A stretch of 58,817 nucleotides of DNA. Origin: an uncultured Candidatus Saccharibacteria bacterium. GTDB taxonomy: Bacteria; Patescibacteriota; Saccharimonadia; CAILAD01; BJGX01. Within the stretch, counting starts at the first letter, position 1. Each line of letters opens with the position of its first letter. The notes under the pieces are model-generated. The model was not told the origin of the DNA and ran no database searches. It saw only the letters and a list, made by a program, of their open reading frames with translations. Shown here piece after piece: positions 1 through 58,817 of the stretch. The stretch is from assembly GCA_964481235.1 (NCBI GenBank), contig CAYZYH010000006.1, forward strand, positions 1 to 58,817. The letters are read 5' to 3'. Position numbers and translations under genes: made by a program.

Positions 1-7650: not shown

Positions 7651-8854
7651 ACCCATAGTCAGCTATCACATCTTCATACATCTGATTGTACTTCCTCCAG
7701 GTATCTTTGATATTGTGATTTTGTATTATCTCTAAGCTTCCTTTGCTATACTCTCTGAGCTTGATGGGGTCGTGTAATACTCCTCCAATAAGTCTGGCTA
7801 ATCCATTACTATCACCGTCTACAAAAGTGCCACCATTAATACCACTTTTGGCCAACTCGGGTAGGGCACCTTCTTTGCAGGCAAACACCGGCAAGCCAGC
7901 TGCCATAGCTTCTAATGTAACAATGCTTTGTAATTCTACCGGCGAGGCAATTGCAAATATATCGCTCAGCGCCATAAGTTGTTTCTTTGCATAAACATCT
8001 TGTACATAGCCTGTAAATACTACCCTCTCTTGAATACCCAGCTTTATACAAAGTTTTTCGAGTTTAAGTCTAGCGTTGCCGTCACCAATTAGTAATAATT
8101 TAACATCAAATTGCTTCTGTAAATGAGCTATTGCTGTAATAATTACATCTACTTTCTTTTCCACCCCCAATCGCCCAGCATAAAGCACTACATATTGCGC
8201 ACTTAGACCTTTATCTTTTTTTAATTTTTCGCGTTCTTTATTGGATATATCCAATGGTTTATTAGAATCAAGATCAATTCCGTTAGATATTACCCTGGTA
8301 GGTACTTTTAGACCGTGTTCTACTAAGTAGTCTATACCAGTCTGCGTGGGCGAAACCACCATGTCGGCCTTGTTATACACTCTAGCAATATAATGCCAAC
8401 CAATACCATCTATAGGCCTATTGATATTTCCTAACCTTCGCAAACCCACAGTAAAGCTCTCCGGCATAAGGTGTCCACCAACTACTACCGGTAATTTGTT
8501 ACTTTTTGCAAACTTAATAAGTGTGCGACTAGTCGGAAAAGGATTATTTACATGAACAATATCAGGCTTGTTTTCGGGCATTTCAAAATAACTTGCAACC
8601 TGTTGATAAGTCGCCCTACTAAAACGTAGGTCTTTTTGAATTGGTAGGCCAAAAGATTGAATCCGTAAGATATCGTAGCCTCCAGGGTCTTTCACTAATT
8701 TTGGGGTAGATTTAACTTTTTTTTCAGCAGGTGCTACCACCGTAACTCGCCAGCCTGTCTTGGAAAGATTGGTAGCCATATTTTCGGTCACTGTCTCGGT
8801 ACCACCAATACTAGGCTTAAATAGATCTGAGCCAATAACCAAGTGTTTCTTCAT
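7649..8854 (-). CDS. Glycosyltransferase family 4 (GT-B, GT4/RfaG-like)
   Basis: 401 aa. The C-terminal half has the typical GT4 EX7E-region pattern (FTGYV...ASPVELQSIVTLEAMAAGLPV). Confidence 0.75.
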   Translation of the reverse strand: MKKHLVIGSDLFKPSIGGTETVTENMATNLSKTGWRVTVVAPAEKKVKSTPKLVKDPGGYDILRIQSFGLPIQKDLRFSRATYQQVASYFEMPENKPDIVHVNNPFPTSRTLIKFAKSNKLPVVVGGHLMPESFTVGLRRLGNINRPIDGIGWHYIARVYNKADMVVSPTQTGIDYLVEHGLKVPTRVISNGIDLDSNKPLDISNKEREKLKKDKGLSAQYVVLYAGRLGVEKKVDVIITAIAHLQKQFDVKLLLIGDGNARLKLEKLCIKLGIQERVVFTGYVQDVYAKKQLMALSDIFAIASPVELQSIVTLEAMAAGLPVFACKEGALPELAKSGINGGTFVDGDSNGLARLIGGVLHDPIKLREYSKGSLEIIQNHNIKDTWRKYNQMYEDVIADYG

Positions 8855-8900
8855 AAGTATAATTATAAACCCTATTACAACTTTGGTATAATTATAAGCA

Positions 8901-10019
8901 ATGAAAAAAGTTCTTATCTTAACTACTAGCTATGGGCAGGGCCATATAGCTACTGCAAAAGCCATAGAAGAGGGTTTGCAACGACAATCTAAAACCCCCA
9001 TAGATATTGAGATAGTAGACTTTACTGAAACAATTAGTAGTTTGCTCAACAAAACCTCCAAAAAAATGTATGAGGATACATCTAAATATGCTCCTTTGTT
9101 ATACAAATTCTTTTTCGATTCCACCGACTTCCCCTTACCTTTTATAGCTCTAAATAGTATTAACTACTACCTAAGTCGAGAAAAAATACTCAATCTTTTT
9201 CACTCTAAAGACCCTGACTTAATAATTTGTAATTCACCACACTGGCAATACATTGCCTCGCTAGCTCGTGAAAAAGATTTTCAAAATGTTCCTTTGGTAT
9301 CAGTTATTACCGACTCTATTACTATCCATGCTTCTTGGACGATTGGCGATAGTGACTACTATATTGCTCCAAACCAAGAAACTTCTCACTCTCTACAGAT
9401 CTTAGGTGTGCAGAAAGATCGAGTCAAAGTGTTGGGCTACCCAATAAGCCTAAGTTTTACTGATAAATCTTTTCACAAATCCAATTTCTTACAAAGTGTT
9501 GGTCTAAGCTCTGGTAAAAAAATAATTCTTTCATTGGTAACAGGTATGCGCTATAGTTCTGCAAGCAAAACCCTAAAGCAACTTCAGCAAACATTGCCCG
9601 ATACTCAGATAGTAGCTATCACCGGCAGAGATGAGCCCTTATATAACAAGCTTAAAACCAACTTTGGGCCAACCATAAAGCTAATAGGTTGGACAGAAAA
9701 GATGCCACAATTTATTCTTGCTAGCGATCTTGTAATTACTAAGGCCGGCGGCTCAACTGTCATGGAGTGCTTAGGGGCAATTAAACCCGTTATTATATGT
9801 AAGATTATACCTGGCCAAGAAGAAGGTAATGCCGAGTATATTACTAAACACCACCTAGGAATTGTTGCGCTAGAACCCGAGATGATTGCTCATGCAGCAC
9901 ACAAAATACTAGACAATATGCCTAGTTACTGTAAAAGCCTTAATAAGGTCGCTATACCCCAGGCTAGCCTATCTATTGCAAGCTTTTTATTAGATTTGAT
10001 AGAGAACAATCAGTCTTGA
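8901..10019 (+). CDS. MGDG-synthase/UgtP-like diacylglycerol glycosyltransferase (GT28 family)
   Basis: 372 aa. N-terminus KVLILTTSYGQGHIATAKAIEE is typical of the MGDG synthase N-domain. The C-terminal GT28 motif is present (ITKAGGSTVMECL...PGQEEGNAEY). Confidence 0.7.
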   Translation: MKKVLILTTSYGQGHIATAKAIEEGLQRQSKTPIDIEIVDFTETISSLLNKTSKKMYEDTSKYAPLLYKFFFDSTDFPLPFIALNSINYYLSREKILNLFHSKDPDLIICNSPHWQYIASLAREKDFQNVPLVSVITDSITIHASWTIGDSDYYIAPNQETSHSLQILGVQKDRVKVLGYPISLSFTDKSFHKSNFLQSVGLSSGKKIILSLVTGMRYSSASKTLKQLQQTLPDTQIVAITGRDEPLYNKLKTNFGPTIKLIGWTEKMPQFILASDLVITKAGGSTVMECLGAIKPVIICKIIPGQEEGNAEYITKHHLGIVALEPEMIAHAAHKILDNMPSYCKSLNKVAIPQASLSIASFLLDLIENNQS

Positions 10020-11221
10020 GCGTATTGCAAAACACACTTGGCAATATTTTTGGCAGCGTCTACGTGTTGTTGACGAATCTTCTCGTATTTAGGACCACCA
10101 ATTTGTACCACTCCGTCAAGAATGTCTTGTACTGCTATGACCGCCAGAGCATTTGTGGACGCCCAAATACCGGCCTTGTTTTCTACCACATAAAGCAAGT
10201 TACCCTCTTCTTGTCCAGGTAAAAAATCAAAAAGAACCACTGGTAGACGGCTTACTATGCCTTCTACGATAGTTCCTGGGCCAGCCTTGGTGAGTAATAC
10301 ATCGGCGCCACGCATCATGGTTGGTATATCGTCTCTAAACTCATAGATATTGACTGGTTTTTGAAATTTTCTGGCTTTGAGAGTTCGGTACAAGCTTTTG
10401 TTGCGCCCAGCAATGATCGCCATATGAACATTTTGCTCCATTTTGTCGATTTTTCTTGATAACGAATTTATCTTGCCCATACCATCTCCACCAGCCATTA
10501 TTAGTAAGGTAGGTAGGTCGGCAGGCCACCCAAGCTTAGTCTTGGCAGTTTGTTTGGTTAGTTTTACTTTACTATAATCTCCCGACACTGGCTGTCCAAT
10601 TACTTTTAGGCGAGAGGATGGCACGCCAAAACCCCTAGCTCGTACATAGCTTTCCTGGCTAGGAACTATTATTAAGTCGGCTCGCTTATCAAACCACATA
10701 GGGTGTCCTGTAACCAAGTCAGTTACCACTGTAATAAATGGTATTTTACGCTCATAGGTCTTAAGTGTAGAAAGTATTGGGTTTACTCCAAAATGGCAAG
10801 ACACTATGAGGTCTGGGGCGAAATGGTCTAGTAATTGTCTAAACTCTTTTTTATATGGCATACCCATAGCCTCTAAGGCAAACTGAGCCCGTTTGGTACC
10901 TTCGGTAAGTTTAAAAATTGTCCCCCAGGCTGATTTTAGCTTGGTAACCCCAGAGTACATCTTGGGTATATCCCTAATTGGACGAGGTGCATTTTCCATA
11001 AAATCGTGATGTATTATCTCAAGCTTGTCAGTGTGTTTTTCTAGTTCACTAATAATCGCCAGTGCAGCTGCTCTATGTCCTCCACCGGTTCTCGCCGAAA
11101 TTACCAACACACGTTTTTTATTCTTTACCATATATGCATACATTATCACACTTTTTGCACCAATAGGACAATACTGATACCATAAGAGGTATATATGTCT
11201 GCCTCTACCTCTAACCCCCAC
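10010..11221 (-). CDS. Second MGDG-synthase/UgtP-like glycosyltransferase (GT28), paralog of the previous gene
   Basis: RVLVISARTGGGHRAAALAI near the N-terminus and LTKAGPGTIVEG...LPGQEEGNLLYV near the C-terminus. The true start is probably the internal Met (MVKNKKRVLVIS, near 11131), because the annotated 5' end overlaps the divergent neighbour. Confidence 0.7.
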   Translation of the reverse strand: MGVRGRGRHIYLLWYQYCPIGAKSVIMYAYMVKNKKRVLVISARTGGGHRAAALAIISELEKHTDKLEIIHHDFMENAPRPIRDIPKMYSGVTKLKSAWGTIFKLTEGTKRAQFALEAMGMPYKKEFRQLLDHFAPDLIVSCHFGVNPILSTLKTYERKIPFITVVTDLVTGHPMWFDKRADLIIVPSQESYVRARGFGVPSSRLKVIGQPVSGDYSKVKLTKQTAKTKLGWPADLPTLLIMAGGDGMGKINSLSRKIDKMEQNVHMAIIAGRNKSLYRTLKARKFQKPVNIYEFRDDIPTMMRGADVLLTKAGPGTIVEGIVSRLPVVLFDFLPGQEEGNLLYVVENKAGIWASTNALAVIAVQDILDGVVQIGGPKYEKIRQQHVDAAKNIAKCVLQYAQD

Positions 11222-12235
11222 AAAAAAACTAACTCCACACCAAGAGAGTCAAGTGTCAACAGTCATAATCCTATGCATTCCCGCATTACCCCCGCACATA
11301 GGGGTATTAAGCTTAATGTAAAAGGTATTGAAACCAATATGCGTCGTGACTACCTACACGACAGCTTGGTAATTATTGCGCCAAATCGTGGTAATCGCCC
11401 TTATGATACCAAGGACACCGGGCATGTACTTATAGAGACTGCCTCTAGCCCAAGACTGGATCGGAACTTAGAAGTTTGTCAGCTCAAAAATAAGCGTGGA
11501 GGATGGTACGTAAAGGTAGTTGAAAATAAATACCCAAGTCTCACTCCAAATAATCCTCAGGCTTATGGTAAACAAGAAATTGTCATAGATACACCGCTAG
11601 CTAATACCCCTTTTGCTCGGCTTAGTGAAGAACAAATAAAAACAATTTTTGGGGTTTATCAGTCCCGCACAGCCAATCTTCTAGATCAAAACGGCATTGA
11701 GTATGTTTTAATATTTAGAAATGATGGTTATTCCGCAGGAGCTAGCCTAGCCCATGCACACAGTCAAATATTTGCCTTACCTATAATACCTCAAAAGTTT
11801 CTTCGTGAGTCTGAGCTTGCAGAAGCATACCAAAAAGAAAATAACCGCAATGCCTATGAAGATATTATTGACTATGAAAAGAAATCAAAATCTAGAGTAA
11901 TTGCTGAAGATGAACATTGGCTGGTATTTTGTCCTTACGCTAGCCAGTGGCCATTTGAGTTTTGGATGCTTCCAAAGCGACATTTTAGTCTATCTACAGA
12001 AATGAACAAACCAGAGGTTAACTCACTTGCTCGTCATCTCAAAAAGTACTTAAAGAAACTCAACCTGCATAAAATAAATCATAATATGTACCTTGAAAAT
12101 GGCGTGAGCAAAAATCACCGCTTCTGCCTTAAGGTCTGTGGTCGGTCAAACACCTGGGGTGGTTTTGAACTTGCAACAAGTATTGTAATAAATACTGTAC
12201 CGCCCGAATCAGCCGCGCAGTGGTACAGAGAATAG
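11195..12235 (+). CDS. Galactose-1-phosphate uridylyltransferase (GalT)-family HIT-like nucleotidyltransferase
   Basis: Carries the H-x-H-x-Q active-site motif (HAHSQIF), and its two-half organisation is reminiscent of GalT/ADP-glucose phosphorylase. The start may be a downstream Met. Confidence 0.6.
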   Translation: MSASTSNPHKKTNSTPRESSVNSHNPMHSRITPAHRGIKLNVKGIETNMRRDYLHDSLVIIAPNRGNRPYDTKDTGHVLIETASSPRLDRNLEVCQLKNKRGGWYVKVVENKYPSLTPNNPQAYGKQEIVIDTPLANTPFARLSEEQIKTIFGVYQSRTANLLDQNGIEYVLIFRNDGYSAGASLAHAHSQIFALPIIPQKFLRESELAEAYQKENNRNAYEDIIDYEKKSKSRVIAEDEHWLVFCPYASQWPFEFWMLPKRHFSLSTEMNKPEVNSLARHLKKYLKKLNLHKINHNMYLENGVSKNHRFCLKVCGRSNTWGGFELATSIVINTVPPESAAQWYRE

Positions 12236-12321
12236 TTCTATTTTTTAATAATCTTGCACCCTATTTGCTTTTCGTATTATATTCGTATATTATGAGTAAA
12301 AAGTACTAAACAGGGGGTAAA

Positions 12322-13839
12322 ATGTTAGCAAATATTCAAGCAATAAGTCATGTAGGTCTAGATAGTCAACTAATTGAGGTAGAGGCCGATATGCATAACG
12401 GTCTGCCAGCGTTTATCATTGTTGGTCTCGCAAATAAGGCAGTAGATGAAGCCAAAGAGCGAGTACGGGCGGCTCTAAAAAACTCAAGACTCCACCTTCC
12501 GCCCAGGCGCATCACACTAAATCTAGCACCCGCTGACCTACCAAAAAACGGTTCTGGGTTTGATCTTGCAATGGCTGTTGGCCTACTTGTGGCAAGTGGT
12601 CAGGTTAAACCAATTCCCTCAGATTGCTTGTTTTATGGCGAGCTAGGCCTCGACGGCACCACCCGTAACGTTTCTGGTGCATTGGCTACAGCTCAAGCAG
12701 CCACAAGGTTTGGTATTAAGAAGCTATTTATATCTGATAGTGTCGCTGCTCAAGCAGCAATGATTGATTCACTAGTCGTTTATCCAGTAAAAGATCTATT
12801 CGAACTCTACCAGCATCTTTTGGGTGAAAAGCTTATTACACCATACAAGCGTCCTAGTTTTACGGGCAGTACAAAGCTTTCAGATGTTGATTTTGCAGAG
12901 ATTTACGGTCAAGAACAAGCTAAGCGCGCAATTGAAATTGCTGCAGCAGGTAACCACAATATAATCATGTCTGGGCCACCAGGGTCAGGTAAAACCCTTC
13001 TAGCCAAAGCTTTAGCCGGGCTATTGCCGGCTCCAAGTTATAGCGAGATACTTGAAATCACTCGAATACATAGCCTGTCTGGTTCGGCTCAAGCAGAGGT
13101 CGTTACAACTCGACCCTTTCGAAATCCTCACCACACTGCAAGCAGTATTGCCTTGATAGGTGGTGGACAGTGGCCTAGACCAGGAGAAATTAGTCTTGCG
13201 CACCGCGGTGTACTTTTCTTAGACGAGTTACCTGAGTTTCCTAGGAGCGTTTTAGAGGTTTTAAGACAACCGCTTGAGGATGGTACTGTTACTATAAGTA
13301 GAGCATCTGCATCCTACCAATTTCCAGCCCAATTTCTACTTGTTGCCGCACAAAACCCATGCCCTTGTGGTTATGCAGGTGACAATACTCAAGTATGCAG
13401 CTGTTCACCCGCCCAACTTAACCGCTACCAAACCAGAGTGTCTGGGCCTTTACTTGATAGAATTGACCTCCAGGTACACGTAGACAGGATTGATAGCAGT
13501 AAGTTGCTAAAAGGTAAGTCGTCGGAGTCTTCAGACGAAGTTGCTAAGAGAGTTTATGGAGCCAGGTTGGTTCAAACAAAACGCTTTAAGAATATAGGCT
13601 TGAGAGCGAATAATGAAATGGGCAACTCTCAAATTCGTGAATTTTGCAATCTTAAACCAGAGGTAGAAAATCTCGCCAAAATAGCTCTTAATAAAATGAA
13701 CCTAAGTGCACGTAGTTATATGCGGGTATTAAAAGTAGCTAGAACAATAGCCGATTTAGACAGGAGTAGTGAGATAAATACTAGCCACTTTACCGAGGCG
13801 TTACAATATAGAATATCTAGATCTGCAGTATCAATTTAG
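12322..13839 (+). CDS. comM: YifB/ComM family Mg-chelatase-like AAA+ ATPase
   Basis: 505 aa with an N-terminal Lon-like domain, Walker A (MSGPPGSGKT) and Walker B (VLFLDELPEF), plus the characteristic C-terminal region. Confidence 0.85.
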   Translation: MLANIQAISHVGLDSQLIEVEADMHNGLPAFIIVGLANKAVDEAKERVRAALKNSRLHLPPRRITLNLAPADLPKNGSGFDLAMAVGLLVASGQVKPIPSDCLFYGELGLDGTTRNVSGALATAQAATRFGIKKLFISDSVAAQAAMIDSLVVYPVKDLFELYQHLLGEKLITPYKRPSFTGSTKLSDVDFAEIYGQEQAKRAIEIAAAGNHNIIMSGPPGSGKTLLAKALAGLLPAPSYSEILEITRIHSLSGSAQAEVVTTRPFRNPHHTASSIALIGGGQWPRPGEISLAHRGVLFLDELPEFPRSVLEVLRQPLEDGTVTISRASASYQFPAQFLLVAAQNPCPCGYAGDNTQVCSCSPAQLNRYQTRVSGPLLDRIDLQVHVDRIDSSKLLKGKSSESSDEVAKRVYGARLVQTKRFKNIGLRANNEMGNSQIREFCNLKPEVENLAKIALNKMNLSARSYMRVLKVARTIADLDRSSEINTSHFTEALQYRISRSAVSI

Positions 13840-13847
13840 CCTGAGTA

Positions 13848-14171
13848 TTAAAACTTAATTATTGAGTAAACTTGTGCACCAAAACTAGTTTTATCTAGTA
13901 GAAAATACAATATACCAAATACTACCAGTATAGCTGCTATAAGTGTAAGTGAGCGTCTAACATCGTGCCTAAAATACTTTATAGACTCTTCTTCTTGCCA
14001 ATTGGGGGTGGTGTTAAGTTTGGAACTATTAGAGTTAAAAGATTTAGTTCTTTTACTTTGTTTAGAGTCTTTACTCACCTCACTCTTGGTAGACTGAATA
14101 TTGCTTGAGATATTTTTCTTCTGGACGTTCTTCTGCTTACGAGTTTTTCGATGTTTTTTCTTTTTAGACAT
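13848..14171 (-). CDS. Small Lys-rich protein with a C-terminal transmembrane anchor, unknown function
   Basis: 107 aa. The N-terminus is very basic and low-complexity (MSKKKKHRKTRKQKN...). A C-terminal hydrophobic helix is present (LIAAILVVFGILYFLL). Confidence 0.4.
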   Translation of the reverse strand: MSKKKKHRKTRKQKNVQKKNISSNIQSTKSEVSKDSKQSKRTKSFNSNSSKLNTTPNWQEEESIKYFRHDVRRSLTLIAAILVVFGILYFLLDKTSFGAQVYSIIKF

Positions 14172-14263
14172 TGTATTATCCCCTTCTAAAGAACTATTTT
14201 AACAGCTTTTTTATTGAATTTGCCAATTAACTCTTATCAAAGCTATAATAGTAACCAACTACC

Positions 14264-14737
14264 ATGGTTGTGTTGATTATTTTATTTTGTCTATCAATTA
14301 TTGCTCTTGCCTACTCGCAATGGCGTTTTTTACAACTCCAAAAAAAATATGGCCAATTCTTGCATGGTGCCGATGCAAAAAAAATTGAAGATATGATTAA
14401 AAAATATTCCAAAGATGTGGATGATTCTCTGCAAAAACTCGATGAAATGGCACAATTTAGTGCAAACATGCACAAGCAAATACAATTCGCTGTTTCCAAA
14501 CAAGCTCTAATTCGTTTTAACCCCTTTGGTGATACAGGCGGAGATCAAAGTTTTGTGTTAGCCCTTCTAGACAATCACAATAATGGCGTGATTATCTCTA
14601 GTGTGCACGCACGTACCGGAACACGAGTGTATGCGAAAGAAATATCTAAAGGTCTAAGTAAGTATAATCTGTCAGATGAAGAAACTATTGCCCTTCAAAA
14701 AGCTCTAAATAGTAAGAAAAAGCAAGAGAGCGAATAA
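14264..14737 (+). CDS. DUF4446-like membrane-anchored protein
   Basis: An N-terminal TM helix, a coiled region and a conserved C-terminal block (FNPFGDTGGDQSFVLALLDNHNNGVIISS) as in DUF4446 proteins. It lies directly upstream of a bactofilin gene. Confidence 0.5.
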   Translation: MVVLIILFCLSIIALAYSQWRFLQLQKKYGQFLHGADAKKIEDMIKKYSKDVDDSLQKLDEMAQFSANMHKQIQFAVSKQALIRFNPFGDTGGDQSFVLALLDNHNNGVIISSVHARTGTRVYAKEISKGLSKYNLSDEETIALQKALNSKKKQESE

Positions 14738-14739
14738 AT

Positions 14740-15105
14740 ATGTTCTCAATATTTAGAAAAAAATCTCAAGAACTACCATTTAATAGCTTTGCCGAATATT
14801 ACATTGGCTCAGACGTTAAAGTAAATGGCGAGTTTAAAACTGATCAAGATATATATATTGATGGAGAGTTTGGAGGTAAAATTACCACAACTGGTTTAGT
14901 TGAGCTAGCTAAGAACTCTTCCGTAAGGGCAAATATTCTTGCCAGAACAGCTATATTCGAAGGTGAATATAGCGGTAAATGCGTCATTAGCGATGAACTA
15001 CATGTTACGAGCTGCGCAACTCTAGTTGGTAATATCAAAACACAAAATCTTATGGTAGATAAAGGCGCTATTATAAAAGCCGATATTCAGATGGAAAGGG
15101 GTTAA
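14740..15105 (+). CDS. Bactofilin (CcmA-like polymer-forming cytoskeletal protein)
   Basis: 121 aa with beta-helical repeat-type sequence (DVKVNGEFKTDQDIYIDGEFGGKI...VGNIKTQNLMVDKGAIIKADIQ), typical of the bactofilin DUF583 domain. Confidence 0.7.
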   Translation: MFSIFRKKSQELPFNSFAEYYIGSDVKVNGEFKTDQDIYIDGEFGGKITTTGLVELAKNSSVRANILARTAIFEGEYSGKCVISDELHVTSCATLVGNIKTQNLMVDKGAIIKADIQMERG

Positions 15106-15918
15106 ATGTACGCTCTATTTTTCGACAAAAGCGCATTAGATTCTCAATCACTACTTAGCTTTGTTAGTGAATGGAAAGTATCAAAAAATATTGCTGGAGA
15201 AGATTTTAAAGTACATAACGTTGAAGAAATTACTACAATATGTCGTGAATATGGAAAAAAATACAGCACTGTAATTGCCGTTGGTGCAGATAGGACCTTT
15301 GATTCATTAGTTGGACAGTCAAAACATCTCAACCCAGACGTTGTGTTTGGCTATATACCGAGTAATGTTAATGTATTAGCAAAAAGAATTGGAATAAAAG
15401 ATTACAAAGAAGCTTGTAATGTAATATCCCAAAGAAAGATTATTGAACTTACAGCTTTATCTTGTAGCCAGAACTACTTTCTATTCACTCTCGTAATTAA
15501 TGTAGAACAAAATGAACCCAAAAATCAAAAAAAGGTGTTCATAGAAATAGATAATACTTTAGAGATTAGTCTCAATACTGACAGTATTCTTTTGCATAAC
15601 CGAAACCAAGAGTTACTACCCCACGATACAGCCATACTCTTAGAGGCCTTTAACAAACCAGTAGTGCCAAATCAAGACCGAAACTTACTCAAAATTGCTT
15701 CATCTCGCTTAAAGAGCGGTGGGGCTACGGTTAAACAGCTACAGTTAAGGGTGCCTGGTGATAAGATAAGAATTGAATCGTCTACTCCACTGTCAGACAC
15801 TTATTCTAGCTCTATAAAGCAGTCACTTAGAATAGGGTTTAGTAAAAAACCTACTCGTTTAATAGTGAAAAAGGGTCAGGAATTGCAAGCTATCATGTCT
15901 CCAGGGTTGATTTCTTAA
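15106..15918 (+). CDS. DAGK/YegS-like lipid-kinase-fold protein with a degenerate GGDGT motif
   Basis: 270 aa. AVGADRTFDSLVGQ sits where GGDGTxxxVxNG would be. Overall length and layout resemble the DAGK_cat family. Low confidence. Confidence 0.35.
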   Translation: MYALFFDKSALDSQSLLSFVSEWKVSKNIAGEDFKVHNVEEITTICREYGKKYSTVIAVGADRTFDSLVGQSKHLNPDVVFGYIPSNVNVLAKRIGIKDYKEACNVISQRKIIELTALSCSQNYFLFTLVINVEQNEPKNQKKVFIEIDNTLEISLNTDSILLHNRNQELLPHDTAILLEAFNKPVVPNQDRNLLKIASSRLKSGGATVKQLQLRVPGDKIRIESSTPLSDTYSSSIKQSLRIGFSKKPTRLIVKKGQELQAIMSPGLIS

Positions 15919-15958
15919 ATTTATCATGCTATTATTGTCTGGAGCTTAAGGAGATAAT

Positions 15959-16519
15959 ATAAAAAAACAGCGTCTACGTCTAAATCATGAAATAAAAGCC
16001 TCTTCAGTAAGATTATTGGGAGAAGATGGTGAACAGCTTGGTGTGGTCACACTAAATGAGGCCCTCAAAATGGCTGAATCGCAAGGTTACGACCTAGCTG
16101 AAGTATCTCCAGCCGCAAACCCACCTGTTTGTAAATTGTTAGATTGGGGTAAATACCAGTACGAACAAGAGAAGCAGCGCCAAAAAAGTCGTAAGAATCA
16201 AAAAAGCGTTGAGGTCAAACAGATAAGAATGGGTTTAAAGATTGGCACACACGATATAGAAGTAAAACAAAGAGCAGCGCGAAAATTTTTAGATTCTGGT
16301 AACAAGGTTAAGATAACGGCTCGTTTCAAGGGACGTGAGATGGCCCACCAGGAGCTTGGAAAAGTAGTACTAGATAAGTTCTTCGAAGGACTATCAGATG
16401 TGGCCGTTCAAGAAGGTGAACCTATAATGACTGGCCGTGACATGTCTATCATTGTACACCTAAAAAAAGAGCTAGGCTCCAATTCATTAACACCAAGTGA
16501 TAATTCTAGTAAGATATAA
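15959..16519 (+). CDS. infC: Translation initiation factor IF-3, probably starting at a non-AUG (AUA) codon
   Basis: RLNHEIKASSVRLLGEDGEQLGVV matches the IF3 N-domain, and the C-domain is present. An in-frame TAA at 15947 and an AAGGAGA SD at 15946-15952 leave only near-cognate starts: ATA at 15959 (6-nt spacing), ATA at 15992 or TTG at 16016. The unusual infC start is a known autoregulatory feature. Confidence 0.8.
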   Translation: MKKQRLRLNHEIKASSVRLLGEDGEQLGVVTLNEALKMAESQGYDLAEVSPAANPPVCKLLDWGKYQYEQEKQRQKSRKNQKSVEVKQIRMGLKIGTHDIEVKQRAARKFLDSGNKVKITARFKGREMAHQELGKVVLDKFFEGLSDVAVQEGEPIMTGRDMSIIVHLKKELGSNSLTPSDNSSKI

Positions 16520-16544
16520 TATTGTAATAAGGTAAGATATTGAA

Positions 16545-16742
16545 ATGCCCAAGCAAAAAACTAATAAAACCATGTCTAAACGTATAAAAGTTACCGGTAC
16601 CGGTAAGATTTTGCGTAGAAAGGCTACTAGAGCACACAAACTCACACTTAAATCTGGCTCTCGAAAACGCGCCTACACCTTAGAACACGGCATGGCTAAA
16701 GGCGATAGTAAGAATGCTAAAAAAATGGTAGGAGTCAAATAA
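16545..16742 (+). CDS. rpmI: 50S ribosomal protein L35
   Basis: MPKQKTNKTMSKRIKVTGTGKILRRKA... is the classic bL35 sequence, in the infC-rpmI-rplT order. Confidence 0.9.
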   Translation: MPKQKTNKTMSKRIKVTGTGKILRRKATRAHKLTLKSGSRKRAYTLEHGMAKGDSKNAKKMVGVK

Positions 16743-17083
16743 TGAGAGTAAAACGCGGTGTAACCGCCCACAAACGCCACAAGAAAATTATAAAACTTAC
16801 CAAGGGCTATGGTAAAACTCGCCGTGCTAGCTATAGAAAAGCTCACGAAGCTGTACTCAAAGCATTGAGTTATCAGTACAGAGACAGACGCAATATCAAG
16901 CGAGACATGAGATCACTTTGGATCACCAGAATAAGTGCAGCTGCAAAACTCAACGGCACAAGCTACTCTAGCTTAACTCACGGTCTTAAGACCGTCGAGA
17001 TAAAGATAGACCGTAAGATTCTTGCTGAACTTGCAGTCAATCAACCAAAGGCCTTTGAAGCAATAGTTAAAGCTGCTAAGTAG
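16742..17083 (+). CDS. rplT: 50S ribosomal protein L20
   Basis: MRVKRGVTAHKRHKKIIKLTKGY...RDRRNIKRDMRSLWITRISAAA is bL20. Its start overlaps the rpmI stop (TAATG). Confidence 0.9.
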   Translation: MRVKRGVTAHKRHKKIIKLTKGYGKTRRASYRKAHEAVLKALSYQYRDRRNIKRDMRSLWITRISAAAKLNGTSYSSLTHGLKTVEIKIDRKILAELAVNQPKAFEAIVKAAK

Positions 17084-17093
17084 CTTAAGTTAC

Positions 17094-25560: not shown

Positions 25561-28002
25561 CTACACCTGTAGGTCACCAACATCAAGCACTACTTGGGCG
25601 CCCTTCTGAACTTTGCCAGACAGTATTTGCTTGGCAACGGTATTCTCTACCATTCTTTGTACGGCTCTTCTCATTGGTCTAGCTCCTAATCTAGGATCAT
25701 AGCCAACATCTACTAGGTGTGTGTAGGCAGACTCAGTGAGTTGTACAGAAATTTTCTGCGCCGAGAGTTCTTTATTTACACCTCTTATCATTAAATATGC
25801 TACTTGCAGAAGTTCTTTCTTATTGAGTGGCCTAAACAGCACCAGCTCGTCAAAACGATTAATAAGTTCTGGTTTGAATAGGTGTTGATTTATAATATTG
25901 TCGGTAAATTCTTGCTCAAATTGTTCTAGTGATTGACCAGCCTCTATGTGTGATCTAATTTCATCAGAGCCAGCATTTGAGGTACAAATAACTATTGCTT
26001 CTTTAAATGAAACTTTTTTACCACTCTCGTCGGTAAGTACCCCTTCGTCTAATAATTGTAAAAGTAAATTCAATATATCGGGGTTGGCTTTTTCTATCTC
26101 GTCGAATAATACTACTGAGAACGGTTTCTGTGTAATAGCTTCAAGTAATGGACTACCAGCTTCATCCTCTGAGCTAGCCGATAAGAATCTATGAACATCT
26201 TCTGTAGTCTGATACTCACTCATATCTAAGCGAATCATATCTCCTTCTCCACCGAAATACACTGCCGCCAAAGACTTGGCTAGTTCTGTTTTACCTACAC
26301 CAGTTGGTCCCAAAAATAAGAAGCTTCCAACTGGTCTATTGGTGTTTCTCACACCTGCTCTTGAGCGTCTCAAAGCATCCGCCACTACCTTCACTGCTCT
26401 TTCCTGGTTGATCATGCGTTGGTGTATAAGATCTTCAAGTTGTAATAGTTGACCCTTTTCTTGGTTATCACCTTCTTTTACCTTAGTATTGGCAATTATT
26501 TCAACTGCCTGCTGTACAGACTCGGGGGTAATAATGCCATTAACCGGATAGTTGCAGCTATCTTCTAGTAGATCGATAGCTTTCGAAGGCATGCCTTTAT
26601 CTTGTATGTACCTTTCCGCTAGTCTATAGGTCTCCTCAAGAGCCTTAAAGGTAATAGCTCTGCGATACTGAGCCTCAAAATTTATGGCTATATCTTGCAA
26701 AATAGCTATGGTTTGTGCTTGATCAGCTTCTGCAACATCTACTCTAGTAAAAGTTTGTCCTAGACTAGGATTACTAGAGGTAAGCTTATGCCAATCTTGA
26801 TTATTCATAGATATAATACATTTAAGACCGGTTCGCTCTAATATCGGTAAAAGTATTTTAGAAATATTAACTGTACCTGGCTCATTACTGAAAAATAACT
26901 GGGCTTCATCAAAAAACAGGATAATATTACCGGCTTTTACTGTGTTAACAAATATTTGTTCAAATATTTGTTCTATATGTGTATCCTCTGTTACTGAAGC
27001 AGTGACAACTGTAGGGTCTATCTGAACAATTTGTTTATATTGCAGGCTAGGGTCAGTCTCACCTCTTATCATTTGCTCAGCCAGTGCGTAAACTAGAGCT
27101 GATTTTCCTACCCCTACCTCGCCAATCAATGCAATACTTCCTCTATTTGGTCTAGCTAAGTTTGTAGACATTTGCTCAAGTACATGCCCTCTACTTACAC
27201 CTGAGAAGTCTTGGTTGCCATTCTGTATCTCTAAGCTAATATTGTGCCCGTATTGGTCAAGTATAGGTGTAAATCCCGATGCCCAGTCCCTACCTATACC
27301 TCCAAACATATTATTTTTCTTAGGTGTTAACTCTCTTTTTAAAAGTGATTCTTGCCACTGTAGACCCTGCACTATATCTTCGATGTCGAGAGCGAGCGTT
27401 GTGATATATTCAACTATTTTGGGTGTGCCAACAATAATTGCTGTAGCAATCACTCCTGCGTTTACCTCGCGCACTGGCATTTGCTGTACAAGCTGTACAC
27501 ACAGGTGCCACATAGCTGCACTATCAGAAGGACTCTGCGATATTCTAGACACTATCTCGGCTTCACTGAGCTCGTAGTGCAATAGCAAGAATCTTAGCTC
27601 CCAATTCTTATTAATGCTCTCCCAAACTTGTTTTGGCGACATTGTAGCATTAATACTCGACACAATATCACTTGCTAGCACCTTATCTAGAGCTAGTGAG
27701 CCGTCTGTGGCTGACATAACGGCAGGAATATCGCCTAGATCCCAGCTCAGCCAAAAACTAAAGCATATAAAGCTAGTAGCTAATCCTATAAGTATATAAC
27801 CTGGATGTATACCAACGAATACTAAGATAACCCCGCCGACTATTAATAAAATACTTAGAAAGGTGCTTATTTTGGCTGTTGAGTGAGGAAAATGGTTTAC
27901 AAACTTTGCTTTTCGCACCCTCATCGTTGTTGAATATGTGATATCGCTCATGAGAATCCTAAAATAAAGAAGCCTACTAAACCAAATGGTAAGAAAGGCC
28001 AA
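25561..28002 (-). CDS. Clp/Hsp100-family double-AAA+ ATPase (ClpC/ClpA-like) with an N-terminal transmembrane region
   Basis: Two Walker A sites (GEVGVGKSA; GPTGVGKTEL). The Clp_N-like region is preceded by ~100 aa containing 2-3 hydrophobic helices (LSILLIVGGVILVFVGIHPGYILIGLATSFICFSFWL). The true start may be an internal Met. Confidence 0.75.
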   Translation of the reverse strand: MAFLTIWFSRLLYFRILMSDITYSTTMRVRKAKFVNHFPHSTAKISTFLSILLIVGGVILVFVGIHPGYILIGLATSFICFSFWLSWDLGDIPAVMSATDGSLALDKVLASDIVSSINATMSPKQVWESINKNWELRFLLLHYELSEAEIVSRISQSPSDSAAMWHLCVQLVQQMPVREVNAGVIATAIIVGTPKIVEYITTLALDIEDIVQGLQWQESLLKRELTPKKNNMFGGIGRDWASGFTPILDQYGHNISLEIQNGNQDFSGVSRGHVLEQMSTNLARPNRGSIALIGEVGVGKSALVYALAEQMIRGETDPSLQYKQIVQIDPTVVTASVTEDTHIEQIFEQIFVNTVKAGNIILFFDEAQLFFSNEPGTVNISKILLPILERTGLKCIISMNNQDWHKLTSSNPSLGQTFTRVDVAEADQAQTIAILQDIAINFEAQYRRAITFKALEETYRLAERYIQDKGMPSKAIDLLEDSCNYPVNGIITPESVQQAVEIIANTKVKEGDNQEKGQLLQLEDLIHQRMINQERAVKVVADALRRSRAGVRNTNRPVGSFLFLGPTGVGKTELAKSLAAVYFGGEGDMIRLDMSEYQTTEDVHRFLSASSEDEAGSPLLEAITQKPFSVVLFDEIEKANPDILNLLLQLLDEGVLTDESGKKVSFKEAIVICTSNAGSDEIRSHIEAGQSLEQFEQEFTDNIINQHLFKPELINRFDELVLFRPLNKKELLQVAYLMIRGVNKELSAQKISVQLTESAYTHLVDVGYDPRLGARPMRRAVQRMVENTVAKQILSGKVQKGAQVVLDVGDLQV

Positions 28003-28307
28003 ATTATTAAAATTACCAAGCTTACCACTAGCATAGCTACCATTGAGACTAGTCCAGCGACAATAGTAAATAATCTAATAGTAAAGCCCACAAATCTCGA
28101 TACTAAGTTATCTACTATAGCCCTAAAGAAATTCTGTATTCCTTTACCAGAATCTGTTTGAATTCTCTTCCAGGGTGCAAAAAGTGTTTTCAACAAAATT
28201 GGTATAGAAAACATATACCATATAGCCTTAAGACGCGCTTGGAGAGTTGAAGCTAATCGGGCAAAGCCTCGAGTATACCACCAGGAGAAAAACTCAATAA
28301 TAAGCAT
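27948..28307 (-). CDS. Small integral membrane protein, unknown function
   Basis: 119 aa and very hydrophobic. Overlaps the 5' end of the Clp ATPase ORF, so one of the two starts is probably mis-set. Confidence 0.35.
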   Translation of the reverse strand: MLIIEFFSWWYTRGFARLASTLQARLKAIWYMFSIPILLKTLFAPWKRIQTDSGKGIQNFFRAIVDNLVSRFVGFTIRLFTIVAGLVSMVAMLVVSLVILIIWPFLPFGLVGFFILGFS

Positions 28308-28451
28308 GTATATATTGTAACAAACTTATGCTTATATTGGCTACCTTGATTTCAGATAGAAATATTATTCATAGTGTAGCACAACGTAACAGCACATAGA
28401 TTTCATATAGTCTGACCAAGTAAACATGCCCACATAGTGAGCATTTTTACT

Positions 28452-28527
28452 TGGTCAGGGTGACAGGACTTGAACCTGCGACCTCACGGCCCCCAGCCGT
28501 ACGCGCTACCAACTGCGCCACACCCTG
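28452..28527 (-). tRNA. tRNA-Pro (anticodon GGG)
   Basis: Cloverleaf checked by eye: acceptor CAGGGUG/CACCCUG, anticodon arm UACGG-CUGGGGG-CCGUG, and an encoded CCA. Confidence 0.85.
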
Positions 28528-28668
28528 TTGTTAAAATTTTGCATTAAAATATAAAATTACTACTATACATAAGATTATAACAAATATAGTTTATTAAAAG
28601 TATTTACATAGTTCTTATGCTATGACATACTAAGTATGTAATTTTAGTGTGTATATCTTTTATATTAT

Positions 28669-29205
28669 ATGGTTAAAACTAATAAAACTGCGCAGATATT
28701 GCGCTATATTTCTCGTAAAAAAATATGTAGCCTTGCCGATATAACTACTAAACAACAGTTGTTAGATGTTTTTGTGGATACCAATTCTACTACCCCCAAA
28801 CGTAGGCTAATAGACGCTTTAAGTCTGCTTGCAAAAAAAGGCTATATTTCTGTAGGGACTGTAGACAATGACAAGGTTTATAAAATAACCGATAAAGGCC
28901 TTGGGCACCTTAAACGTGTGGAGATACTTGAAATAGATATAAACAACTCAACCTGGGATGGTCGGTGGTATATAGTAACTTTTGATATTCCAGAGAACAA
29001 AAAAGTCATTCGCAATCAAATCATACTATGTCTTAAAAGGCACGATTTCTACAATTATACTAAGGGTATATGGGTTTACCCACACAATCCTATCAAGCTA
29101 ATTAACGAATTACGTGAGCAGTACTCAATTCAGAAGCAACTTAAGTTGATTGTTGCATACCATATAGATGGCGAGCGACAATTAAAAAAGCATTTTCAGT
29201 TGTAG
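28669..29205 (+). CDS. PaaX-like winged-helix regulator domain protein
   Basis: 178 aa. An N-terminal wHTH-like region is followed by WDGRWYIVTFDIPE, which matches the PaaX-type W(D/N)GxW...D.PE motif. Confidence 0.5.
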   Translation: MVKTNKTAQILRYISRKKICSLADITTKQQLLDVFVDTNSTTPKRRLIDALSLLAKKGYISVGTVDNDKVYKITDKGLGHLKRVEILEIDINNSTWDGRWYIVTFDIPENKKVIRNQIILCLKRHDFYNYTKGIWVYPHNPIKLINELREQYSIQKQLKLIVAYHIDGERQLKKHFQL

Positions 29206-29406
29206 CTTTAAAAAAAATGAATAATTACTAAAAAACCCGCGATGCCGAAAAGTCTTTGCAAATAACCTTTCCCGTCAATATATACAGGTGGGTGCCCTCA
29301 ACACAATGACAATTATCAGGGGTAATCTTGGGCTCCCTTAAAGTTATGCTTAATCAGAAAAAATTATTAAAGACTTAAAATAGCTCGAGCATAGCAGGCT
29401 ATAGAC

Positions 29407-30039
29407 TTATTGTAGCACGATAGGATGTCCTAGTATAACCGATGCTAAGCCCGTGACTACGCTTAATATAAATGGCCCAATAAACTTATAAAGTAGTAAA
29501 AGTATTACAAATATCATTAATATACCATAGCGCTCCATCTGGTCCATTACATCCTGCATACTACTTGGTAACGCAGCATATAGCACCCTAGATCCGTCTA
29601 GAGGCGGTATAGGTATCATATTAAACACAAAAAAAGCTAAGTTGATTAGCACGAATTGCAACAAGAATATTCCTGCTATTCCACCTAGGTCAAATAATCT
29701 AAGAAACAAACCTGCAAAAATTGCCATAATCAAGTTACTTGCTGGTCCAGCAACCGCTACCAAGGCTGACCCCCATTTACCGTAACGCACCGCATATGGA
29801 TTAAAGGGCACGGGTTTGGCAGCTCCAAATACTACCGGCGAACCAATAAGTATGAGTGCTACAGGCAAGAATAGTGTTGAAAAAGGATCAATATGGGCGA
29901 TCGGGTTGAGAGTGAGCCTACCCTCTCTCTTTGCAGTCACATCACCCAGTAAATGCCCCGCCCAGGCATGGCAAAACTCATGTACCGTAAGAGCAATAAT
30001 TACAATAACTAGATATAACCCAATCGCCGCTAAGTTCAT
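29407..30039 (-). CDS. Site-2 protease family zinc metalloprotease (peptidase M50)
   Basis: HEFCHAWAGH (HExxH within a TM helix) in a polytopic membrane protein with a later LDGS-type motif (PLDGSRV). Confidence 0.75.
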   Translation of the reverse strand: MNLAAIGLYLVIVIIALTVHEFCHAWAGHLLGDVTAKREGRLTLNPIAHIDPFSTLFLPVALILIGSPVVFGAAKPVPFNPYAVRYGKWGSALVAVAGPASNLIMAIFAGLFLRLFDLGGIAGIFLLQFVLINLAFFVFNMIPIPPLDGSRVLYAALPSSMQDVMDQMERYGILMIFVILLLLYKFIGPFILSVVTGLASVILGHPIVLQ

Positions 30040-30085
30040 AGTCTTACCATCTTACCAAATATAAACATAAACATAAACCAAGTAT

Positions 30086-30919
30086 TTAGTAGAACTGACC
30101 TTTTTTATATGTCCCCAGCTCAAAGCACTCACAGTCTATTTTACTTAATTCGGTCATAGTTTTTATTGTATTATCACTTTGAGAACCGGCATCGATATCT
30201 ATATAAAACTGATAGTGCCATGCTTTACCAATTATAGGCCGTGACTCTAGTTTTGAAAGATTGATGTTGTTTCTTGCAAACACTCCTAGCGCCTTATATA
30301 GCGAACCTGGCTGATGATTAGTACGGAGTATTAAAGAAGTCTTCTCAGCATTAGAGTCTGCTTCTTTTTGTTTGGATATCACAATAAACCTTGTGTAATT
30401 TTGTTTGTGAGATTCAATCTCTTCAGCTAACACTTCGAGACCATGATGCTTAGCAGACTCTTTACTACCAATTGCTACTATTTTGTTATCTGCTAACATG
30501 GCCACTTTTTCTACACTAGCTGCAGTATCATGCTCTTCAACCCTCTCGGCAAAATCTAAGTGTTTATCTAACCAATCTTCACATTGTGCCAAAGCCGGTA
30601 ACTGGGAATGAATCTCTTTTATTTGTTTTAAATTAGTTCCCTTTAGGCCTACTAAACAGTGGTTGATTCTAAGATATACTTCGCCGACTATCAATGTTTT
30701 TTTCTTCATTAGTTGGGCATATACATCAGCGATGGAGCCGAAAAGCGAGTTTTCAATTGCTACCAAGCCATAATCGGATTCACTGGTAGCCACATCTTTA
30801 AAAACCTCTTTAAAGGTATCTCTATGCAAAACATTGGTTTTGTTTTTGCCAAAATACTTTTGCCTGGCAATATCGTGAAAGGAATAGCTTTTACCCTGTA
30901 TAGAAACGGTGCTTTTCAT
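30086..30919 (-). CDS. pheA: Prephenate dehydratase
   Basis: 277 aa with a PDT domain, the ESRP motif (LSKLESRPI) and a C-terminal ACT domain. Confidence 0.8.
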   Translation of the reverse strand: MKSTVSIQGKSYSFHDIARQKYFGKNKTNVLHRDTFKEVFKDVATSESDYGLVAIENSLFGSIADVYAQLMKKKTLIVGEVYLRINHCLVGLKGTNLKQIKEIHSQLPALAQCEDWLDKHLDFAERVEEHDTAASVEKVAMLADNKIVAIGSKESAKHHGLEVLAEEIESHKQNYTRFIVISKQKEADSNAEKTSLILRTNHQPGSLYKALGVFARNNINLSKLESRPIIGKAWHYQFYIDIDAGSQSDNTIKTMTELSKIDCECFELGTYKKGQFY

Positions 30920-31038
30920 AAGTTAGAAATTATACCAGAATATATTAATTCACACAAACTACCATACTCAAAATACTTACTGTACTCTTGCATTACTTGA
31001 TACGCTATGATAATATAACAAAGTTAATTTTAAAGATT

Positions 31039-31269
31039 ATGTCATACAAATGCGATATCACAGGTAAGGGTAAACAATTTGGTAATAACCGCTCACACTC
31101 TATGCGAGCAACCAAAAAAACCTGGAAGCCCAACTTACAGAAAAAAACCCTGGTCATTGATGGCCAAAAGGTTAGATTAAAGCTGGCTACATCTACTATA
31201 CGCACTCTCCGTAAGTATCAAACCCAGATAGATAAAAAAGAACTTATTGCAATCGAAAAAGAAGCTTAA
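31039..31269 (+). CDS. rpmB: 50S ribosomal protein L28
   Basis: MSYKCDITGKGKQFGNNRSHSMRATKKTWKPNLQ is bL28. The start is set at the internal ATG (31039) rather than the ORF-track start at 30988. Confidence 0.8.
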   Translation: MSYKCDITGKGKQFGNNRSHSMRATKKTWKPNLQKKTLVIDGQKVRLKLATSTIRTLRKYQTQIDKKELIAIEKEA

Positions 31270-31304
31270 AAAGCTTCTTTTTTTGATATTAGCTGTAAAT
31301 ATTA

Positions 31305-31844
31305 TTATTCTATAACTACCAGTCTTTGTTGATCTACATCGATAAGTTCTTTTTTCTGCACCTTAAACTTAGTAGTTTTTTCTTGCTCTTGGCCAAGCTC
31401 ATCTATAAATGCTTTTAAGTCATCTGGAGTATAACTATGCGGAATAACCACTTTTGGTTCTATTTGGCTAATCACCTTGGTGATAGTTCCGGTTTTGTCG
31501 CTTTTAACAGGAACGAGCAAAATATCTACACTCGCAAATGCTTCAAGTTGTTGATCACTCAATACATCTTCTATTGAGGCTAAGTAGGCCACTCTAATAC
31601 CTTCGCTAAGTACCGAAAAAGCTGTATTGTCTTTGGCTATATCTATTGCATCGATCATGCAGTTTTTAACTTCATACTCACCTGGTGAGTCAAAAACCAC
31701 TAGCCCGTCTACTTTATTAACTTTGTCTTTTTGGTGATCTGAAAAAAGCACTGCATCAGCTTTAGGGTTCATATCTTCAAGTGATATATTGATTGATTTA
31801 GTAACAATATAAAAATGGTTTTTGTTGGTCTTTGTAATTTCCAT
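31305..31844 (-). CDS. Hypothetical protein (179 aa), possibly a hydrolase fold
   Basis: Clean ORF. A weak H..D pattern (LFSDHQKD) is the only hint. Family unassigned. Confidence 0.35.
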   Translation of the reverse strand: MEITKTNKNHFYIVTKSINISLEDMNPKADAVLFSDHQKDKVNKVDGLVVFDSPGEYEVKNCMIDAIDIAKDNTAFSVLSEGIRVAYLASIEDVLSDQQLEAFASVDILLVPVKSDKTGTITKVISQIEPKVVIPHSYTPDDLKAFIDELGQEQEKTTKFKVQKKELIDVDQQRLVVIE

Positions 31845-31896
31845 GACTTAATTAGTATATATTAATTTTAGCTAAATTATTGAATTTTTTTGTACC

Positions 31897-32949
31897 TTAT
31901 TTCTCTACCTGCTCGTTGTAATATTGATATAAGCTACTCACTATTACCGATGCTGCTGCTGTAACCGGTACAGCTATTAATACACCTACAAAACCAAATA
32001 GCGTTCCTCCTATTAAAGCAGCTAGCAGTACCAACATAGGGTGTATTCCTACGGTCTTCTTCATTACTTGTGGCACAATAAGGTTTCCCTCTATCTGCTG
32101 AATTACTAAGAAAAATATTGCAACAATAACTGCCTTGAGCGGCGACCCGGTAAGTAGTGCAAATAATACAGCGGGGATTGCTCCTAAATATGCTCCAACC
32201 ATCGGTACAGCCTCCATAAGACCTGCAAATAATGCAAGTGTAAGAGCATAATCCACACCAATTACACTTAGACCTATATAAGACGCTACAAAAATTATCA
32301 AGCAAAGTATAGCTTGGCCACGCAGCCATCCACCAAGCTTATTCGAAACATCATGTAGTAGCTTAACAAACTGCTCTCGCCAAAGCTTCTTTGGTAACAT
32401 ACCAGATAATAAAACCGCAAACTGTCTACCGCTAGCTAGCATATAGATTAAAAATATAAAGAAAGTTAAAAAACTAAATAAACCACCCGCTACTCCTAAA
32501 GATATGGCTGTGGCATTAGCACTAATTCTTTCTGCACTTTTGTGAAGATTTTCGGCTGCCTTGTCGTAGATAAACTGTGTATATGTTTGATGTGACGAAA
32601 ATTCTTGAATTTTGTCCTGATAATACGGCCAATGAGAGTTTAGAGTTCTGGCCTGGGTAACTATTGTTGGTATTATGAGTGCCGAGACTATAACAAAAAC
32701 CGCCACGATACTTATTACTACAATCGCTACAGCCAAACCTCTACGCAAATGTAACCTTCTTTCAATACTAGATACTACCGGGTTTAAGGCTACTGCGAAT
32801 ATCCCTGCCGCAAGAAGAGATATTATTATTCCAGATATCTGAAACATAACCCACACAAACAAAACCGTTAGTAGTAAATACAAAAACGATAGTGGTGAGA
32901 TTATAATTATATGTCGTTTGGTATCTTTCATCTCTTTATTGGTTATCAC
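31897..32949 (-). CDS. AI-2E family transporter (PerM/YdiK-like permease)
   Basis: 350 aa with ~8 TM segments and a conserved C-terminal region (GTLFGFVGVLIAVPVTAA). Confidence 0.7.
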   Translation of the reverse strand: MITNKEMKDTKRHIIIISPLSFLYLLLTVLFVWVMFQISGIIISLLAAGIFAVALNPVVSSIERRLHLRRGLAVAIVVISIVAVFVIVSALIIPTIVTQARTLNSHWPYYQDKIQEFSSHQTYTQFIYDKAAENLHKSAERISANATAISLGVAGGLFSFLTFFIFLIYMLASGRQFAVLLSGMLPKKLWREQFVKLLHDVSNKLGGWLRGQAILCLIIFVASYIGLSVIGVDYALTLALFAGLMEAVPMVGAYLGAIPAVLFALLTGSPLKAVIVAIFFLVIQQIEGNLIVPQVMKKTVGIHPMLVLLAALIGGTLFGFVGVLIAVPVTAAASVIVSSLYQYYNEQVEK

Positions 32950-33634
32950 TTTGTTCTGATTGTATTGGTATCTTGGCGCTATTGTCTTTTATGATAGGGT
33001 TAACTACTTTTGGCTCAGATGTAACTGTTGGCTCTGTATCAGAGAAAATATTTAGATTATCATATAAAACATCTTTTTTGGCATCTAGGATATCGGTTAG
33101 AAACCTATCGTTAAGGTTTCGTCGATAATCAAAGTCTTCTAAACGCATTGCTGTGTAATTTAGCTCTCGGGTCATTTCTTTTTCCATCTCACCGATTATC
33201 TGAGCTAACTTTGCACTATTCATGTCGCCCACTATGAAGATATCTATCTGTTGATCACTACCTCTTACGAATGCACCAGTTAAGAATAATAACCTTACGT
33301 TACCAGCTTTTTTAATGCGTTTAAGAATCTGATCATCTTCTTTGGTCTGCTTGATTACTTTAGATTTAGCGGGGATTTTTGAGAAAATAGACTGCAATTC
33401 GTTGTGAAAAGCGTATTTTTGGTTTACTTCGTAATACAGCCTATTGCCTTGGCTAACCGATCTAACTATACCTATATTTAAGAGGTTTTGTAGCTCACGT
33501 CTGACTGAGTTTATTTGCTCGTCAATTTTGCGAGTAATTTCTCGTACATAAAAAGGTCGTTCTGGATTGTTATAAAACAGACTTAGTAATTTTACTCGTG
33601 TTTTTGATCCAAACAATTGTTCAAACATTACCAC
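32936..33634 (-). CDS. Winged-helix plus nucleotidyltransferase-domain protein
   Basis: N-terminal wHTH (VREITRKIDEQINSVRRELQNLLNIGIV) and a C-terminal GS-x-D-type NTase motif (GAFVRGSDQQIDIFIVGD). Confidence 0.5.
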   Translation of the reverse strand: MVMFEQLFGSKTRVKLLSLFYNNPERPFYVREITRKIDEQINSVRRELQNLLNIGIVRSVSQGNRLYYEVNQKYAFHNELQSIFSKIPAKSKVIKQTKEDDQILKRIKKAGNVRLLFLTGAFVRGSDQQIDIFIVGDMNSAKLAQIIGEMEKEMTRELNYTAMRLEDFDYRRNLNDRFLTDILDAKKDVLYDNLNIFSDTEPTVTSEPKVVNPIIKDNSAKIPIQSEQSDNQ

Positions 33635-33742
33635 TCCTTTTTATTATAGTATAGTTGTTCATAAACCTATAGACTACAATGTTACATCTGATTATACATG
33701 CAATTGAACACATTTTACAAGTTGCGCAAATAATAGTTTGTT

Positions 33743-34459
33743 TTATTGGGGTCTTTTTTGTGCAACTCTTGCAGCGATATTTTCTAACCAATCGTCGAGC
33801 CTAGAAAGTCGATAGTCGCTATTACTTAAGCGCACAGCCTGCTCAATAATATAATCAGCTACAACTGGATTTTTCGGTAAGAATGATCCGTGCAAATAAG
33901 TACCGATTGCGTTGTTACTAAAAATCCCCTCTTCTTTGGATACCTTATTGTTTCCAAAGCCTTTGGTAACTAAGCCTAGAGGTTTTTCACCCGCCAAGAG
34001 CTCTGTATTGCCACTATGATTCTCAAAACCTACCATTTCACCAAATTTATCACTATTAATAACAATGTTTCCTATCATCCTAAATTCTGTTGCTTTTGTT
34101 ATTGCATTGAATATACCTATACCTGGTATATCTTCTTGGTTTGAGGTAACAAAGTACTTACCAAAAAGCTGATAACCGCCACAAATAGCAAGCATCGGAA
34201 CTTTTCTATTAAAATGGTCGTGTATTATTTTTCTGTGTTTTTGCAAGTCTTGTGCCGCATAAGTTTGTCCTTTGTCCTGCCCACCACCGATAAATATAAT
34301 ATCGAAATCATCTTTAAGATTGTCATCTATTAAGTGCTTATGGTATTCATATTTTATACCACGCCACTCCATCCTTTTTTGTAGAGTAATGATATTACCA
34401 AAATCACCATATATATTCATTCTATCTGGGTATAAATGAAGTATTTTTATAGGTTTCAT
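33743..34459 (-). CDS. gatD: Lipid II isoglutaminyl synthase glutaminase subunit GatD (CobQ-type GATase)
   Basis: 238 aa with a class-I GATase fold and a catalytic Cys in AICGGYQL. It is immediately downstream of murT with a 4-nt overlap. Confidence 0.8.
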   Translation of the reverse strand: MKPIKILHLYPDRMNIYGDFGNIITLQKRMEWRGIKYEYHKHLIDDNLKDDFDIIFIGGGQDKGQTYAAQDLQKHRKIIHDHFNRKVPMLAICGGYQLFGKYFVTSNQEDIPGIGIFNAITKATEFRMIGNIVINSDKFGEMVGFENHSGNTELLAGEKPLGLVTKGFGNNKVSKEEGIFSNNAIGTYLHGSFLPKNPVVADYIIEQAVRLSNSDYRLSRLDDWLENIAARVAQKRPQ

Positions 34460-35838
34460 GAAGAAATACCTCTTATACTACCGTTGCTCTTTTTTGCAAT
34501 TTCCTTTCGTATAATCATCATTGCTGTATAAGTGGGAAGTATATATGCCGTATTATCCCTGGGTGTAAGTTCAATAAGTTTATCTAGAGCCTTTTCTATG
34601 TTGGGCTCAATACTTATTTGATCAATACTAATGCCGGCGTACTTAAGTCTGAGTGCCATATCGTAAGCTCGGCTTCCACTTACTACGATTTTTGCTTTGT
34701 AGCTACTAATATCTTCTATCGCGCTATCCCATAACCAAGACACATCTCTACCGTCTGCTAAGTGATCATTGATACATATTAGTAGTGGTTGGGTTTGAGG
34801 CTTTGGTTTTAAATAGGTTTGTATTACTTGATTGAATCCGGTAGGGTTTTTAATAAGAATTAGCTCTATTTGTCTTTTAGAGTAAGTTAGCTCTTCACCT
34901 CTACCGAAGGCCGGAGTACTATTATTAAGCGTTTCTATAAGGGCTTTAGTTTTTATATTAACGATATTTGCAACACCTATAACCGCTAAGGCATTGTATA
35001 TATTATACAGACCTGGCAACTTTAGGTTAATTTTTAGTACTTCTGTTGGTGTTTTTACATCAATTTTAGAACCATTCTTAGATATTTGGTGCATTCTCGA
35101 TAGTGTTATTTGGGGTTTTGGCCTTGAGTTCTGAGTATTTTTTGACCTGTAGATTCCTATATGGCTAAAATAACGTTGTGTATATTTCAACTTTTTGCCA
35201 GTATTTATGTCGAATACACTATCGGCAGTATAATCATGTTCAATCTTCTCACCAATATATTCATTAACGCCAAAATATACTACGTCTTTTTTAGATTCTC
35301 TGCCCAAACTTGCTACTAGGGGGTCGTCAGCATTAAGAATAAGAGTAGATTGAAGATCTTTAAAGGTGTTGCGAAAGTTATTTGCTATGCTGTCAAGTTC
35401 ACCGTATCGGTCTAGCTGATCTCTAAACAAGTTGGTAACTACAAGGTAGTCGGGCTTTAGATCTCTACACACACTAGGTATGTAAGCCTCATCCACCTCA
35501 AAAACGGCCATATCCTCTTTGCATCTACCTTTGCTATTGCTATGAGCCAAAATTGTGGCAATAACACCTCTTCTAAGGTTAGAGCCTGCAGTATTGCGAA
35601 CAAAGCTGATACTACTACGCTTTAAAACGTCTGCTATTATTTTTGATGTGGTAGTCTTACCGTTCGTACCTGTAACAACAATGACACCTTTTGGAAAATT
35701 ATTTTTACGTAACTTACTGAGTAGATTAGAGTCTATTTTTTCGGCAACCAAGCCAGGCATAGCCGTACCGCTCAATCTAAACAGCTTACCTGTTGAGCTA
35801 GCTAGCTTCGCCGATTGAATTGCTATATATTTACGCAT
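34456..35838 (-). CDS. murT: Lipid II isoglutaminyl synthase subunit MurT (Mur-ligase family)
   Basis: Mur-ligase central domain P-loop (TGTNGKTTT) and a C-terminal DUF1727-like region. Paired with gatD. Confidence 0.8.
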   Translation of the reverse strand: MRKYIAIQSAKLASSTGKLFRLSGTAMPGLVAEKIDSNLLSKLRKNNFPKGVIVVTGTNGKTTTSKIIADVLKRSSISFVRNTAGSNLRRGVIATILAHSNSKGRCKEDMAVFEVDEAYIPSVCRDLKPDYLVVTNLFRDQLDRYGELDSIANNFRNTFKDLQSTLILNADDPLVASLGRESKKDVVYFGVNEYIGEKIEHDYTADSVFDINTGKKLKYTQRYFSHIGIYRSKNTQNSRPKPQITLSRMHQISKNGSKIDVKTPTEVLKINLKLPGLYNIYNALAVIGVANIVNIKTKALIETLNNSTPAFGRGEELTYSKRQIELILIKNPTGFNQVIQTYLKPKPQTQPLLICINDHLADGRDVSWLWDSAIEDISSYKAKIVVSGSRAYDMALRLKYAGISIDQISIEPNIEKALDKLIELTPRDNTAYILPTYTAMMIIRKEIAKKSNGSIRGISS

Positions 35839-35862
35839 ATTGTTTATATTGTATCAGAGAAG

Positions 35863-36744
35863 TTAAGATTGTGTATGCAAGTACAAATAGACATGCTCTT
35901 CAGCCTGTGAAATATTTTGTATCCAAGAAATATGCTTATTTCTTCTAAACCAAGTTAGTTGTTTCCTAGATAATTGCCAGGTGGCATTATTTATTTTAGC
36001 TTCTAAATCATCAATACTATACTTACCGTGCAGGTAGTCGATTACTTGGGCGTAGCCAGTTGTATGTAAAAGTATGTCTGTTTGACCGTAATTTTTTAGT
36101 AAATTCTCTACTTCTTGTATAAAGTTATTATTCAACATATATTTTGTTCGTGTTGCTATATTTTGCTTTAACAAAGGCGTTTCTACATACAAACCTAGTA
36201 CGAGTGACATGGGTATATTGCGTTTTCTGTCGTTGTCTTTGCTAGGTCCTTTAGAAATTAACTGCTCAACTCTGCGCCTATTGTTGGTATCAATTTTAAG
36301 ATACTCTTTAGGGTATTTTTGCTGTGCCAATTTACTTAGTTTAGTAAGGCTCATTTCTTTAATTTTTGTTTGATCTGCAAGGCTTAACGTATTTCTGAAT
36401 TTATAATTATATAATACGGCATCTATATACATGCCACTACCGCCAACCAAGAATGGCAGCTTGTTCTTTATTTTTATGTTATCAATAGCTTTTTGTGCGG
36501 CTTTTTTATATTCAGCAGCACTAAATGGTTTGTCTGGACTACAAATATCAATAAGATGGTGTTTCACTCCGCCTTGTTCAGATCTAGTTGGTTTGGCTGT
36601 GCCAACACTCATTCCCTGGTATATGGTTCTAGAATCAGCACACACAATCTCACCATTGAATTTTTTTGCCAATTTAATTGATAAAGAGGTTTTACCAGAG
36701 GCGGTAGCACCCAAAATAGTGACCAGTTTATCTTTTTTAAGCAT
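35863..36744 (-). CDS. miaA: tRNA dimethylallyltransferase
   Basis: P-loop GATASGKTS at the N-terminus and an IPP-transferase layout. The stop overlaps the thrS start. Confidence 0.85.
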   Translation of the reverse strand: MLKKDKLVTILGATASGKTSLSIKLAKKFNGEIVCADSRTIYQGMSVGTAKPTRSEQGGVKHHLIDICSPDKPFSAAEYKKAAQKAIDNIKIKNKLPFLVGGSGMYIDAVLYNYKFRNTLSLADQTKIKEMSLTKLSKLAQQKYPKEYLKIDTNNRRRVEQLISKGPSKDNDRKRNIPMSLVLGLYVETPLLKQNIATRTKYMLNNNFIQEVENLLKNYGQTDILLHTTGYAQVIDYLHGKYSIDDLEAKINNATWQLSRKQLTWFRRNKHISWIQNISQAEEHVYLYLHTQS

Positions 36745-38552
36745 TACAGGCTACGATTTTTGATATTTTTCAATAATGTTGCTAAAAATACTTCATACTT
36801 TTGAGTTCCAAGGTCATTTCCACTATACTGCCTTATAGATACAGAGCTTGTTTTTTGCTCTTTCTCGCCTACAATTAAAGCGTAAGGAACCTTCATAACT
36901 TCTGCATTACGAATTCTTTTACCCAGCGACTCTGAGGAATCGTCTAATTTTACCCTAATACCAGAATCATGGTAGTAATTGGTTACTTCTTGCGCAAACT
37001 TACTAAACTTTTCTGATACTGGAATAATACGTACTTGTTCTGGCGCCAACCAAAGCGGAAATATACCTGCTGTGTGCTCTATGTATACAGATAGGAATCT
37101 TTCGACAGAGCCTAGTATTGCACAATGAATCATGACTGGCTGTTTTTTGTTGGCATTTTTATCGATATACTCTAGATTGAATCTTTGAGGTTGTACAAAG
37201 TCTAGCTGTATAGTTGCTACCTGAGTTTCCCTACCAAGAGCATCTTTGGCTATAAAGTCTATTTTAGGGCCGTAGAAGGCTGCTTCACCTTCATCTACTA
37301 CATACTCCAGATTATTTTCTTTCGCTAAAGTCTCTAGAATGAGCTGTGCATTGTCCCAGAGTTTATTATCACCTAAGTATTGGTCGTTATTATCACGAAA
37401 TGACAAGTGTACACGCTGAATAGGCATAGCTACTTTGCGATACAATTCCGAAACAATCTCTATCAAGCCATTCACAGATTCAGAAACTTGCTCTTCTGTA
37501 CAAAATATATGAGAGTCGTCTTGAGTTATTGAGCGTACTCTTTCGAGTCCATTGAGTTCGCCCGACTTCTCGTCCCGGTATACCGTTGTATTCTCCATAT
37601 ACTTAATTGGTAAATCTCGGTAGCTTCTCTGTTTTGATGAGTAAATTTGTGCATGATGCGGGCAATTCATTGGTTTTAACACCAACTCATCTGATGTTTC
37701 TTGGCTTTTAACCAAAAATAACTCATCACCAAACTTTTGCCAGTGTCCAGAAGCCTCATACAGCTCTTTTTTAGTAATATGCGGAACCCAGACTTCTTCA
37801 AAGCCTTTGCTTTGCTTTAACTCAACTGAATACTCTCCAAGTAGTTGTCTCAATATAGTCCCTCTAGGGGTAAAAAGCGGTAAACCAGATCCCACTAACT
37901 CTGAAAACGTAAATAAATCTAGTTTTGACCCAAGCTTGCGGTGATCGCGCTTAGTGGCTTCTTCTAACATTTGCTTGTAATTATTTAATTCTTCTTTAGT
38001 TGTAAAAGCTACACCATAAATTCTCTGTAATTGTGGATTGGTTTCATCCCCACGCCAAAATACACCCGATATTTTAGTTAGATCAAAGCTATCTGGGTTT
38101 ATCTCTGAAGTATTTTTTACGTGTGGTCCGCGACACAAGTCTACAAATTCGCCCGTTTTATATACCGTAACTGTTGTTATTTTTTCATCATTTTGTACCA
38201 AATCTCTATCACCTGCATCACTAACTGCTGTAGAGCCCTTGGTTTTTAAGTCATTTAATAGCTCAACCTTGAAGTCTTGCTTGTTTTTCTTGAAATATGC
38301 TATTGCTTCGTCAATAGGCCACTCTTCTTTCACAAAATCTAATTTTTGGCTAATCATTTTTTGCATGGCTTTGCGTATTTTGAGTAAGTCAGCCAATGCT
38401 AATGGCTTATCTAAGCTCATATCGTAGTAAAATCCATTCTCTACTACGGGTCCGACCCCAAACTTTGCTTCTGGGTGCTGTACTTGCATCACAGCGGCAA
38501 GAATATGGGCAAGACTATGTCTTATTTTATGTAGCTGTTCGTCTTTGTTCAT
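36744..38552 (-). CDS. thrS: Threonine--tRNA ligase
   Basis: 602 aa with an editing-domain HxxxH (RHSLAHILA), class II motifs and a C-terminal anticodon-binding domain. Confidence 0.9.
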   Translation of the reverse strand: MNKDEQLHKIRHSLAHILAAVMQVQHPEAKFGVGPVVENGFYYDMSLDKPLALADLLKIRKAMQKMISQKLDFVKEEWPIDEAIAYFKKNKQDFKVELLNDLKTKGSTAVSDAGDRDLVQNDEKITTVTVYKTGEFVDLCRGPHVKNTSEINPDSFDLTKISGVFWRGDETNPQLQRIYGVAFTTKEELNNYKQMLEEATKRDHRKLGSKLDLFTFSELVGSGLPLFTPRGTILRQLLGEYSVELKQSKGFEEVWVPHITKKELYEASGHWQKFGDELFLVKSQETSDELVLKPMNCPHHAQIYSSKQRSYRDLPIKYMENTTVYRDEKSGELNGLERVRSITQDDSHIFCTEEQVSESVNGLIEIVSELYRKVAMPIQRVHLSFRDNNDQYLGDNKLWDNAQLILETLAKENNLEYVVDEGEAAFYGPKIDFIAKDALGRETQVATIQLDFVQPQRFNLEYIDKNANKKQPVMIHCAILGSVERFLSVYIEHTAGIFPLWLAPEQVRIIPVSEKFSKFAQEVTNYYHDSGIRVKLDDSSESLGKRIRNAEVMKVPYALIVGEKEQKTSSVSIRQYSGNDLGTQKYEVFLATLLKNIKNRSL

Positions 38553-38579
38553 AATTACTCCTTAAATAATAAAAACCAC

Positions 38580-38700
38580 CTTGTAAGTGCTCGGTCCCAA
38601 AAGTCTTGGGAGGTTCCACCGAGCTTATCCGTGGTGGATCTCTCTTTGCCTATCAGTTACGCCGACTGGCTTACGAGACACATAGGTTGGTTAGGCCTAT
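38580..38700 (-). promoter_or_regulatory. Candidate T-box-like leader upstream of thrS
   Basis: The minus strand contains AAGCUCGGUGGAACCUCCC, resembling the T-box core (AAUUAGGGUGGNACCGCG), within a ~200-nt structured, ORF-free 5' region of thrS. Weak. Confidence 0.3.
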
Positions 38701-38756
38701 ATATAGTCTTATTTAGCTAAACTCTATTTTAGCAAACATTTAAGATAATTCAATTG

Positions 38757-38831
<75 letters not shown>

Positions 38832-38931
38832 CAGTAAAAGCAATGATTTGGTTTAATATACTTTATTAAATAGTACTCTATAGAATTATATCCTTTATCA
38901 GGTTAGTTTACAATTTAATATAAAAGACGGT

Positions 38932-40188
38932 CTAATGTTGGGTACTTTTTCTCACTTCATCTGTAGCAAATCCAATCTTATCAAGAGAAAATGACTGCTC
39001 AGCCCAAGAGCTAGCCGATAAAACAACTTTAGAACCATACTTATTTTCTAGAGAATCTACAGCCTCAGACAAAGCTGAATTACCAGGGCCTAAGGACGTA
39101 GGTAAAAAATCTAGTTGTCGTAATGATGTTAAATCTATCAAAGTAATGTTAATTTTCTTCAATTTAGAAATATATTTATGTTTTTTTAACAACATATTAA
39201 TATAATGGATAATTAAATAATTACTACTAAAGGCAGGTAGCTTGTTAAGCTTATAATTGAAATAAATATTATCAATATAGGCCAGCTGAATAACCAAGCC
39301 TTTAGCAAATAACTTATTTTCTCTAAGTCTATAACCAAGAACTTCAGCTATTTTTATACAATATGTTGTAATTTTATATAAATTAGTGTTTTTTAAACCT
39401 GTTATGGTCACTTGGTGACCTAGTGATTTACGTTCTATAACTGGTAATTCATCTACTTCGTAACCCCTAAGTCTTAGGTACCATTTTTGGCCATTTACAC
39501 CAAAGTGTCTACTTAGAAACCTCCAAGAAGATCGATACAGATCAGATGGCGTATTGATTTGTTGAGATATAAACTGCTTAGCCATTCTCTTACCTACACC
39601 GGTAAGATCGGTAAGCTTAAAGTTAGAATAAAATTCTAAAAGATTGGACTGTTCTATACAAAATAAACCATTAGGCTTGTCATAGCTCGCGGCCATTTTG
39701 GCTAGCCAGACATTGCTAGCTATGCCAATAGAACAATTTATATGTTCATCATATAAATTTCTAATAGAGCTATTTATTGCTTTACATAAAGCAAATACTC
39801 GATCTTTATTTTGCGCGTACGAAGGCACTTTGAGGTATGCCTCGTCTATTCCACGGGCTCTCACTCGGCAAATTGTACTATGTAGTACATTCATAAATTC
39901 ATTGTGAACTTGTCTATATTGAGTTGGATTGCCATAAGCTATCTCTATATCTGGGCAAAGCATTAGAGCCTCACCTACCTTAATACCAGTATATATACCG
40001 GCTCGCTTTGCAATATACGATGCAGCTACAATACTTGAACCCATTGTATAACCAGTCGCTATACCCACTGGTTTATTGCGTAATCTCGGGTTGTAATACT
40101 GCTCTACCGATGCAAAAAATGAATCCATGTCTATATATATAGTTGAGTAGTCTATGGGTTTTTGGCGTAACATTTTTTCTGGAATCAT
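38932..40188 (-). CDS. dinB: Y-family DNA polymerase IV (DinB/ImpB/UmuC family)
   Basis: N-terminal IDMDSFFASVEQ catalytic motif and the overall Y-family layout. Confidence 0.85.
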   Translation of the reverse strand: MIPEKMLRQKPIDYSTIYIDMDSFFASVEQYYNPRLRNKPVGIATGYTMGSSIVAASYIAKRAGIYTGIKVGEALMLCPDIEIAYGNPTQYRQVHNEFMNVLHSTICRVRARGIDEAYLKVPSYAQNKDRVFALCKAINSSIRNLYDEHINCSIGIASNVWLAKMAASYDKPNGLFCIEQSNLLEFYSNFKLTDLTGVGKRMAKQFISQQINTPSDLYRSSWRFLSRHFGVNGQKWYLRLRGYEVDELPVIERKSLGHQVTITGLKNTNLYKITTYCIKIAEVLGYRLRENKLFAKGLVIQLAYIDNIYFNYKLNKLPAFSSNYLIIHYINMLLKKHKYISKLKKINITLIDLTSLRQLDFLPTSLGPGNSALSEAVDSLENKYGSKVVLSASSWAEQSFSLDKIGFATDEVRKSTQH

Positions 40189-40327
40189 ATAAATATACTA
40201 CCAAAAATTAACCATATTTTACAAACAAATACCGAACGATTGTGACTAAGTTTATTGCAAGACTAACTTAATTACAGTACAATACTCGAAACCATCAGTA
40301 CCTACACATCTTAAGGATATTTAAGAC

Positions 40328-40852
40328 ATGAAATTTGTACACTTCTTGCAACGCCTTAGATGTCGTCGTGGACCCAAACCTATTGGTCCCTCCGATAACA
40401 CATTGGGCTTAACGTTCCTTGTACAACCCAACTTCTACTACTTTGAGGGGTGCGGACGGCCATGCTGGTTGCCACTCAACCCCGCTCCTAAACGTGGTGG
40501 ACCAGATTGGGCAGTTACAGATGGCTGGCCAACGGAACCAGACTATGCCGATTATAAATATATCAAAAGAAACTACGTGCTAGATGATCCAGATATGGTC
40601 GACAACTATGTGCGAGTTATAGGTCAAGTCCGCAGTCAAATGACCGTGAATGAGATTGGTCAAAAATCAGACATCTGGGATGTCATCGCTATTCCACCCG
40701 AGAAGGCAACGCGAAATACACATCTCATTGCAGAAACCGATGCCGATGGGAACTATATAGTTTATGCAAGCGATTTATGGCTTGGCAATACCGGATGGAG
40801 AGACATACCATACGAAATGCCTCAGGCCACTCTAGATCTTCTAGATACCTAA
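40328..40852 (+). CDS. Hypothetical protein (174 aa) in a GC-richer islet
   Basis: ORF with composition distinct from neighbours. Trp/Pro/Asp-rich. Followed by a perfect intrinsic terminator. Confidence 0.45.
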   Translation: MKFVHFLQRLRCRRGPKPIGPSDNTLGLTFLVQPNFYYFEGCGRPCWLPLNPAPKRGGPDWAVTDGWPTEPDYADYKYIKRNYVLDDPDMVDNYVRVIGQVRSQMTVNEIGQKSDIWDVIAIPPEKATRNTHLIAETDADGNYIVYASDLWLGNTGWRDIPYEMPQATLDLLDT

Positions 40853-40857
40853 TCAAA

Positions 40858-40886
40858 ACACCTCTCAATTTTTGAGAGGTGTTTTT
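40858..40886 (+). terminator. Rho-independent terminator
   Basis: CACCTCTCAATTTTTGAGAGGTG hairpin followed by TTTTT. Confidence 0.8.
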
Positions 40887-40919
40887 ACTTACTTAAGTAA
40901 TCTTGTTGATTTATATTGT

Positions 40920-41624
40920 CTAAGAATCTTTCGAAGTGTCGGTGTCAGTAGCTTTTTCTTCACCACCCTCGGTAGCTTCACCCTCAGCACCTTCGGTACC
41001 CTCTTCACCTTCTTCAGCAGGCATTTCTTCTACAATGTCTTCGTCGAGAGCATCAATTTCTTCTTGTGATCGTGGAGCTTCCACCTTAGCAACTAGTTCT
41101 TCGCCATCAACAAATATCTCAACTCCTCCTGGTATAACCAAATCTCTTACATGAATAGATTTTTCAAAGTCATCAAGCCCACTAATATCTACTTCTATAT
41201 TAGCTGGGAGCTTGGCTGGGAGCGTTTCTACCTCTACTTCTTCAATATTCGTAAGCAATGTACCTTCTAGTTGGTAAACAGCTGGAGCGTCGCCCACAAA
41301 GTGCAATGGCACAGTAGTACGAATAGCCTGGCTCATATTTACCCTGTATAGATCGGCGTGAATAAGATCACCAGTAACAGGGTCGTGATTAACATCATGA
41401 ATAAGTACATTAGCAGACTTATCTTGATCTATCTTGAGATCTAAGATAGTGTTGTGACCTGATACAGCAAATACACGTCCAAACTCATGGGCATTCAAAA
41501 ATATAGGCTCATTGTCTTTATCTTGACCATACACAATAGCCGGCAAATTACCAGATTTGCGCTCGGTTGAAAGTTTTTTTCCAAACACATTGCGTGTCTG
41601 GCCAATAAGTGTAGTTTTGTCCAT
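40920..41624 (-). CDS. rplY: 50S ribosomal protein L25 / general stress protein Ctc, with an acidic C-terminal tail
   Basis: N-terminal bL25 domain (R..G....R..G.IPAIVYG) plus a Ctc-type C-domain. The Glu/Gly-rich low-complexity tail is unusual. Confidence 0.8.
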   Translation of the reverse strand: MDKTTLIGQTRNVFGKKLSTERKSGNLPAIVYGQDKDNEPIFLNAHEFGRVFAVSGHNTILDLKIDQDKSANVLIHDVNHDPVTGDLIHADLYRVNMSQAIRTTVPLHFVGDAPAVYQLEGTLLTNIEEVEVETLPAKLPANIEVDISGLDDFEKSIHVRDLVIPGGVEIFVDGEELVAKVEAPRSQEEIDALDEDIVEEMPAEEGEEGTEGAEGEATEGGEEKATDTDTSKDS

Positions 41625-41639
41625 AATGTAATTAAAATA

Positions 41640-42005
41640 TTAGAAGTGGGAATTGAGATCGGTAGTATGACTGGTAAGGTAGAGATGTAAGTCAGCAACT
41701 TCGCTAGAATTAATTGGAGAAAGACTCGAGAAGCGTTGCTTTTCACCCTTTTCTAAGTCATTCTTACGAAGCTTACTGCCATAGTAATGGCTAGATTTGG
41801 TCTTTTTACTCTCTAGTTGACCACTCAATAAAACAGTGGCAAGAATTGGTAATGAACAAGCTGTACAGGTTAGTTGCATAAAACAATGTTCATCTATACG
41901 ACCCAAAAAGGTAATATCCTCATGTTGGTACTGTGCACCACATGATGGACACTTGTAAAATACTTGTAGATTTTTTATCAATTCTTGAAGGTTCTTACCA
42001 TTCAT
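41640..42005 (-). CDS. Zinc-ribbon-containing hypothetical protein
   Basis: CPSCG...CTAC pairs (CxxC...CxxC) in a 121-aa protein. Confidence 0.45.
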   Translation of the reverse strand: MNGKNLQELIKNLQVFYKCPSCGAQYQHEDITFLGRIDEHCFMQLTCTACSLPILATVLLSGQLESKKTKSSHYYGSKLRKNDLEKGEKQRFSSLSPINSSEVADLHLYLTSHTTDLNSHF

Positions 42006-42057
42006 ATTTACTACCCTCTTGCACCCAAGTGTAGCACAATATCGCTTGTAGTGTCAA

Positions 42058-43125
42058 TCAAGACCGTCTGCTTTTGCGTCTAATAATTACTGATAGAAGT
42101 AGAAACATCAACATAAGCAGTATAACTAACGAGAAAATAGCCACGATCTTTTGAGTTGGCGATGCTATAAGAGCAATGCCACCAAATATTATACAGAGTG
42201 CATAAATACTAAGAGCCGCTTGACGCTGTGATAGACCAGCATCTAACAATAGATAGTGCAAGTGTCCTCTATCGGCACTAAATGGCGATCTACCGCTTAA
42301 AACGCGTCTCAGAGCTGCCCAAACGGCATCTATTATAGGAACACCCAGTACTAGTGCTGCGGTAGCAAGCTTACCACCAGAGAATATAGCGATTACACCT
42401 AGGCTCATACCCAAAAAGTATGCCCCAGAATCACCATTAAATATTTTAGCTGGATGAAAGTTGTACACCAAATAACCCATACAACCACCGGCTAAGGCAA
42501 TAGAAATGAGCGCGGTCTGACTTTGGTGCACATCTGGGCTTAAGGCTAAAAAGAACATTACTACAGCCGCAATTGCAGCGATACCACCAGACAAACCATC
42601 TATTCCATCTACAAAGTTCATGGTGTTGGTCATACCAGCCAACCAAAGGGTGGTAAGAAATAACGCCACTACATTAAAACTCACCATATAACCAAGAACT
42701 GCAAAGCTAAAAGTTGGGTCGGTAAAAACAAAACTTTGTCCGCCAATAGGGTTAGTCACAGCTTCTATTCGAATTCCAAAAAAGCTAAATGCTATAATTG
42801 CCGCCAAAATCTGCACTGCAAGTTTTTGCAATGGTTTTAACCTAGAAATATCGTCTATAAAGCCTAGCACCAATACTATTGTGCTAGCTACTATCAAACC
42901 CCAGTACCCTAGGTTGCGTTCGGGTACTAAAATTAGTGTAGTAATAATAAAGGCCAAAAATATAGCTATACCACCGCCACGCGCCATCTTGGTGGTGTGT
43001 ATTTTTCTACTGTTCTTTTCGGGCTTAGCATCTACCGCACCGACCATAAAGGCGAACTTTTTTACCGCTGGTACAAAAAGTGCAGCCAAAATAAATGTAG
43101 CAAGTAGAGCAACTATATATATCAT
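42058..43125 (-). CDS. Polyprenyl-phosphate N-acetylhexosamine-1-phosphate transferase (WecA/MraY family)
   Basis: NFVDGIDGLSGG and GDSGAYFLG motifs, a WecA-like DRGHLHYLL, and ~10 TM helices. Confidence 0.8.
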   Translation of the reverse strand: MIYIVALLATFILAALFVPAVKKFAFMVGAVDAKPEKNSRKIHTTKMARGGGIAIFLAFIITTLILVPERNLGYWGLIVASTIVLVLGFIDDISRLKPLQKLAVQILAAIIAFSFFGIRIEAVTNPIGGQSFVFTDPTFSFAVLGYMVSFNVVALFLTTLWLAGMTNTMNFVDGIDGLSGGIAAIAAVVMFFLALSPDVHQSQTALISIALAGGCMGYLVYNFHPAKIFNGDSGAYFLGMSLGVIAIFSGGKLATAALVLGVPIIDAVWAALRRVLSGRSPFSADRGHLHYLLLDAGLSQRQAALSIYALCIIFGGIALIASPTQKIVAIFSLVILLMLMFLLLSVIIRRKSRRS

Positions 43126-44789
43126 TTCTTTACAGCTTTCTCGGTAACGACAAACCCTAAATAGCGACCAAACATCAGCTTGGTTTGAGCACTAATGGCA
43201 GCAAAGGCCCCAAAAACTATAGCTGTAACCGGTACTAATATCCACTGCAACACCATATATATTATGCGGTGCCTTCTAATGTGTGCAGGGCGCTTGGGTA
43301 ACATAATAAAACTTATCCAGATAGTCACAAATAATCCAACCATTGCCAGCGTAAGTATATTAGATGCTACTATTGGTAACTGATGAGCTATAGCCTGTCT
43401 GTTAAATGAAGTATTAAGATACAGGGGTGTCCAGGCGGCAAAGGTAAGAATAAGTGGTGCCGTTGCCCAACTAAAATGCCCTTCAAATAATCTACCTATC
43501 TGTAAGAGTTTGTTGCTTGCAGGTATATTGGTGTTTTTTACAGAGTTTTTTACAACATAAGGAAAATCACTTACTCCGTACGCCCATCTTTGGAGCTGCT
43601 TAAACTGAGCAATAAAGGTTCTTCTATAAGTGCGAGCCAAGACAGCATCTTGATATATAGGTAGGAACAAAGGTTCTACCATATAGTCACCGTTAAAGGC
43701 AAAATAGCTACGATAAAATTGATGACCATCTTCTACAGGACTAGTGATAGACCAAAAATCGGTGTCTATTAAGGCATCTAAGCTTTGTGCATGGGAGGCA
43801 AAATTGCGTAATCGACCCTGCCTCACACTCTCTATCATCACCCAAAAAGAATTACTAGTAGCAATTACCCGCATTGGAGCAGGCACATCCCAAATATTAT
43901 TATTAAACAGAGCTAAGGGTTGAAAAGAGCTATGTTTCCTGTTGGGATTTACACAGTAGGCATAAGTTAAACGACTAAAATACTGGGGGTGCACTCGATG
44001 ATCACAATCAATTGTAGTAATAATTACATTGCTTGGATCTATACCTTTTTTTTCTATTGATTTAAGCACTTTTTTACCGGCAAAAGATATATTTGCACCC
44101 TTACCTTTTAATTCTCCGACTATATTGTCTGGGTGACAGTATGTAATATATTCACCAAAATATTTAGAATACTCTTTTTCGAGAGTTTTAGCAGTCTGCT
44201 TAGTAGATTGACCACCTCTGGCCTCGTAGCTAAATACAAAAATAACTTTTTTTCTGTCATACTCTGAATTTATTAGCGCCTGTATAGCTGGCCGTATTAT
44301 ATCTATAGGCTCTATATAAAGTGGCATTATAACAAGATGATATATATCTTTTGGAGGTAATATAGTGGCTTGATGGTCATATAACAGTCTCAATCTTTCC
44401 ACCTCGGCTTTTAGGTGTTTAACGTGAGTTTTGGATGCATTTCTATTGATAGATTTGGTAAGTCTATCTTGAGTGTGTGAAAGAGTTGCCTCTATAGAAT
44501 CTAGCTCAACAATTCTGGCGTTCCAGTCTATAGCCTCTGTGGCACGCATTTTTCTATAACCCAACAGTAGTGAATAGCTCATTCTCAACGACTTAAGTAA
44601 CCAGAAAAGATCAAAAGCGATAATAAAATAAGCCACTCCAATTGGCCATAAAAAGCTTAAGTATATAGGGCTTAGTAAGAATAGCCAGGTAATTAGGCCT
44701 GGCAATATCTCAAATGTTCTATAAAACAGCCGTGAGTCGGCAAAACTTACAGAAGCTGGCATGGTGTCTTGAGTATTAAGTTGTGCCAT
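43122..44789 (-). CDS. Processive family-2 glycosyltransferase (cellulose/chitin-synthase-like), membrane-embedded
   Basis: N-terminal TM helices; a GT2 catalytic core with DCD and a QxxRW motif (QLQRWAYG); C-terminal TM helices. Overlaps the downstream WecA-like gene by 4 nt. Confidence 0.65.
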   Translation of the reverse strand: MAQLNTQDTMPASVSFADSRLFYRTFEILPGLITWLFLLSPIYLSFLWPIGVAYFIIAFDLFWLLKSLRMSYSLLLGYRKMRATEAIDWNARIVELDSIEATLSHTQDRLTKSINRNASKTHVKHLKAEVERLRLLYDHQATILPPKDIYHLVIMPLYIEPIDIIRPAIQALINSEYDRKKVIFVFSYEARGGQSTKQTAKTLEKEYSKYFGEYITYCHPDNIVGELKGKGANISFAGKKVLKSIEKKGIDPSNVIITTIDCDHRVHPQYFSRLTYAYCVNPNRKHSSFQPLALFNNNIWDVPAPMRVIATSNSFWVMIESVRQGRLRNFASHAQSLDALIDTDFWSITSPVEDGHQFYRSYFAFNGDYMVEPLFLPIYQDAVLARTYRRTFIAQFKQLQRWAYGVSDFPYVVKNSVKNTNIPASNKLLQIGRLFEGHFSWATAPLILTFAAWTPLYLNTSFNRQAIAHQLPIVASNILTLAMVGLFVTIWISFIMLPKRPAHIRRHRIIYMVLQWILVPVTAIVFGAFAAISAQTKLMFGRYLGFVVTEKAVKK

Positions 44790-45162
44790 ATTTTATTACC
44801 GTAAAACCGAGTAAAATTGCAATCGCTAAAATTACCACCATTAAGGCAGAAATCGCTAAAAATATACTCAATATTCTATTCTTTTTATGTAGTAGTGTAG
44901 CTAGAAAAATATTCATTATCGAAACAATTGCAGCAATTGCAGCAATATCATAGAGTTGATACCAAGGGCCAAGTTGATCAAAATTTGACAACGAGGTAAA
45001 CCTTACCGGTAGATCAATGTTGACCTTGTAGATATGAGTAATTGACCAAATTATTAAAAAGGCATTACCAGCAATGATTAGTACAACTATACCAATAAGC
45101 CAGCCATCTTTAAAAAACATTTGGCCCTTGAGCTCGGATTTGATTTTTTTTAGTGTCTGCAT
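44776..45162 (-). CDS. Small integral membrane protein
   Basis: 128 aa with 3-4 hydrophobic helices. Overlaps the start of the GT2 gene (operon). Confidence 0.4.
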   Translation of the reverse strand: MQTLKKIKSELKGQMFFKDGWLIGIVVLIIAGNAFLIIWSITHIYKVNIDLPVRFTSLSNFDQLGPWYQLYDIAAIAAIVSIMNIFLATLLHKKNRILSIFLAISALMVVILAIAILLGFTVIKYGTT

Positions 45163-45240
45163 ACCAATATAGTTATATTATACCCTAAAATTGCTGAAAA
45201 AAATGACCCTATCATTAAGTTGGGTCTCTCGATAAATACA

Positions 45241-45316
45241 TGGAGCCGATGAGCGGGATCGAACCGCTGGCCTATACTTTACGAAAGTATCGCTCTACCA
45301 ACTGAGCTACATCGGC
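45241..45316 (-). tRNA. tRNA-Thr (anticodon CGT)
   Basis: Acceptor GCCGAUG/CAUCGGC, D-arm GCUC-AGUUGGUA-GAGC, anticodon arm AUACU-UUCGUAA-AGUAU, T-loop GGUUCGAUCC, and an encoded CCA. Confidence 0.85.
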
Positions 45317-45394
45317 AAAGACACAAATATGAGTTGCTCTTTACAGGTTAGAGCAACTCATATTCTATCATATATATTTTAACTGTAGTTCTAC

Positions 45395-45640
45395 TTAAAC
45401 AATACGTTTTTTTAAACGATTTGAAAGTTTTTGCCAAGCTTCATACTCGGTTATTTTACGCTCATTGGGGCTCAAGAAGAACGATCTTCCAAACTTGGTT
45501 TTACCTTTTTGAGACACCGAACGAATATCTAAAACATTCTCACTACCCAAATAAGGCACTTGGTCGTGTGCCTTTACCACCCTCACCTTTACCTTGCGTG
45601 GTCTGGTGACTTGATAATATGTTAGCATTGCAACTTGCAT
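45395..45640 (-). CDS. Small basic protein, weakly bL19-like
   Basis: 81 aa. VKVRVVKAHDQ....IR and FGRSFFLSP faintly resemble bL19 blocks (VKVWVVEG....IR; VERVFQTHSP). Gene context is not the usual rpsP-rimM-trmD-rplS. Low confidence. Confidence 0.3.
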   Translation of the reverse strand: MQVAMLTYYQVTRPRKVKVRVVKAHDQVPYLGSENVLDIRSVSQKGKTKFGRSFFLSPNERKITEYEAWQKLSNRLKKRIV

Positions 45641-45820
45641 TAGTTGCCCTCCTTTTTGTTTTTTTATTAATTTTTGTTTTTATTTATTAAAAACTTATCT
45701 GACTTCACCTCTGAAGTTACCTATATCGTATCAAATAGTTATGCAATAGTCAATAATATTCTTATGCTTTTTTTATAGTAAAAATCCTCCAAAATTTTTT
45801 CATTCTGAAGGATTAAATTT

Positions 45821-46249
45821 TTACCATGTTTCTCGCTCGGCAATTAAATTTGCCCTAGCCTGCTCTTCAAATATCTTATAAAAATGGTCTGTAGAGAATA
45901 TTCTATCTCTAGACAAGAACCTATCAATAAAGGCATTACGCCCAGAGCTTTGCTGAGAAGCTGGGCCTGCTTGATGCATAGGTAGCCAATGCGATTTTCC
46001 GTCAATCACCATCTCGTAACGTGGAAACTCCAGGTCTAACCAATGATTTTCGCGCTCGAGTCGTCTTACGACTTCGTCAATTACCAACTGTGCTGCAGCA
46101 TCTACCGATGCGTCAAACACAACTCCGGTATCTACTACTCCACTATCAGTAAGTTCACGAGCTGCGCTTACTGCGGCTTCTCGCCATTGCTGCTTCAGCC
46201 TATCTGTCACTAGCGCCGTATCGGCCATCTTACTCCTTTGTGTAGGCAC
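45821..46249 (-). CDS. Hypothetical protein (142 aa)
   Basis: ORF whose stop/start (ATGA) overlaps the upstream hydrolase gene. No motifs recognised. Confidence 0.4.
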   Translation of the reverse strand: MPTQRSKMADTALVTDRLKQQWREAAVSAARELTDSGVVDTGVVFDASVDAAAQLVIDEVVRRLERENHWLDLEFPRYEMVIDGKSHWLPMHQAGPASQQSSGRNAFIDRFLSRDRIFSTDHFYKIFEEQARANLIAERETW

Positions 46250-46890
46250 TAAGTAGTATAACTGTCTTTTAAGCCATGTAAAAGCCTTGTCAAACCAATT
46301 ACTACTCCCGTAAGGTGTCCAATAACCAACATGCGATGTTGCTTAACACCTTCAACGCTCATAGTATCTACTGGTACAACCCAATCTAGGAGTGGCTTGT
46401 AGATGGTGATTAACTGCTTGTCTTGCGCTGTAAGTCTGCCCACAAACTGCTCGTCACATTCTACCACTGAGTGTAAGTAGGCAATACTCGGTCTTTTGTT
46501 TTTTCTATGTAAAGCAGTGTGTATTAGGTGGTTTCTATCACCTTGTTGCAGACGACCACTAATACAAACTAGGTTAATATCTGCGTTTGGCAGATCTCTT
46601 CGCAACTCTACAAAAACCGAGAGTGCTAAGCTTGCCCCAGCGCTTATACCTACAAGGGTTAGTTGGTTGCTCTTTGTAAGAATTTCTTTGGCTTGCAATA
46701 CAACCTTTGATCGTAAATCTGTAATGTCGCCTTTGCCATGCCAATCTACGCCAGCAAAATGAAGACCTACATTTTTACCACTAAATAACCAGGCAAGTAG
46801 CTTTTCTGGCAAACCCACGTCTGTTCTCTCTAGGCCATTAATATAGAGCATTTGCAAAAGAGAACTTGGATGATTTTTTTTCAATTGCAC
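46249..46890 (-). CDS. Alpha/beta-hydrolase fold protein (esterase/lipase-like)
   Basis: GxSxG nucleophile elbow (GISAGAS) with the downstream D/H pattern expected for the fold. Confidence 0.55.
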   Translation of the reverse strand: MQLKKNHPSSLLQMLYINGLERTDVGLPEKLLAWLFSGKNVGLHFAGVDWHGKGDITDLRSKVVLQAKEILTKSNQLTLVGISAGASLALSVFVELRRDLPNADINLVCISGRLQQGDRNHLIHTALHRKNKRPSIAYLHSVVECDEQFVGRLTAQDKQLITIYKPLLDWVVPVDTMSVEGVKQHRMLVIGHLTGVVIGLTRLLHGLKDSYTT

Positions 46891-46991
46891 TCTCTACCTC
46901 TTGGCAAATTGTAAAAGAACTAACGACACCTAAAATACCATATTGATACACATTAATCAACAAAAATAAAAACCAGAATTTTGTTCGAGCT

Positions 46992-47220
46992 AACTGGCTT
47001 ACTTCGTTCTATCGCCGGTTCGAATACAAGCAAACACTTCAATAAATAAAAACATCCCTAATGGGATGATTCTATTTACTGGCGGGCCCGACCGGATAGC
47101 GCTTGAACTTTGTTCAGACTAACCGGCCCACTTCGTTCTATCGCCGATTCGTGATCAGCAATCAGTTTTTAATAACAGCCCTAAGGGACTGTTCTCAAAA
47201 ACTGGCGGGCCCGACCGGAT
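46992..47220 (-). repeat. Two tandem ~100-nt imperfect repeat units, each ending in an exact 19-nt copy of the tRNA-Asp 3' end
   Basis: Unit A is 46992-47097 and unit B is 47121-47220. They share a similar start (AACYGGCYYACTTCGTTCTATCGCCGRTTCG), an internal palindromic hairpin (CATCCCTAATGGGATG / CAGCCCTAAGGGACTG), and the 3' segment CTGGCGGGCCCGACCGGAT. Unit B's end is the authentic tRNA-Asp 3' end. Confidence 0.7.
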
Positions 47221-47279
47221 TTGAACCGGCGATCTCCTCCGTGACAGGGAGGCGTGTTAGGCCTCTACACCACGAGCCC
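47203..47279 (-). tRNA. tRNA-Asp (anticodon GTC)
   Basis: Acceptor GGGCUCG/CGGGCCC (one G-U pair), anticodon arm CCUCC-CUGUCAC-GGAGG, T-arm CCGGUUCAAAUCCGG, discriminator G, and an encoded CCA. Confidence 0.85.
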
Positions 47280-47368
47280 AGGGTTTTGGCACAAACTAAC
47301 CTGATAATTTTACCAAATATTACCGACATTTACAATAAAACACCCCAGGTAAATACCTGAGGTGCAAA

Positions 47369-48034
47369 CTAGCACGACAAATCGTAAAAATGCCATGACT
47401 CGTTGAGGTGCGAAAAAACCTTATATTCAACAATTGAGTAGTCAAACTTTTCTATTAGCTCTTCAAACCTCTGTATATTATCGCCATAAATAGCGACATG
47501 TAGTACTCCACCAATAGCTAAGTACTGGTGTGCTTGGCTCATTAGCTCGATATGAAGCTCAAAGCCCGGGTCATTATAGGCAATATCGTTATAGTTAACT
47601 ATCGGCTCATCAAAAGATGGCAGATAAGCCACTATTGCGTCAAACTCACCTTTTACACACGTAAAGAGATTAGAGTAGTACAGTTCTAGCTCAACACCTA
47701 AATTAGTAGCATTAGTTCGGGCGCTAAGCAGTGCATTGGGCATAATGTCTACAGCCTCCACATATGTTGCTCCGGCTGCTGCAGCAATAATGCCACGCAC
47801 CCCGCAGCCACAACCAATATCTAGCACTCTTTTGCCCCTATACATCTCAATATTGCGGGGTGTTACTAGAATTGGTTCACCAAAATCTGGCCTGGGCTCA
47901 AACACACCTGGTAGAACCACCCAATCTACACCACGGTAATACACTGTGTATTCTACATTTAGTGGCATATCTATCCCCCTTTTAGACCTGGCTTGGTTGC
48001 TAAACGGTATGTTAGCGATACTCGAGGCCCACAA
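47369..48034 (-). CDS. Class I SAM-dependent methyltransferase (small-domain type; the NPPF-like motif is degenerate, YLPSF)
   Basis: Motif I VLDIGCGCGVRG, an acidic motif II (EAVD) and FDAIVAYLPSF in the position of FDLIISNPPF in RsmC/RlmG-type enzymes. GC-richer than the host. Confidence 0.7.
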   Translation of the reverse strand: MWASSIANIPFSNQARSKRGIDMPLNVEYTVYYRGVDWVVLPGVFEPRPDFGEPILVTPRNIEMYRGKRVLDIGCGCGVRGIIAAAAGATYVEAVDIMPNALLSARTNATNLGVELELYYSNLFTCVKGEFDAIVAYLPSFDEPIVNYNDIAYNDPGFELHIELMSQAHQYLAIGGVLHVAIYGDNIQRFEELIEKFDYSIVEYKVFSHLNESWHFYDLSC

Positions 48035-48606
48035 ATTGGTGGAGGTACTGAGTGCGTAGGGCGCACATCTTCATCGGTTGGGTACAAACCTGGAGCACGC
48101 ATAATGAGCTCACTGCCCGGACCTGTTTGCAAAACTCTACTAGGCACATTGTCTTCACGAGTTGAATACATTTTTAGTTCACCTGTGCCAACAATGGTAT
48201 ACGACACAATTAGGTGAATATCACTACTGTAGTCGCGGTGACGACCAATGCCGTCGTAGCGATCGCTATAGCGCTGTACGGCAACATCGTTGGGTTGCCA
48301 GGTTTGCAAGCACTTATAGCGACCGGCACTAGCTCTTATCATCTGGCCTAGTGTATCACCCAATTCTCGCATAAGCGGGTAATCTTGTCGTGTAGACTCG
48401 TCAAAATAGACCGGCGCAAATACCTCAAATCGCTGGTATACGCCTTGTTCTATGTCGAAAAACCGACTAAATTTACCGTTTAATACCTCATTTGCCAATG
48501 CTTTGGTGAAGTCTCGGCTTAGTGCTTGGGTAGTAAAAGCATAGCCACTTCTACCTGCATCTGAAATGCGCCCAGCATAATCTGGCGGTGTAGTAAATAT
48601 CTCCAT
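47971..48606 (-). CDS. AlkB-like Fe(II)/2-oxoglutarate-dependent dioxygenase
   Basis: VQRYSDRYDGIGRHRDYSSD matches INRYAPGAKLSLHQDKDE (the HxD iron ligands). PTHSV supplies the distal His, and RVSLTYR matches the RYNLTFR 2OG-binding motif. The start is set at the internal Met (MEIFTTPP), because the longer ORF overlaps the methyltransferase gene. Confidence 0.65.
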   Translation of the reverse strand: MEIFTTPPDYAGRISDAGRSGYAFTTQALSRDFTKALANEVLNGKFSRFFDIEQGVYQRFEVFAPVYFDESTRQDYPLMRELGDTLGQMIRASAGRYKCLQTWQPNDVAVQRYSDRYDGIGRHRDYSSDIHLIVSYTIVGTGELKMYSTREDNVPSRVLQTGPGSELIMRAPGLYPTDEDVRPTHSVPPPICGPRVSLTYRLATKPGLKGG

Positions 48607-49005
48607 CACGCTCCCCTTTCGAGTTTCTCTACTAAGACATACCAACAGGTTAGGTGAATTAGATAACACCTATGCCCTACACGGTCTAACACTACCTCTA
48701 CCGCATCTGCAATATCAAAATCTACACCACAACCATTGCAGGCACTCCCTACAGCCCTAGGGTGGCATTCTAGCTTAAATACACCTTCACTCTGTAGCAC
48801 TTTGAGCATCTTGGTCTCCTTTGTAAGAAGAAATGTAGTAGTCTGGCCTACTGTAGCCATGGCTAACCATATACCAACACAAAGCAATAGATGCCGGCCC
48901 AAAAACAACCCTGGGCTCTATATCGTTCGCATCCCAAGCTTCTAGCGCTTCTATAGAGTTTTTGCATATAACATACAGATTGGTCTCACACATAATGGGC
49001 TCCAA
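48606..49005 (-). pseudogene. Two overlapping small Cys-containing ORFs (72 and 100 aa) in different frames; possibly one frameshifted gene
   Basis: ORFs 48787..49005 and 48606..48908 overlap by ~120 nt in different frames within a GC-rich stretch. ECHPRAVGSACNGCG suggests a metal-binding site. Which frame is real cannot be resolved by eye. Confidence 0.25.
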
Positions 49006-49295
49006 AAATCGATTGTCAAGGTTCTCTCGGTAGCTTTAGTACTAAAAAACTGCCCGAGAAGGCAGTTTTTTAGTTAATATTAGCAATAATTACAGATACA
49101 GGCTTAAAAACTCCCTTCTAAAGCAGTGTTTTTAGCAAAATATTGAAATGACGACCAAGTAGTATGTTTTTTGTTCAGTAACATTATTTTTCTCTGTTAT
49201 ATTAATAAGCATAACAAAATCAAAAATTATTGTCAAAAAAGATACTCTACAGGTTGTTATACCAGTTACAAATGATAAAAAAGTGTTAAAAACTA

Positions 49296-49324
49296 TTGAC
49301 TTTTAGTAAATAGTTTGCTATAAT
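49296..49324 (+). promoter_or_regulatory. Consensus sigma70 promoter (TTGACT - 17 nt - TATAAT)
   Basis: An exact -35 and -10 hexamer pair with optimal spacing. No protein-coding gene follows on this strand. Confidence 0.65.
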
Positions 49325-49330
49325 ACCCCT

Positions 49331-49792
49331 AATGCTTAGTTAATAGGCAGAGAACCTCAAAAAAAACCAAGAAACTGCAAAAATTGAGAGGAGGTGCACG
49401 TGTTCGTCATTCAGAACCGTGCTACCGAGTTTTTAGATAGTTTATAGGAGCAGTTGGAGCCTCTACTAGAGCCGTTAATCTTAATTTTAAGATAATGGCT
49501 TGAAGACGCTTTTACCACCAGGCAAATCCGCCAGACCAATACATATTTGGGCTTTCGAGTCCAGGCGAGGGTCAACCTTCGTAGTGCAAGCATATGTAGA
49601 GGTGAAGGAGTTAGCGACAAAAATGTCGCTAAGGTATTAGTGCTGTAGACCAGCCCTCAGCTGTTCCGCCACTATGCAGTACATAGGATAATTAGCAATG
49701 CTAGTTATCCAACTTGTCGGCTTTTGTAGCCTTGCGAGCGTTGCTCCTTGGCTATGGGCCGGTAAACCCCACCTGATTGGTGGGGTTTTTTC
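49331..49792 (+). ncRNA. Candidate orphan transcript (~460 nt): tiny SD-preceded ORF plus a long structured region, ending at an intrinsic terminator
   Basis: The promoter above is followed by GAGAGGAGG, then 5 nt to a GTG opening a 15-codon ORF (MFVIQNRATEFLDSL, 49400-49447), then ~340 nt of GC-balanced, hairpin-rich sequence (e.g. TAGCGACAAAAATGTCGCTA), then a terminator. No substantial ORF lies on the plus strand. Confidence 0.35.
49766..49792 (+). terminator. Rho-independent terminator
   Basis: CCCCACCTGATTGGTGGGG hairpin followed by TTTTTTC. Confidence 0.75.
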
Positions 49793-49816
49793 TATTCAAA
49801 TTATGATTTTATATAG

Positions 49817-50233
49817 CTATTTAGAGTCTAGATTATAGGTCATACCACAAACAGAACCGAGGTCTATATCGGACTGCATTGCCTGCTTATAAAGATCTTC
49901 TGAGGCTACCAGCGCTAGATTGGTGCTAGAGCCGCCGATACTATCTAGGTAAAAACGTTCGCCAGACACATTGTCGAACAACTCTATGGCTTGAAGAGGC
50001 CATTGCTTGGCTACAGAGTAGGCGTGGCGTAGCTCGGCCTCGGTAATTAGCCAAGCAGTTTTTTGGTGGCTCTTAAGGCTAGCAAATGTCTCTGCTACAT
50101 TGTTGGTAATATAATAATTATTGCTTTGCAGTGCACTCTTGAGGTTGTCTAGGCTACTGTCATTTTTGTAAATAATAAGACCAGCTTCACGACTTTGAGA
50201 TTGAGTTGTTAAATAAGTATGTAAATCTTGCAT
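49817..50233 (-). CDS. Hypothetical protein (138 aa), last gene of the MoxR-VWA cluster
   Basis: ORF 24 nt downstream of the VWA gene on the same strand. No recognisable motifs. Confidence 0.45.
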   Translation of the reverse strand: MQDLHTYLTTQSQSREAGLIIYKNDSSLDNLKSALQSNNYYITNNVAETFASLKSHQKTAWLITEAELRHAYSVAKQWPLQAIELFDNVSGERFYLDSIGGSSTNLALVASEDLYKQAMQSDIDLGSVCGMTYNLDSK

Positions 50234-50257
50234 ATTAGTTATATATTATCATAAAGC

Positions 50258-52297
50258 TTAAGCCTGCTCTATAACCCTCCTCAGTACTTCTACAAGTGCG
50301 ATGGGTAGCTCAGTTACATCTTGTATTATAGAATAGTCTGGGTAGTATTCGGCTACAGACTCTGACTGTATGCCAATACTAGCTAGTTTTTGGTTGGTAT
50401 TGTTTATTATGGTATCTACTACCCTATGTAGATTGTACTCTGGCCCATTATGCCTATGGCTTTCGGCTGGTTGTCCATCAGATAGAATTACTACAATTTT
50501 TTCGGTGCCAGGTTGCTGAGCCAAGCGTTCGGAAGTTTCGGTGAGTGCCCAACCATCGTCGTTGTATCCAGCTCTACCCGGACTCCAAGATTCTTCAATC
50601 ATACCGGGCATAATCTCGCGACTTGCCCTACCGAATTGATCATTAAAACCCTTATATTTATAAAGTTCAATGTTAAAACCGTATACTTCAAAACGAATAT
50701 TTAGCTTACTTAGTACCTCAGAAAACACAATAGCACTTTTTAACGCCTCTTGTACTCTATCACCTCTCATGGACCCCGATAAATCTATTAGCAGACTAAT
50801 AGTATAGTCTTTTTGGGTAGGCAACTCTCGCCTCTCCCAGGCTTTGCTCTGTACAGCCGAAACACCTTTGGCTTTCTCAGATATACGCTTGCCTATGTTT
50901 ATGCGACGACCAGCACGATAACCGCTTTTGTAGCCATGCGAAGATCTGGCAATAAACAAGTTATTGAGATCGTTATATAGGCTATCTATGAGTGGTTTTA
51001 GCTCTTGGTAGAGTTCATTGTACTGCTCTAGCTGTATTTCTTGCTCAGTCTTTTCTGGCTCTTCTGGCTCATTGTCGGAGTCACCGTGAGCCGGATCGCC
51101 ATTTATTTCTACCTGGCCTGGTTCGCCATCTGTAGCCATTTGAATACTTAGCTTGGCCTCTAGTTGGTCGGTAATTTGTTTATCGAGATCAGCTAGAGCC
51201 TCTGTCGCCTCTTGATGTAATTGTTCTTTAACATCTTCTGGCAAGTTGGCTATAAACATTTGCAATGCTTGTAGCTGCTCTGCAGATAGGTCTGAAAGTT
51301 TGATGGGCTGGTAATAACCTTGTTCTTTGGCAATTTCGGCGGCTTGCTGTAGCATTTCTTGCATATCACTTGGTAGTTCGTTAAAGCCTTCGGGGGTATT
51401 GCCGTCTACAAGATCTTTTATCATTTTCTGTAATTGTTTGGCGGCGGCGGCATTGGCCATATCGATATCGACAAGTTTTTTAAATTCTGGCCAAATTTTG
51501 TCGGTAATAATAGCTCCACTCGCCTTGGCGTAATTATCTACCAAAGTGTTTGATCTGTCGGCTTCGTCTTTGGTAGGATATGTCCACCACATATCTTGCA
51601 GGTATGGCGCTACTCTTGCAATATAGTCTTTTATTTCTTGGGGCAGTTCTGGGGCTACCTGCATTGGTTGCCTTTGTCTATCTTGATACCAAAGACTTAT
51701 GTGTTCAAAACTAGCAAGGTCGTGCAGAGGCATAAAACCAAGTTGGTCTTGAGCCTTCTCTAGCATTTCTTGGCGCTGAGCAAGTTGTTGTTCATAGTAA
51801 ATATGCATACCTTCGTCTAACAGTCTGAAATTATCAGACAAAAAGTTATTGACCCTAGGGTCCTCTAGACCACCAAATAACACATTGCCACCTGGCTGGT
51901 GACGCATTTCTTGCACTGGCTCTACTAAACGCGATATTCGTCTGTGACTAGCTTCGTGGCCAATACTCCAGCGATTTTCTTGAGCGGGGCGTTCTAGTAG
52001 ATCTTGTAAACCTACCGCAACGTAATTTTCATTCATACTCCAATACCAATTACGGCCCGGCGCTAGTATTACCGGCATATCGAAGTCTTTGCCTATAAAA
52101 CTACTTATAACACTTAAACTTCGTAATCGTTCTTGTACTACTCTGCGTTGAGATAAGGGTAGGCTAGCCAACATAGCCTCAGAGCGTTCTTTGTCGGTTT
52201 GGTAAGTCAATACAGGGTCTAGGGCGTGACCATCTCGTACTGCACTAGCAGGCTGTGGGTCGGCTTTGGCCGCGTATACTCTTTCTGTTTCACTCAA
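50258..52297 (-). CDS. VWA-domain protein with an N-terminal HExxH metallopeptidase-like domain and an acidic coiled-coil linker (DUF2201_N/VWA-like architecture)
   Basis: HEASH with a downstream Glu (GGLEDP) ~30 aa on, suggesting a gluzincin site near residue 115. A long Glu/Gln/Asp-rich helical region follows. A C-terminal VWA with a MIDAS motif DLSGSM is present, and later SDGQP. It sits immediately downstream of the MoxR-type ATPase. Confidence 0.75.
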   Translation of the reverse strand: MSETERVYAAKADPQPASAVRDGHALDPVLTYQTDKERSEAMLASLPLSQRRVVQERLRSLSVISSFIGKDFDMPVILAPGRNWYWSMNENYVAVGLQDLLERPAQENRWSIGHEASHRRISRLVEPVQEMRHQPGGNVLFGGLEDPRVNNFLSDNFRLLDEGMHIYYEQQLAQRQEMLEKAQDQLGFMPLHDLASFEHISLWYQDRQRQPMQVAPELPQEIKDYIARVAPYLQDMWWTYPTKDEADRSNTLVDNYAKASGAIITDKIWPEFKKLVDIDMANAAAAKQLQKMIKDLVDGNTPEGFNELPSDMQEMLQQAAEIAKEQGYYQPIKLSDLSAEQLQALQMFIANLPEDVKEQLHQEATEALADLDKQITDQLEAKLSIQMATDGEPGQVEINGDPAHGDSDNEPEEPEKTEQEIQLEQYNELYQELKPLIDSLYNDLNNLFIARSSHGYKSGYRAGRRINIGKRISEKAKGVSAVQSKAWERRELPTQKDYTISLLIDLSGSMRGDRVQEALKSAIVFSEVLSKLNIRFEVYGFNIELYKYKGFNDQFGRASREIMPGMIEESWSPGRAGYNDDGWALTETSERLAQQPGTEKIVVILSDGQPAESHRHNGPEYNLHRVVDTIINNTNQKLASIGIQSESVAEYYPDYSIIQDVTELPIALVEVLRRVIEQA

Positions 52298-52330
52298 AAC
52301 AACTATTACCTATCATTATCTAACACCTCT

Positions 52331-54769
52331 CTATTTGTATCCTCTATTAGGTCGGGGGGGCTTGGGTTTCTTTTTTTGACTTGCGGTAGGACCCCAGCCT
52401 GGTGAGTGAGTAGGTGGCGGAGGTGGGTTTGGAGTAGGTGGCCTTGGTGGAGGTTCATCTTCAGTTTCTCCTTCGCCATAATAATCTTCCCAGTCAGTTT
52501 CAGAATCATCTGTTGCTGACGAGGTGGATGGTGGTGGCGATATTGGCGAACCAGCCGGCGCAAAAGCCGAACCAGCAATTGGGGTGCCAATAGGTGATGA
52601 TGATCCGGATGATACACCGCTAGCGGGTGAGGAGGTAGTACCTAAACTTTCTACAGCACTTAGAGCCTGCAACACCCAGTTATTACCTATAGACATGGCG
52701 TAGTAATCTGGTGTACTAGCAAAGTGCTCTTCGCGCTCTTGCCAGGCTCTGAGTGAAAAACAACCACTCATACTCTTAGCAAATGTAGCATTAGAAACAC
52801 GCCCTTTGAGTACTTCTCTTATTTCCCAAGCCCAGCCGGTATCTAAACCAGCCAAAGATATAGCAAGTGCCTCTTCATAGCCATCTTCTATAAACTGATT
52901 TCTTACCTCGCTAGCTACATTAGAGTCGTCGCCAGAAATTGCCCAAGCTATAGCCATGGTCTTTTCGTTTTCAGTAAGACCAAATAAATTAGCATCTCGT
53001 TCTAGTATATCCAACTTTACTGCTGGGGTGTTTGGGTATTTAATATAGCGCATGCCCAGCGCCGTAGCACTCGGTTTTTTACCAGCTTCTTTTAAAAACA
53101 TCATTAAACCAACAAGTTCTGGTGTCTGGCTCAGACCAGCAAGAGAAGTAATAATAGCATTTATGTCTTGTTCATCAAAAGAGTCTATCTTTGATTTTAT
53201 TTCTACTATAAACAGGTCTTCACCACCATAGTGTGCTATCGCATCGTGCCCAACTAGGCCGTTAAACCCGGCGGAGTGTTTACCGGTAAGTAGTAGTGAA
53301 TTAATTTCTGATTCTGCGAAGGTACCCATAACTCCTGCCAATGATTTTCCAAAGGCTTTAGTATTGCCAGGCTTATCCTTGGCAACCTGTCGCATGGGCC
53401 TAGCTGTGAGAGAGTTGTTACCAGCAAGGGCGGTAAGTATTAGTGGGTCTTTGGCTGGCCCAGCTGGCCCAATAAATACTTGCAACTCTGCGAGGCGCCT
53501 GGCAATATAGTCGGGGTCACTTAAGGTTTCTGGGTCGTTGGGTAACTCTGCTGTGCTACCACTCACACCGCGCCGACGAGAGTCGCCAGTATCTTCTACC
53601 TTAATAGTGTGTATTTTGCCTATCATTTCCTGACGCTCTGTTGGATCGGCCAATTTATTGGCATAGTAATACTCGAGCGCTCTATGCACAGTAGCATTGA
53701 GATCGCCATTATAAAAATGACAAATAAACTCGGCTACTCTATTTATTTCTTCACGGTCGTCATAACTAATTTTTTGAGGTTGGTCGCGACCTATCTCGCT
53801 TGCTTTGGCTTGGCTTTTTACCATATAGTGAAAAATACGAATTTGCTCAGCCATATCAGCCATACCTGGTATAGCACCTAGTTCTTCACGAGTAAGAGTG
53901 CGTTCTCCGCTGTGTAAATATTTACTCTCATCTGGCTCGGCAACCTCGGTGCCTTTTTTGAGCCCAAAGGTAGCATCTACATAACCCTCTACCGACTCTT
54001 CAGGTAGCTCTTCGGGTAGTTTAATATACACCCATCTTCTAAACTGGGCAGGGTCTAAAGGGTGACGCTCTGAATATTCACTACCACTACGACTAGGGGC
54101 ATTACCAAGCGCAACAATACTAAGATTATCACGCACTACCTTAAGACGTTTAGAAGCATCTTCGGTTACACTAACCATGCCAGAGTCTTCGTAGGCATCG
54201 ATAACTTCGTGTAGACGTATAAGAATATCTGGAGTGGCGGCATTGAACTCGTCTACCATTAAGAGTACTTTGTGGCCTTTTATGGCCTCTTCTATAGCTG
54301 CTGTAACCGGACCATTGGCAAAAACATACTCAGGGTCTTCGGTAGAATGACGGTCTGGGTTAGGTGCATACTGACCCATAAGCGATGAGGTATCGTCACT
54401 ACCCTTCATATTGATGTAGTGAACCGACCAACCAAGTTCGTGGGCCATTTTACGTACTGCCGAACTCTTACCTACTGACGTACCAGCTTCTACAAATACA
54501 GGCTGATGCAAAGCAAATGCCGTAGCCAAGTCGCGTTGCAATTCTTGACTAAACTCATCTTCTACATAGCCCTCTTTCTTAAGCGGAACCTGCTCTTCTT
54601 CACCAGTACCTTTGGGTAAGCGCACTCCCAAATATTCTACATATTCGGGCTCAGCAACAGCTGCCAACTCTACTAGGTGTGGAATATCTACAGACAATGG
54701 TTCACTACCTACTGTCGTAGGCTCATCTGCTAGATTTGACCCACTATCACTATGTGCTGGTTCTGGCAC
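52331..54769 (-). CDS. MoxR/AAA_5-type AAA+ ATPase, unusually large (812 aa), with a long C-terminal extension and a Pro-rich tail
   Basis: Walker A EAGTSVGKSS and Walker B VLLMVDEFNAA in the first third. Then ~450 aa of unassigned sequence ending in PPPRPPTPNPPPPPTHSPGWGPTASQKKKPKPPRPN. Confidence 0.75.
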   Translation of the reverse strand: MPEPAHSDSGSNLADEPTTVGSEPLSVDIPHLVELAAVAEPEYVEYLGVRLPKGTGEEEQVPLKKEGYVEDEFSQELQRDLATAFALHQPVFVEAGTSVGKSSAVRKMAHELGWSVHYINMKGSDDTSSLMGQYAPNPDRHSTEDPEYVFANGPVTAAIEEAIKGHKVLLMVDEFNAATPDILIRLHEVIDAYEDSGMVSVTEDASKRLKVVRDNLSIVALGNAPSRSGSEYSERHPLDPAQFRRWVYIKLPEELPEESVEGYVDATFGLKKGTEVAEPDESKYLHSGERTLTREELGAIPGMADMAEQIRIFHYMVKSQAKASEIGRDQPQKISYDDREEINRVAEFICHFYNGDLNATVHRALEYYYANKLADPTERQEMIGKIHTIKVEDTGDSRRRGVSGSTAELPNDPETLSDPDYIARRLAELQVFIGPAGPAKDPLILTALAGNNSLTARPMRQVAKDKPGNTKAFGKSLAGVMGTFAESEINSLLLTGKHSAGFNGLVGHDAIAHYGGEDLFIVEIKSKIDSFDEQDINAIITSLAGLSQTPELVGLMMFLKEAGKKPSATALGMRYIKYPNTPAVKLDILERDANLFGLTENEKTMAIAWAISGDDSNVASEVRNQFIEDGYEEALAISLAGLDTGWAWEIREVLKGRVSNATFAKSMSGCFSLRAWQEREEHFASTPDYYAMSIGNNWVLQALSAVESLGTTSSPASGVSSGSSSPIGTPIAGSAFAPAGSPISPPPSTSSATDDSETDWEDYYGEGETEDEPPPRPPTPNPPPPPTHSPGWGPTASQKKKPKPPRPNRGYK

Positions 54770-54804
54770 TATACCCTCCTTTTGTTTTAAAAACTTAATA
54801 CTTA

Positions 54805-58817: not shown

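Follow-up and report, generated by a model that had tools for sequence, protein, structure and literature searches.

It is textbook knowledge that infC, the gene encoding initiation factor IF3, can start at a codon other than AUG. The infC gene of Escherichia coli is autoregulated through its AUU start codon (Sacerdot et al. 1996, via PMC1865079; PMC5499595; PMC7797042). For Flavobacterium johnsoniae infC, LC-MS/MS and mutagenesis of the start codon have proven an ATA start (PMC7797042). In Staphylococcus aureus, retapamulin ribosome profiling (Ribo-Ret) revealed an AUA start of infC preceded by an extended Shine-Dalgarno (SD) sequence (bioRxiv 10.1101/2025.06.19.660503). The infC operon of Bacillus subtilis carries the L20 leader (Rfam L20_leader), a structured 201-nt leader with a terminator that controls the operon by transcription attenuation (PMC1865079).

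We analysed infC in a 58,817-nt contig of Candidatus Saccharibacteria (CAYZYH010000006.1, assembly GCA_964481235.1, forward strand); this whole stretch of DNA is termed the window. Reading of positions 15500-16900 and translation of 15920-16519 showed that the infC frame is shut upstream by a TAA at 15947-15949. The codons that follow are GGA GAT AAT ATA (15959) AAA AAA CAG CGT CTA CGT CTA AAT CAT GAA ATA (15992), and further downstream TTG (16016). No in-frame ATG, GTG or TTG was found in the infC frame between TAA 15947 and 16016, and ATA 15959 is the sole codon one base off AUG from the stop to the conserved IF3 N-terminus. The original prediction that infC lacks an AUG start was therefore correct, there being no ATG, GTG or TTG ahead of the conserved N-domain, and its coordinates (TAA 15947, AAGGAGA, ATA 15959, ATA 15992, TTG 16016) were all confirmed by re-reading. 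On comparative, domain and SD evidence, we propose ATA 15959-15961 (+) as the initiation codon. The predicted coding sequence (15959-16519, +) would comprise 186 codons plus a stop and encode an IF3 with N and C domains, as judged by matches to TIGR00168, Pfam and solved structures. SD-backed initiation at ATA 15959, with no AUG available, is strongly supported by the comparative evidence, and infC very probably starts there.

The gene lies in a conserved infC-rpmI-rplT cluster; rpmI (ribosomal protein L35; 16545-16742, +) is the next gene and is followed by rplT (ribosomal protein L20; 16742-17083, +). The locus resembles E. coli infC in its near-cognate AUH start, normally spaced SD and infC-rpmI-rplT order, and in that a non-canonical start codon is kept in relatives. 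It differs from E. coli infC in that the start is AUA rather than AUU, and in that a lipid-kinase-like ORF, not thrS, lies ahead. It also differs in having its own predicted extended -10 promoter and a putative leader of ~17 nt. The ATA start, the mis-annotation by gene callers and the manner in which autoregulation is deduced are shared with F. johnsoniae; in contrast, the SD here is 7 nt long, and Bacteroidetes are largely devoid of SD-led initiation. As in S. aureus, AUA is combined with an extended SD, which has been proposed to direct the choice of a non-canonical codon; unlike S. aureus, the locus has no long L20-responsive leader of the type found in Firmicute infC operons (PMC1865079). 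The infC-rpmI-rplT content is common to B. subtilis; however, only 23 nt lie between the -10 element and the start codon here, with no Rfam match at E <= 1 and no consensus structure. A literature search found no paper linking Saccharibacteria with non-canonical start codons. The infC gene in the window is a further case of the known non-AUG infC starts, and an AUA start was already known elsewhere.

The SD, UAAGGAG (15947-15953, +), can pair through 7 contiguous bases with a canonical 16S 3' tail, and it begins with the very TAA that closes the infC frame upstream. AAGGAGA occupies 15948-15954, and 5 nt separate GGAG from ATA 15959. The anti-SD of the organism was taken as canonical because the 16S gene lies outside the window; on this assumption, the SD duplex energy was -9.2 kcal/mol for ATA 15959, -1.4 kcal/mol for TTG 16016, and -1.3 kcal/mol for ATA 15992. 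The strong SD predicted to be set for AUA is thus present. Among 59 long ORFs in the window, the median SD energy was -6.7 kcal/mol and infC ranked ~10, in a ranking that gave the other ORFs their best candidate start. Of 53 long ORFs in the window, only 10 have a canonical start preceded at 4-10 nt by a full GGAG. Near-cognate triplets that follow a GGAG at this distance occur in the window at 7.7e-4 per position, and the chance of the ATA and GGAG arrangement over the ~6 permitted codon positions is ~0.5%. A chance origin of the arrangement is unlikely.

AAGGAG was considered as a specific marker of gene starts and was rejected: it is not enriched in the window (21 sites vs ~19 expected), and only 7 of the 21 sites precede a canonical long ORF. 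One further site, an AAGGAG followed after 5 nt by an in-frame ATT at 26246 (-), lies inside a long AAA-ATPase-like ORF (25561-28002), whose sequence reads ...LGPTGVGKTELAK... at this place. The site mimics the infC arrangement by chance, which shows that the motif by itself does not identify a start. Because such look-alikes arise by chance, comparative evidence is decisive for the infC start.

A survey of GTDB with a single genome for each species revealed 80 related loci (49-85% protein identity). Most of these loci and of the closest database proteins bear the label Candidatus Saccharibacteria, Saccharimonadia or Saccharimonadales. The loci were anchored on an invariant Asn, and the start was read as the in-frame codon 6-8 codons upstream with a GGAG-type SD. 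In the resulting 81 loci (80 plus the window), which are phylogenetically related so that their counts are not independent, the SD-linked codon was ATC in 37, ATA in 27, ATT in 14 and CTG in 3. ATG, GTG or TTG was the SD-linked infC codon in none of the 81. A GGAG SD was present in 78/80 related loci, the remaining two having a weaker GGAT-type SD, and the spacing from GGAG to the start in relatives was 5-11 nt. When the codons were mapped by Fitch parsimony onto a quick NJ protein tree, the three ATH codons had switched among themselves at least 14 times, and the CTG clade accounts for one further change. An in-frame stop directly precedes the SD-linked codon in L008-L011 (TAA-ATA), L023 (TAG-ATC), and L004 and L006 (TAA-CTG); therefore, no alternative start is available in these loci.

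The change from ATA to ATG is a single transition and was never seen, which argues for selection against canonical codons. These data constitute clean comparative evidence against canonical starts: 81 loci, at least 14 switches, and 0 switches to a canonical codon. They argue for a non-canonical infC start being maintained, with canonical codons selected against, across the 81 loci. Selection for a start codon discriminated by IF3 would predict this codon pattern, and reading it as autoregulation is therefore reasonable. In E. coli, the near-cognate codons that initiate at 1-2% of AUG are precisely these four: AUA, AUC, AUU and CUG (bioRxiv 10.1101/063800). The original description of AUA as an even rarer codon than AUU did not hold. 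ATA is the second commonest infC start in the phylum (27/81 loci), and an AUA infC start is known in F. johnsoniae (PMC7797042) and S. aureus (bioRxiv 10.1101/2025.06.19.660503).

The three CTG loci form the sister clade of the window's lineage (L004, L005, L006), and their IF3 is 75-76% identical to that in the window. In each, CTG (2001-2003) occupies the position of the window's ATA and is preceded by the same SD, with TAA immediately upstream in L004 and L006. Apparently, infC of this clade starts at CUG.

A promoter scan located a sigma-70-type infC promoter that extends into the 3' end of the preceding lipid-kinase-like ORF. Its -35 hexamer TTGATT (15907-15912, +) lies inside the last codons of that ORF, and the extended -10 element TGcTATTAT (15927-15935, +) follows after a 17-nt spacer. 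The pattern TTGnnn-(16-18 nt)-TGnTAnnnT precedes infC in 77 of 79 loci, and 74 of these 77 have a spacer of 17 nt. Between the end of the -10 element and the start codon lie 23 nt in the window, 23-33 nt in the clade of the window, and 33-63 nt in others. From the distance to the -10 element, we infer that transcription starts near 15941-15943, which would leave a 5' UTR of ~17 nt (GGAGCUUAAGGAGAUAAU; 15941-15958, +). An in-frame ATG at 15926-15928 was rejected as a start: TAA 15947 closes its frame, it overlaps the extended -10 element, and it precedes the putative transcription start.

No conserved structure was found in the leader and first 60 nt of coding sequence, RNAalifold giving 0 pairs on 29 sequences. 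The RNA from the window folds worse than most shuffles (183 of 200 were at least as stable; z = +1.35), and neither its SD nor its start codon is paired in the predicted fold. Rfam yielded no match at 15700-17100 at its gathering score, nor when the limit was relaxed to E <= 1; the absence of any hit at E <= 1 indicates that a Firmicute-type L20 leader is absent. A structured leader, whether an L20 leader or a riboswitch, was rejected on these three grounds.

Two short motifs were seen in the leaders. GAGCTT at 15942-15947, among the first bases of the putative leader, is conserved at the same position in L001-L029, L036, L052, L053, L070 and L079; GAGCTTT sits 6-9 nt after the -10 element, and the bases between vary. 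No structure or pairing partner for GAGCTTT was found in the clade. It may be conserved as the context of the transcription start or as a second, stand-by GGAG site. In another clade of Saccharibacteria, infC leaders are longer (33-55 nt) and carry a conserved CGAGTA-N3-5-CTC motif at the 5' end, as in L043 (1939-1968), L045 (1956-1985), L047 (1940-1969) and ~20 other loci. This motif could form a hairpin of 4-5 bp at the 5' end (GAGU...ACUC). RNAalifold gave no consensus pairs for it in the longer-leader clade.

We propose the following explanation for the locus. infC would be transcribed from its own extended -10 promoter into an mRNA with a short leader of ~17 nt that has no predicted structure. 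The 7-nt SD UAAGGAG would bring the 30S subunit to the weak AUA codon at 15959, 5 nt downstream. AUA would presumably be read by the initiator tRNA with a third-position mismatch, with likely initiation by fMet, and the product would be a 186-residue IF3. IF3 would destabilise 30S initiation complexes on near-cognate start codons, so that more free IF3 would lead to less initiation on infC mRNA, as in the negative feedback of the E. coli AUU type, here through AUA. We estimate the probability of this full explanation (promoter, short leader, AUA start behind an SD, and negative feedback by IF3) at roughly 70%. Of the readings considered, autoregulation through start-codon discrimination would explain the data best, and AUA 15959 probably mediates the IF3 feedback.

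Near-cognate start codons are disfavoured by IF3 (PMC9723500; PMC7797042), and therefore IF3 would limit its own synthesis. AUU and AUA starts in particular are impeded by IF3 in vivo (PMC9723500). The fidelity-related residues R18 and Q26 of the window IF3 match E. coli R25 and Q33; they are kept here and invariant in aligned relatives. E. coli R25 is among the N-domain residues that touch the elbow of initiator tRNA, and mutation of these residues raises AUU/AUA initiation (PMC9723500). In E. coli extracts, translation of AUA mRNA nearly matched that of AUG mRNA, and excess IF3 lowered it by only 20-25%, vs >60% for AUU (PMC5499595). Because AUA is nearly as active as AUG and repression by IF3 is only 20-25%, feedback through AUA could be weak.

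The same extract data bear on the main rival reading, in which the non-AUG start is real and serves only to hold IF3 synthesis constitutively low, in keeping with a sub-stoichiometric ratio of IF3 to ribosomes, with no meaningful feedback by IF3. The weak sensitivity of AUA mRNA to added IF3 (PMC5499595) fits this reading. A strong SD together with an unstructured leader would favour efficient initiation that is possibly insensitive to IF3. However, low expression could be obtained equally well with AUG and a weak SD, and the pairing of a strong SD with a weak codon in 81/81 loci is what would be expected for a codon-specific sensor. Moreover, IF3 mutants lift AUA initiation 1.5-2-fold in vivo (PMC9723500), so that some feedback is hard to avoid on biochemical grounds. 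We consider constitutive low expression unlikely. A broader idea goes beyond feedback at this one gene: Saccharibacteria may keep infC, with its conserved extended -10 promoter and, in the clade of the window, a very short unstructured leader, under strict selection for four weak codons. As about one in six long ORFs of the window look leaderless, the IF3 level might tune SD-led vs leaderless translation. If true, IF3 feedback would have a lineage-specific regulatory role in reduced genomes, beyond IF3 homeostasis. We regard this idea as doubtful.

In another reading, translation begins at TTG 16016-16018 (+), as in the deposited annotation (167-aa call P0001), and the in-frame sequence upstream would be untranslated. 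TTG 16016 is the first canonical start in the frame and was chosen by the ORF finder as well as by the deposited annotation. Against it, TTG 16016 has no SD (-1.4 kcal/mol). Of 78 relatives, just 3 have TTG at the corresponding codon, and the closest relative, L001, has CTT there. In the 81 loci, mean entropy by codon position (1, 2, 3) was 1.02, 0.49 and 1.69 bits over the 13 codons that lead up to the TTG-equivalent; it was flat (1.79, 1.76 and 1.83 bits) over the 39 nt that precede the proposed start. This strong codon periodicity indicates that the stretch ahead of the TTG-equivalent is coding, and the stretch includes an invariant Asn and an invariant Arg.

The protein evidence points in the same direction. 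The infC product is an IF3 by NCBIfam TIGR00168 (197 bits vs a cut-off of 60), and position 2 of that profile falls on residue 3 of the ATA-start protein. Pfam IF3_N covers residues 9-76 and IF3_C residues 84-167. The IF3_N profile is covered at positions 2-69 from the ATA start vs 14-69 from TTG 16016, so that a TTG start would drop profile positions 1-13, including R18 (E. coli R25). Solved IF3 chains were matched at E = 2e-45; together, these matches mark the product as a bona fide two-domain IF3. Alignment with the solved structures supports the ATA start: residue 8 (LNHEI...) pairs with residue 6 of the Geobacillus stearothermophilus and Thermus thermophilus IF3 chains. In the structure alignment, residue 7 pairs with residue 14 of E. 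coli IF3. Thus, relative to the solved chains, the N-terminus from ATA is normal in length. Asn9, Ile12 and Arg18 are invariant across aligned relatives, and the TTG would be an internal codon, Leu20. Given its lack of an SD, its poor conservation, the shortened IF3_N domain and the periodicity of the upstream codons, the TTG start was rejected as very improbable.

The original prediction had named sequencing error as a way in which it could fail. Three independent assemblies from different SRA runs (L081-L083) are identical to the window, base for base, over 15896-16030, and sequencing error is therefore excluded; the design is also common to the 80 relatives. ATA 15992 shares the infC frame, and a single metagenome assembly may contain errors. 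Even so, a start at this second ATA, or the loss of an AUG through a pseudogene lesion or an artefact of assembly or sequencing, is extremely improbable, since ATA 15992 encodes the invariant internal Ile12 of the N-domain, has no SD (-1.3 kcal/mol) and is preceded by conserved coding sequence with the invariant Asn, and the artefact and lesion readings conflict with the identical assemblies and the 80 related genomes that share the design.

The favored ATA start has consequences for annotation. The deposited 167-aa protein from TTG lacks 19 N-terminal residues, including R18. The exact 186-aa ATA-start protein was absent from a collection of 15 billion proteins, where only the 167-aa TTG call was found. 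We examined 122 retrieved public models of related Saccharibacteria IF3 (P0001-P0122). Only 6 of the 122 begin 6-8 residues before the conserved Asn, i.e., at the SD-linked start. The Asn motif is missing from 62/122, which are truncated; 27/122 start <6 residues before Asn, and 27/122 are over-extended upstream to a spurious ATG, GTG or TTG. NCBI annotates L020 from ATT, and P0057 (MCC7289470.1) agrees with the L020 translation from ATT at every residue after the first. Mis-annotation of infC in Saccharibacteria is systematic. The main value of these findings is practical: gene callers for the candidate phyla radiation should permit ATH and CTG starts for infC. They also extend the textbook arrangement of the IF3 start codon to an ultra-small, episymbiotic lineage.

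Other features of the window were also recorded. In ~10 of the 59 long ORFs, an extended -10 element (TGnTAnnnT) ends 6-9 nt before a candidate start. These ORFs include 8901-10019 (+), 10010-11221 (-), 27948-28307 (-), 29407-30039 (-), 30086-30919 (-), 34456-35838 (-), 38932-40188 (-) and 49817-50233 (-). This proximity suggests that their mRNAs may be leaderless. The window further contains an ordinary-looking tmRNA (6323-6713, -) with the tag peptide ANTLISKIKAAFTLPTLAPAYA, an ordinary-looking bacterial class A RNase P RNA (23551-23930, -), and four ordinary-looking tRNA genes (Pro-GGG, Val-GAC, Thr-CGT and Asp-GTC).

Follow-up and report, generated by a model that had tools for sequence, protein, structure and literature searches.

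The segment that lies 3' of a tRNA-Asp gene in this uncultured Candidatus Saccharibacteria bacterium appears, with a probability of roughly 0.55, to be a tandem pair of miniature, recombinase-less derivatives of an integrative element of the large serine recombinase (LSR) family that targets the tRNA-Asp 3' end. The term window is used here for the whole stretch of DNA that was analyzed (58,817 nt). The case is built from sequence comparison and draws on the anatomy of the repeats, the homology of their hairpins to the ends of LSR genes, the variable content of the locus in a relative, the overlap of LSR genes with tRNA genes, and a 5-nt ladder of spacings at the putative recombination sites. 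The order of events, mobilization in trans, and any present-day activity are points that we infer from these patterns.

The array consists of two units of about 125 nt, each made up of a copy of the tRNA 3' end (a 19-mer), a hairpin, and a structured arm called X. The units stand head to tail with about 80% identity and few indels. On the tRNA strand the order is the tRNA with 19-mer 1, hairpin 1, X1, 19-mer 2, hairpin 2, X2, a remnant of a third copy, and then the promoter and coding sequence of a 213-aa gene. The features are as follows.

47307..47335, minus strand: promoter-like site 5' of tRNA-Asp, TTGTAA-17-TAAAAT with TG (consensus scan only)
47203..47279, minus strand: tRNA-Asp(GTC), intact, CCA encoded (ARAGORN; Rfam RF00005, 62.1 bits)
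47202..47220, minus strand: 19-mer copy 1, part of the functional tRNA (exact match)
47174..47201, minus strand: hairpin 1 and its leader (local alignment to an LSR gene end; alignment to the relative L005)
47098..47165, minus strand: X1, structured arm (repeat comparison and pairing)
47079..47097, minus strand: 19-mer copy 2, exact (exact match; spacing of 33 nt measured by hand)
47035..47078, minus strand: hairpin 2 (47053-47068) and flanks, terminator-like (terminator scan; alignment)
46976..47034, minus strand: X2, second structured arm (83% identity to X1 over a 47-nt repeat, 46976-47022)
46961..46975, minus strand: remnant of a third 3'-end copy, TGGTTTTTATTTTTG (sequence reading; alignment)
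46249..46890, minus strand: 213-aa gene with weak alpha/beta-hydrolase similarity, the first conserved gene past the variable segment

The 19-mer is repeated exactly, and the repeat extends beyond it. The sequence CTGGCGGGCCCGACCGGAT has two exact matches in the 58.8-kb window (47079-47097 and 47202-47220), and none of 100 shuffles contained even one. The copy within the tRNA comprises the last 2 nt of the T-loop, the 3' strand of the T-stem, the 3' strand of the acceptor stem, the discriminator, CCA, and 1 more nt. The other is found 3' of the tRNA, in the same orientation and at a distance of 123 nt from the first. A preliminary description of this DNA had given each of two tandem units of about 100 nt an exact copy of the 19-nt tRNA end; the two-copy array is real, but its units are about 125 nt long, and only one exact copy is extra, the other being the 3' end of the tRNA itself. 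Its expectation of a repeat larger than the 19-mer was borne out by direct-repeat pairs at 47047-47097 and 47170-47220 (76% identity) and at 46976-47022 and 47105-47151 (83% identity), with a period of 123-129 nt. The divergence is too great for Tandem Repeats Finder, which did not call the array. Logan assemblies L001 and L002, which come from other samples, carry this segment in identical form, so that three independent assemblies agree and the array is not an assembly artifact.

Each unit has a structured arm that pairs with the tRNA 3'-end copy beyond it. X1 contains a helix (GAAUCGGC/GCCGGUU), followed by GGCCGG-U-UAG, a top hairpin (UGAAC AAA GUUCA), CUA-U, and pairing into the next 19-mer. 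Between GTTCAA and the 19-mer, X1 has exactly 5 nt (AGCGC) more than the tRNA. X2 has a compensating change, G to A and C to T, within its GCCAG...CUGGU helix. Only CTGGT and a T-run are left of the third 3'-end copy (about 46961-46975), which forms a stem with X2 that is followed by a U-run. The fragment at 47011-47025, complementary to 47219-47233 at 14 of 15 positions, had been described as an inverted piece of the T-arm in each unit. It is present, with a weaker copy at about 47140-47151, but it is no independent fragment of a tRNA: it forms, with a T-stem-like GCCGGTT inside each unit, a conserved helix of which it is the 5' strand. Of the 16-nt palindromic hairpins ascribed to both units, the one at 47053-47068 is perfect, with a 6-bp stem and a 4-nt loop, and the one at 47174-47193 is imperfect. 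The second 19-mer reads as a displaced or element-borne tRNA 3' end, forming a putative attR-type junction with hairpin 2.

Comparison with a relative shows that the variable DNA is located 3' of tRNA-Asp. A single related genome locus was found, L005, from a Candidatus Saccharibacteria MAG. Positions 56497-47187 of the window are colinear with L005 5869-15119 at 83-85% nucleotide identity, and this stretch includes the methyltransferase and neighboring ORFs. The homology ends 16 nt past the CCA of tRNA-Asp and restarts at window position 46944 (L005 17480), at the promoter of the 213-aa gene. Between these breakpoints the window has 243 nt, containing the two units, and L005 has 2361 nt (2.36 kb). 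Since the break is 3' of CCA and the islet on the other side is colinear, it is the 3' side of the tRNA that varies. The repeats are the sign of a hotspot for recombination at the tRNA-Asp 3' end, with variable content between syntenic flanks. The earlier interpretation of the repeats as att-site scars was thus largely right in kind, and the variation in cargo that it foresaw among relatives is found here, but the cargo and the enzyme that it implied were wrong. It had taken a GC-richer islet of methyltransferase, AlkB-like, and small Cys ORFs as the cargo. This islet (47.3-49 kb) is 5' of the tRNA and, by the alignment with L005, is conserved DNA that is unrelated to the repeats, neither cargo nor variable.

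The 3' side of the locus has been invaded in L005 and turns over in other strains. The L005 insert begins with a recombinase remnant and sits between the tRNA and an older unit made up of a terminator, X, and a core (3'-end copy). The far end of the L005 island is different, with an attP-type tail (W-RGLVVTLRT) that matches the tRNA end over no more than about 8 nt. The island therefore ends in an arm of its own, and X could belong to an entity other than the LSR lineage of L005. Loci L044 and L091 share 97.8% identity in the sequence before the tRNA and differ by one whole unit, so that units do turn over between near-identical strains. The terminator of the extra unit in L044 is unlike that of the neighboring unit, and the extra unit is therefore no recent local copy.

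The recombinase at this site belongs to a family of large serine recombinases whose genes run into tRNA genes. At the start of the L005 insert is an ORF of 127 aa, oriented opposite to the tRNA, and its frame continues into the antisense tRNA as ...ECSQNADW-RARPDLNRRSPP. Profile scans of this ORF with Pfam and PHROGs gave no match; the remnant was identified only by sequence searches. A word-indexed search found short relatives only, one of them named 'site-specific recombinase, partial' by NCBI. An exhaustive HMMER search found 1743 relatives, many of them 497-540 aa long and matching over the C-terminal 140 residues or so. In Pfam, the full-length relatives P0021, P0023, P0024, and P0026 all have the Resolvase and Recombinase domains, and three of the four have Zn_ribbon_recom. 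By this domain content, which is known from full-length relatives of the L005 remnant and from no protein in the window, the relatives are large serine recombinases.

C-terminal tails such as WRARPDLNRRSPP and WLRELDSNQRPRS are translated antisense tRNA 3' ends, and the tails of these proteins fall into two classes. The first has the form W-L-P/R-x-L-D-S-N-Q/R-x-P (or WRARPDLN...), in which the antisense tRNA 3' end is translated and TGG corresponds to CCA; it represents the integrated state. The second has the form W-L-P-L-x-D-x-L-R-T-E..., and a TTCGAAC mirroring the T-loop is 5 nt further from TGG; it can be read as the attP state. The genes abut tRNA-Asn in L006, L009, L131, and L132 and tRNA-Asp in L005, L053, and L082. 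Those beside tRNA-Asp are full length in L053 and L082, and L005 carries the remnant only. In addition, L071 has a full LSR against the tRNA-Asp 3'-end 25-mer at a contig edge, where no full tRNA is callable. An integrase with tRNA-Asp specificity had been proposed as a thing to look for, and it is represented in relatives by the LSRs that abut tRNA-Asp, although the search for an LSR in the window found none. Look-ups for full-length LSR elements gave contigs of only 2-4 kb, in which none could be delimited whole, and no intact one ending in an X-type arm was obtained. Both absences count against the LSR-remnant reading.

Both hairpins of the window are remnants of the 3' end of an LSR gene, amounting to about 40 nt in each unit. 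Hairpin 1 (TTTTGAGAACAGTC, 47200-47187) matches the last LSR codons of L005 and L006 (TTTTGAGAACACTC) at 13 of 14 positions (shuffle p = 0.002). The LSR segment that adjoins those codons (AGGGTGTTTTTAGATTGAAATG) is matched in colinear order by hairpin 2 and its tail (AGGGATGTTTTTATTTATTGAAGTG, 47059-47035; shuffle p = 0.01), and the two hairpins match each other (shuffle p = 0.0005). Both are without the 13-nt loop of the LSR hairpin, both are 5 nt closer to CCA than in the LSR genes, and both are joined to X via homologous sequence. The shared deletions and the shared junction suggest that both units come from one internally deleted element that was multiplied later. The preliminary description had envisaged successive independent integration and decay; the same derived deletions in both units point instead to a single ancestral unit that was already miniaturized. 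Hairpin 1 probably serves as the terminator of the tRNA, though its T-tail is weak.

The spacing of motifs at these junctions is consistent with the sites of a serine recombinase. Spacing was counted from the T-loop motif GTTC to TTGAGAAC across CCA, the motifs being inferred from sequence. It is 28 nt between the tRNA and hairpin 1 of the window; 33 nt at the tRNA/LSR junctions of L005, L006, and L132; 33 nt between the X1-19mer 2 region and hairpin 2 of the window; and 38 nt at the attP-type junction of L007, an LSR with a class-2 tail. The value for hairpin 2 was measured by hand because its motif ATAGAATC is outside the mismatch limit of the scan. The attP half-sites of LSRs reportedly have a distal motif 5 bp further out than those of attB, and a ladder of 5 nt per half-site is expected for LSR attB, attL/attR, and attP. 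The 28/33/38 series fits attB, attL/R, and attP in that order and supports a putative LSR origin of the junctions.

One rung of the ladder counts against the reading of the units as LSR remnants. The junction between the tRNA and hairpin 1 is of the attB type (28 nt) and not of the attL type (33 nt) that is expected from direct integration. The attB-type spacing beside the tRNA results from a 5-nt deletion next to CCA (CAAAATGCTGATTGG in L005, CAAAAACTGG in the window), which may be an accident or may regenerate a usable target. To our knowledge, LSRs are not expected to integrate at an occupied, attL-type site without other factors, and this also speaks against the LSR-remnant reading.

If the units are nevertheless derived from an LSR element, their history may be outlined as follows. 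In the intact relatives, an LSR gene encoding about 500 aa adjoins the tRNA on the opposite strand, with a TGG codon as the antisense of CCA and a hairpin in the last LSR codons that probably terminates the tRNA transcript; after integration the LSR reading frame runs into the antisense tRNA. Each unit of the window retains a tRNA 3'-end copy, about 40 nt of the LSR 3' end containing the hairpin, and the far-end arm X, which abuts the next copy. A single internal deletion would have taken out the recombinase together with whatever cargo there was, leaving a unit of about 125 nt. This unit would then have multiplied, either by mobilization in trans with accretion at the tRNA or by unequal exchange between the 19-nt copies. 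The tRNA-proximal unit would be the younger, and the middle 19-mer would still be exact because it was the working tRNA end until that unit arrived. The decay of the outermost 3'-end copy would fit its greater age.

The structured part of the units recurs at many other tRNA genes, and it belongs to a broader uncurated family that is not private to the genome of the window. A metagenome scan with the 3' 25-mer of tRNA-Asp gave 120 loci with about 111 distinct downstream contexts. At least 16 of the approximately 111 distinct loci have the same module layout, which consists of a terminator, a small hairpin, GAUUUGAACCGGC pairing with GCCGGUUCG, a structured insert, GCUA(A)U, and a tRNA 3'-end copy. 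The tRNA copy is often exact, and more loci have degenerate copies. Some tRNA-Asp loci have two or three tandem units, and in L059 and L067 there are 2.2 kb and 1.1 kb of genes, respectively, between the tRNA and a scaffold with an exact copy. The same scaffolds are found 3' of tRNA-Arg(CCT), tRNA-Thr(CGT), and tRNA-Pro(GGG), with the terminal 17-22 nt swapped for the 3' end of that tRNA. Identity to the local tRNA starts at about T-loop position 58-60 and always stops at CCA. One tRNA-Arg case (L004) is from the same sample as L001 and has a protein in common with the window.

Three forms of the scaffold can be distinguished, and the window has the short form. In the long form, 10 of 28 pairs have compensatory changes, compared to 4.2 +/- 1.4 in shuffles (none of 500 reached 10), and the pairing collapses in controls with slid partners. 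In the short form, X pairs with the beginning of the 19-mer in a 9-bp helix that has two compensated pairs, the compensation being in unit 2 of the window. The alignments used for covariation contain 7-9 sequences only, and the covariation is compatible with DNA hairpins as well. The conserved unpaired motifs and significant covariation of the long form are unusual for a decaying scar and argue against the remnant reading. The scaffold may be a functional RNA, a miniature element that is mobilized in trans, or a terminus conserved among other recombinase elements.

A somewhat unlikely explanation is that the unit is mainly a gene for a structured noncoding RNA tied to tRNA 3' ends, either a mimic of the T-arm and acceptor or a scaffold whose tRNA-matching 3' segment of 17-19 nt serves as a guide. 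The 19-mer would then be its working part, the copies would be paralogs, and mobility would be secondary. The recurrence of one architecture at tRNA-Asp loci, the matching 3' segments at tRNA-Arg, tRNA-Thr, and tRNA-Pro, and the covariation of the long form all favor this idea. So do the unpaired motifs common to the Asp and Arg units (CACGCRCAGA, CGAGCAUG, and GAGCGGAAAAG), the GCCAG/CUGGU helix of window unit 2, which is kept by a double change with the rest of the 3'-end copy gone, and locus L059, in which the scaffold-linked copy is exact and a nearer copy is degenerate. Against it, Rfam (Rfam 15) matched only tRNA in the window segment and in six long-form loci, and the upstream terminator leaves no room for a promoter before the unit. 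The strand is unsettled, since alifold energies are nearly equal (-19.7 sense, -20.1 antisense) and counts of G-U pairs favor neither strand clearly. About half of the units have a degenerate acceptor/CCA part despite an intact scaffold (L005, L063, L065, L077, L084, and L104), and units are gained or lost between near-identical strains. No gene for a partner protein (TnpA, TnpB, reverse transcriptase, or Cas-like) was noticed beside the units in the ORFs and gene tables read. Finally, the short form of the window is without the conserved motifs of the long form.

A broader proposal is possible but doubtful. In it, the terminator, scaffold, and tRNA 3'-end units of Patescibacteria would constitute a family of very small, self-contained modules, so far undescribed, that encode a conserved structured RNA and insert at about T-loop position 58/59 of many tRNA genes, and the units in the window would be short-form members and not inert scars. 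The scaffold RNA, whose 3' 17-22 nt equal the local tRNA 3' end, could act as a mimic of tRNA, or in a guide-like way could help the module or a recombinase to find tRNA genes. In other lineages the unit terminators show no similarity to LSR genes, and a reading of those sequences also found no GTTCRA '+5' signature; both points count against the LSR-remnant reading.

Local tandem duplication is an improbable source of the array. In this explanation the tRNA 3' end, terminator, and spacer were duplicated by slippage or unequal crossing-over and then drifted, with no mobile element involved in the multiplication. It would account for two head-to-tail copies with the same internal junctions, for which the 19-nt direct repeats could mediate unequal exchange, and for the degenerate third boundary. 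However, the copies of the 19-mer agree fully and their flanks at only about 80% of positions, and 19 consecutive matches at that level have a probability of 0.8^19 = 0.014 (range about 0.014-0.023). Duplication followed by drift does not explain an exact 19-mer beside a decayed outer copy without extra assumptions. It also leaves aside the homology between the hairpins and the end of a recombinase gene, the island with a recombinase remnant at the same junction in L005, the recurrence of the module at other tRNAs and in distant lineages with unrelated terminators, and the terminator of the extra L044 unit, which is unlike its neighbor's.

Scars of an element with the methyltransferase/AlkB-like islet as decayed cargo, as first proposed, and with a tyrosine integrase as its enzyme, are very unlikely: tRNA 3'-end repeats are classic for tyrosine integrases and GC content is 0.45-0.46 at 47-49 kb compared to about 0.35-0.42 across much of the window, but GC content reaches 0.48-0.51 elsewhere in the window, an element that duplicates a 3' end lies 3' of the tRNA and the islet lies 5', the islet is colinear with L005 at 83% identity, the recombinase at the site is a serine recombinase, and the tRNA identity does not cover the 7-nt T-loop, as would be expected if this loop were the overlap region of a tyrosine recombinase. 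Only the last 1-3 nt of the T-loop are shared (TTCAAAT compared to GCGCTAT or GCGCTAAT), and crossing-over by a tyrosine integrase in the T-loop was rejected for this reason. No tyrosine integrase was noticed among the genes of the loci examined by reading.

Several other candidates were considered and set aside. A known RNA family was rejected because the Rfam matches in the window segment and the six long-form loci were tRNAs only. The 3' 18-mer of tRNA-Asp is absent from IMG/VR, which disfavors a phage attP, and the scaffold motif had a single IMG/VR match, which is inside a coding region and was taken as chance. The units are not a degenerate second tRNA or a split or permuted one, as they contain neither the 5' strand of an acceptor stem nor a D arm or anticodon arm, and neither ARAGORN nor Rfam calls a tRNA in them. 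The antisense of the 19-mer has 18 nt complementary to the tRNA 3' end and thus resembles a retroviral-type primer-binding site, but no reverse transcriptase was noticed in the loci read. For a miniature element related to TnpB/IS605 the geometry fits, and no partner gene was seen in the loci read. A group I intron was rejected because no intron model matched here and the known ones are at another tRNA position. The group I introns of patescibacterial tRNA-Asp and tRNA-Asn are at position 35/36 in the anticodon loop (PMC13011429).

These results lay out for Patescibacteria a hotspot at the tRNA-Asp 3' end, a likely enzyme in an LSR family that also uses tRNA-Asn, and turnover of units at the strain level. 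No paper was found in the literature on integrative elements at tRNA genes in Patescibacteria. The LSRs seem to read universal features of tRNA, namely the T-loop GTTCRA motif and the CCA end. Because attB, attL/R, and attP can be read from the 5-nt ladder, target prediction for this family is testable. The covarying scaffold, found on tRNA 3'-end copies at several tRNAs, is not represented among curated families; should it be a functional RNA, it would be a new class tied to tRNA genes.

The units share features with several known systems. Like the cis-mobilizable elements (CIMEs) at ICE and IME att sites of Streptococcus, they are att-bounded DNA that has lost recombination genes and is stacked beside the target gene; att copies flank the units of the window, and recombination and transfer genes are absent from them. 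The CIMEs of Streptococcus are kilobase-sized and carry genes, and those systems use tyrosine integrases. We know of no conserved RNA-like scaffold described for them. The LSR att sites of the Listeria A118 type have a distal motif 5 bp further out in attP, and the spacings here are 28, 33, and 38 nt with inferred motifs. The 19-nt identity block is longer than the common cores known from characterized LSR sites.

Elements with tyrosine integrases that integrate into tRNA genes reportedly include a class with a sublocation in the T-loop. The array resembles this class in that identity begins in the T-loop and continues to the tRNA 3' end, with a displaced copy downstream; it differs in that the identity does not span the T-loop and the recombinase is of the serine type. 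The omega-RNA of TnpB has a conserved scaffold, a 3' segment matching the flanking target, and a short fixed motif before the target. The likeness of the units to it is one of form only, with a scaffold, a target match of about 17-19 nt, and TTCRA of the T-loop as the fixed motif, but no TnpB or TnpA was noticed beside the units in the genes read.

The closest described system is the family of ssrA islands in Dehalococcoides. In these islands (DsiB; McMurdie et al. 2011), a 540-aa serine recombinase on the reverse strand adjoins attL, and a direct repeat of about 20 bp, which begins in the T-loop and ends at the 3' end of the gene, has a conserved motif just upstream of each copy (PMC3146451). 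Several islands are stacked in tandem, and some are without an integration module (PMC3146451). The LSR on the reverse strand, the direct repeat of a tRNA-like 3' end, the motif before each repeat copy, the stacking, and the islands without integration genes are thus common to both systems. No second, small recombinase was noticed in the present loci. In Dehalococcoides the target is tmRNA, whereas here it is a true tRNA (Asp, and Asn in relatives), and here the LSR reading frame itself overlaps the tRNA in antisense. Unlike the Dehalococcoides islands, the units of the window are only about 125 nt long and have no genes, they are flanked by a scaffold with RNA-like covariation, and they belong to the lineage Patescibacteria.

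Structured units of the same kind, each repeating the 3' end of its local tRNA, also follow tRNA genes other than tRNA-Asp. They were found after tRNA-Arg(CCT), tRNA-Thr(CGT), tRNA-Pro(GGG), and one further tRNA, the last in L099. The units lie at the following positions.

L004:1192-1414, structured unit
L126:2326-2577, structured unit
L099:729-944 and about 3905-4125, structured units
L065:101-345, structured unit

L004 comes from the same sample as L001, one of the Logan contigs identical to the window. At tRNA-Asp itself, some units in L044 (+139 to +599 after the tRNA) and L120 terminate in CCGGCCAAAGCCCGCCA, a 3'-end copy of a different kind. Because this copy would not pair with the 5' acceptor strand of the local tRNA, its sequence hints that the units may have come from genomes with another tRNA-Asp. 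In many tRNA-Asp loci that lack units, the CCA is directly followed by a short motif, either AGCATAAGCA or the complementary TGCTTATGCT. One or the other occurs within the first 20 nt after tRNA-Asp in L042, L049, L050, L056, L059, L060, L067, L068, L095, L098, L100, L103, and L106.

Two further features of the window are listed here.

47103-47360, plus strand, listed 85-aa ORF, antisense to tRNA-Asp and unit 1
6323-6713, minus strand, tmRNA gene, tag peptide ANTLISKIKAAFTLPTLAPAYA

The ORF is almost certainly not a gene. For the tmRNA gene, the family searches revealed no 3'-end repeats. L001 and L002 end at the identical base, their position 1 being window 47232 within the T-arm of tRNA-Asp; the shared end probably reflects a break in the assembly graph, where organisms have sequence in common, rather than biology.

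A second indel separates the window (45952-45958) from the colinear relative L005, which has about 2.2 kb (L005:18448-20630) that the window lacks; tRNA-Thr(CGT) is close by (window 45241-45316). L003 and L004 share the methyltransferase protein but differ upstream of it, in positions 1-1500, which lie beyond about 56.5 kb of the window. S4 and EF-P genes stand there in one assembly; in the other their place is taken by NUDIX, HhH-GPD, and a tRNA-Arg(CCT) followed by a scaffold unit, a strain-level rearrangement at another tRNA.

Short C-terminal remnants of large serine recombinases (LSRs) occur on several unrelated contigs (L005:15057-15440, minus strand; P0002, P0005, P0006, P0007, and P0008). 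In alignment A3 they all start at the same residue, just ahead of ITLNDYDEY, and retain about the last 100 codons. Since they are cut at one shared point in different genomic contexts, random decay seems less likely than a discrete unit or a break point that recurs. Full-length LSRs of this family (P0018-P0162; L006:4059-4550, L009, L131, and L132) have their ends within antisense tRNA genes, with tails such as LDSNQRP and a TGG codon corresponding to the tRNA CCA. Closely related LSRs occupy either tRNA-Asn or tRNA-Asp, so it appears that this family switches easily between tRNA targets.

Follow-up and report, generated by a model that had tools for sequence, protein, structure and literature searches.

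Large structured RNAs such as OLE, ROOL, GOLLD and raiA are hundreds of nucleotides long, non-coding and restricted in range, with a conserved multi-branched fold and a promoter and terminator of their own. The RNA predicted here lies beside a gene trio encoding a MoxR-like ATPase, a vWA protein and a small third protein, in a 58.8-kb stretch of DNA from an uncultured Saccharibacteria bacterium (hereafter, the window). It resembles these classes in all the above respects, whereas it differs from them in matching no Rfam 15 model even at E<=10, in having a sequence that evolves much faster (it is unalignable at 40% identity of the neighbouring proteins) and in having its fixed place beside the MoxR-vWA module rather than beside tRNA or phage genes.

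In Ro60-Y RNA ribonucleoproteins, a vWA-domain protein is genetically linked to the gene of a structured ncRNA. The present locus differs from these in that Pfam finds no TROVE domain, the RNA is four times longer and there is no match to the Rfam Y_RNA model. The ternary vWA-MoxR-VMAP conflict systems are often coupled to DGRs, and the study describing them names no RNA component (Kaur et al., 2020, PMC7159879). The module studied here shares with them the trio of MoxR AAA+ protein, vWA protein and small third protein, as well as the coupling to DGRs in sister Patescibacteria lineages; in the described systems, however, the diversified domain is on the vWA protein, whereas in the sister lineages it is the C-terminus of the AAA_5 protein. 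Our module is at most a candidate member of this family: none of its proteins was matched by a PADLOC model, and no VMAP domain was recognised by Pfam in the ~140-aa protein. The module proteins weakly resemble CobS/CobT, and a single-sequence structure prediction of the 138-aa protein (pLDDT 60) was too poor for use.

The STAB-SD mechanism is documented (PMC4113751), and hbs provides a precedent for a strong SD acting as a stabilizer (PMC5737220). Like the mRNAs of cry3A in B. thuringiensis and hbs in B. subtilis, both Gram-positive bacteria, the window RNA would carry, near its predicted 5' end, a long purine tract of SD type that could pair with the canonical 3' end of 16S rRNA. STAB-SD elements belong to very strongly expressed transcripts, and the window RNA has a strong promoter, as judged from sequence alone. 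Its start codon is predicted to be structurally hidden, which is consistent with binding without productive translation. The known examples nevertheless stabilize protein-coding mRNAs, whereas the body of the window RNA is non-coding and the SD is located ~55 nt in. The cry3A STAB-SD sequence is reportedly GAAAGGAGG.

A last group for comparison comprises the dual-function RNAs S. aureus RNAIII/hld, B. subtilis SR1/SR1P and E. coli SgrS/SgrT, in which, as here, a long structured RNA that is transcribed from a promoter of its own up to its own terminator includes a short ORF preceded by a good SD. Their peptides are conserved, whereas the substitution pattern in the window RNA and the unrelated mini-ORFs of its counterparts argue against a conserved peptide.

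Transcription unit and predicted fold

The locus is very probably an independent gene for a highly structured ncRNA of ~465 nt, transcribed from the + strand between ~49331 and 49794 (Table 1). A re-reading of the sequence placed the promoter, the SD-like motif, the 15-codon ORF and the terminator exactly where the original prediction had put them. The promoter is of the extended -10 type (TTGACT-17-TGcTATAAT) with a score of 11/12, and transcription is predicted to start near A49331. It had been described as the strongest in the window, which is nearly right: the 58.8-kb window contains three 11/12 sites, so that two others have the same score, and only the one at this locus combines a 17-nt spacer with the extended -10 TG. 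It had also been stated that no gene of 60 aa or more follows and that the final gene of the MoxR-VWA cluster points towards the unit. We indeed found no + strand ORF of at least 60 aa between 49006 and 49816 (the longest ORF anywhere in the region, 69 aa, is on the - strand), and the gene map and the Pfam domain matches bear out the convergence, the terminator being back-to-back with the stop codon of the 138-aa gene at 49817.

Table 1. Features of the RNA locus and of the adjoining module (positions in the window; L003 is a close relative).
Feature	Position	Strand	Basis or remarks
Sigma-70-type promoter	49296-49324	+	TTGACT 49296-49301, 17-nt spacer ending TGc, TATAAT 49319-49324
5' hairpin 1 (GCUUA-GUUAA-UAGGC)	49334-49348	+	RNAalifold and MFE; stem invariant in L003
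SD-like element GAGAGGAGG	49386-49394	+	Sequence; proposed 30S-binding / 5'-stabilizer element
Hairpin 2, 12 bp	49393-49426	+	Predicted; last SD bases and GUG start in stem; wholly invariant between window and L003
15-codon mini-ORF GTG..TAG, MFVIQNRATEFLDSL-stop	49400-49447	+	
Closed multi-branched core domain	49447-49667	+	Closing helix GGAGCAG/CUGUUCC; at least 5 internal hairpins
Two 3' hairpins	49686-49710, 49718-49761	+	Helices 15, 16: 3 double and 4 single pair-preserving changes
Intrinsic terminator	49764-49794	+	Stem 49764-49788 (10 bp, 6 GC), then U6
Putatively linked module	49817-54769	-	Pfam; three genes
~140-aa protein (138 aa)	49817-50233	-	
vWA protein	50258-52297	-	N-terminal HExxH motif; CobT_C/VWA C-terminus
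MoxR-like AAA_5 ATPase	52331-54769	-	Pfam

The region after the mini-ORF (about 345 nt) had been called hairpin-rich, and the folding energies agree with this description. The MFE of the predicted transcript was -177.1 kcal/mol, versus -126.5 +/- 5.6 kcal/mol for dinucleotide shuffles (z = -9.1). The - strand folded at -147.6 kcal/mol (z = -4.8), so that the + strand was better by about 30 kcal/mol, an advantage that is expected if the G.U pairs belong to the + strand. When 298 segments of 400 nt covering both strands of the whole 58.8 kb were scanned with 8 shuffles each, which makes the individual z-values noisy, the region ranked 1/298 and the RNase P RNA came below it. The internal hairpins of the core domain include UUAGCGAC-AAAAA-GUCGCUAA. 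Core helices 5-14 were 100% paired in both the window and L003, with compensatory double changes in helices 11 and 12, and the 3' hairpins were the most variable yet structurally conserved part of the RNA (67-77% identity between the two sequences).

The RNA could not be assigned to a known family. The original prediction had reported no signatures of tmRNA, SRP, 6S or RNase P, in agreement with Rfam 15, which at gathering scores gave no match in 49000-49900 and at E<=10 only terminator-driven or sub-threshold noise, while locating RNase P, tmRNA and four tRNAs in other parts of the window. The Rfam 15 families that the window RNA does not match also include OLE, ROOL, GOLLD, raiA, HEARO, riboswitches, leaders and self-cleaving ribozymes, and the RNAs that we describe below for the loci L004 and L010 fall into no Rfam family either. 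We found nothing relevant in the literature on ncRNAs of Saccharibacteria and Patescibacteria.

Several other identities were considered and rejected. No ORF of the region had a Pfam match and most indels relative to L003 break the frame, against a degraded protein gene; the 69-aa - strand ORF had no homologue among 5.8 billion proteins. We found no tRNA-like element in the region, no tandem or direct repeats of the kind expected for an array-type guide RNA (CRISPR, TIGR), and no match in phage genomes that would indicate phage-derived DNA; a scan of viral contigs matched nothing.

Conservation in relatives and position beside the MoxR-vWA module

The sole alignable relative, L003 (MAG contig CAZKFZ010000004.1, vWA protein 81% identical), carries the whole unit, with an RNA 81% identical overall. 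Both promoter hexamers and the spacer length are identical to those of the window, and the terminator has a conserved stem and a changed loop. The 5' 170 nt of the RNA (including 49380-49500) are 92-97% identical between the two sequences, versus 64-75% for the third codon positions of four flanking genes, which we used as a neutral yardstick. A 46-nt block with the SD and hairpin 2 is invariant, and the identity is 62-77% in 49540-49620 and 49660-49760.

The original prediction had called for a check of conservation and covariation in relatives. Pairing is kept in the parts that vary: among 122 predicted pairs, 15 differ between the window and L003 and all 15 stay paired (6 by double and 9 by single changes), whereas in control structures slid by 1-3 columns merely 38-47% of cells pair. 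These pair-preserving changes favour the predicted fold in a supportive rather than statistically decisive manner, since each subtype provides two alignable sequences (2+2(+1) in all) and the structure was derived from the same sequences. The indels between the two RNAs measure 1, 2, 4, 7 and 10 nt, versus one of 3 nt; being mostly not multiples of three, they exclude a conserved reading frame. Judged by this comparison, purifying selection acts on the RNA region, which shows compensatory changes and whose strong promoter is intact. A conserved, independent and non-coding + strand transcription unit, running from a strong promoter to an intrinsic terminator, is thus strongly supported, and the SD in combination with the promoter, fold, terminator and conservation exceeds what chance would produce, whereas the SD-like motif alone, or the SD with a start codon alone, does not.

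Searches for further sequences of this type returned little. With nhmmer and blastn against all fetched loci, the window RNA recovered L003 and identical Logan contigs alone (identical contigs occur in the metagenome runs SRR27197497 and SRR16481186); a covariance model of the most conserved window-type segment recovered only the window and L003; the window-type 5' block had no match in metagenomes; and a search of genome contigs with the vWA protein returned L003 alone. Homologues of the vWA protein are themselves rare (22 in the database), and after L003 the next ones are ~40% identical.

We recovered positional counterparts of the RNA in these distant relatives. L004/L005, from one 651-kb contig, and L007, a second distant locus, were considered. 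The gene order is shared by L004 and L007 (bPH - SurA-like PPIase - AAA_5 - vWA - 141aa), and in both a unit convergent with the last gene comprises a TTGACA-17-TATAAT promoter equivalent to that of the window, an SD-like motif in a hairpin loop near the RNA 5' end (GAGAGGAGG in L004, GAGAGGGGG in L007), an ORF-free structured RNA of ~390 nt and a terminator. These two RNAs can be aligned with each other: none of their 96 predicted pairs is broken, 3 show double changes, and one internal hairpin has kept its shape with almost completely different stems. A metagenome search with the L004-type core pattern gave one chance match, in the unrelated contig L016. Between the window-type and L004-type RNAs, no similarity was detected by nhmmer, blastn, k-mers (none longer than 6 shared) or covariance model, so that their orthology is argued from slot, orientation and anatomy. 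On either side of the slot, synteny is kept between the window and L004/L007, in vertically inherited surroundings (bPH-SurA ... tRNA-128aa-555aa), and slot and orientation have been kept despite only 40% identity of the vWA and 65% of the SurA-like protein. The genes on the other side of the RNA differ (VKOR in L004; a small gene, 232aa and MTase in the window).

The original suggestion of a structured ncRNA is well supported by the fold z-score, the strand asymmetry, the conserved promoter and terminator, the compensatory changes, the lack of protein signal and the positional orthologue. An attenuator that lost its gene had been listed as another candidate; it finds no support, the next gene being convergent and no same-strand gene lying downstream in L003, L004 or L007.

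That the RNA goes with the MoxR-vWA module is a point that the original prediction had not raised. Three different gene orders retain the trio, and RNA and module occur together in the window, L003, L004/L005 and L007 (five loci). By comparison, relatives of the neighbouring SurA-like protein number in the hundreds at 50-89% identity, so that sampling of the lineage is good and the rare element is the module. In one of these relatives, L021, whose SurA-like protein (82% identical) is closer than that of L004 (65%), neither the three module genes (AAA_5, vWA, 138 aa) nor the RNA is present: the genes run bPH - SurA - small 26-aa gene - 213aa - MTase - tRNA, and nhmmer detects no trace of the RNA. 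L021 is the one module-less relative inspected, so that this joint absence could be due to a single deletion of neighbouring genes.

Two loci with other arrangements complete the picture. In L010 the module reads vWA-115aa-AAA_5. Directly after its AAA_5 gene come a 12/12 promoter, an ORF-free RNA of 290 nt (z = -7.5) and a terminator, a unit that is oriented in tandem with the module and not convergent; this RNA has no detectable sequence or covariance-model similarity to the window-type or L004-type. L008 has no promoter-RNA-terminator unit of the window layout beside its module; ~540 nt downstream there is a strongly structured ORF-free stretch of another kind, with a long inverted repeat and two direct repeats.

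The co-occurrence of the RNA with the trio was thus observed in five loci, and from it we infer a functional link. The RNA could alternatively be a stand-alone regulatory or housekeeping ncRNA that merely adjoins the MoxR-vWA genes, its absence from L021 reflecting one deletion or insertion. The vertical inheritance of the surrounding block would agree with this, as would the lack of any standout pairing between the RNA and the start regions of the module genes, where duplex energies were at the window median (the duplex output was poorly behaved and is weak evidence). A second orphan structured RNA of ~440 nt, at 128-590, has no relation to any module, and such RNAs may be common here. Against this alternative stand the constant position and orientation of the RNA beside the module over deep divergence, with differing genes on its other side, the orphan RNA beside the rearranged module of L010 and the lack of any RNA trace in the module-less L021; we regard it as possible but on the unlikely side.

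The convergent arrangement itself, with a back-to-back terminator hairpin common to the RNA and the operon and the same disposition in L004 and L007, suggested that the unit could regulate the module operon by transcription interference or by read-through antisense RNA, its structure being secondary. We consider this highly improbable: the clean terminator should end most transcripts 22 nt before the 138-aa gene, interference does not need ~345 nt of conserved covarying structure, and the RNA of L010 is in tandem.

In further sister lineages (L006, L012-14, L017, L020), a DGR with bAvd, RT and TR is found at this site beside the module, and the 3' end of the AAA_5 gene serves as its variable repeat. 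The L010 RNA occupies exactly the DGR position. As positive controls, mismatches between TR and VR fell at TR adenines alone, in 20/20 cases in L017 and 15/15 in L006. Three RT and three Avd proteins, used as tblastn queries, had no match in the window, L003, L004, L007 or L010; the loci of the orphan RNAs contain no TR/VR-like repeat, and the window RNA is not repeated anywhere in the window. A role of the orphan RNAs as DGR templates was accordingly rejected. These DGRs, and the location of the L010 RNA, would be the main reasons to see in our locus the relic of a DGR (its template-repeat/spacer RNA region), or else of a protein gene or of a leader-attenuator without partner. Such a relic is scarcely probable, given that the five loci searched by tblastn contain neither RT nor Avd, that the window-type AAA_5 protein is devoid of the DGR-target C-terminal domain, that there is neither protein similarity nor, in any relative, a downstream gene, and that a relic would not keep purifying selection, compensatory changes and an intact strong promoter.

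SD-like element and 15-codon mini-ORF

The element GAGAGGAGG is followed by 5 nt (TGCAC) and by GTG at 49400. Together with the following UG it forms GAGAGGAGGUG, 11 nt complementary (with one G.U) to the 3' end of 16S rRNA, CACCUCCUUUC, this pairing being scored on the canonical 16S 3' end as the 16S gene is outside the window. The element occurs once in the window, and 16/100 shuffles also contain one. By chance, a start codon is nearby at 28% of the non-gene GGAGG sites; the arrangement GGAGG, 5 nt, GTG is also a true translation start here, being that of the AAA_5 gene. The distance from the SD-like motif to the 5' end, itself predicted, is about 55 nt in the window type versus about 15 nt in the L004 type.

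The substitutions in the mini-ORF do not resemble those of a peptide gene. Three differences separate it from L003 (F>Y, L>I, L>F), none of them synonymous and all in codons 11-15. Codons 1-10, located in hairpin 2, are invariant at all three positions, when ~3 third-position changes would be expected at the neutral rate; the invariance even of third positions indicates a constraint at the level of the RNA rather than of the peptide. As a control, we used the 26-codon gene MLLNKKHTTWSSFQYFAKNTALEGSF (49104-49184, - strand), which is divergent and 200 nt upstream and which shows 4 synonymous changes and 1 conservative change (K>R) relative to L003; this ORF is also kept in the more distant L021 and is thus a real small gene. 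The mini-ORFs of L004 and L007 (MNNSTKFRLC and MNTKFRL) are shorter than MFVIQNRATEFLDSL and unrelated to it. Comparison of these sequences suggests that the mini-ORF is probably not a conserved peptide gene, whereas ribosome binding or initiation at the SD is plausible.

The original prediction had put forward a dual-function sRNA encoding a micropeptide, of which the structured RNA is supported and the peptide is not. In such a scenario, comparable to RNAIII/hld or SR1/SR1P, the 15-codon ORF would produce a functional micropeptide and the tail would be regulatory. The ideal SD, spacing and start codon, in the format of a real gene, speak for it, together with the recurrence of an SD followed by a start within 4-6 nt in the window, L004 and L007, and with the conservative nature of the three amino-acid changes. 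It is hard to reconcile with the absence of synonymous changes and the ten codons invariant at third positions where ~30% change is expected, with the unrelated 7-10-residue peptides of the positional orthologues, with the frequency at which start codons follow non-gene GGAGG sites by chance, and with a start codon buried in a predicted 12-bp stem. We hold this scenario to be improbable. The type-I-toxin-like peptide that had also been proposed finds no support, MFVIQNRATEFLDSL being short and not hydrophobic, with no transmembrane helix, and no overlapping antisense promoter or partner being found; the divergent unit upstream is the 26-codon gene, which is separate and conserved.

Proposed function and significance

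The reading that we prefer, with moderate confidence in it as a whole, is that of a lineage-restricted ncRNA in a fixed slot by the MoxR-vWA trio, with an SD that loads a ribosome and a body that acts with the module. By analogy with the stabilizer elements, the long SD match GAGAGGAGG would most likely capture a 30S subunit or an initiating ribosome, which could then shield the 5' end of the RNA from 5'-to-3' decay and so make the RNA abundant. If the SD captures a ribosome as a stabilizer, the mini-ORF would be incidental, or would serve merely as a ribosome-loading device. The folded body, that is the core and the 3' hairpins, would be the functional part, and may act on the vWA-MoxR module or together with it, in the role of scaffold, regulator or ligand.

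A more specific version, which we consider unlikely, would make the RNA a fourth component of the Patescibacteria vWA-MoxR system. It would be bound or remodelled by the ATPase/vWA machine, or be its sensing or specificity element, and would replace the DGR-diversified C-terminal sensor and the template RNA of the sister lineages.

The genomes of Saccharibacteria and Patescibacteria are tiny and gene-dense, so that an ORF-free stretch of 465 nt whose promoter and fold are the best of the 59 kb is unlikely to be idle. We propose the RNA as a candidate for a new class of structured RNAs, restricted to a few Saccharibacteria lineages and genetically tied to the MoxR-vWA trio; the case for the RNA itself is good, that for its function circumstantial, and the main weakness is how few sequences there are. 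Its rapid evolution, and the handful of metagenomic contigs from which it is known, set practical limits to its study.

If confirmed, it would add a new class of large structured RNAs to a phylum in which RNA biology has hardly been explored. The SD-type element heading an ncRNA would be a natural example that bears on RNA stabilization in these organisms. Confirmation would also provide the first hint of an RNA partner for MoxR-vWA modules, regarded in earlier proposals as conflict or chaperone systems, and if the RNA is an integral component of the module, this would be the first RNA-containing vWA-MoxR conflict or chaperone system.

Unannotated units in the window

The second orphan unit of the window (see the table) is ORF-free for ~440 nt and folds with an MFE of -178.7 kcal/mol (z = -6.75). 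It had no match in Rfam and no similarity to the window RNA, the structured ncRNA beside the MoxR(AAA_5)-vWA operon. The genome thus seems to have a second large structured RNA that is missing from the annotation. On the same strand, an identical TTTTACTTAT follows each of the intrinsic terminators at 1030..1010, 654..632 and 156..128 (3/3), and two of the three are followed by TTTTACTTATGCTTGCAA, in which the next promoter has its -35. Such a terminator-promoter junction is recurrent here.

Upstream of the window RNA, the divergent 26-codon gene MLLNKKHTTWSSFQYFAKNTALEGSF differs from L003, the only alignable relative, by four synonymous changes and one K>R replacement. L021, a relative lacking both the MoxR-vWA trio and the RNA, keeps a homologue (MLLNKRHTTWSSFQEEPKTAQEGSF, ~11168-11245). 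The gene probably encodes an unannotated small protein. The stretch in which it sits is the most conserved non-coding-looking part of the locus, with 95-100% identity to L003.

Coordinates of the features discussed
Feature	Locus	Position	Strand	Remark
Second orphan unit	window	about 128-590	-	
Its upstream terminator	window	654..632	-	
Its promoter-like element	window	619..591	-	TTGCAA-17-TATATT
Its final terminator	window	156..128	-	
26-codon gene	window	49104-49184	-	divergently transcribed
Its promoter	window	49236..49208	-	
Its bidirectional terminator	window	49041-49075		
ORF-free RNA unit	L010	10619-10945	+	directly 3' of AAA_5 gene
Extra promoter + terminator unit	L004	about 12975-13250	-	~250 nt
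ORF-free stretch	L008	8638-9162		525 nt; beside another module variant, 142aa-AAA_5-vWA-62aa-L21
DGR repeats	L017	7716-7825 / 9560-9669		
DGR repeats	L020	4272-4387 / 4781-4896		
DGR repeats	L006	14669-14787 / 15125-15243		
DGR repeats	L012	5791-5937 and 6880-7026 / 7404-7550		

Units and structured stretches beside the module in other loci

The unit of L010, another module-bearing locus, has a perfect promoter (TTGACA-16-TATAAT, 12/12) and a 290-nt RNA without ORF (MFE -127 kcal/mol, z -7.5), followed by a terminator. This RNA was without Rfam match, with neither a template/variable repeat (TR/VR) nor a reverse transcriptase (RT) nearby; its function may parallel that of the window RNA. The extra unit of L004, a distant relative, lies immediately upstream of the L004-type RNA on the same strand. 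Its fold z is about -4 to -5, and its product could be either a small RNA or a small protein. The same terminator occurs at the start of L007, also a distant relative. The L008 stretch, made up of a long inverted repeat and two direct repeats (caccacaNgagtatttccaNttttata), reaches extreme fold z values, about -10 to -11.5, whichever strand is folded.

Module proteins and diversity-generating retroelements

The vWA/CobT_C protein (50258-52297, - strand) carries an HExxH motif (IGHEASHRR) in an N-terminal region that Pfam did not recognize. The motif is conserved in 22/22 homologues, and this region may be a metallopeptidase-like domain to which the vWA domain is fused.

In Patescibacteria with the order vWA-140aa-AAA_5, a diversity-generating retroelement (DGR; bAvd + RT) comes next. 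These DGRs have as their variable repeat the 3' end of the MoxR-like AAA_5 gene. The mismatches are adenine-specific (20/20 in L017 and 15/15 in L006). An ATPase of the MoxR type whose C-terminal domain is hypermutated seems to be a DGR target architecture not described before.

Follow-up and report, generated by a model that had tools for sequence, protein, structure and literature searches.

A Patescibacteria three-gene locus encoding a long MoxR-class AAA+ ATPase, a CobT-like adaptor with a zincin-like domain and a small partner protein

The question raised by this locus is what kind of system is built from three adjacent genes of a Candidatus Saccharibacteria bacterium, which lie in a 58,817-nt stretch of DNA (the window, meaning throughout the whole stretch that was analysed). 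An earlier note had proposed an uncharacterised three-component MoxR-class AAA+/VWA system consisting of an 812-aa AAA_5 ATPase, a 679-aa HExxH/VWA protein and a 138-aa protein, and this proposal was supported. An ORF check of the window confirmed that all three are present and co-directional on the minus strand, with gaps of 33 nt between the ATPase and VWA genes and 24 nt between the VWA and small genes, at the following positions:

52331..54769, minus strand: ATPase ORF, 812 aa, GTG start; CobS/midasin-like AAA+ protein (AAA_5), whole ORF
50258..52297, minus strand: VWA protein ORF, 679 aa, TTG start; CobT-like adaptor, whole ORF
49817..50233, minus strand: small-protein ORF, 138 aa, ATG start; third subunit
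49764..49788, no strand assigned: 10-bp GC-rich hairpin, 29 nt past the small-gene stop codon

The hairpin has a T-run on the plus strand, while the minus strand has TTT only; it is probably the end of the transcription unit and may act as the terminator of the trio operon. No transmembrane segments were found in any of the three proteins. The flanks of the trio consist of cellular genes whose order is conserved in distant relatives, with no phage structural or replication genes around the window copy, and a tRNA-Asp lies 2.5 kb away. The neighbours in the window lineage are a PpiC/SurA-like foldase and a bPH_2 protein, a synteny that is kept down to relatives of 38% identity and would be compatible with a housekeeping function as well. 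The GC-richer segment that had been remarked on is real but modest (0.43-0.45 at the trio vs 0.35-0.40 mid-window), and it does not point to a recent transfer: one relative is collinear with the locus at 83-85% nucleotide identity, and another, at 38-40% identity, is syntenic with it. A conceivable link to the vault gene was not sustained either, since the MVP homolog lies 45 kb from the trio in the window and none of the 84 related loci retrieved (L001-L084) contains it.

The trio family is restricted to Patescibacteria (CPR): all 97 species-level matches came from MAGs of this group. The VWA protein was found in 82 loci and the ATPase in 76, and the small protein travels with the ATPase, being present in 76-77 of the 82 loci, with its gene co-duplicated with that of the ATPase. 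Since about 80 independent Patescibacteria loci carry all three genes side by side, the features of the trio are not due to chance. The family is nevertheless sporadic rather than universal in CPR: of 1.84 billion representatives, those belonging to it form 617 clusters at 50% identity; three of its loci are filed in IMG/VR.

The AAA_5 and VWA assignments of the earlier note were borne out on profile search. In the ATPase, Pfam gave an AAA_5 match (E=2e-8), and the protein can be divided as follows:

53570..54652, minus strand: conserved AAA+ module (alpha/beta core and lid), residues ~40-400, delimited by column conservation
54464-54487, minus strand: Walker A, AGTSVGKS, residues 95-102, lysine kept in 68/68 relatives
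54248-54265, minus strand: Walker B, VDE, residues 172-174, DE kept in 68/68 relatives
52655..53569, minus strand: lineage-specific C-terminal domain, residues ~401-705, with 3-5 motif copies
52334..52654, minus strand: low-complexity tail, residues ~706-812, rich in Ser and Pro and basic at its end, delimited by composition

The AAA+ module is the sole part of the ATPase that is conserved family-wide (column conservation 0.5-0.75). With both Walker motifs in place, and with sensor-1 N223 and R245 likewise kept in 68/68 relatives, the module is catalytically complete. Searched against solved structures, the family profile matched midasin (1e-29), CobS (1.5e-4) and NorQ (4e-4), and these three are the closest solved relatives of the ATPase.

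The C-terminal half of the protein is of a different nature. As had been noted from the window, the last ~410 aa are without assignment, giving no Pfam match even at E<=5, and the poly-Pro basic tail is genuine, the last 53 residues comprising 32% Pro and 15% K+R; this tail shows indel differences between the window and its 84%-identity relative. Upstream of it, the motif 'a.SLaG.Ds..AW..R' occurs in 3-5 copies at ~28-aa spacing, in a domain that the window ATPase shares only with P0002-P0005, L001 and L003 and that gave no hhalign match to the other C-termini of the family. The repeats suggest a helical-repeat ligand-binding domain, an assignment that has no profile match behind it.

In most relatives this position is occupied by something else. 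Clustering across the 82 loci gave a diversity-generating retroelement (DGR) RT (41 loci) and bAvd (24 loci) as the only recurrent neighbours. A template repeat (TR) of 115-125 nt corresponds to the final ~120 nt of the ATPase ORF, the variable region (VR), and in at least 30 related loci the TR/VR mismatches fall almost only at TR adenines (for example 15/15, 17/17, 21/21 and 19/19). [quoted passage not shown] In most family members the adjacent DGR rewrites the lectin-like C-terminal domain of the ATPase. The window lineage, in contrast, yielded no RT, Avd or CLec at E<=1, the CLec HMM did not match the window ATPase, and the characteristics of a DGR target that the relatives have are missing from it; a ~300-aa unrelated repeat domain and the Ser/Pro-rich tail stand in place of the diversified domain. 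This family context, with the ATPase as DGR target in most relatives, is invisible from the window alone.

The 679-aa protein is a full-length CobT homolog, made up of a zincin N-domain, an acidic linker, a shaft and a VWA domain:

51422..52210, minus strand: zincin-like N-domain, residues 30-292, from the model and motif conservation
51944-51958, minus strand: HExxH motif (HEASH, residues 114-118), kept in 76/77 relatives
51860-51865, minus strand: E145/D146, 27 residues downstream of HEASH, E145 kept in 77/77 relatives
51023..51421, minus strand: acidic Gln-rich linker, residues ~293-425, length-variable in the family
50813..51022, minus strand: basic pre-VWA segment, residues ~426-495, 'shaft' equivalent by profile alignment
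50261..50812, minus strand: VWA domain with the full MIDAS site, residues 496-679
50771-50785, minus strand: MIDAS DxSxS (D505-L-S507-G-S509), completed by N579 and D607

The strongest Pfam match of this protein was CobT_C (E=3.6e-19), with weak VWA matches, and its PDB profile matches were CobT (2.6e-23), the midasin MIDAS domain (1.4e-11) and NorD (2.4e-5). The MIDAS residues, kept in 71-77 of 77 relatives, match D422/S424/S426/N518/D546 of CobT position for position. Ahead of the VWA domain, the basic segment aligns to CobT 344-461 and midasin MIDAS 25-162 (E=2e-11), contains the invariant residues Y426, F448, G459, G463 and R490, and corresponds to the beta0-alpha0'-alpha0 'shaft' of CobT_C and to the N-terminal extension of the midasin MIDAS domain. 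The shaft of CobT_C contacts the CobS ring, and the shaft role proposed for the adaptor is taken from that CobST preprint (bioRxiv 10.64898/2026.07.21.739949). Further upstream, the linker (23% D+E and 13% Q over residues 285-425, in indel-rich alignment columns) corresponds to the ~90-aa disordered linker of CobT and to the D/E-rich region of midasin.

The N-domain was modelled with a pLDDT of 91.8. The prediction gave fold matches to M48/minigluzincin structures and has the features of a zincin, namely a helix bearing HExxH, a following helix that supplies the third-ligand Glu, and a beta-sheet alongside. It is homologous to the N-domain of phage CobT-like proteins (hhalign 92.6%, E=4.7e-7), which in turn match genuine CobT over the full length (E=2e-29), so that by way of these viral intermediates the adaptor N-domain is homologous to that of genuine CobT, for which a solved structure is M48C-like and bound to the CobS lid (bioRxiv 10.64898/2026.07.21.739949). 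The fusion of zincin and VWA domains, which had been taken as peculiar to the window version, is instead the ancestral CobT architecture, common to viral cobT-like genes and degenerate in genuine CobT. Fold and motif conservation suggest that the adaptor may have peptidase activity; alternatively, the HExxH...E site could have a metal-binding or structural role, as in the degenerate CobT N-domain.

The 138-aa protein had no match in NCBIfam, PADLOC or PHROGs and nothing above chance in Pfam, where a lone weak match to Birna_VP4 (E=0.086) fell far below the cut-off. An alignment of 41 sequences contained no invariant residue and no GK[ST] of a Walker A motif, and there was no profile similarity to the partner ATPase. 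The predicted structure nevertheless has the AAA+ alpha/beta core fold feature, but the other marks of an AAA+ ATPase, Walker A/B and an arginine finger, are lacking, and a length of 138 aa leaves no room for a lid subdomain. The prediction is thus of a degenerate alpha/beta core of AAA+ type that has neither lid nor P-loop.

Several named families were tried as identities for the trio and rejected. There were no RavA, ViaA, CbbQ_C or NorD family matches, NorQ and NorD being distant PDB matches only (4e-4 and 2.4e-5); the trio is thus not a housekeeping RavA/ViaA, CbbQ/O or NorQ/D module, and the objection of this kind that the earlier note had raised against its own proposal falls away. DUF2201/DUF2201_N (PF09967/PF13203), another suggested membership, gave no Pfam match in 22 members at E<=1.

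We favour, with moderate confidence, the reading that the trio is most likely a soluble cytoplasmic three-subunit AAA+ machine of the CobS-CobT/midasin/NorQ-NorD class, which captures and remodels a ligand and has a proteolytic adaptor. If the structures of CobSTN, midasin and NorQD are a guide, the ATPase would form a hexameric ring, the shaft and VWA domain of the adaptor would dock on the pore face of this ring, the adaptor N-domain would bind an ATPase lid, and the MIDAS site would grip an acidic residue of the client. The C-terminal domain of the ATPase, hypervariable in DGR-bearing relatives and fixed in the window lineage, would pick the client, and ATP hydrolysis would pull on it or remodel it once bound. 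The intact zincin site, as a putative peptidase, might then cleave the client or an effector, while the pseudo-AAA small subunit might cap the ring or regulate its assembly.

The alternative that survives best, though we consider it unlikely, is a non-proteolytic housekeeping module for chaperoning or maturation, serving one fixed client and using the HExxH domain only for docking or metal binding, on the model of cobalt insertion by CobST, Fe_B insertion by NorQD, Rubisco activation by CbbQO or removal of ribosome-assembly factors by midasin. It agrees with such machines being the closest solved relatives, with the CobT N-domain docking on the CobS lid and CobN, with the trio having no defence-family match in PADLOC, and with the window locus lacking a DGR and keeping its place beside the foldase and bPH_2 genes. 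One fixed client is, however, hard to reconcile with the fact that in most family members a DGR hypermutates the part of the ATPase that recognises the client. This hypermutation speaks for clients that change fast, for instance proteins of phages or of host cells, and against a housekeeping substrate. Moreover, the HExxH...E residues are under strong purifying selection (76-77/77), whereas they are lost in CobT, where the domain is purely a docking one, and a sporadic family with 97 species matches in CPR also speaks against such a role.

A bolder version, which we regard as quite improbable, is that the family constitutes a programmable protein-targeting protease, in which an AAA+ unfoldase with a DGR-rewritten C-terminal receptor works with a CobT-like adaptor and its intact zincin. 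If this were true, Patescibacteria would own an anticipatory, antibody-like system against fast-evolving phage or host proteins, which would be remodelled or degraded, and the Saccharibacteria version in the window would be a 'frozen' derivative, locked on one target by its fixed repeat domain. CobT and the viral cobT genes would then descend from an active AAA-coupled metalloprotease.

The three-subunit machine favoured here also has to be set against the published MoxR-vWA ternary conflict systems (VMAP/iSTAND/FtsH/beta-propeller, Kaur et al. 2020), in which a threshold switch frees vWA-fused effectors. The resemblance lies in the combination of a MoxR-class ATPase with a vWA protein and one more conserved protein. 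A DGR link is also on record for about 80% of the VMAP systems of cyanobacteria and gammaproteobacteria (PMC7159879), and in one subtype described there the third component is an inactive NTPase (iSTAND). Membership, which the earlier note had entertained, did not hold up and is very improbable, as the third component is by size and predicted fold a 138-aa AAA-like core rather than a tripartite VMAP, iSTAND, FtsH or propeller protein, and in each of the 22 members aligned the protein stops with its VWA domain, which leaves no place for the variable C-terminal effector domains (lacking in 22/22), the extra domain being N-terminal and of CobT type. In addition, the DGR diversifies the ATPase and not the vWA protein, PADLOC gave no match, and the family is found in CPR only, a group that Kaur et al. 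2020 omitted from their statistical tests on account of its unknown multicellularity status.

Nor is there much of a chance that the trio is a phage- or prophage-derived cobST auxiliary cluster on an element integrated beside the tRNA-Asp. Its VWA half matches phage and phage-plasmid genes annotated 'CobT / porphyrin biosynthesis', its N-domain is homologous to those of phage CobT-like proteins, GC is slightly raised, the tRNA-Asp is nearby (2.5 kb) and three family loci are in IMG/VR; yet no phage structural or replication genes accompany it and its cellular flanks are in conserved order. Phage clusters consist of two genes, with a ~400-aa ATPase carrying a CbbQ_C lid, beside a sigma factor and DnaE, and the small subunit, long ATPase and DGR were found in 0/77 phage cobT-type loci. 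A viral cobST pair was likewise rejected as an identity for the trio, given an 812-aa ATPase without a CbbQ_C match, a third gene and cellular flanks.

Weakest, and already very unlikely to the point of being barely conceivable, is an aerobic cobaltochelatase motor CobS/CobT with CobN encoded elsewhere: the best named matches are CobT_C, TIGR01651 (CobT) and TIGR01650 (CobS), the architecture is that of CobT, and an AAA_5 ATPase with intact Walker motifs is paired with a MIDAS-bearing CobT_C-type VWA protein, but the scores are far under the NCBIfam equivalog cut-offs (38.6 vs 759 bits for TIGR01651, 16.7 vs 558 for TIGR01650), neither the flank gene lists nor the recurrent-neighbour clustering of the 82 loci showed a CobN or cobalamin gene, most cofactor biosynthesis is in general said to be missing from Patescibacteria, the ATPase has 2.5 times the length of CobS, and DGR diversification would be senseless for a chelatase.

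Compared with known systems, the trio is similar to CobS-CobT (CobSTN; PDB 9uka and related structures) in pairing an AAA_5 ATPase with an adaptor that has an M48-like N-domain, a disordered acidic linker, a helical shaft and a VWA domain with the D-S-S-N-D MIDAS. Homology is detected by sequence in the C-terminal half of the adaptor (E=2.6e-23) and through viral intermediates in the N-domain, where CobT has DSMAL...EQ and the adaptor keeps HExxH...ED. The differences are the third, pseudo-AAA subunit, the ATPase, which is 2.5 times longer than CobS and has a 400-aa C-terminal recognition domain, and the DGR-linked relatives. The cobST pairs of tailed phages, archaeal viruses and phage-plasmids (PMC8651126), annotated as CobT, 'porphyrin biosynthesis' or 'peptidase', resemble the trio in that an AAA_5 partner accompanies a CobT-like protein, 580-750 aa long, in which a zincin-like domain with HE[AVS][GA]H at the N-terminus is followed by a linker and a CobT_C VWA domain. 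They differ in being two-gene systems without a small pseudo-AAA gene or DGR, in the ATPase, which at ~400 aa has a CbbQ_C lid but lacks a recognition domain, and in their viral replication-module context beside a sigma factor and DnaE, where their function is putative.

With the M48 peptidases and minigluzincins (HtpX, BepA, Ste24, jannalysin and selecase), the adaptor shares a predicted core fold comprising a three-stranded sheet, an HExxH helix and a next helix with an invariant Glu. It has no sequence-level similarity to them, and is instead soluble, fused to the linker and VWA domain, and extended by a helical subdomain of ~150 aa. Midasin (Mdn1/Rea1) is the best solved match for the ATPase and a strong one for the pre-VWA segment and MIDAS domain, and it likewise has an AAA ring, some catalytically inactive AAA modules, an acidic D/E-rich linker and a client-gripping MIDAS domain that docks back on the ring; however, it is one eukaryotic polypeptide of ~4,700-4,900 aa with six fused AAA modules and no zincin, whereas the trio consists of three proteins.

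Finally, most members of the trio family are CPR AAA-CLec DGR targets of the kind reported by Paul et al. 2017, in so far as that work is represented in the paper citing it (PMC10907252), with TR, Avd and RT downstream of the ATPase; the window copy differs in having neither DGR nor CLec. The searchable literature, in which Paul et al. 2017 is known via the citing paper, yielded no description of the two partner genes. That a hypervariable sensor may feed a MoxR-vWA transducer is, as a general idea, already published (PMC7159879, PMC10907252), but the family differs from VMAP-type systems in carrying the VR on the ATPase, in its CobT-type vWA partner with an intact zincin, and in the predicted mini-AAA nature of its third subunit.

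The three minus-strand ORFs that the earlier note had claimed within 49817-54769 were found at exactly those positions, separated by intergenic gaps of 33 and 24 nt:

52331-54769, minus strand: ATPase, 812 aa
50258-52297, minus strand: VWA protein (adaptor), 679 aa
49817-50233, minus strand: small protein, 138 aa

The GC content of this segment was raised as described, if modestly, and composition agreed with the proposed acidic linker of the VWA protein and Ser/Pro-rich basic tail of the ATPase. Composition gave no transmembrane segments in any of the three proteins, which are thus predicted to be soluble. A GC-rich hairpin begins 29 nt past the stop codon of the small gene, the last in the trio. 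The same gene order (ATPase, VWA, small) was found in the related loci L003 (on the same contig as L006) and L001, at 84% and 38-40% identity, respectively, and in all three cases a bPH_2 gene and a PpiC/SurA-like gene precede the trio. The window also encodes tmRNA, RNase P, tRNAs, EF-P and ClpB. The syntenic flanks identify it as a fragment of a Saccharibacteria chromosome, and the trio locus is vertically stable in this Saccharibacteria lineage.

Downstream of the small gene lies an AT-rich stretch without ORFs (48977-49472), which is 83-93% identical to L003 and at least as conserved in that comparison as the flanking coding DNA (~82%); L001 has a comparable ORF-free gap after the trio. 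This stretch may represent a non-coding RNA or a regulatory element, and Rfam returned only sub-threshold hairpin matches for it. Further along, a tRNA-Asp gene (47203-47279, minus strand) is situated inside a GC-richer block (46000-49000). On one side it is flanked by a 221-aa MTS-type methyltransferase ORF (47369-48034), which is adjoined by a 232-aa ORF without Pfam match (47971-48669), and on the other by two ORFs of 213 aa (no Pfam match) and 142 aa. The block 47187-52446 is collinear with L003.

The 812-aa ATPase has a catalytically complete AAA+ module: it matched AAA_5 in Pfam (E = 2e-8), and the Walker A Lys, the Walker B DE, the sensor-1 Asn and R245 are invariant in its relatives (n = 68). 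When the family profile was compared with solved structures, the midasin AAA modules scored best (1e-29), followed by CobS (1.5e-4) and NorQ (4e-4). Family-wide conservation is limited to residues ~40-400, and every family ATPase extends a further 200-560 aa (typically 270-320) beyond this part. The C-terminus of the window type is common to the homologs P0002-P0005 only and contains an 'a.SLaG.Ds..AW..R' motif 3-5 times, with a spacing of 28 aa for three of the copies. Pfam gave nothing for this domain at E <= 5, and it may be a helical-repeat binding domain. Comparison by hhalign with the C-termini of the other family ATPases gave no match, nor did the HMM of the lectin-like variable domain (CLec), and homology to the CLec-type C-termini was rejected.

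The 679-aa protein matched CobT_C (3.6e-19) and, weakly, VWA in Pfam. Its C-terminal half (from residue ~420) is homologous to genuine CobT, the cobaltochelatase subunit (profile comparison, 2.6e-23), and also matched the MIDAS domain of midasin together with the extension N-terminal to it (1.4e-11) as well as NorD. The MIDAS residues D505, S507, S509 and D607 are kept in 77 of 77 relatives and N579 in 71, and the N-terminal HExxH (residues 114-118) is kept in 76 and E145 in all 77. The sole dead zincin site belongs to L066 (1213-3177), where QIxxQ replaces HExxH and ET replaces ED. No sequence match for the N-domain (residues 30-292) was obtained in Pfam or in the PDB, CobT itself not coming up in the PDB profile search, and its members gave only sub-threshold 'metallo-protease' matches in PHROGs. 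In the structure predicted from a trimmed alignment of 22 sequences (pLDDT 91.8), a helix, a three-stranded sheet and a helical bundle follow one another, with the HExxH on the first helix past the sheet and the invariant Glu on a later helix.

In CobT, an M48C-like N-domain bound to the CobS lid subdomain is joined by a disordered linker of ~90 aa to a C-domain consisting of a helical 'shaft' and a VWA domain with the MIDAS residues D-S-S-N-D, as described for the CobSTN cryo-EM structures (2026 preprint, bioRxiv 10.64898/2026.07.21.739949); the 679-aa protein has this architecture, domain for domain. The N-domains could be connected through phage proteins. Alignment of the CPR (Patescibacteria) N-domain with a phage CobT-like N-domain profile built from 62 sequences gave a probability of 92.6% in hhalign (E = 4.7e-7, 167 columns) with both motifs in register, while a single Rhizobium phage CobT-like sequence gave a weak result (4.8%). 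Nearly all full-length phage CobT-like proteins (580-750 aa; L090-L166 from IMG/VR and L086 2291-4834) have HE[AVS][GA]H at residues 60-95 and a downstream N.[IL]ED.R motif. A phage CobT-like protein in turn aligned with genuine CobT over its full length (E = 2e-29), the phage 'DHEAGH' standing opposite 'DSMALRQARH' and 'LEDVRIE' opposite 'VEQARVE'; DSMAL and VEQAR are found at the aligned positions in PDB 9uka chain G. According to this alignment, the metal-binding histidines were lost in genuine CobT and kept in the phage and CPR proteins.

The 679-aa protein is thus homologous to CobT over its full length and has a zincin site that looks live, and the zincin-VWA fusion represents the ancestral ground plan of CobT. 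The earlier note had taken the fusion for a special trait of the window version, which does not hold given the N-domain homology via the phage proteins. The N-domain of the cobalt-chelatase CobT, for its part, is suggested to be a dead protease.

The 138-aa protein gave no match in NCBIfam, PADLOC or PHROGs and only a chance-level one in Pfam (E = 0.086). No invariant residue is shared by 41 small-protein sequences, and the 86 database homologs are all stand-alone proteins of ~142 aa. It lacks a P-loop and is too short to accommodate a lid, and a sequence duplicate of the ATPase core was rejected, as no profile similarity to the partner ATPase was found. In L027 (9220-14362), a unit of small gene and ATPase gene is tandemly duplicated behind one VWA gene; the same was found in L082 (9188-13964), but with one copy broken into fragments. 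This co-duplication ties the small subunit functionally to the ATPase, and the small protein is predicted to be a degenerate (pseudo-) AAA-like third subunit that co-varies with it.

Word-indexed protein searches retrieved proteins of Patescibacteria MAGs only, in 10 clusters for the ATPase and 22 for the VWA protein, and a scan of one genome per species gave 97 matches, every one in CPR lineages (Saccharibacteria, Paceibacteria/Parcubacteria, Microgenomates, Berkelbacteria, Peribacteria, Doudnabacteria and others), a few records carrying obviously wrong taxonomic labels. An exhaustive search of 1.84 billion proteins with the N-domain profile yielded 617 representatives at 50% identity; nearly all of the best 150 of these are ~650-850 aa long and share the architecture. 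The three genes co-occur in 82 loci, most commonly in the order VWA, small, ATPase, and the small-protein HMM matched 77 of the 82, most misses being at contig ends.

Clustering of all flanking ORFs in the 82 loci revealed only two recurrent neighbours, a ~334-aa reverse transcriptase (RT; 41 loci) and a ~128-aa protein (24 loci), which precomputed Pfam matches assign to RVT_1 and bAvd, respectively. The canonical arrangement starts with VWA, small and ATPase, continues with 0-2 stand-alone proteins of ~330 aa that are paralogous to the ATPase C-terminus, and ends with Avd (opposite strand) and RT. In at least 30 loci, the final ~120 nt of the ATPase ORF are 80-92% identical to a template repeat (TR) of 115-125 nt, which is situated upstream of the RT. 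The mismatches between TR and variable region (VR) fall almost exclusively on template adenines (15/15, 17/17, 21/21, 19/19 and 18/18 in examples), which is the signature of a diversity-generating retroelement (DGR). Many loci have a second VR, matching the same TR, in a stand-alone paralog of the ATPase C-terminus, so that one DGR serves two targets. CLec-like stand-alone proteins of 280-365 aa lie between ATPase and Avd in many loci (e.g. L010 9161-10258, L013 5042-5899 and L080 9158-10003). The HMM of the lectin-like C-terminus ('...YTWTNRRSSGGRLVLVG...DDLGVRSSR') matched 57 of 69 full-length family ATPases.

Patescibacteria have an unusual abundance of DGRs. No similarity to RT, Avd or CLec was seen in the window, L001 or L003 at E <= 1. 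The 900 nt without ORFs downstream of the trio might have held the remains of a DGR, but this was rejected, as neither RT nor Avd gave a match there at E <= 1. An RNase H / RVT_3-like protein of 136 aa (23964-24374, minus strand), with RNase P RNA, BacA and HIT genes as neighbours, is an ordinary RNase HI-type protein and no DGR component. The window holds a natural DGR-less derivative of a DGR-target family: the swappable C-terminal module of the ATPase, putatively a recognition domain, is hypervariable in most lineages and fixed here. In CPR, the architecture most often targeted by DGRs is a CLec domain joined to an AAA ATPase (Paul et al. 2017, as cited in PMC10907252), and a DGR link is frequent among the MoxR-vWA ternary systems of cyanobacteria and proteobacteria (PMC10907252, PMC7159879). 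DGR-linked NTPase sensors and MoxR/CobS-type AAA+ ATPases with a VWA adaptor are both known kinds of system, of which the trio is a CPR-specific form.

By analogy with the CobSTN structures and with what is generally known of midasin and NorQD, the ATPase would form a ring, on which the shaft and VWA domain of the adaptor would dock, with the N-domain on a lid. The MIDAS site would capture an acidic residue of a client, on which ATP would drive pulling. Judging from its conservation, the zincin site may be catalytic and provide the output, either client cleavage or effector activation. A hypermutated recognition domain in the relatives suggests fast-changing ligands and thereby a role in conflict or host interaction; for the window variant, the ligand would be a fixed one. 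The main alternative is a housekeeping chaperone without proteolysis, to which the stable synteny beside a foldase in the window lineage lends support. It is disfavoured by the DGR link, by the sporadic distribution, and by the retention of a catalytic motif that genuine CobT has lost. Should the proteolytic reading be wrong, the cluster would still be a clean new MoxR-VWA chaperone branch, specific to an understudied phylum.

Several other identities do not apply. The MoxR-VWA ternary conflict systems of Kaur et al. (PMC7159879), which the earlier note had brought into play, differ from the trio, whether of VMAP, iSTAND or FtsH type: the third component is a different one, there is no effector C-terminal to the vWA, and the VR lies on the ATPase. 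A cobaltochelatase was rejected since CobS/CobT scores were far under the equivalog cut-offs and the neighbourhoods examined contained no CobN or cobalamin genes. Family searches also set aside RavA/ViaA, CbbQ/O and NorQ/D, as well as DUF2201, for which a membership had been suggested and Pfam gave no match. PADLOC matched none of the trio proteins, and PHROGs only their CobS/CobT-like parts. An MVP (vault) homolog of 862 aa, unusual for a Saccharibacteria genome, is encoded in the GC-richest part of the window (1973-4561, minus strand; GC ~0.49-0.50; MVP_shoulder 2e-27, Vault_3, Band_7); the speculative vault link with the trio is rejected, as this gene lies 45 kb off and is missing from all 84 related loci (L001-L084). 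The earlier reading of the cluster as an uncharacterised MoxR-VWA metallopeptidase system was largely right in kind, but overlooked the CobT ground plan and the nature of the family as a DGR target system.

Peptidase is a frequent annotation of viral cobT (PMC8651126). Its sequence motifs suggest that the product may be an active metalloprotease instead of a subunit of a chelatase, and the widespread viral 'cobT' genes may not serve cobalamin synthesis at all. In phages and phage-plasmids (Rhizobium phage L086 and Methylobacterium plasmid pAMS5a, L085), CobT-like and MoxR/CobS-like genes form a conserved block together with a sigma-factor-like gene and DnaE, and these neighbours suggest a role in replication or transcription take-over, not in cobalamin synthesis. 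The CPR type made up only 3 of 80 IMG/VR matches, each with the full trio and a DGR; these contigs (L087, L088 and L089) may be CPR chromosome fragments mis-called viral, or genuine CPR phages or prophages.

The results place the CPR AAA-CLec DGR target, for which no molecular partners are known to have been proposed before, in a three-gene machine of a CobS/midasin-like motor, a CobT-like VWA adaptor whose metalloprotease motif is still complete, and a pseudo-AAA protein as third subunit. The intact-zincin CobT-like adaptor and the pseudo-AAA subunit were not found described in the searchable literature, the text of Paul et al. 2017 aside. Adaptor docking on the ring, MIDAS-mediated client capture and zinc-dependent cleavage are testable ideas, for which the DGR-less variant of the window offers a simpler version for study. 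The trio differs from the viral cobST pair, which was rejected as an identity: the latter combines a ~400-aa ATPase bearing a CbbQ_C lid with neighbouring sigma-factor and DnaE genes, and has neither small gene nor DGR. The N-domain of Mg-chelatase subunit D is an inactive AAA domain, and midasin and dynein contain inactive modules; it is these inactive AAA parts that the separate inactive AAA-like subunit of the trio recalls.
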